A DNA stretch of 24,843 nucleotides, from positions 1-24,843 of the IMG/VR virus record IMGVR_UViG_3300020235_000033, one strand, 5' to 3'. Below the pieces are notes generated by a model. It had not been told where the DNA came from. It made no database searches and worked only from the letters and a program-made list of their open reading frames with translations. The translations under genes were made by a program, and so were the position numbers. Source of the DNA: a virus (Duplodnaviria; Caudoviricetes). How positions within the stretch are numbered: the stretch's first letter is position 1; every line of letters starts with the position of its first letter. Shown here in pieces: positions 1 to 24,843 of the stretch.

Positions 1-168
1 CTTCAGGACAGGAGTGACGCAGCTCATGATGTTATTCAAACGGCACGTCGGGCAGCAGAGGCTGAAGAAGCTGTGGACGACGAAGTACCAGCCGATCCCG
101 AGCCAACTCCCGAGCCAACTCCCGAGCCGGAGCCAACTCCTGAGCCAGACCCGGAGAATCCGCAATGA
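1..168 (+). CDS. 3' end of a hypothetical protein with an acidic Pro-rich (PEPT) C-terminal tail, partial
   Basis: Frame +1 reads LQDRSDAAHDVIQTARRAAEAEEAVDDEVPADPEPTPEPTPEPEPTPEPDPENPQ*. Its TGA (166-168) overlaps the next ATG (ATGA coupling). Absent from the ORF track because its start lies outside the window. Confidence 0.75.
   Translation, partial: LQDRSDAAHDVIQTARRAAEAEEAVDDEVPADPEPTPEPTPEPEPTPEPDPENPQ
97..156 (+). repeat. 12-bp tandem repeat CCCGAGCCAACT encoding a PEPT/PE linker
   Basis: Exact copies at 97-108 and 109-120, followed by degenerate copies; in frame with the partial ORF. Confidence 0.85.
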
Positions 169-365
169 AAATGATACCTATAGTCATTGCGGCTGTTCTG
201 CTTGTCTCCTGCGCGCCGCCAGCAGACAAGGACTTCTTTGAGTGCGGCGCAAGCAACACGCTGGTGGTGTGTCCGGTCGGGGAGACTCCCGATGCTGGCA
301 CCCACGGTGACTGTCGTGCGGTTGGCAGTGGGACGACAACGCTAACCGACGGTACATGTAGTTAG
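165..365 (+). CDS. Small lipoprotein (66 aa), possibly a spanin or exclusion protein
   Basis: MK, then hydrophobic IPIVIAAVLL, then lipobox-like LVS-C; four further Cys; ATGA overlap with the upstream ORF. Confidence 0.7.
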   Translation: MKMIPIVIAAVLLVSCAPPADKDFFECGASNTLVVCPVGETPDAGTHGDCRAVGSGTTTLTDGTCS

Positions 366-374
366 GAGTAATTC

Positions 375-1019
375 ATGGCTGTCTCGATGACATTCAACTC
401 GCTCTTGAAAGATCTCCGTGCGTATTTGGAGCGAGGCACGAGCGTGGATCAAACCGTATTCGACCAGCTGCCCAGCCTGATCAATCTGGCTGAGCGTGAG
501 CTGGCAAACCGGTTGAAGATCCTTGGGTTCGTGGCTGTGGTCACGGATACGCTGGGCATCGGACAGTCCGTGATACCGAAACCAAATCGCTGGCGCGACA
601 CGATCTCGATCAGCATCGGAGTCGGTTCAACTCAGGTGCGTACCCCTTTGTTCGCACGGTCGTACGAGTATGCACGACGCTATTGGCCTGATGAAGATCT
701 GACGGACCAACCAAAGTTTTACGCGGACTATGACTACTTCAATTGGTTGTTCGCTCCGTCTGCGGATTTCGCATATCCGTTCGAGGTCAACTATTGGGAG
801 TTGCCTGCACTTCTGGATGCCACCAATCAAACGAACTGGACGACGGACTTTGCCCCGAACTCCCTGCTTCATGGTGCGCTCCTGCAGGCAACTCCATTTT
901 TAAAGAACGACGAACGCATTGCGGTATGGCAAAACATTTACGAGAAAGATATTGCGATCCTTGAGGGGCAGGACATCAAACGCATTATCGATAGAAACGT
1001 TACGAGGGAGAGTGTCTGA
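375..1019 (+). CDS. Putative head-tail adaptor / tail tubular protein A-like
   Basis: 214 aa with AGGAG RBS. Pattern (INLAERELA...PKFYA...FAPSAD...NSLLHGALLQA) resembles phage adaptor proteins; precedes the fibre and nozzle genes. Confidence 0.65.
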   Translation: MAVSMTFNSLLKDLRAYLERGTSVDQTVFDQLPSLINLAERELANRLKILGFVAVVTDTLGIGQSVIPKPNRWRDTISISIGVGSTQVRTPLFARSYEYARRYWPDEDLTDQPKFYADYDYFNWLFAPSADFAYPFEVNYWELPALLDATNQTNWTTDFAPNSLLHGALLQATPFLKNDERIAVWQNIYEKDIAILEGQDIKRIIDRNVTRESV

Positions 1020-3322
1020 TGAGTTACACCGACGTCTTTGGCGGAGACCTGATCTTCCCGTCGCAGTTAAGTTACCTGTCGATCACCACGGCAGTGGATG
1101 TCCAGTTGCAGTGGCCGACTGAGCAACAGATTACTGGCGGCAATGTCGTTGCAGATTTCATGGATGTGGATGCTTCGGCTCCGTCGCTCAACATTGACAT
1201 GCCATCAGCGTTGGTGACAGGCGAAGGTAACAAAGGAACGTTCAACAACGTTGGCTCGAACACATTCACTGTGCGCGATAGCACGGGAGGCACGATTCAG
1301 TCGGTTGCTCCTGGAGAAATATGGATCATCGTTCTTCGAGACAACACGACTGCTGCAGGTCTGTGGCGTACCTTCCAACTGGGTGCGAGCGTTGCTGTTG
1401 CATCAGCCTCTGCACTGGCAGGCGCAGGTATCAAAGCAATTGGTATCCTGCTTAATCAGAAGGTCGATTCCGATGTCGAAGCAGCGACACCGTTCACAGT
1501 GGTTGATGGTGACCGGGCGAAGTGTCTGATTTACACAGCGGGTGCAGGTACATGCAACTTGCCGTCGCCGGGAGCGGTCGGCAATGACTGGTTCTTCATG
1601 TTGCGCAACTCAGGCAGTGGCACGCTCAACATTGTGCCCCCGTCTGGCAACATCGATGGGTCATCGAGCATCAATCTCGATCCGAATGATTCGTGTTTCA
1701 TCTTTACCGACAACACGAACTTCTTCACCATTGGACTCAGCTCCGGTTCGACCATTGCATTCGACTTCGTGTCGATTCCGGTACCGGGCTCCGGTGACTT
1801 TGTGCTTAGCGGTGCAAACCTTGACCGGATTGCGTATCGCTTCACGGGCGCACTGACGGGTAACCGACGCATCGTTATACCGAACACGACGCAGCAGTAC
1901 TGGGTGGACAACCAGACGAGTGGTGCCTTCAGTCTGGAGATCGATACAGCTGCAGGTGCGGGGCAAGTGATCCCGCAAGGGCAGAGTCTGATCGTTTACT
2001 GCGATGCCGTTGACGTGATCAACGCGACGTCATCCACCAGTGTGGCGTTCCCGATCACCATTGGTCAGGGTGGTACCAATGCGACGACGGCAGCGGGTGC
2101 ACGTGCCAATTTAGGTGTACCGGCTGAGACCATCGACTTGATTGCTGGAGACGGCATGGTTGGAGGTGGTGATCTCTCTGGTCCTGATCGAACTTTCGAC
2201 TTTAATTTGGCAAGTATCGGGGTAGCAGTCCCTGATGTTGCTGCTGACTTCTTCGTCTTCCAAGACGTGGACAATGCTGACGTCAATGCAAAGGCTCTCC
2301 TAAGTACCATCGCTGGTCTTACCATTGAAGATGAAGGCGCACCGTTAGCAACGCTTGCACAGGTCCTCGACTTCGTTGGTGGATTCGTTACGGCTTCGGG
2401 TGGGGGTGCATCGAAGACAATTACCATCGGGGCACCGCTGATCTTACTTGACAGTGAGGAGATTCAGTGGGGCACTGGCAACGACATCCAGATGTTCTTC
2501 GATGGCTCAGTGACGTTGGAGATAGCCAGTTCATTAGCTGCAGGACATGCACTTTTCGTCAACTGTTCTACCAATGGCATCACAGACATAATCGTCAGCA
2601 ACAGCGTGGGAGGCGTAGGAATGCGCGTCATCACTGGTGGTGATGGTCAGATCTGTACCTACTCACCTGCAGGTTCCTTCCAGCAGGTTCTGATTGACCT
2701 GGTGGACAGTGACAACTCTGTTCTCCTGCGCTTTCAGGGATCCAATGCACTACGAACTCGAAGCGTCAGTGGAGCTTACCCTCACAATCAGGGTGGAGGC
2801 GCAACCATCAACAACAACGCCACTGGCAACGGTGACGCAAGAATACTTTCATGGTACGACCAGCACTTTGCCGCAGCAGAGAATAACTTAGCGCGCAACC
2901 TAACGAATACCATTACTGACGACGATGACCTCGTTAGCAATGACGCCGGAGCACCAACGCTGCGACAAGGTCGATACAAATTCGACATGTTTATGATCGT
3001 TCAAGGTAACGACGCGACGACAGATTTTCAGTTCAACTTCGGCGGCACCAACCTGTCACTACTCGGTTATTCCTGGGAAGCTATCACGGCTGATGGGGCT
3101 CCCGTCTCTTCCGGAGCAAGTGGTGCGGTCGCAACGGTGCAGACGGTTGACTTAGGAGCTACGCTCAACGAGGAAGTCTTCCTGCGCATACGAGGTCACT
3201 TCTTCATCAATTCTAACGGAGGCATCATCAACTTCCGTTGGGCACCTACTGCCAGCGTGATCGACGATGTGACGCGACAGCAAAACGCTTACCTGTGTAT
3301 CGCAGCGGCAAGGATTGGTTAA
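1019..3322 (+). CDS. Putative tail fibre / receptor-binding structural protein
   Basis: 767 aa, beta-rich and G/S/T/N-rich; contains the fibre connector motif IGQGGTNATTAAGARANLG; TGATG overlap with the adaptor gene. Confidence 0.65.
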   Translation: MSYTDVFGGDLIFPSQLSYLSITTAVDVQLQWPTEQQITGGNVVADFMDVDASAPSLNIDMPSALVTGEGNKGTFNNVGSNTFTVRDSTGGTIQSVAPGEIWIIVLRDNTTAAGLWRTFQLGASVAVASASALAGAGIKAIGILLNQKVDSDVEAATPFTVVDGDRAKCLIYTAGAGTCNLPSPGAVGNDWFFMLRNSGSGTLNIVPPSGNIDGSSSINLDPNDSCFIFTDNTNFFTIGLSSGSTIAFDFVSIPVPGSGDFVLSGANLDRIAYRFTGALTGNRRIVIPNTTQQYWVDNQTSGAFSLEIDTAAGAGQVIPQGQSLIVYCDAVDVINATSSTSVAFPITIGQGGTNATTAAGARANLGVPAETIDLIAGDGMVGGGDLSGPDRTFDFNLASIGVAVPDVAADFFVFQDVDNADVNAKALLSTIAGLTIEDEGAPLATLAQVLDFVGGFVTASGGGASKTITIGAPLILLDSEEIQWGTGNDIQMFFDGSVTLEIASSLAAGHALFVNCSTNGITDIIVSNSVGGVGMRVITGGDGQICTYSPAGSFQQVLIDLVDSDNSVLLRFQGSNALRTRSVSGAYPHNQGGGATINNNATGNGDARILSWYDQHFAAAENNLARNLTNTITDDDDLVSNDAGAPTLRQGRYKFDMFMIVQGNDATTDFQFNFGGTNLSLLGYSWEAITADGAPVSSGASGAVATVQTVDLGATLNEEVFLRIRGHFFINSNGGIINFRWAPTASVIDDVTRQQNAYLCIAAARIG

Positions 3323-4881
3323 TGGCTGCACAACCTGCACGCTTAGCCTCAGCTCCCGGAATCAAACGGGACGGTACTCGCTTTGACAGCGAGCACTACG
3401 TCGATGGGCTGTGGTGCAGGTTCCAACGTGGCATGCCGAAAAAGATTGGCGGCTATCAGCAGGTCACCGACACGGTGCCGGAAGTTACGCGCGGCATGGC
3501 TACCTTCTCGCAAGACGACGTTCAGTTCTTGCACCTGGGGCATCCGAACACTCTTGGTCAGTACCAGGTCTCGAACGGCTCGTTGTTCCTCTTCAGTGAT
3601 CGCACGCCTGCTGCTTTCGTTACTGACCTTAACAATCTGTGGCAGTTCGAGGTTTATGCCGACACGCAGGGCACGGGCAATCATGTGCTAATTGCACACG
3701 CTGCACCGAACGCTGCGAACATCGACAACTCGATTGGCGGCACTATCTGGCTCGACACGATGACTGCAACCACAATACTCACAACAGTCGGCCTGAATTC
3801 AGGTGCAACTGGATGGAACACCGGCACAGGCGGCGAAGTGAGCGGTGGCATCGTCGTCAGCGGTCTGTACCTGTTTGCATTCGGTAGCGAAGGGATCATT
3901 CGATACTCTGCGATCAACAATCTCTCGGTTGCTCCTGTCGAGTTCAACATCGGCACGCAGAAGCTCGTCAAAGGCATGCCACTTCGAGGTGCCGGTGCTG
4001 GTCCTGCTGTCCTGATATGGGGACTCGACTCCCTCATCCGAGCAACGTTCAATGTGTCAGCTCCACCTGATTTTGTTTTCGACATCGTTGCCCGAGGCAT
4101 TACGATCCTGAGTTCGCAGGGCGTCGTGGAGTTCGACGGCATTTACTATTGGCCCGGTGTTGATCGCTGGTACCTGTTCAACGGTGTCGTGCGCGAGATG
4201 CCCAACAACATGAACCAGAACTTTTTCTTCGACAACATCAACTTCGCACAGCGGCAGAAATGTTTCGGCTTCAAGATCCCTCGCTACGGTGAGATCTGGT
4301 GGTGTTACCCACGTGGCACTGCAACTGAGTGCACCCACGCTGTGGTTTTCAATGTGCGCGAAGGTTACTGGTTCGACACACCGTTGCCTGACTTTGACGA
4401 TGTCGATCAAGGACGCACGGCAGGAGTTTTTGCCAACGTGTTCCAGCGTCCCTTCATGGTGGACAACGAGATCACTGCAAACGGTCGCACGATCTGGCAG
4501 CACGAGACAGCGTTCGACAAGATCCGAACGTCCTCAATCAGCGCTGTTCGATCATTCTTTGAGACGCACGAGTTCTCGCTGCTCGACCAGAACGTGAGTG
4601 AGAAGTCCCTGCATGTTGCACGAGTCGAGCCCGACCTGGTGCAGTCGGGTGACATGACCTTACAGGTACGTGGACGTGCTAATGCCAAAGCTACTGTCGT
4701 TGACGGAGAGATAGGGACAATTTTTGCTACACCTTCCAGCGGCGACGAAGAGACGGTGAAGTTCAAAGAGGTCAAACGACTGATGAGCTTCAAGTTTGAG
4801 TCGAACGTTGCAGGTGGCAACTACGAACTGGGCAAGACTTACGCTCATATCGAGCCTGCTGACGGAAGGGTAGAATCATGA
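3322..4881 (+). CDS. Putative tail nozzle / stabilisation protein (P22 gp10-like, tubular protein B-like)
   Basis: Start better placed at ATG 3322 (TAATG overlap) than the track's TTG at 3238, giving 519 aa. N-terminal PGIKRDGT...YVDGLWCRF...PKKIGG and EIWWCYP are typical of beta-propeller nozzle proteins. Confidence 0.65.
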   Translation: MAAQPARLASAPGIKRDGTRFDSEHYVDGLWCRFQRGMPKKIGGYQQVTDTVPEVTRGMATFSQDDVQFLHLGHPNTLGQYQVSNGSLFLFSDRTPAAFVTDLNNLWQFEVYADTQGTGNHVLIAHAAPNAANIDNSIGGTIWLDTMTATTILTTVGLNSGATGWNTGTGGEVSGGIVVSGLYLFAFGSEGIIRYSAINNLSVAPVEFNIGTQKLVKGMPLRGAGAGPAVLIWGLDSLIRATFNVSAPPDFVFDIVARGITILSSQGVVEFDGIYYWPGVDRWYLFNGVVREMPNNMNQNFFFDNINFAQRQKCFGFKIPRYGEIWWCYPRGTATECTHAVVFNVREGYWFDTPLPDFDDVDQGRTAGVFANVFQRPFMVDNEITANGRTIWQHETAFDKIRTSSISAVRSFFETHEFSLLDQNVSEKSLHVARVEPDLVQSGDMTLQVRGRANAKATVVDGEIGTIFATPSSGDEETVKFKEVKRLMSFKFESNVAGGNYELGKTYAHIEPADGRVES

Positions 4882-5150
4882 CCATCATCGATCCACGTGG
4901 CTTCGGTGACGACGAGGTGATCCAGTGGGCTGATTTCATGACGGGCGCACTGGGCTTCTTCTCAGATAATGTGAGTGGGTGCGATCCTAATTTCCCACGT
5001 TTGGATGACGCGTCGGAGTGGCAGGCGTGGGCATCAGGTGTATTCGGAGGCGTAGATTCGCTTGGGCAGGACGTACCTGACCCTTACGCATTTGATGATT
5101 GGAAAAAGTGGGCGGAGAGAATGTTCGCTACAGCAGATTTTACGGGATAG
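4878..5150 (+). CDS. Hypothetical acidic, Trp-rich protein of the tail module (90 aa)
   Basis: ATGA overlap with the nozzle gene; repeated W-x-x-W-A helices. Confidence 0.7.
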   Translation: MTIIDPRGFGDDEVIQWADFMTGALGFFSDNVSGCDPNFPRLDDASEWQAWASGVFGGVDSLGQDVPDPYAFDDWKKWAERMFATADFTG

Positions 5151-5154
5151 GACT

Positions 5155-7119
5155 ATGGCAGCAAAACCTAATCGAAGAGAACTACAGATCACTGAGACCA
5201 TGGATGTGCAAGGTCCCGAGGGCGGCTTATCTGCAATGATTAGTCAGGCTGGTGGCGACAAAAGCATGATTAAGGACGTGCAGAAAGTCGAAGCCATGCC
5301 CGGTGGCATGGAGTTGCTGTACACCATGGCTGCTGAAGAGCTGATGAAAAAAGCTGGTGCCTCCAAATCGGACGCTAAGAAGATCCGTCTCTACAAATAC
5401 GGTGGTGCGGTCGAACGAGCTTATGCGAAGGGAGGTCCAGCCCGAGCAGCGGCAGAGAAGACACGAGCTGCAGGACGTGGCGACGATTCCATGATGCTGC
5501 ACGTCAGCCCTGAAGAGTACGAAGTCATCGAGTCTATGTGGGGACCGGCTGAGATTAACCCCGAGACGGGCATCGGCGAGTACGGTTTCCTCAGTAAGAT
5601 CTGGAAGAAGATTAAGAAAACGGTGAAGAAGATCGTTTCCTCCAAAATTTTCCAGATCGTTGCTCCAATTGCACTGAGCATTTTTGTTCCCGGACTGGGC
5701 GCAGCTATCGGTGGCATGTTTACAGGGAGTAGTGCTGCGGCGAGCGTCATCGGTAATGCCCTCGTGCAGGGCGGACTCAGCGCAGCTGGTGGTGGTGACT
5801 TCATGAAGGGCGCACTTTCCGGTGCGATCACAGGTGGTCTCGGCTCGATGGCTGGCGCACAGGTCAGCAAGATTGCTCCGGGTATGTCTGCACGTACTGC
5901 AGAGATCGTTGGCTCCAGTCTGGCAGGTGGTGCAGCGTCGTCATTAACAGGCGGCGAGTTCATGGAAGGTGCCATCATGGGCGGGCTGGGCGAGTACATG
6001 CAACCAACGATAGAAGGTCTCGTTGGCAAGGGACAAGAGATGTTAGGCCTCCAAGACCCCGCAGCGGGCGGCATCATGGCCGAAGGTATTCCGGATCCAG
6101 TTGCAGTCACAGGTGCACTGGAAGGACCCCCCGGTTTCGGTGATGTGGGTGGTCCTTCCGGTCCACCAGCTCCGATCCCAGGTTACGGTGAGCCCGGTGG
6201 TCCCTCCGGTCCTCCGGGACCTGCAGTAGCTCCACCGACACCTGCCGCTGGAGGAGTAGCACCTGCACCAGCCGGAGCCCTTGGTCAGTTCGGCGACATG
6301 GTGATGCCTGCCTTGATGGGGGCTGGAATCCTTGGTGGTGCTAGTGCGTACGAAGAGGCTGTGCCTCCTGAGATGCCTGAGTGGATGATGGAAAGCTTGC
6401 CGGTTTACAGCATGAACCGACAGTTCCGGGGCATGGATCCCAACGCGTACTACACGTACGGGCAAACCGGTGCACCTCAAAGCGGACAACATTTGTTCAT
6501 GCAACCTGAGCCGTTCGCCGGAGAAACAGGCACACCTACGGTGGGACCGGCTGGTGGTTTGGGCGGAGCCGGTGGTGTAGCAGGCATGATAGCTGCTGGT
6601 CAACCAATCCCAGCTCAGCTGGCGCAGAGTGTTCAAGGTCAGTTGCAAGCTGCAGGTTATAGCCCCGATCCCAACACGGGCAACTGGCTTCCACCGCAGC
6701 CGCAACAGCTAGGTCAGGGCATGCCGGGGAATGCCATGGGCGGCTACCAACGTGGAGGCGAGTTCGATTACTGGGCTCAGAACGCCGACGTACCGCTCGC
6801 TGCACCGACTGTGAGCGCCGCAGGGCGTTATGTTAAAGGACCGGGCACAGGTAGGTCCGACGATATTCCCGCGCGACTGAGCGACGGTGAGTACGTCATG
6901 GACGCAGAAACGGTGTCACTCTTGGGTGACGGATCCGGTGACGCGGGAGCGAAGCGGTTGGATGAGATGCGTCGGAACCTGCGCAAGCACAAAGCAAAGA
7001 ATTTGAGCAAGGGTGGCTTCAGCCACAAGGCGAAGGCACCGCACCAGTACATGGCGCAAGGTGGCATGGCAAGACTTCGTAGAGCGATGACCGAATCGGG
7101 GAGAGTTGTAAATGGCTGA
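5155..7119 (+). CDS. Putative internal virion / DNA-ejection protein with a tape-measure-like C-terminal motif
   Basis: Start likely ATG 5155 (AGGA upstream, 4 nt after the previous stop). Gly/Ala-rich hydrophobic segments; GPGTGRSDDIPARLSDGEYV resembles the motif found in tape-measure and ejection proteins. Confidence 0.65.
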   Translation: MAAKPNRRELQITETMDVQGPEGGLSAMISQAGGDKSMIKDVQKVEAMPGGMELLYTMAAEELMKKAGASKSDAKKIRLYKYGGAVERAYAKGGPARAAAEKTRAAGRGDDSMMLHVSPEEYEVIESMWGPAEINPETGIGEYGFLSKIWKKIKKTVKKIVSSKIFQIVAPIALSIFVPGLGAAIGGMFTGSSAAASVIGNALVQGGLSAAGGGDFMKGALSGAITGGLGSMAGAQVSKIAPGMSARTAEIVGSSLAGGAASSLTGGEFMEGAIMGGLGEYMQPTIEGLVGKGQEMLGLQDPAAGGIMAEGIPDPVAVTGALEGPPGFGDVGGPSGPPAPIPGYGEPGGPSGPPGPAVAPPTPAAGGVAPAPAGALGQFGDMVMPALMGAGILGGASAYEEAVPPEMPEWMMESLPVYSMNRQFRGMDPNAYYTYGQTGAPQSGQHLFMQPEPFAGETGTPTVGPAGGLGGAGGVAGMIAAGQPIPAQLAQSVQGQLQAAGYSPDPNTGNWLPPQPQQLGQGMPGNAMGGYQRGGEFDYWAQNADVPLAAPTVSAAGRYVKGPGTGRSDDIPARLSDGEYVMDAETVSLLGDGSGDAGAKRLDEMRRNLRKHKAKNLSKGGFSHKAKAPHQYMAQGGMARLRRAMTESGRVVNG

Positions 7120-8236
7120 CATTACTGATTTCTTATTTGAGGGAAAACCTCCACAATCGGTCACAACCTACGGGCAAACCGTGGAAAACATCCCGAAGTG
7201 GATGTCGGATTACACGCAGGGACTGATCGCACGAGCGAACGCAGCAGCAGCTGAGCCCTACATCCCGTATGGCGGACCCAGGATCGCTGGTTTCTCTGAG
7301 GACGAGCAGACTGCGTTCGGTTTGACGGAAGCAAACATCGGTGCCTATCAGCCGTACCTCGAAGCGGGAGCTGCGGGTTATGGCGGAGGCCTGCAACGCG
7401 CCGCCAACATCAGACGTTCAGCGGATCCCTTCCTCGAAGCGGGCTCGCGAATGTGGACTGATGAAGGTGTCGCCGAGTCGTACATGAATCCGTATATCGG
7501 TGGCGTGCTCGACCGACAAGAGCAGCTCGCTACGCGCACACTGGAAGAGAGTTTCCTGCCGTCACTGCAGCGCACCTTCGGAGGTGCCGGTCAGTACGGA
7601 TCTCGTGGCGGCACCGGCTCGATGGAAGACATCGGTGTCCAAGGTATGCGAGACATCCAAGAGGGACTCGAAGCACAGCGACTCGAAGCACTGTCCGGAG
7701 CGTACGGTCAGGGCGCAGACATCTTCGGTGCCGACATGTCGCGACAAGGCGAGTTGGCTCGCATTACTGGTGCTCTCGAAGAAGCAGGCGCGCAGCAGAT
7801 GTTCGCCGGAGCCGAAGGTCTTGGCCGAATGGGCGAAGCTGCTCAGAGAATGGGTATTACTGATGCTGCCTCGATGGCAGAGATCGGACAACAGCAGCGC
7901 GGAATGGATCAGGCGAGTCTCGATCTTGCGTACCAGGATTTCATCGAGCAGCGCGATCTGCCGTTCCAACGTGTTGGCTTCATGAGCGACGTCATCCGAG
8001 GACTTCCGTCGCAAGGCGGAGTTACGACACGCACCGATGTAGGACCGGCAAGTATTTATCAGCCGTCAGGTCTGTCGCAACTCGCAGGTGCCTACGGTGT
8101 GTATCGCGGTCTGCAATCGGGAGGAGCCGAAGGCGGCTACCTTATCGACGGAGACTTCGAAGACATGACTGACTACGCGGAGGGTGGGTATGCGTACCCA
8201 AAAGGCGCGCTATCGAGGGCGAGTATGATGAGGTAG
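7112..8236 (+). CDS. Putative DNA-ejection (pilot) protein, 374 aa zero-frame product
   Basis: Helical Q/A/G-rich protein with YMNPY and IGQQQRGMDQASLDLAYQDF...P motifs typical of podovirus pilot proteins; GGGAGAG RBS; overlaps the previous gene. Confidence 0.7.
   Translation: MADITDFLFEGKPPQSVTTYGQTVENIPKWMSDYTQGLIARANAAAAEPYIPYGGPRIAGFSEDEQTAFGLTEANIGAYQPYLEAGAAGYGGGLQRAANIRRSADPFLEAGSRMWTDEGVAESYMNPYIGGVLDRQEQLATRTLEESFLPSLQRTFGGAGQYGSRGGTGSMEDIGVQGMRDIQEGLEAQRLEALSGAYGQGADIFGADMSRQGELARITGALEEAGAQQMFAGAEGLGRMGEAAQRMGITDAASMAEIGQQQRGMDQASLDLAYQDFIEQRDLPFQRVGFMSDVIRGLPSQGGVTTRTDVGPASIYQPSGLSQLAGAYGVYRGLQSGGAEGGYLIDGDFEDMTDYAEGGYAYPKGALSRASMMR
8197..8203 (+). promoter_or_regulatory. Candidate -1 ribosomal frameshift slippery heptamer C_CCA_AAA
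   Basis: X_XXY_YYZ correctly phased in the 7112 ORF (TAC CCA AAA); SD-like GGAGG at 8179-8183, 13 nt upstream; the -1 frame is open to 8409. Confidence 0.65.
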
Positions 8237-8409
8237 GTGAGTACGGCATCGGTGGACTGGCACGTGCTGCAACTTCAGGTATCTGGAACTTCGGACGACG
8301 TGCAGTAGGAGCACTCAGTCAGTGGGCGAAGCAGTTGTACCCTGATTTTGGAAGAGGTGTTGGCGCAGCAGGCGGACATCACCTGGAACTGCAGCATAAA
8401 CAGGATTGA
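8203..8409 (+). CDS. -1 frame extension (68 aa) of the 7112 protein, predicted 432-aa trans-frame product
   Basis: RRAIEGEYDEVGEYGIGGLARAATSGIWNFGRRAVGALSQWAKQLYPDFGRGVGAAGGHHLELQHKQD*. No ATG or GTG in frame; fills the gap to the next gene; echoes the zero-frame IDGDFEDMTDYAEGG. Confidence 0.65.
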   Translation, partial: RRAIEGEYDEVGEYGIGGLARAATSGIWNFGRRAVGALSQWAKQLYPDFGRGVGAAGGHHLELQHKQD

Positions 8410-8411
8410 TC

Positions 8412-10226
8412 ATGAGAGCAGAAGTGGAACAAGCGTATCAGGAGGGGGGCCGAATTAAGGGTGCTCTCCAAACTATGTTTGATCCCGAGACGGGAGGGGT
8501 CATCTTTGGCTCCATAGTTCGAGGTGCTTCCGGTGAATTTAGGATGCAAGCTCTCAGGGATGCGGCAGGCAAGTCCATAGGTGCTGGGCTATCTGACCTC
8601 AAAGGTAAAATATCAGACCGCGACCTGGAGAAGATGAAAGCGGAGATCGCAACGGGAGGTATGCAAGCCTTTCGCCAAAAGATGCAAGCGATGATCGATC
8701 CGAAGATACGAATGCGACAGCTCCACAGAGAAGGAGGCGCGGAGCTGGTCGAAGATACGATGGTCGAGGAATCGTATAACCGTGGTGGAATCGGTGGCCG
8801 AGTTGAAGAGTACGCTAACGGTGCATTGGAGTGGGTACCGAACGGACCCGGTGACGTCCCACAGCCTCCTACCGGTGATGTGTTTTACGATCCGATAGCA
8901 GAAGCGCAACAGGAAGTATCCGGACAACAGAAATTTGCACGAGGTGGCAGAGTGAAAAAATTTCAAGGTGGTGGAGGTGTCGGTGGACTCGGCGCAGTCG
9001 CGGGTCCTCCGGAAGAAGAGGAGCAGGAACCTTTGCTCACTGTGGATGAGATCATAAGTCGGACAACTCACCCCGGTGCCGGGAAGAGCTTGACCGAGTT
9101 GATCGTGATGAATCAGCAGAGTGCTATCGACCGTCTTCGTCAAGGTCGTACACAAATTGCAGAACGAAGAGATAAACAGCGGGCATCGGATGAATCGTCT
9201 AAGTGGCTGGCATTTGCACAAGGCATGCTGGCACCGACACAGACAGGGGGCTTCGGTGAATCGTTAGGTGCGACTGCTGGGTTGTTGCGCGAGGAACAGG
9301 GGCGAGCTGCTGAGCATGAAGCGTATTACGATGAGCAGTTAGACACGAACGTAGCGCAAGAGATTGCTATCGAAGCAAAGATGATCGATCAGATGCTCTC
9401 CATGGCTGGGCATGCCAACCGAGCCAAGGGTATCCACGGAGCGATCCAAACGATGGTCAACCCAGAGCATGTGGGCAGACCTGTCGCTCAGCAACAACTG
9501 ATCTTCGGTGCCATGAAGATGGATAAAGATGGCGAGTGGCGGCTGTCACCTTTAACGGATGAAAACGGTGTTTACTTCGAGGCTGCATCGAGGCTCGATC
9601 CTGCTCGTGCAGATGCGCTCATCACTGCAGCAGAAGGAGCAAAGGCAGAGGAAGGTCGCGGCCAAGAAATGATCGACGAAGCGTACGAATACCGGGCTCC
9701 GATACGGAATGTCAGGCGTGCCAATGCTATTTTCGAAAACGCTGAGACGATCATCGAGACCAGCGGTATCCAAGAACTAAAGAATCGATTGGCGAATTTC
9801 ATGGGGATTGACTTCGGCGACACGATCCTGTTGACCGAGCTGCAGATGATTGCCGCTGAAGATTATTTGCAGAAACTGATGTCACTGAAAGGCAACACGT
9901 CTGACCGTGACGTTAGAGAGATGAAGGGCATCTCTGTTGGTCTGGGACAAAACTCGACAGCGAACTACCGGCGGCTGAAGGAGATGGAATTAATCTATTC
10001 AACTGCAATTCGGAATGGTGTTCGCGAGGCGTACCAACGTGGAAACATGGATGAGGTCAGCGATTTGTGGGAGGCAGCGTATAACAACAGGTGGGTTCGC
10101 GGCGCGGTACCGATCAGCTCAAAAGCGCAGTACGACAAGTTGAAAGTTGGTGCCTACTTCTTCGAAAAGGATGACTGGGGCGGACAAGTACGTCGCAAGA
10201 CTGCTGAACCAGAGAGTGGGGAATAA
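8412..10226 (+). CDS. Putative internal virion / DNA-ejection protein
   Basis: Start likely ATG 8412 (AGGA 6 nt upstream). Helical/coiled-coil protein with LAFAQGMLAPTQTGGFGESLG; N-terminal region carries several xxGG motifs. Confidence 0.65.
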   Translation: MRAEVEQAYQEGGRIKGALQTMFDPETGGVIFGSIVRGASGEFRMQALRDAAGKSIGAGLSDLKGKISDRDLEKMKAEIATGGMQAFRQKMQAMIDPKIRMRQLHREGGAELVEDTMVEESYNRGGIGGRVEEYANGALEWVPNGPGDVPQPPTGDVFYDPIAEAQQEVSGQQKFARGGRVKKFQGGGGVGGLGAVAGPPEEEEQEPLLTVDEIISRTTHPGAGKSLTELIVMNQQSAIDRLRQGRTQIAERRDKQRASDESSKWLAFAQGMLAPTQTGGFGESLGATAGLLREEQGRAAEHEAYYDEQLDTNVAQEIAIEAKMIDQMLSMAGHANRAKGIHGAIQTMVNPEHVGRPVAQQQLIFGAMKMDKDGEWRLSPLTDENGVYFEAASRLDPARADALITAAEGAKAEEGRGQEMIDEAYEYRAPIRNVRRANAIFENAETIIETSGIQELKNRLANFMGIDFGDTILLTELQMIAAEDYLQKLMSLKGNTSDRDVREMKGISVGLGQNSTANYRRLKEMELIYSTAIRNGVREAYQRGNMDEVSDLWEAAYNNRWVRGAVPISSKAQYDKLKVGAYFFEKDDWGGQVRRKTAEPESGE

Positions 10227-10229
10227 CAG

Positions 10230-12647
10230 ATGGCTGAAGAAGATTTTGACATCACAAAATTTGGAGAGGCAGTAGATCCTGTTGCTGAAGCTCAACGAGC
10301 AAATCTTGGACGTGCTTTTGACGCGAGTTTCCTGGGTGAGGCAGGAACCGATCCTGTTCGTACAGCGACCGAACTGGTTCGCAGTGGTGACATCGGTGGT
10401 CTTAACATCGAGCGTAAGACGATCATGTCCCCGTTCCCGATGGAACCCGGTGAGTCACGTGCAGCGAAAGAGTTGCCCGAGTTATTTATGGGCAAGTCGA
10501 TAATGAATCCTCGTGTTGCAGAGTTGGAAGCAACACTTGACGACCCTGAGTTAAGTATCTGGCAGAAGATGGGCGCAAATATGGAGCTGATGGAGCTGGC
10601 TGAACACGGTGAGATGACGCAGCGTGTTGGTTCGGGTGTTGCTGCACACCTCTCCATGGGGGATAAAGCAATGCTCTCTGCAGCAGCCCTGACCATGTTT
10701 GATCCGGCAGAGATTGCAAAAATGTTGACGCAGATCGATCCGGAAACAGGTGAGCAGAGGTGGCCTGAGTTTGGAATTCAACACGCCCCAGATGGCACGA
10801 TCATTGTCGCTAACAATAATACAGGGCAGCGTGCAGTTATTAATCGTCCCGGCTTCAGTGCGATGGATGCAGTGCAAGCAATCGGTATCGGTGTGATCTT
10901 CACACCTGCAGGTAAAGTAACAGCTGCGATGCCTTCGATAGCAGGTCGCATCGCGACTGGTATGGCAACATCGGGCGTGACTGAAGCTGCAATACAGGTA
11001 GGACAGGAACAAGCTGGTGGTCAGTTCGATGTTTCGGATGTCGCACTGGCTACTGCTTTAGGTCCCATCGCGGATATTGGTAGAGGTGGGGTTGCAGCGA
11101 TCCAACGCACTGGCAAATACATTGGCAGCTATCTACCTCAGTCATGGTTTGGAGGACTTAAGGGGATTCTCCCGGAGGCAAAAGTAGCTGTTCTAGACTT
11201 CGCCAAAAAGGCTAAGAAATATTTGCACACGGCACGCCCCGCTCTTGTGTTAACGCAAGATGCGATACCTGAAATCCACACGCCACGCATGCAGATTTTG
11301 CTAAAGATGATGGAGCGTTTGCCTCTTGTCGGTACCGGTGGTTTACGGAAGCGAGAGGCTTTAGAACGTGTAGAAGTACTGCGACATCTTGCCGACCGTT
11401 TCAACCTGGATCCGATTACTGACTACGGTCATCAAGTTATCGAAAGTCTCAATCGCAATGCCGGAAGAGCTTTGCAAGCTGCCCGTACTGCAACACAGGG
11501 TGCACTGGATACGATTAAAGATAAGCCAATCATTCTGCGTGACTTTCGCTTGCGTATTCGAGACATCATCCAAAAAGAAGAATCGTACGGAGAGATGGCG
11601 AACCCAGGTGTCATCGATCTACTGAACAAGGCTCGTAATTCTGTGTGGCAGGGAGGCAAGGCCCAGGATTTTGCTCGTAACTTTGGTGCGCTCGATGACT
11701 GGCTGCAACGACTGCGTATGGAGGCTGGACGTGCGCCTCCGCAGGCCCGAACAGTTCTTACCGAAGCAGCAGACGCGTTGGAAAGGGACATGAAACGTCA
11801 TGCCTTAGACGAAGGTGGAGAGGCCGGAGCCCAGTGGGTTAAAGCGATGGCTACCACCAGAGGCTTAGTAGCAGAGGCAGAGAAAAAGACACTCAAAAGT
11901 GTGATCGATGCTGGGCGGATAGACCAAGGGATCATTCGAAAAGTGCTAAGAGGCGGAGACGAGAAACAGCTGAAAACACTTTACGACGCAATGACACCTA
12001 CGGGACGAAAATCAGCGCAACAACTGATTATGAGAAATGCGTTGCGTGTTGGTGGTTGGCGTCGTGGCATGCCTAAGGACATGGCAGTTGATCCTAAAAA
12101 AGTTCTCGCTTGGATGGATAAAGAACCTATCCAAGCACAGCTAAAAACATTCTTCCCCGGTAAGCAGGCGCAGCGAGAACTCATCGGTTTGCAAGAGTAT
12201 TTAACAGCTACTGCAGCCGCTCAAGAGATTGGAAAAGGCGTGGGCATGGCAGCAGCGGGTGGCATCGGACAGCTGAGTGTTGATGCCATCAACATCGCGA
12301 CTCTCGGAGCCCTTGGTTTCGCAGCTAAGGCTTATCAAAGTGCATTTATTAGAAATCAGCTTCTGCGTTTGTATCACGCAAGAGGAAATGTCCGTCTCCG
12401 CGATGCGATCATGATGGAGCTGACCCCCTTACTAATGGCTGGTGGTCGGCAGACGCTGCAGCAATGGACAGAAGACGATCCGCAGGACAGCGTGTACATC
12501 TCTGATGAGTTTGCTGAAGATGAAGGTCCCGGCATGATGGAGCAGTTACGCACTGCAGCCGGTGTTGAAGAGGGTGAAGATATCGACGTCACTGGTCGGT
12601 TATCTGAAATGCTTTTCGGTGCTGAAGAAGAGGAGCCCGTACAATAA
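10230..12647 (+). CDS. Putative large DNA-transfer / ejection protein (P22 gp16/gp20-like position)
   Basis: 805 aa, helical; INRPGFS followed by hydrophobic Gly/Ala segments; last of the large genes after the nozzle. Confidence 0.6.
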   Translation: MAEEDFDITKFGEAVDPVAEAQRANLGRAFDASFLGEAGTDPVRTATELVRSGDIGGLNIERKTIMSPFPMEPGESRAAKELPELFMGKSIMNPRVAELEATLDDPELSIWQKMGANMELMELAEHGEMTQRVGSGVAAHLSMGDKAMLSAAALTMFDPAEIAKMLTQIDPETGEQRWPEFGIQHAPDGTIIVANNNTGQRAVINRPGFSAMDAVQAIGIGVIFTPAGKVTAAMPSIAGRIATGMATSGVTEAAIQVGQEQAGGQFDVSDVALATALGPIADIGRGGVAAIQRTGKYIGSYLPQSWFGGLKGILPEAKVAVLDFAKKAKKYLHTARPALVLTQDAIPEIHTPRMQILLKMMERLPLVGTGGLRKREALERVEVLRHLADRFNLDPITDYGHQVIESLNRNAGRALQAARTATQGALDTIKDKPIILRDFRLRIRDIIQKEESYGEMANPGVIDLLNKARNSVWQGGKAQDFARNFGALDDWLQRLRMEAGRAPPQARTVLTEAADALERDMKRHALDEGGEAGAQWVKAMATTRGLVAEAEKKTLKSVIDAGRIDQGIIRKVLRGGDEKQLKTLYDAMTPTGRKSAQQLIMRNALRVGGWRRGMPKDMAVDPKKVLAWMDKEPIQAQLKTFFPGKQAQRELIGLQEYLTATAAAQEIGKGVGMAAAGGIGQLSVDAINIATLGALGFAAKAYQSAFIRNQLLRLYHARGNVRLRDAIMMELTPLLMAGGRQTLQQWTEDDPQDSVYISDEFAEDEGPGMMEQLRTAAGVEEGEDIDVTGRLSEMLFGAEEEEPVQ

Positions 12648-13225
12648 TGCCTGCACGACGTCTCAAACCACCGGCTAAAAGGTACACGCGTAACCGTGCG
12701 GGTCATCTCCTTGTGGAGGGTTCGCGTGTGTTCCTACCCGATCACCTCGACCAGGTGCGTGCGATTGCGATGCGTGGCATCGATGAAAAGCAGCTGTCTG
12801 AAATCTTCGACATCAGCGCACGACAACTGGGCCTGTGGAAAGCACAGTACCCGTTGTTCAAAGATGCGCTCGAAGAAGGCTACACCGATGCTGATGCTGC
12901 TGTCCTTGGTGCGTTGTACCAGACTGCCGTCGGCTACACGCACGACGAAGAAAAGATTTTCCAGTGGGACGGAGAGGTCATCCGTGCCGACACCATCAAG
13001 CATTACAAACCTGACGTGCAAGCGATCAAGTTGTGGATGACCAACCGACAGCGCGAGTACTGGGCTGATCGCAAAGAAACTGAACACACTGGTAAAGACG
13101 GTGGACCTATCGGTCTGCGCGATGAGACGAAGCTCGAAGTGGTCTCGAGTATTCTTGCACTGATTAAACCGAAGCCCGACAACGCTGTTATCGACGGTAA
13201 AACTGGGGAGGTAGATGATGCCTAG
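12647..13225 (+). CDS. terS: Terminase small subunit-like HTH protein
   Basis: N-terminal HTH (GIDEKQLSEIFDISARQLGLWKAQYPLF), then ADAAVLGALYQTAVGY...KHYKPDVQAIKLWMTNRQ..W.D..E.EHTG.DGGPI, a characteristic TerS family pattern; TAATG overlap. Confidence 0.75.
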   Translation: MPARRLKPPAKRYTRNRAGHLLVEGSRVFLPDHLDQVRAIAMRGIDEKQLSEIFDISARQLGLWKAQYPLFKDALEEGYTDADAAVLGALYQTAVGYTHDEEKIFQWDGEVIRADTIKHYKPDVQAIKLWMTNRQREYWADRKETEHTGKDGGPIGLRDETKLEVVSSILALIKPKPDNAVIDGKTGEVDDA

Positions 13226-14966
13226 CACGTCACCAAAGCAAGCGAAATTAATGCGTGCTGTTGCGCACGGTTGGAAGCCTAATCGAATCGATGGACCATC
13301 AGTTAGCGTGGCGAAGGAGTTCGTCGCAGCTGACAGGTTGGCAGAAATGTATGAAGGAGGTCTCGCACCAATGAACGACATCATCCAACGTGGGTTCGCA
13401 CCGAGCCTGCACATGCAGGGAGGTGGTGAGGTTTGGACTCCTTACGGTCCCGGTCAGGATTATGGAGACATACCTGAAGAGACACTGAAGTTCCTGAACG
13501 CTGAGATCAAAGGTAATAGCAGGTACGCCAAGATGATGCGTAGGATGCAGGAGAAAGGCCGAGTGCAGTACGGCTACAATCCGCCTGCGGTTGCGGCTCC
13601 GACTGCGACTGCGACGCCAGTTCCTGTTACAACGGTGCGTCCACGTGGCGGAAGTGGACGTCGCGGTCGCAACGGAGGTGGACGACGTCAGCGCGACGGA
13701 GATGGAGGTGGGGGCAGACCACCACGTACAGGTCCACCCCCAGGTGTAGAAGGAGACCCACCTGCAGTTACTCCAATCCCACCGAGAGATCGACGAGCAG
13801 GAAGAGACACTGAATATTCAGCAGCACTGCGTGCACATAAAGCACGTGTTGCACAATCATTAGCGGTGCCACCGGGTGGCTACGCGGGAGGAGGTCAAGT
13901 GAATTACTACGATGAAGGCGGAGTTGTCCGTCCCGGTCATGCAGAGGATGCAACGGGAGGACCGAATCCCTATCCACACGGGACGGCTAGTTACAATTAC
14001 TGGGAGAGCAGGAAGCATGTAGATCCTCCTCCTCCAGAAGTGGTTGAAGCGGAACCAGCAGAAGATCTGAGCTGGCTCGACAGGCTGCTTGGGCGAGGTG
14101 AAGACATCAAGACTCGCAGCGAACGTGAGCTGGAAGCACTGGGTGAAGCTCACGGTGGCTACATCGACGTGCCCGGTTATCAATTCGGTGGACTTGCGCA
14201 AGCAAACTTCCGTGGTCCACCACGAGGTGGTGTGTCTCCGCGTGTCGGCATGATGAATCCACGAGGTGGCATCCCGCCGGGTGGTGCGGGAGGTAGATCT
14301 GGAATGCTCTCGCAGCTGAGGCGGCAGGCGCAGAGTCAACGAGGTGGAGCCGGTAGGCGTGGCTTCCCGCCTCGCGCACAGATAGGTGGTCCCGGTGGCA
14401 TGCCGGGTAGAGTCGGTACCTTAGGTGGACCCGGCTACGGACCAAACCCATTAGGTAGCGCAGGTCCCGGCGGATCTTTAAGAGGTGGAGGTGGCTTCCC
14501 TCCCGGAAAGGGACCAAGGATGCAAGTGCCGCCGAGCCCACCGAGAGGGATGCCGTTCGGTGGACGTGACCCGAGAGCGATGCCCCCTCAGGGTGGTGGA
14601 TTCCCGCCGGGTAAAGGACCGAGGCCGATGGTGCCTCCGAGTCCACCGAGAGGCATCCCCAGTCGAGGCATGCCGCCTCAAGGTGGTGGGATACCGTTCG
14701 GTGGACGTGACCCAAGAGCAATGCCGCCTCAAGGTGGAGCAGGTCCCGTTGGTGGAGCAGGTCCCGTTGGTGGACCTAAAATAGCTCCTAATATGCGTGG
14801 CTATCTGCAGAAGCAGCGGATGATGAATCGTCCTCCGGCGAACGTCGGTGGTGGCGTGAACCGTGTCGGTCAACAGGACCAGCAGGGTGGACTAGCGAGA
14901 GCGTTGCAGAGGGGGACCGGACGTCCTCCGATGTCGAGACGTGGTGGCTTCGGACGGGCAAGGTAG
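13218..14966 (+). CDS. Gly/Pro/Arg-rich low-complexity protein, probably virion-internal
   Basis: GGAGG at 13207-13211 favours ATG 13218. N-terminal MPSTSPKQAKLMRAVAH...SVAKEFV module, then disordered RGG/PPG-rich segments and internal repeats. Confidence 0.7.
   Translation: MPSTSPKQAKLMRAVAHGWKPNRIDGPSVSVAKEFVAADRLAEMYEGGLAPMNDIIQRGFAPSLHMQGGGEVWTPYGPGQDYGDIPEETLKFLNAEIKGNSRYAKMMRRMQEKGRVQYGYNPPAVAAPTATATPVPVTTVRPRGGSGRRGRNGGGRRQRDGDGGGGRPPRTGPPPGVEGDPPAVTPIPPRDRRAGRDTEYSAALRAHKARVAQSLAVPPGGYAGGGQVNYYDEGGVVRPGHAEDATGGPNPYPHGTASYNYWESRKHVDPPPPEVVEAEPAEDLSWLDRLLGRGEDIKTRSERELEALGEAHGGYIDVPGYQFGGLAQANFRGPPRGGVSPRVGMMNPRGGIPPGGAGGRSGMLSQLRRQAQSQRGGAGRRGFPPRAQIGGPGGMPGRVGTLGGPGYGPNPLGSAGPGGSLRGGGGFPPGKGPRMQVPPSPPRGMPFGGRDPRAMPPQGGGFPPGKGPRPMVPPSPPRGIPSRGMPPQGGGIPFGGRDPRAMPPQGGAGPVGGAGPVGGPKIAPNMRGYLQKQRMMNRPPANVGGGVNRVGQQDQQGGLARALQRGTGRPPMSRRGGFGRAR
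14485..14774 (+). repeat. Nested coding repeats (GGGFPPGKGPR, VPPSPPRG, PFGGRDPRAMPPQGG, GGAGPV)
   Basis: Near-identical CCGTTCGGTGGACGTGACCC... at 14553 and 14694; exact 18-bp tandem GGTGGAGCAGGTCCCGTT at 14733-14768. Confidence 0.85.
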
Positions 14967-15022
14967 CACCGCAACGTCGAACGCATCTGCCATCTGCTCC
15001 CCACTCGTGATACAGCCAATTG

Positions 15023-15505
15023 TTAGCGCAGTATATGTCCATCGTCGTTCTCCCCCGTTTTAAGAAAAGCGTTGGGACCGTAGACCATCATGCCTGCGTA
15101 GAGTCCGCGCAGCTTGTCGCGCACTTCGACTCTGTCATCGATGACGATCTCCGGCTTGTACTGACGCACCCACTGCAGGACCAGGTCCGGACCTTTGATT
15201 GCAGTCTGGTGCGGCAGTCGTTGAATCAATTCGACGCGCTCAAACAATTCGTACTTGCGTAGCCATGCTTCTTCGTGCTTGTACTTATTAACGAAGCGTG
15301 TGCTGTAGATGATCGGTTTGATGTCTGCGTCGAGCCAGTCGTGCACCATGTCTATGATGTGCATTCGCGGCGCGTCTTCCATGATCGCTTTGTAATAATC
15401 TTTCCACGCAGTGACATCTCGTTTGTTGTCTTGAGTTCGAGACTGAAGGAGGGCTAGACGATCAGTGTGATCGCTCAGCACCCCTTCGAGATCAACCAGA
15501 ATCAT
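15023..15505 (-). CDS. HAD-superfamily phosphatase (polynucleotide 3'-phosphatase-like)
   Basis: Motif I ILVDLEGV, motif II IIYSTR, motif III Lys (IKG), motif IV VIDDR. Confidence 0.75.
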   Translation of the reverse strand: MILVDLEGVLSDHTDRLALLQSRTQDNKRDVTAWKDYYKAIMEDAPRMHIIDMVHDWLDADIKPIIYSTRFVNKYKHEEAWLRKYELFERVELIQRLPHQTAIKGPDLVLQWVRQYKPEIVIDDRVEVRDKLRGLYAGMMVYGPNAFLKTGENDDGHILR

Positions 15506-15699
15506 CTACGCTTTTTACGTCTCGCGCCAACCTTTTTCTTCTTGGCGGGATCGAATTCACGCAGCTGCTTACGGATCTCGCTGATGAACTCGGTGGCTAC
15601 CTGTCGATCACCCTGATTAGTCAGGCTCACTTCAAGGTGCATCTTGAGCTTACGCCCGTCCAATTCGAGGGTGCCTTTGCGGTGTTGTTTCAGGTACAT
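15502..15699 (-). CDS. Hypothetical protein with a highly basic C-terminus (65 aa)
   Basis: AGGA upstream of the ATG; 4-nt overlap with the HAD gene; fits the operon spacing. Confidence 0.65.
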   Translation of the reverse strand: MYLKQHRKGTLELDGRKLKMHLEVSLTNQGDRQVATEFISEIRKQLREFDPAKKKKVGARRKKRR

Positions 15700-15708
15700 G
15701 TCTTATTC

Positions 15709-15888
15709 CTATGCTGTACGACGCAGGTAAGCTGCCCTGAAACGACACTCGTCAGAGCAGTAATTAGTGATCGTGAGACCCTCGAAACGCTTCTTGCACT
15801 CCGGGTTCTCACAGTTTTTCTTGCTACGCTTGCGCATCATTGCCATCTGCGCACCGATGCTATCGCTGTGAGCTTTTGCACTTCTCAT
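15709..15888 (-). CDS. Small zinc-finger protein (59 aa, C-x4-C...C-S-x2-C), possible regulator
   Basis: Manual translation: MRSAKAHSDSIGAQMAMMRKRSKKNCENPECKKRFEGLTITNYCSDECRFRAAYLRRTA*. GGAG RBS; not in the ORF track. Confidence 0.75.
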   Translation of the reverse strand: MRSAKAHSDSIGAQMAMMRKRSKKNCENPECKKRFEGLTITNYCSDECRFRAAYLRRTA

Positions 15889-15915
15889 ACCTATCTCCAG
15901 TCGGATTCTGCAGCC

Positions 15916-15945
15916 ATTATATACACAGATTCGCTAGCGTGTAAA
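15916..15945 (-). promoter_or_regulatory. Sigma70-type promoter upstream of the zinc-finger gene
   Basis: Minus strand TTTACA (15945-15940), 18-nt spacer, TATAAT (15921-15916), in a 61-nt intergenic gap. Confidence 0.65.
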
Positions 15946-15949
15946 GCGA

Positions 15950-16168
15950 CTACTTCCCAGCTGCATCCCTTGCCGCAGAAGCGTGGTGGTACAAGGCATC
16001 AGCGTACTTCTCGGCCTCATCGAACGGTAGGGAAAACATCGAGAGCCGCTCAGAGAAGATGGTAACCACCTTGCCATTCTCCATTCCTACTTTAATTTTG
16101 AGAGGTGGTTTAATTTCCTTGCTAACAGCTTCGGCTACTTCATCGACCTTCGGTTTGTCGTCTGTCAT
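15950..16168 (-). CDS. Hypothetical protein (72 aa)
   Basis: TAATG overlap with the upstream gene; GGAG RBS. Confidence 0.7.
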   Translation of the reverse strand: MTDDKPKVDEVAEAVSKEIKPPLKIKVGMENGKVVTIFSERLSMFSLPFDEAEKYADALYHHASAARDAAGK

Positions 16169-16446
16169 TATTCGTGCTCCGGATTCAAGTCAGCTACAGC
16201 TTTTTCCACCAGCATCGGGATCTCTGAGCGGTGGGGGTCCAGCCCCTTACTGTACTGCAAACGTGCTTCAGTCCACGTCCAGCCGATAGCTTCCGCCCGA
16301 ACACCACCGAGGAGTTGCTCCAGCTGATTGAAACACCTGGTGGTTGGGTAGAGCCCGATGGGATCAGGATCATCCAGCATTGCATTGACAATGTCAGCAA
16401 CTCTTTCTCTATCGTATGTGATTTTGATGTCGAGTGGATCAGTCAT
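16168..16446 (-). CDS. Hypothetical phage protein (92 aa)
   Basis: Start better placed at ATG 16446 (MTDPLD..., GGAGG upstream, short overlap with the MazG-like gene) than the track's 16530. Confidence 0.65.
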   Translation of the reverse strand: MTDPLDIKITYDRERVADIVNAMLDDPDPIGLYPTTRCFNQLEQLLGGVRAEAIGWTWTEARLQYSKGLDPHRSEIPMLVEKAVADLNPEHE

Positions 16447-16861
16447 ACATTCCTCCCACGGGACCACGAGGTAACTCGCTCTCGACGACGGGGAAATCGT
16501 ACAAGAAATTCTCATCCCCTTCGACGGCAATGCGGACAGCCATGCAGGCTACCTGTATTGCTTCGCGTAGGACTTCGACTGCGCTCGTGCCTAGTTTACG
16601 GTCGTGATGCATCATAGCCTGAGCCAGCTCACCCACCTCCTCCATGAGGGCGGCGAGCTTGTGCGTGTTCTCCGGGAATGCTTTGCGCGCAGCAACCAGT
16701 TCGTCTCGAATCATGGTGAAGACCATCCCGTCAGGACTGGTCAATCGTTCATGAGCTTGCTGGTCAGGCGCAACGCACTGACAGATAGTTAGATCGCTGC
16801 CGCATTCAGTGCACGTTTGCACGTGGTGCGGACTACGAAAAGTGCAGCTACGTTCTGGCAT
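16439..16861 (-). CDS. MazG-like (all-alpha) nucleotide pyrophosphohydrolase with a Cys-rich N-terminus
   Basis: ALMEEVGELAQA...VLREAIQVACMA acidic motif; N-terminal C..HH..CTEC...CQC. Confidence 0.7.
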   Translation of the reverse strand: MPERSCTFRSPHHVQTCTECGSDLTICQCVAPDQQAHERLTSPDGMVFTMIRDELVAARKAFPENTHKLAALMEEVGELAQAMMHHDRKLGTSAVEVLREAIQVACMAVRIAVEGDENFLYDFPVVESELPRGPVGGMYD

Positions 16862-17079
16862 CAGAACATCCCACGCCCGAGCTGGGCGAGCTTGTCGATG
16901 ATGTCTCTCGTCTCCGGGTTCGCTTCCATCTGTGTGATCAGTTGATTGATTGCTTCGAGACGCAGCTCCAGTTCCTTTTTCTCCTGCAGTAGTTTCTCGC
17001 TGACAGTCGGTGGACGGTGGTCCATGAGTGCGCGTCCTGCTGCTGCTACTTCTTGTGTATTTTCATCTCCGAATGACAT
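16861..17079 (-). CDS. Hypothetical coiled-coil protein (72 aa)
   Basis: GGAG RBS; TGATG overlap downstream; heptad pattern LLQEKKELELRLEAINQLI. Confidence 0.7.
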   Translation of the reverse strand: MSFGDENTQEVAAAGRALMDHRPPTVSEKLLQEKKELELRLEAINQLITQMEANPETRDIIDKLAQLGRGMF

Positions 17080-17081
17080 TG

Positions 17082-17543
17082 TTATTCTCCATAGTACTCT
17101 GCGAAAAGCCGATAGTTACTCGGCACTGTGAGCGCGCCATCTAATAAGCGCGCAGCTTGTTTAGGATCTTTCCTGCTCATCGTTTCCCAAGCCATGTCAA
17201 TCAACTGGTCGTGCGTTGCTCCGTTGAACTTCGCGGCATCCTTGCCGTGTACAATGTAGATGACGCCGGGAGTTTCTGCAATGATCCAGACGATGCCGCC
17301 CTCGTTGACGTTCTCCTTGATCCATCGCAGCTGTGATTTGTGCAGTCCCTTCTCGTCGTCCGGAAAGGGCACGCGCAGTGCACGGTCGGTCGCCTTCAGC
17401 TCGATGGTACCGCAGCCATCCTTGCCCACTTGGTAGTGAACGTCAGGAAATCCCGGCGTAGTATCTGGGGATTCGATTCTGGAGTATTGCCCCAGCGGGA
17501 GCGCAACATCTCGCAGCCACTCCCAAAGGTTGCTCTCATTCAT
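17082..17543 (-). CDS. VRR-NUC / Holliday-junction-resolvase-like PD-(D/E)xK nuclease
   Basis: N-terminal E, RIES...PGFPDV...IELKA...LHKSQLRW pattern; adjacent to the SNF2-like helicase. Confidence 0.8.
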   Translation of the reverse strand: MNESNLWEWLRDVALPLGQYSRIESPDTTPGFPDVHYQVGKDGCGTIELKATDRALRVPFPDDEKGLHKSQLRWIKENVNEGGIVWIIAETPGVIYIVHGKDAAKFNGATHDQLIDMAWETMSRKDPKQAARLLDGALTVPSNYRLFAEYYGE

Positions 17544-17566
17544 AAAACCAAAATCCCAGGAAAATA

Positions 17567-17595
17567 TTGCACTACTTTTTCACCGAATCTACATT
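17567..17595 (+). promoter_or_regulatory. Possible sigma70-type promoter antisense to the replication operon
   Basis: TTGCAC (17567-17572), 17-nt spacer, TACATT (17590-17595), with A-tracts upstream, in an AT-rich gap. Confidence 0.35.
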
Positions 17596-19003
17596 AGGCG
17601 AACATCGCACGGGTTTTGCGAATTCTTTTAGCACCCTTCCAAGCCGATCTTCGACGGTTACCTTTCTTGCGGTACCTGTCGAGGATGAGCGTCGCGAAGT
17701 CTTTTTTCTTTGCAATCGCTTCATAGTATTCATCCTCAATTGTGTCATTTGCCATCATGAAGAAATACTTCACCCAGTCGGTGAATTCCATGCTCATGAT
17801 GCGGAATCGAGCTTGTTCAAACGTGATGTGACTGTGATCCCAGCTGTAGAACACGTACGTGTTCGCTGCTGACAGATCGAAACCGAGCCCACTCTTTACC
17901 TGCAAGATGACGTAGTCCACATCGAACTTCATGTCCCATTCGTGCTTCCCCGAAATGATCTTGTAGGTCCAGTTGAACGCATCGAACTCCGCAGCGATGG
18001 CTTCGATCTCGTGCGTGAAGCGACAACAGATGACTGCCCTTTCTTTACCGAAGCCCGACAGCAGCTCCATGAGTTTGTCCAGCTTCTCGGTGCCAACAGG
18101 TATGACGATACGTGTGCGCTTCTTCTGGCCGGGAATGCGCTCCTGATGCAGTAAGAAACCACCGCACACCTGCTGCAGCTTCTGCGGTAAATTGACCGGT
18201 AAGGGTACACCGATGGTCAGGTCGTTGATAACGGTTTCCATGTCCTGTTTCAGTTCTTCGTAGATGTGCCGACTCTTACGATTGAGGTCGAAACGCACTT
18301 TCTTCCGGCGGACGCGCACGGGAGACTTTCCCATGGCGACGCGCGCTTCGTTGAATGTAATTCGGTAACTGTACTCATGGATGATTTCAAGTAGCTCTTC
18401 TTCGTGGTTGTATCCAACGAGCACGGGATACGTTTTTCCATCTCGTCTCTCATGCTGCTCGTAAACGACATAGCGCTCCTTGAAGCTGGCGTAGATGCCG
18501 AAGATCTCGTTCTTCCCAATGAAGTCGAAGATTGCCCAGTACTGCTCAAAACCCTTGTCGGCTGGTGTGCCGGTTAACGCAAGTTTCCAAACACAACGCT
18601 TGGCAAGCGTACGTGCAAACCGCGACTGGGCTGCACCAGGTTTCTTGATCATGTGCGCTTCGTCGGCAATGATCATCATCTTGACGCCTTGCTTTTGCCA
18701 CTTCAGTGTTTCGGCGTACCACTCCTTCCGGAGCTGCATGTTTTTCACAGGCTCCTGATACGTGAGGATGTAAATCTCGCATCCCCAATCGTTGTCGAGG
18801 TGTTCTTCGAGCTGCTCCTCCCAGGTTTTCAGTGCCTTCTTAGGGCACAAAAGGATCAACACCTCCGGCTTGCGTTCGTCAACGATAGCCAGAGAGATCA
18901 GGCACTTCCCTGTGCGCTGTTCCGGAAAAAGAGCGAAGCCGTCGAAGGGCAATGCCGCAACGACAGCTTCTCTCTGATACGGACGAAGCTCCGTGCGGAT
19001 CAC
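17594..19003 (-). CDS. SNF2-like superfamily 2 helicase
   Basis: LRPYQ Q-motif, RTGKC Walker A-like, IADEAH, LTGTP, KLQQVCGGF, GLGFDL; GTG start overlapping the upstream stop. Confidence 0.85.
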   Translation of the reverse strand: MIRTELRPYQREAVVAALPFDGFALFPEQRTGKCLISLAIVDERKPEVLILLCPKKALKTWEEQLEEHLDNDWGCEIYILTYQEPVKNMQLRKEWYAETLKWQKQGVKMMIIADEAHMIKKPGAAQSRFARTLAKRCVWKLALTGTPADKGFEQYWAIFDFIGKNEIFGIYASFKERYVVYEQHERRDGKTYPVLVGYNHEEELLEIIHEYSYRITFNEARVAMGKSPVRVRRKKVRFDLNRKSRHIYEELKQDMETVINDLTIGVPLPVNLPQKLQQVCGGFLLHQERIPGQKKRTRIVIPVGTEKLDKLMELLSGFGKERAVICCRFTHEIEAIAAEFDAFNWTYKIISGKHEWDMKFDVDYVILQVKSGLGFDLSAANTYVFYSWDHSHITFEQARFRIMSMEFTDWVKYFFMMANDTIEDEYYEAIAKKKDFATLILDRYRKKGNRRRSAWKGAKRIRKTRAMFA

Positions 19004-19788
19004 TACGCTTTCGTCAGCTCTTTAAGCGGGATCTCCCATTCCCCTTCTTCGTCATCGACCACAACTGCCATGTCGTCTTCGATGCCCTCGATCACACCCT
19101 GATACTCTTCGCCATCTTCGTCTTCGAACGTGACGCGAGCACCCGGACGCAACGCAGTGGACTTCCGTGTCTTTTTCTTCACTGCTTTTTTCTTCGAGGC
19201 TTTCTTTTTCGTTTTCTTTTTGGTGGGAGCTGGAGGAGCTTCTTCTTCTTCCTCTTCGCCTTCTTCTTCTTCGTACTCGCCCTCCTCCTCTTCTTCTTCG
19301 CCCTCAGCCTCAGGGATTTCACCACCCTGCTCTTCGACGTACTGCTGTGCTACTTCCTCGGTCAGGTAACCGGTTACACGAGGCTGATCTTTCTCTTCGT
19401 ACTCCTCGTTCACGATCTCCAGACCACACATGTTCCCGACCAGATCATCGGGATCAAAGTCGAAGGGACCATCAGGGGTGTCGTATCCCATGCAGTTAAG
19501 CGCAGTGCGCAAAACCCACAACGACTGTGGCACTAACACGAATCGGTCGAACACCGTCGAGCCAATGTGCGTCTTCCAACGTACAGTGATCATGTCGTTG
19601 CCTGCCTGACTCGCTTCCAACTCAGCGCTCATGATTTCAGCAACGTAGTAGCCATCCGGCGTAGGCATTCCACCTCCGGCCTCCACATCGGTGAAGTCAA
19701 CTGTTATGACATTGGACTTGCCCCGTCTCCCACCACGTCGTGCCGTTTTCTTAGCGGGTGCTTTTGATCGTCTTTTCTTCGTTGCCAT
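19003..19788 (-). CDS. DUF669-like single-stranded DNA-binding protein with acidic/basic linker and extra C-terminal domain
   Basis: VDFTDVE...PDGYY.AEI...SQAGNDM...LVGNMC...EEYE.K...V..Y OB-fold pattern; typical position after a Sak4-like ATPase. Confidence 0.75.
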   Translation of the reverse strand: MATKKRRSKAPAKKTARRGGRRGKSNVITVDFTDVEAGGGMPTPDGYYVAEIMSAELEASQAGNDMITVRWKTHIGSTVFDRFVLVPQSLWVLRTALNCMGYDTPDGPFDFDPDDLVGNMCGLEIVNEEYEEKDQPRVTGYLTEEVAQQYVEEQGGEIPEAEGEEEEEEGEYEEEEGEEEEEEAPPAPTKKKTKKKASKKKAVKKKTRKSTALRPGARVTFEDEDGEEYQGVIEGIEDDMAVVVDDEEGEWEIPLKELTKA

Positions 19789-19790
19789 TC

Positions 19791-20666
19791 TCAGGATCTC
19801 CTAATTTTCTTACGTTTCGTTTGTTTGCCTGCGGTCAGGTCCCTGATCTTTTTAAACGTCGGGTTGACGATCAGCTCAGGGATCGGACCAGCGGACACTG
19901 GTCTGCGGATCTTCGTCGAGTAAAATGCGTGAGGACCGATCCGCATACAGTAGTCCACATGTCGCACTTCTTCTTTGTCTTCAGTTTCCCAACGCTCTTT
20001 GATGAACGTGGAACCAATGGAGTCAACTGCACCATCGAGGAATGCACTGACTGAGGGCATGACGCGCGCCCCGATGCTGGGCTCGATGGCTTCTTCTTCT
20101 TCGTCGCCACCTTCGTTCACACGCTCGTGTGCAATCATGAGCAGATTGTAATCATCGGACAGGTCACGGAAGTCGCTGATGAATTGCTTCAGCATTCCGG
20201 ACAGTTGTCCCCAGTTACGCTGCGTGAACGTCTCGTCTCTGCCCTTGCGTGACTTGCGCAGTACCTCAGTCATGCCGATATCCTGCAGGTTGCTCACCTG
20301 ATCGATAACGATGGACGCATATTCGGTTGGAGTTTTATGATTGAGCAACCCCCAGTACAGCTCATCTATTTCAGCCCACTCAGTGACACGTACGACATCG
20401 ACGTCCTCTTCCTGCGCGATGGTCTCGGTGCCACGCTCGTTCGTGTCAATGAATAAGATAGGTCGCGGGAACGTCGAGCCGAAGTGCGTTTTACCCGTGC
20501 CGGAGCGACCGTACACCATCATGACCAGGTTGGTTTTGAGTTCCGTGACTGGTTTGATCTGGTCGATGATCGAAGCAGTCGTCATCGGTTTTCTCTTTAC
20601 TACTGTCCGTTTCTTCGCTCCTGTGACCTTCAATTTCGGTTTGCTCCGCATCGGTTTAGCTGGCAT
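19791..20666 (-). CDS. Sak4-like AAA ATPase (phage recombinase / ssDNA annealing, AAA_24-like)
   Basis: VYGRSGTGKT Walker A, FIDTNERG, SIVIDQVS Walker B, LMIAHE; start likely ATG 20666 with GAGGGAG RBS. Confidence 0.85.
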   Translation of the reverse strand: MPAKPMRSKPKLKVTGAKKRTVVKRKPMTTASIIDQIKPVTELKTNLVMMVYGRSGTGKTHFGSTFPRPILFIDTNERGTETIAQEEDVDVVRVTEWAEIDELYWGLLNHKTPTEYASIVIDQVSNLQDIGMTEVLRKSRKGRDETFTQRNWGQLSGMLKQFISDFRDLSDDYNLLMIAHERVNEGGDEEEEAIEPSIGARVMPSVSAFLDGAVDSIGSTFIKERWETEDKEEVRHVDYCMRIGPHAFYSTKIRRPVSAGPIPELIVNPTFKKIRDLTAGKQTKRKKIRRS

Positions 20667-21672
20667 GGTGACTCCCTCGTTCAACGTATTCGCTCTTCAT
20701 GATGAAATCAGAGTCCAGTCCCCGGACCTCCGCTTCACAGATTGTTCGGTACTCACAGGTGTTGCAGTTGAATGACGACATGCTGCGGGCGCAGTGTCCG
20801 CCATCTCGTTTGGCTTGAATCTCCGCCGCACTCTGCAGGAAATCGTTGACCACTTCAATGATCATGTTGGTGCTGGGCTTCGGCAGGAATACGCGCTCAA
20901 AGAAGGTGTCTTCCTTCCCTTCAAGCATTTCCAGCATGTCCACGTACTGAGTTGCATCGAGCTTCTCTCTCCTGATCACTTTAAGGTAGGTGTACGGATC
21001 GCAGTCCAGATTCTTGCGCTTCGATAGCTCACCGCTCTTCAGCACTTCCGGTTCGGTCGGTGCCTTCGCTTTGCCGTAGTCCCAGCAGATACCGTCGATC
21101 TTTTCCTTCGGCTTCATCATGCCGTACGCCCACACGTACAGCAGCAGTTGCAGCTCTTGGAATCGATCATCAGCTGTCGGGATGGACTTCATGAATTTGT
21201 GATCTACCAGCCAGCGTCGGTCGTGCACGTCCGTTGCAATCTTATCGATGAAGCCGATGAACATGACTGGGAGAGCACCGCTGCCCAACTTGCTCAGGTC
21301 CACTTCGATCTTGACCTCAGTTGCCTCGTACGTCAGCGGGTCCTTGCGATATTTACGCAGGTAGCCCTCGAAGATCTTGCCACAGTCGCCGATGATGTCA
21401 CCGTGTATGTCACGCTCCTCCTCAAAATAGGCAGCGTACTCTTCAGCGTACGTTTCGAGCACGTCCCATGGATCGCTGCCCGTGTACTTGTTGCCATGAA
21501 TTTTGTATTCAACGTAAGCGTTGAGCATCTCGTGCAGGATCTCGCCGCGCAGCAGACGCACGCCTTTGAACTTACGTTTGATCTTCAGAAAATATCTGTA
21601 CCACCATGCTTTTTGGCATCGTCGATACGAATTCACCTCGCTGAAACTAATGTGCTCACGCGGCTTGCTCAT
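20656..21672 (-). CDS. PD-(D/E)xK (Cas4/RecB-like) exonuclease
   Basis: ISFSEVNSYRRC..., GEILHE, GFIDKI...LVDHK, QLLLY, C-terminal C...CNTCEYRTIC cluster ligands. Confidence 0.85.
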   Translation of the reverse strand: MSKPREHISFSEVNSYRRCQKAWWYRYFLKIKRKFKGVRLLRGEILHEMLNAYVEYKIHGNKYTGSDPWDVLETYAEEYAAYFEEERDIHGDIIGDCGKIFEGYLRKYRKDPLTYEATEVKIEVDLSKLGSGALPVMFIGFIDKIATDVHDRRWLVDHKFMKSIPTADDRFQELQLLLYVWAYGMMKPKEKIDGICWDYGKAKAPTEPEVLKSGELSKRKNLDCDPYTYLKVIRREKLDATQYVDMLEMLEGKEDTFFERVFLPKPSTNMIIEVVNDFLQSAAEIQAKRDGGHCARSMSSFNCNTCEYRTICEAEVRGLDSDFIMKSEYVERGSHHAS

Positions 21673-24157
21673 ACTTCACTCCTTTACCCCAGTTGCCCAG
21701 CGTTGCTTCACCTTCCATCGGCACGCTGAGTGTTATTTTGAATGTGTCCATCAGGGCTGGTCGCTCTGCGATCTTCAGCATCTTCGGCACGCACTCAGGG
21801 ATAACTTCGTCCCTGACAATGGTCAGCACTGCATCGTGATGCTCTCCGACAATTCGCACATGATCACGCGGGAATGTCTTGTGGATCTCGATCAGGATCA
21901 TCGTTTTGTAGTCCCCGATCATGGCTTGCACGCCTGAGTTAACAGCCTGACGTTCAGCTTCCATGCGTACCATCTTGTCTCTGGTCTGAATGCCGGGAAG
22001 CCTGCGCAACCGACCAGTCAGGCAGCGTACGTGACCGTTTGTTTTTGCAAGTCGCTTCGTTCTGGTGTGCCAGTCAGCCAGCCGAGAGTACAGTCGGAAA
22101 TATGCATGACGTGCGTTCTTCGCTTCTGCCATGCTGGGTTCCCAGCCGTAATCCTTCTTCGCCTGCTCGATGAATTTCTTCGGATACATACCGTAGATGA
22201 AGCCGAAGTTAACGGCTTTTGCGCGCGTCCTGCCTTCGTACCAACGTGGCTCGATAGCGATACACTTCTTCGGGCCTGCCTCCATCATGATGTCGAGGCA
22301 TTCGGTGTACGACATGCCACCACAGTCAGCGATGGCTTCAGCGGTGTCGAACACGCGTTCAGTCCACTCGCTCTGCTGACTGATGTACAACGTCTCGATC
22401 ATTGTGCGCCAGTGAACATCTATGCCGTGGGTGAAGCACCGACGCATCTCTGGGTCTTTGGACAGGTGCGCAGCAACACGCATCTCTGCGGTGGCGATAT
22501 CTAACGCGCAGAGTGTCCATCCTTTTGGTGCAGTAATGAGGTTGCGGATCTTTCCATCGCGCGGGATAGGGTGGAGCGGAGAAGAATATCTGCCGGTGAC
22601 AGTGCCGTGCAGTTTGTAATCGAAATAATATTTGTCGCCGATACGATACTTCTCCCAGCCCTTGATGTACGTGTTAAACATCTTAGATGCGCCACGATAG
22701 GCGAGCAGCTTCTTGACGACGGGTTTGGTTGCGATGCTGAGCAGCGCTTCTTCAGATGTAGAATTTGCCCCTTTCTTCGTAAAAATTTTGCACTGATACC
22801 CCAGATCTTTATATAGGAGTTTTCCGATCTGCGCTGGGCTGTTCCAGTTCACGTCGCCGCCAGTCATGTCGTTCAGCTCTTCGCGTTCCGTGATCATCTC
22901 GGATAGCAGTTGGAGCCCGACTTCTTTACGCGCAGCTCCATCGATGGTGAGCCCTTCCATTTCTACGTCTTCCATCGCGCGCGCACCGGGCATTGTGATC
23001 TTCCAAAACAGTCGGTGCACACCTGGGTCTTGTCGCAGCAGGGACTCGAACAGTTTGCCCAGCCTGAGCGTGTACGTCGCGTCCTGCCCGCAGTATTTGT
23101 AGTTGCGCATGGGCTTCTCGGACTTGCCTTGCTTCTCTGCCAGCGAGATGTCGTATTCAGGCTCATCGAGATAGGTGCGGCACAGGCTGGTCAGATCGTG
23201 CGCGAGGTTTTCATCTAACACGTGGTGTGCGAGCATGACATCGAAGGTCAAGCGGAATGAACCACCGAACATCCATCGCATCCATTTATTGTCGAATTTC
23301 CCGTTCTGCGCATACGTGCGTTTTTTATCACGATGAGCAAGAAAGAAAAGCAGTTGCATCAGTTTCCGAAGAGCATCACCGTGCGCGAAGGGGCTGTGGG
23401 AGTAACGCTGGTAATCAGGATGCATAAATCCGGGGATGACCCACGTCCGGTGTTGGAGGGCTATAGCGACTGCAGTGATGTACCCATCTTCTGCGAATGG
23501 TCTGAGCCCCGCTGTCTCCGTATCGAATGCGAATTCGGTTGCCTCCTCAAACTCAGCTACAAAGGTACGGAGGTTTCCTTTCCTGACGACCGTCCACTCG
23601 ACTGTATCATTGCGCAAGCCGCCCTTTATGAGGCGAGCAATCCGAGCAATGTCATCCTGCAGACCCGGAAGCTTCGAGGGATCGCGGAGCGTATACGCCG
23701 GATGGACGATTGGCATTCCGATGTAACTGACTTTGGGATTCTCAATGATTTCGCCATGGAATTGATTGATCTTCGCCTTGCCACGGAAAAGCGTCTTCGT
23801 AGCCGGGACTCCGGCAGTGATGACAAACTTGGGAGCTAGCTGCTCAATTTCTTCATCGAGGTAGTGACGGCAGGCTTTGATCTCTGCTGCCGTGGGAGTT
23901 CGGTTGTTGGGAGGACGGCACTTGACGAGATTGGTGATGTAGGTGATCTCGGTCAGGTTGTTGCGTTCTAATTCGGTGCGCAGAATTTTACCGGACTCCC
24001 CGATAAAGGGCACACCACGTTTGTCTTCGTTCGCGCCGGGAGCCTCCCCGACCACCATGACGGTGACGTTTTTGCGCGGACCATCCCCTGCCATGCATAC
24101 CGTCTTTGCGGTCTCGTGTAATCCGCACTCAGTGCAGTGGGGGTTCAGGCTCGCCAT
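21656..24157 (-). CDS. Family A DNA polymerase with N-terminal family-4 uracil-DNA glycosylase domain and 3'-5' exonuclease
   Basis: UDG: CxxC, VGEAPG..ED..G.PFIG.SG, TNLVKCRPP, HPAY. Exonuclease: FDTET, QNGKFD, YCGQD. Polymerase: TVTGR, motif A D....E.R, motif B RTRAKAVNFGFIYG, AERQAVN..VQ, motif C HD. Confidence 0.92.
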   Translation of the reverse strand: MASLNPHCTECGLHETAKTVCMAGDGPRKNVTVMVVGEAPGANEDKRGVPFIGESGKILRTELERNNLTEITYITNLVKCRPPNNRTPTAAEIKACRHYLDEEIEQLAPKFVITAGVPATKTLFRGKAKINQFHGEIIENPKVSYIGMPIVHPAYTLRDPSKLPGLQDDIARIARLIKGGLRNDTVEWTVVRKGNLRTFVAEFEEATEFAFDTETAGLRPFAEDGYITAVAIALQHRTWVIPGFMHPDYQRYSHSPFAHGDALRKLMQLLFFLAHRDKKRTYAQNGKFDNKWMRWMFGGSFRLTFDVMLAHHVLDENLAHDLTSLCRTYLDEPEYDISLAEKQGKSEKPMRNYKYCGQDATYTLRLGKLFESLLRQDPGVHRLFWKITMPGARAMEDVEMEGLTIDGAARKEVGLQLLSEMITEREELNDMTGGDVNWNSPAQIGKLLYKDLGYQCKIFTKKGANSTSEEALLSIATKPVVKKLLAYRGASKMFNTYIKGWEKYRIGDKYYFDYKLHGTVTGRYSSPLHPIPRDGKIRNLITAPKGWTLCALDIATAEMRVAAHLSKDPEMRRCFTHGIDVHWRTMIETLYISQQSEWTERVFDTAEAIADCGGMSYTECLDIMMEAGPKKCIAIEPRWYEGRTRAKAVNFGFIYGMYPKKFIEQAKKDYGWEPSMAEAKNARHAYFRLYSRLADWHTRTKRLAKTNGHVRCLTGRLRRLPGIQTRDKMVRMEAERQAVNSGVQAMIGDYKTMILIEIHKTFPRDHVRIVGEHHDAVLTIVRDEVIPECVPKMLKIAERPALMDTFKITLSVPMEGEATLGNWGKGVKYEQAA

Positions 24158-24316
24158 AAGCCCGCTTCGCTCAAGACCATTTTCAGTCTCCTGTTCGCTC
24201 TGCTAGGATGGTCCGCCCGCAGGGATAAAGACTCAGATTAATTTGGAGAAAGAGGGCAGTCCCGATAGAGTCTACCCTCCCCTCCAGGTCTCACATCGAC
24301 AACAAGAAGAGGCGAG

Positions 24317-24843
24317 ATGGCACAGAATAAAGCAGGTTTTGATCCAACGCAAACAGCTGAGTACTGGCTGGAGAAGAAAGTCTACACAGTTCCGCTGCGG
24401 AGCAGGTCAAAACGTCCAAAAACAAAGGATTGGCCGCATCTCCGGCTGGTTTATGACGATCTCCAGAACGGGGCATTTAAGCGCGGCGACAACATCGGTG
24501 CGCTCTGGGGCAAGGCTTCCGACCATGCCACGGACGTCGATCTGGACATGGAAGAAGCCATCTGGGTGGCCGAGTACATCCTCCCCGAGACATTCATCTA
24601 TGGTCGCACCAACAAAGAATATTCTCACTACATTTTCCGTGTAGTTGGTGCCAAAACGCGCAAATGGCAGACCGCTGATCTGGGCACCATCGTCGAAATT
24701 CGCTCCACAGGAGCACAATCTGTCATCCCCCCATCGAGACATCCTGAAGGTGGCGTTTACTACACCAATAAACACAACAATGAAGAATTCACAGAGCTGA
24801 CCAAGCTGGACCTCGAACGCTTCGCCGATGAGATCGCAGTCGC
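24317..24843 (+). CDS. Bifunctional primase-polymerase (Prim-Pol) N-terminal domain, partial
   Basis: Manual translation: MAQNKAGF...VPLRSRSKRP...W...DNIGALWG...TDVDLD...SHYIFR...VEIRSTGAQSVIPPSRHPEGGVY. GAGG RBS; open to the window end; divergent from the polymerase gene. Confidence 0.85.
   Translation, partial: MAQNKAGFDPTQTAEYWLEKKVYTVPLRSRSKRPKTKDWPHLRLVYDDLQNGAFKRGDNIGALWGKASDHATDVDLDMEEAIWVAEYILPETFIYGRTNKEYSHYIFRVVGAKTRKWQTADLGTIVEIRSTGAQSVIPPSRHPEGGVYYTNKHNNEEFTELTKLDLERFADEIAV

Follow-up and report, generated by a model that had tools for sequence, protein, structure and literature searches.

Programmed -1 frameshifting in phages is described for tail chaperones and for capsid or tail-tube proteins that thereby receive an extension (accessible sections of PMC5009743 and PMC10885494), and the accessible sections of PMC10386132 and PMC9227772 hold nothing further on known cases. 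In the major head and major tail proteins of Lactobacillus phage A2 and in gene 10 of T3 and T7, the shift gives a longer form of a virion protein, and whether the Ig-like extensions typical of this group are reached in frame or by a shift is regarded as a matter of chance (same sections of PMC5009743). A conserved -1 shift in the morphogenesis module of phage Lambda gives a short and an extended product, gpG and gpGT, as outlined in the sections at hand. Short forms arise in E. coli dnaX (tau/gamma), in copA (CopA(Z)) and in Halothiobacillus csoS2, where a -1 shift leads into a nearby stop (excerpts of PMC6771820 and PMC5009743). The dnaX shift is aided by an upstream Shine-Dalgarno (SD)-like stimulator (PMC6771820, PMC5009743), such elements stimulate -1 shifts from 9-14 nt upstream, and in other bacteria the short dnaX form is reached by other means (excerpts of PMC5009743). 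For Alteromonas virus vB_AspP-H4/4, a putative slippery sequence in genes 39/40 led to the prediction of a -1 shift in a podovirus internal virion protein (accessible part of PMC5658483).

We analyzed a stretch of 24,843 nucleotides (the window), which is part of the genome of an uncultured phage (Caudoviricetes) from marine sediment, with a morphogenesis module on the plus strand and a replication module on the minus strand. The window's own assembly consists of the window and nothing further. An earlier note had proposed that one gene of the morphogenesis module gives two products by a programmed -1 shift (Table 1). This proposal is strongly supported by the comparison of relatives described below, and programmed -1 ribosomal frameshifting giving a long and a short form is very probably the correct reading of the locus.

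Table 1. Features of the proposed shift locus (positions in the window).
Feature	Position	Strand	Remarks
Zero-frame gene, 374 aa	7112..8236	+	short product in the window's phage; likely podoviral DNA-ejection (internal virion) protein; PHROG 4287
Codon-frozen shift cassette	8177..8204	+	one AEGGY repeat copy plus Y-P-K, with SD-like element and heptamer
SD-like GGAGG, predicted 5' stimulator	8179..8183	+	13 nt separate it from the heptamer
Slippery heptamer C_CCA_AAA (site A)	8197..8203	+	phase fits tandem -1 slippage of tRNA-Pro and tRNA-Lys
Weak 4-bp hairpin	8208..8221	+	begins 4 nt past the heptamer; role not supported; a single compensatory change in a set of 4 sequences
-1-frame extension, 68 codons plus TGA	8203..8409	+	one further YxxGG repeat, predicted basic amphipathic helix (about 8251-8340), C-terminus KQD
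Zero-frame stop TAG	8234..8236	+	end of the ORF
AGGA, likely SD of next gene	8402..8405	+	within the last codons of the tail
Next gene, 604 aa, ATG 8412	8412..10226	+	likely another internal virion protein; begins 2 nt past the tail stop; five YxxGG copies

A recount of the ORF confirmed the phase of the heptamer, its distance to the stop and the spacing of GGAGG, and the positions given in the earlier note for heptamer, GGAGG, stops, gap and next ATG all proved correct. Residues Y362, P363 and K364 are encoded by TAC CCA AAA, which places C_CCA_AAA in the X_XXY_YYZ phase and leaves 10 sense codons before the stop. The same heptamer, CCCAAAA, is reportedly the -1 site of Lactobacillus phage A2. 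The -1 frame is open from 8173 onwards and provides 68 codons after the shift, which gives 432 aa in all. As noted earlier, it holds neither ATG nor GTG; a TTG at 8335 and some CTG and ATC codons are nevertheless present, which had gone unmentioned. The extension fills a gap of 175 nt, and none of the other junctions in the plus-strand module (10 in total) has a gap above 11 nt; the genes there overlap or lie within 11 nt, so that the description of this gap as the only large one was borne out.

The product of the shifting gene is likely an ejection protein, as suggested by one match to PHROG 4287 ('DNA ejection protein', E 7.6e-9, residues 22-331) together with gene order; searches with the 374-aa protein gave no Pfam match and no convincing PDB match. 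A homologous core with 35% identity over residues 27-335 occurs in Caulobacter phages RW, GB2A, RLK and KcrB, and the module of RW has a similar gene order and similar gene sizes. Upstream genes encode an SU10 adaptor (PF24175, 375-1019) and a virion structural protein (PHROG 3287, 3325-4881), and the adaptor and tail genes are followed by a run of long genes of 654, 374, 604 and 805 aa. The next gene matched neither PHROG nor Pfam. No chaperone or major-tail family was detected among 11 proteins scanned, and tape-measure matches of the gene at 5155 span just 30-85 residues. A structure model of a relative with an in-frame tail (L059) was mostly helical at low confidence (mean pLDDT 46.8), and its best fold matches were unnamed or loosely named phage proteins with low TM-scores. 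Sequence searches, including 50,697 GenBank phages, revealed no cultured member of the tail-bearing clade.

Several further observations were made in the module and its surroundings. A motif of 30-40 residues in gene 5155-7119 (window 6800-6930) matches several tape-measure PHROGs. The motif [YFMH]xxGG is matched four times in 5155-7119, twice in 7112-8409, five times in 8412-10226, seven times in 13215-14966 and three times in the tail-fibre-like gene 1019-3322, with none in seven minus-strand genes checked; it could be a candidate packaging or cleavage signal. Gene 13215-14966 follows the small terminase gene and encodes a Gly/Pro-rich protein of 583 aa with internal repeats, the first 42 residues of which match PHROG 16759. 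The next gene varies strongly at its N-terminus (window 8412-8990 compared with L002, L003 and L005): in the window, some 190 additional residues, among them several YxxGG copies, precede the part at which close relatives start. A second in-phase heptamer, G_GGA_AAA, lies at 7141-7147 (codons 10-12 of gene 7112-8236); G_GGA_AA(A/G) is found at these codons in 13 haplotypes without an SD and is probably a by-product of the peptide FEGKP. Distant homologues occur in cyanophage records, one of them annotated with a peptidase S74 domain, which indicates that the family accepts other C-terminal additions. On the minus strand, the 833-aa ORF at 21656-24157 resembles, as judged by eye, a family A DNA polymerase with an N-terminal uracil-DNA-glycosylase-like, Cys-rich part.

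A frame break of this kind could also stem from a sequencing or assembly indel, and the earlier note had named 8197-8212 as the region to check. Four of four runs, which come from four studies (marine and subsurface material, 2017-2025), yielded single contigs with a depth of 27-218 that cover 7906-8900; they show 0 gaps and 0 other letters over this range, with the provisos that the window may itself derive from one of the runs (X1) and that contigs mask rare variants. In addition, three relatives with 85-95% protein identity (L002, L003 and L065) share the break. No evidence in favor of an error was found, and this explanation, whose probability is close to nil, is refuted.

Relatives were collected in five collection scans, which gave 137 sequences with a tblastn match (the window and repeated fetches included), 126 of them extending to residue 300. 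Nine rows without the anchor motif were dropped; among the seven of these that were inspected, L113 and L114 belong to the site-C extending type defined below and the other five are tail-less. From the 59 distinct 3' haplotypes obtained, L093 and L110 were too short, and 57 were kept, L049 and L050 being near-copies. A related C-terminal tail is present in 54 of the 57 haplotypes, ending mostly in KQD and in the more distant site-C group in an ExxD-like sequence, and is absent from three. It lies in the -1 frame in 24 haplotypes, all 24 of which carry an in-phase heptamer inside the overlap of the two frames: four at site A (C_CCA_AAA, the type of the window), 12 at site B, which reads G_GGA_AAA and lies some 25 codons deeper in the tail, and eight at site C (G_GGA_AAG). 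In 30 haplotypes the tail lies in the zero frame. Eighteen of these keep site A, five keep site B and seven have no heptamer. In the 23 that keep a signal, a -1 stop follows 3-8 codons past the site, so that a shift there would remove the tail; these are referred to as truncating and the 24 above as extending. A second in-phase heptamer occurs in L124. The same classes recur in 120 proteins obtained by a separate search: 45 stop shortly past PK or GK, the tail forms the end of 68, and seven are other or cut.

In the alignment of homologues proposed in the earlier note, heptamer and -1 ORF occur together in 24/57 haplotypes, and the tail is continuous in one frame in 30/57. The latter does not refute the shift, because 23 of the 30 retain a signal that would truncate the protein. 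A heptamer alone proves nothing, since the 17,904 core codons contain 18 other in-phase cases of identical heptamers (0.001 per codon). At this background, the overlap of 20 codons in the window has a chance of about 2% of holding an in-phase heptamer, with overlaps of 8-73 codons across haplotypes. The haplotypes are kin, and the 47 that bear a heptamer represent three sites and not 47 events; with each site counted once at about 2%, the three would arise by chance roughly once in 100,000 cases by our own arithmetic.

Conservation of the signal was assessed at the codon level. In the 22 haplotypes with site A, C_CCA_AAA followed by G is found without exception, while a conserved xPKW of the same gene, used as control, reads C_CCA_AAA in just 4/55 cases. 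The codons of the cassette are nearly fixed (GAG 22/22, GGT 21/22, GGG 21/22, CCA 22/22, AAA 22/22), and the C preceding the Pro codon is kept in 22/22 across Tyr, Ser and Asp codons. Kinship does not explain this frozen cassette, as codon identity across the same haplotypes is limited to 11 of 154 invariant degenerate columns of the core. GGAGG stands at exactly 13 nt from the heptamer in 22/22, including L072 with its altered peptide, and appears in 1/73 other copies of the [AG][ED]GG repeat. The SD-like stimulator postulated upstream of the heptamer thus keeps its spacing throughout the site-A haplotypes, and 13 nt falls inside the known stimulating range. It is not conserved at sites B and C. 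Next to truncating site A, the Ala codon is GCT in 17/18 haplotypes compared with 11/51 elsewhere, and GCT creates the -1 stop 3 codons on. Judged by this codon usage, the signal is under selection beyond the need for its amino acids.

Sites B and C carry 3' hairpins 5-6 nt downstream of the heptamer, at B in both polarities, with a median rank against the gene's own windows of 0.014 at B (both polarities) and 0.086 at C, and 3' structure is also found in many truncating site-A haplotypes. At the site of the window no significant 3' structure was detected in pseudoknot-free folding: a 60-nt segment folds worse than 72% of the gene's windows, and 117 nt fold no better than shuffles (z -0.51). 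A GGGTA/TACCC hairpin over the site was considered as a conserved element and rejected, being broken in 9 of 22 haplotypes (8 TCC, 1 GAC). It is perfect in the window, where it overlaps the CCC/AAAA run, and it could therefore be taken as a sign that RNA polymerase slips and inserts one base there. Transcriptional slippage aided by a stem-loop is known, requires a long homopolymer run and is independent of codon phase. The runs here comprise just 3-4 bases, every site lies in codon phase, and GGAGG persists where the hairpin is broken, which makes transcriptional slippage very unlikely.

The tail itself behaves as coding sequence, as had been suspected from its repeat. Downstream of the zero-frame stop, pN/pS of the site-A tail is 0.15 compared with 0.19 for the core (6 pairs of 4 haplotypes), and its differences are distributed 23/13/65 over the three codon positions. 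At sites B and C, pN/pS of the tail is 0.43 each (core 0.31 and 0.33), and differences fall mostly at third positions. The -1-frame extension is thus coding and under purifying selection. It contains a basic amphipathic stretch with a hydrophobic moment of up to 0.61; one helix and no strand are predicted in the tail, and the low-confidence model of L059 places a helix at residues 370-392. No match to the tail was found among 50,697 GenBank phages, in Pfam or in PHROG, and the PDB and the Atlas name neither protein nor tail. Among 1.84 billion representatives there were five matches, of which three are the C-terminus of this ejection-protein family and two are unrelated repeat proteins.

It could be argued that the -1 ORF forms a small gene of its own that starts at one of its ATC, CTG or TTG codons, or the dead remnant of a fixed frameshift mutation. 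Both are highly improbable: the tail is fused in frame in 30/57 haplotypes, its conservation begins upstream of TTG 8335, the related matches among the 1.84 billion representatives show it solely as the C-terminus of this family, and purifying selection excludes decay. The resemblance of the zero-frame end KGALSRA to neighboring motifs, which had been pointed out previously, turned out to be coincidental, as KGALSRA is an out-of-frame reading of the xEGGY repeat and differs in relatives; in general, the C-termini of the short forms are not conserved in sequence.

Of the 54 haplotypes with a tail, 44 close it with CAGGAC or CAGGAT, and in 40 an ATG follows the stop of the tail at a distance of 1-4 nt. 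KQD is doubtful as a purely protein motif, because it overlaps the SD of the next gene. From this arrangement one could conclude that the shift is real and serves translational coupling to gene 8412, with the two protein forms as a by-product: only ribosomes that read the tail would stop beside the SD and ATG of that gene, an AGGA element lies within the last codons of the tail, and the remaining junctions of the module are similarly tight. However, selection acts on the amino acids of the tail already far upstream of the SD, the next gene owns an SD, and opposite polarities would give close relatives opposite coupling levels. We therefore consider coupling as the main purpose unlikely.

The position and polarity of the signal vary among close relatives. 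At site A, the distance from heptamer to next repeat is 11 nt in the extending and 9 nt in the truncating type, and at site B one base separates the two polarities. In four haplotypes (L008, L016, L068 and L071), the site-B tail is in frame and reads exactly like the predicted -1 product of site-B haplotypes; their old B heptamer is out of phase and a truncating site-A cassette is found upstream instead. The site-B hairpin of these four is weaker (-15 to -19 compared with -24 and -25.5 kcal/mol). In a quick core tree (63 rows), the seven types require at least 12 changes, and the nearest rows of the window include one site-B extending and one site-A truncating haplotype. In the tail tree the window groups with the heptamer-free clade instead, and this conflict indicates that tails moved by recombination, likely via the repeats.

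Another account is corrective shifting, in which only the long form works, an indel past the site in the lineage of the window was rescued by a pre-existing slippery sequence, and the heptamer of in-frame relatives is a neutral relic or leak. A difference of just 2 nt past the site separates extending from truncating site-A types, the C-termini of short forms are unconserved, and 7/57 haplotypes as well as P0018 appear to make the long form only, all as such a scenario would have it. Against it, the truncating site-A haplotypes retain the heptamer (18/18), GGAGG (18/18) and the nearby -1 stop (17/18) despite divergence at their other synonymous sites (4 of 103 four-fold invariant columns identical). 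A strong hairpin is kept in the five truncating site-B haplotypes, and the existence of tail-less relatives argues against a long form that alone works. Corrective shifting is therefore an improbable account.

P0018 (84% identical) has the tail of the window in frame without Pro-Lys or Gly-Lys, and the tail is absent from 3/57 haplotypes and from relatives at greater distance, among them Caulobacter phage RW. With seven haplotypes and P0018 seemingly long-only and others tail-less, neither form is needed everywhere. The seven heptamer-free haplotypes (L047, L051, L056, L059, L092, L094 and L095) form one clade. They show a frozen block at the position of site A, about 55-45 codons before the gene stop (about 4065-4105 in L059), in which 11/11 invariant codons are identical compared with 121/266 gene-wide. 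It contains a GGAGG 8 nt before a +1-frame ATG (9-codon ORF in 5/7) and a small hairpin, and may be another recoding or internal-start signal. The block was matched by five viral contigs, all already known.

For programmed frameshifting in the window, we propose that some of the ribosomes reaching C_CCA_AAA would shift backwards by one base, with tRNA-Pro and tRNA-Lys moving together and with likely help from pairing of 16S rRNA with GGAGG. The slip would add the conserved 68-residue tail, and both forms are conjectured to be made and packaged. They may constitute a mixed pool or a mixed oligomer, where the tail, present on part of the subunits only, would bind a membrane or a partner. A fixed ratio of the two forms, as assumed in the earlier note, is doubtful, since polarity is opposite in close relatives and the ratio would invert unless shifting is near 50%, and since seven haplotypes have no heptamer and three no tail. 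Across the family, the two-form output is predicted to be kept while the signal was rebuilt at three sites, of which two occur in either polarity. It appears an even question whether selection in these uncultured podoviruses acts on making two ejection-protein forms and not on any one signal, with a -1 site that was rebuilt in three positions and relies on differing stimulators (SD-like or hairpin), polarity flipped at two, and the channel being a mixed oligomer with the amphipathic tail on some subunits only.

In the literature searched, largely without subscription papers and supplements, where lists of predicted shifts could bear on novelty, we found no report of a shift in this family, no report of polarity flipping at one -1 site and no figure for C_CCA_AAA; a term search of the ejection-protein review PMC8954989 did not find 'frameshift'. 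Ejection proteins would, with comparative support, join the few phage proteins known to be diversified through recoding. The interest of the locus lies mainly in the turnover of sites and the switching of polarity. Close relatives form a natural series that differs in site, stimulator and polarity while two-form output mostly persists, which makes testable the standing question of whether selection acts on the ratio or merely on the presence of both forms. In practice, standard gene callers cut about 40% of these genes (24/57) short, and a frame that is continuous in relatives does not rule out a frameshift.

Compared with the described systems, the locus resembles A2 and T3/T7 in giving a longer form of a virion protein; those proteins are capsid or tail-tube subunits with a mostly Ig-like extension (accessible sections of PMC5009743), whereas here a likely ejection protein receives a 68-aa tail that is predicted to be helical and has no counterpart in Pfam or PHROG, placing it outside the Ig-like class. 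While Ig-like extensions are in frame or shifted by chance, in-frame relatives here retain a truncating signal. The 23 truncating haplotypes are predicted to work like dnaX, copA and csoS2, which are chromosomal genes of one polarity, unlike the varying polarity seen here; dnaX moreover has a strong 3' structure that is lacking at the site of the window. With Lambda gpG/gpGT the locus shares a short and an extended product from a morphogenesis module. According to the sections at hand, those are non-virion chaperones of long-tailed phages whose ratio matters, whereas this is a podovirus-type module in which the ratio is probably not tightly fixed, and the window shows no such gene pair between major tail and tape-measure genes. 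The case of vB_AspP-H4/4, likened here by description and not by homology, is a one-genome annotation that joins an endolysin gene to a virion protein gene, is backed by neither comparative nor bench evidence and differs in architecture, as far as the accessible part of PMC5658483 describes it. In Caulobacter phage RW, the gene with the homologous core (PHROG 4287 family) ends about 10 nt before the next gene and has no tail. Taken together, the feature most likely works like the dnaX- and A2-type shifts and stands outside the G/GT and Ig-extension classes.
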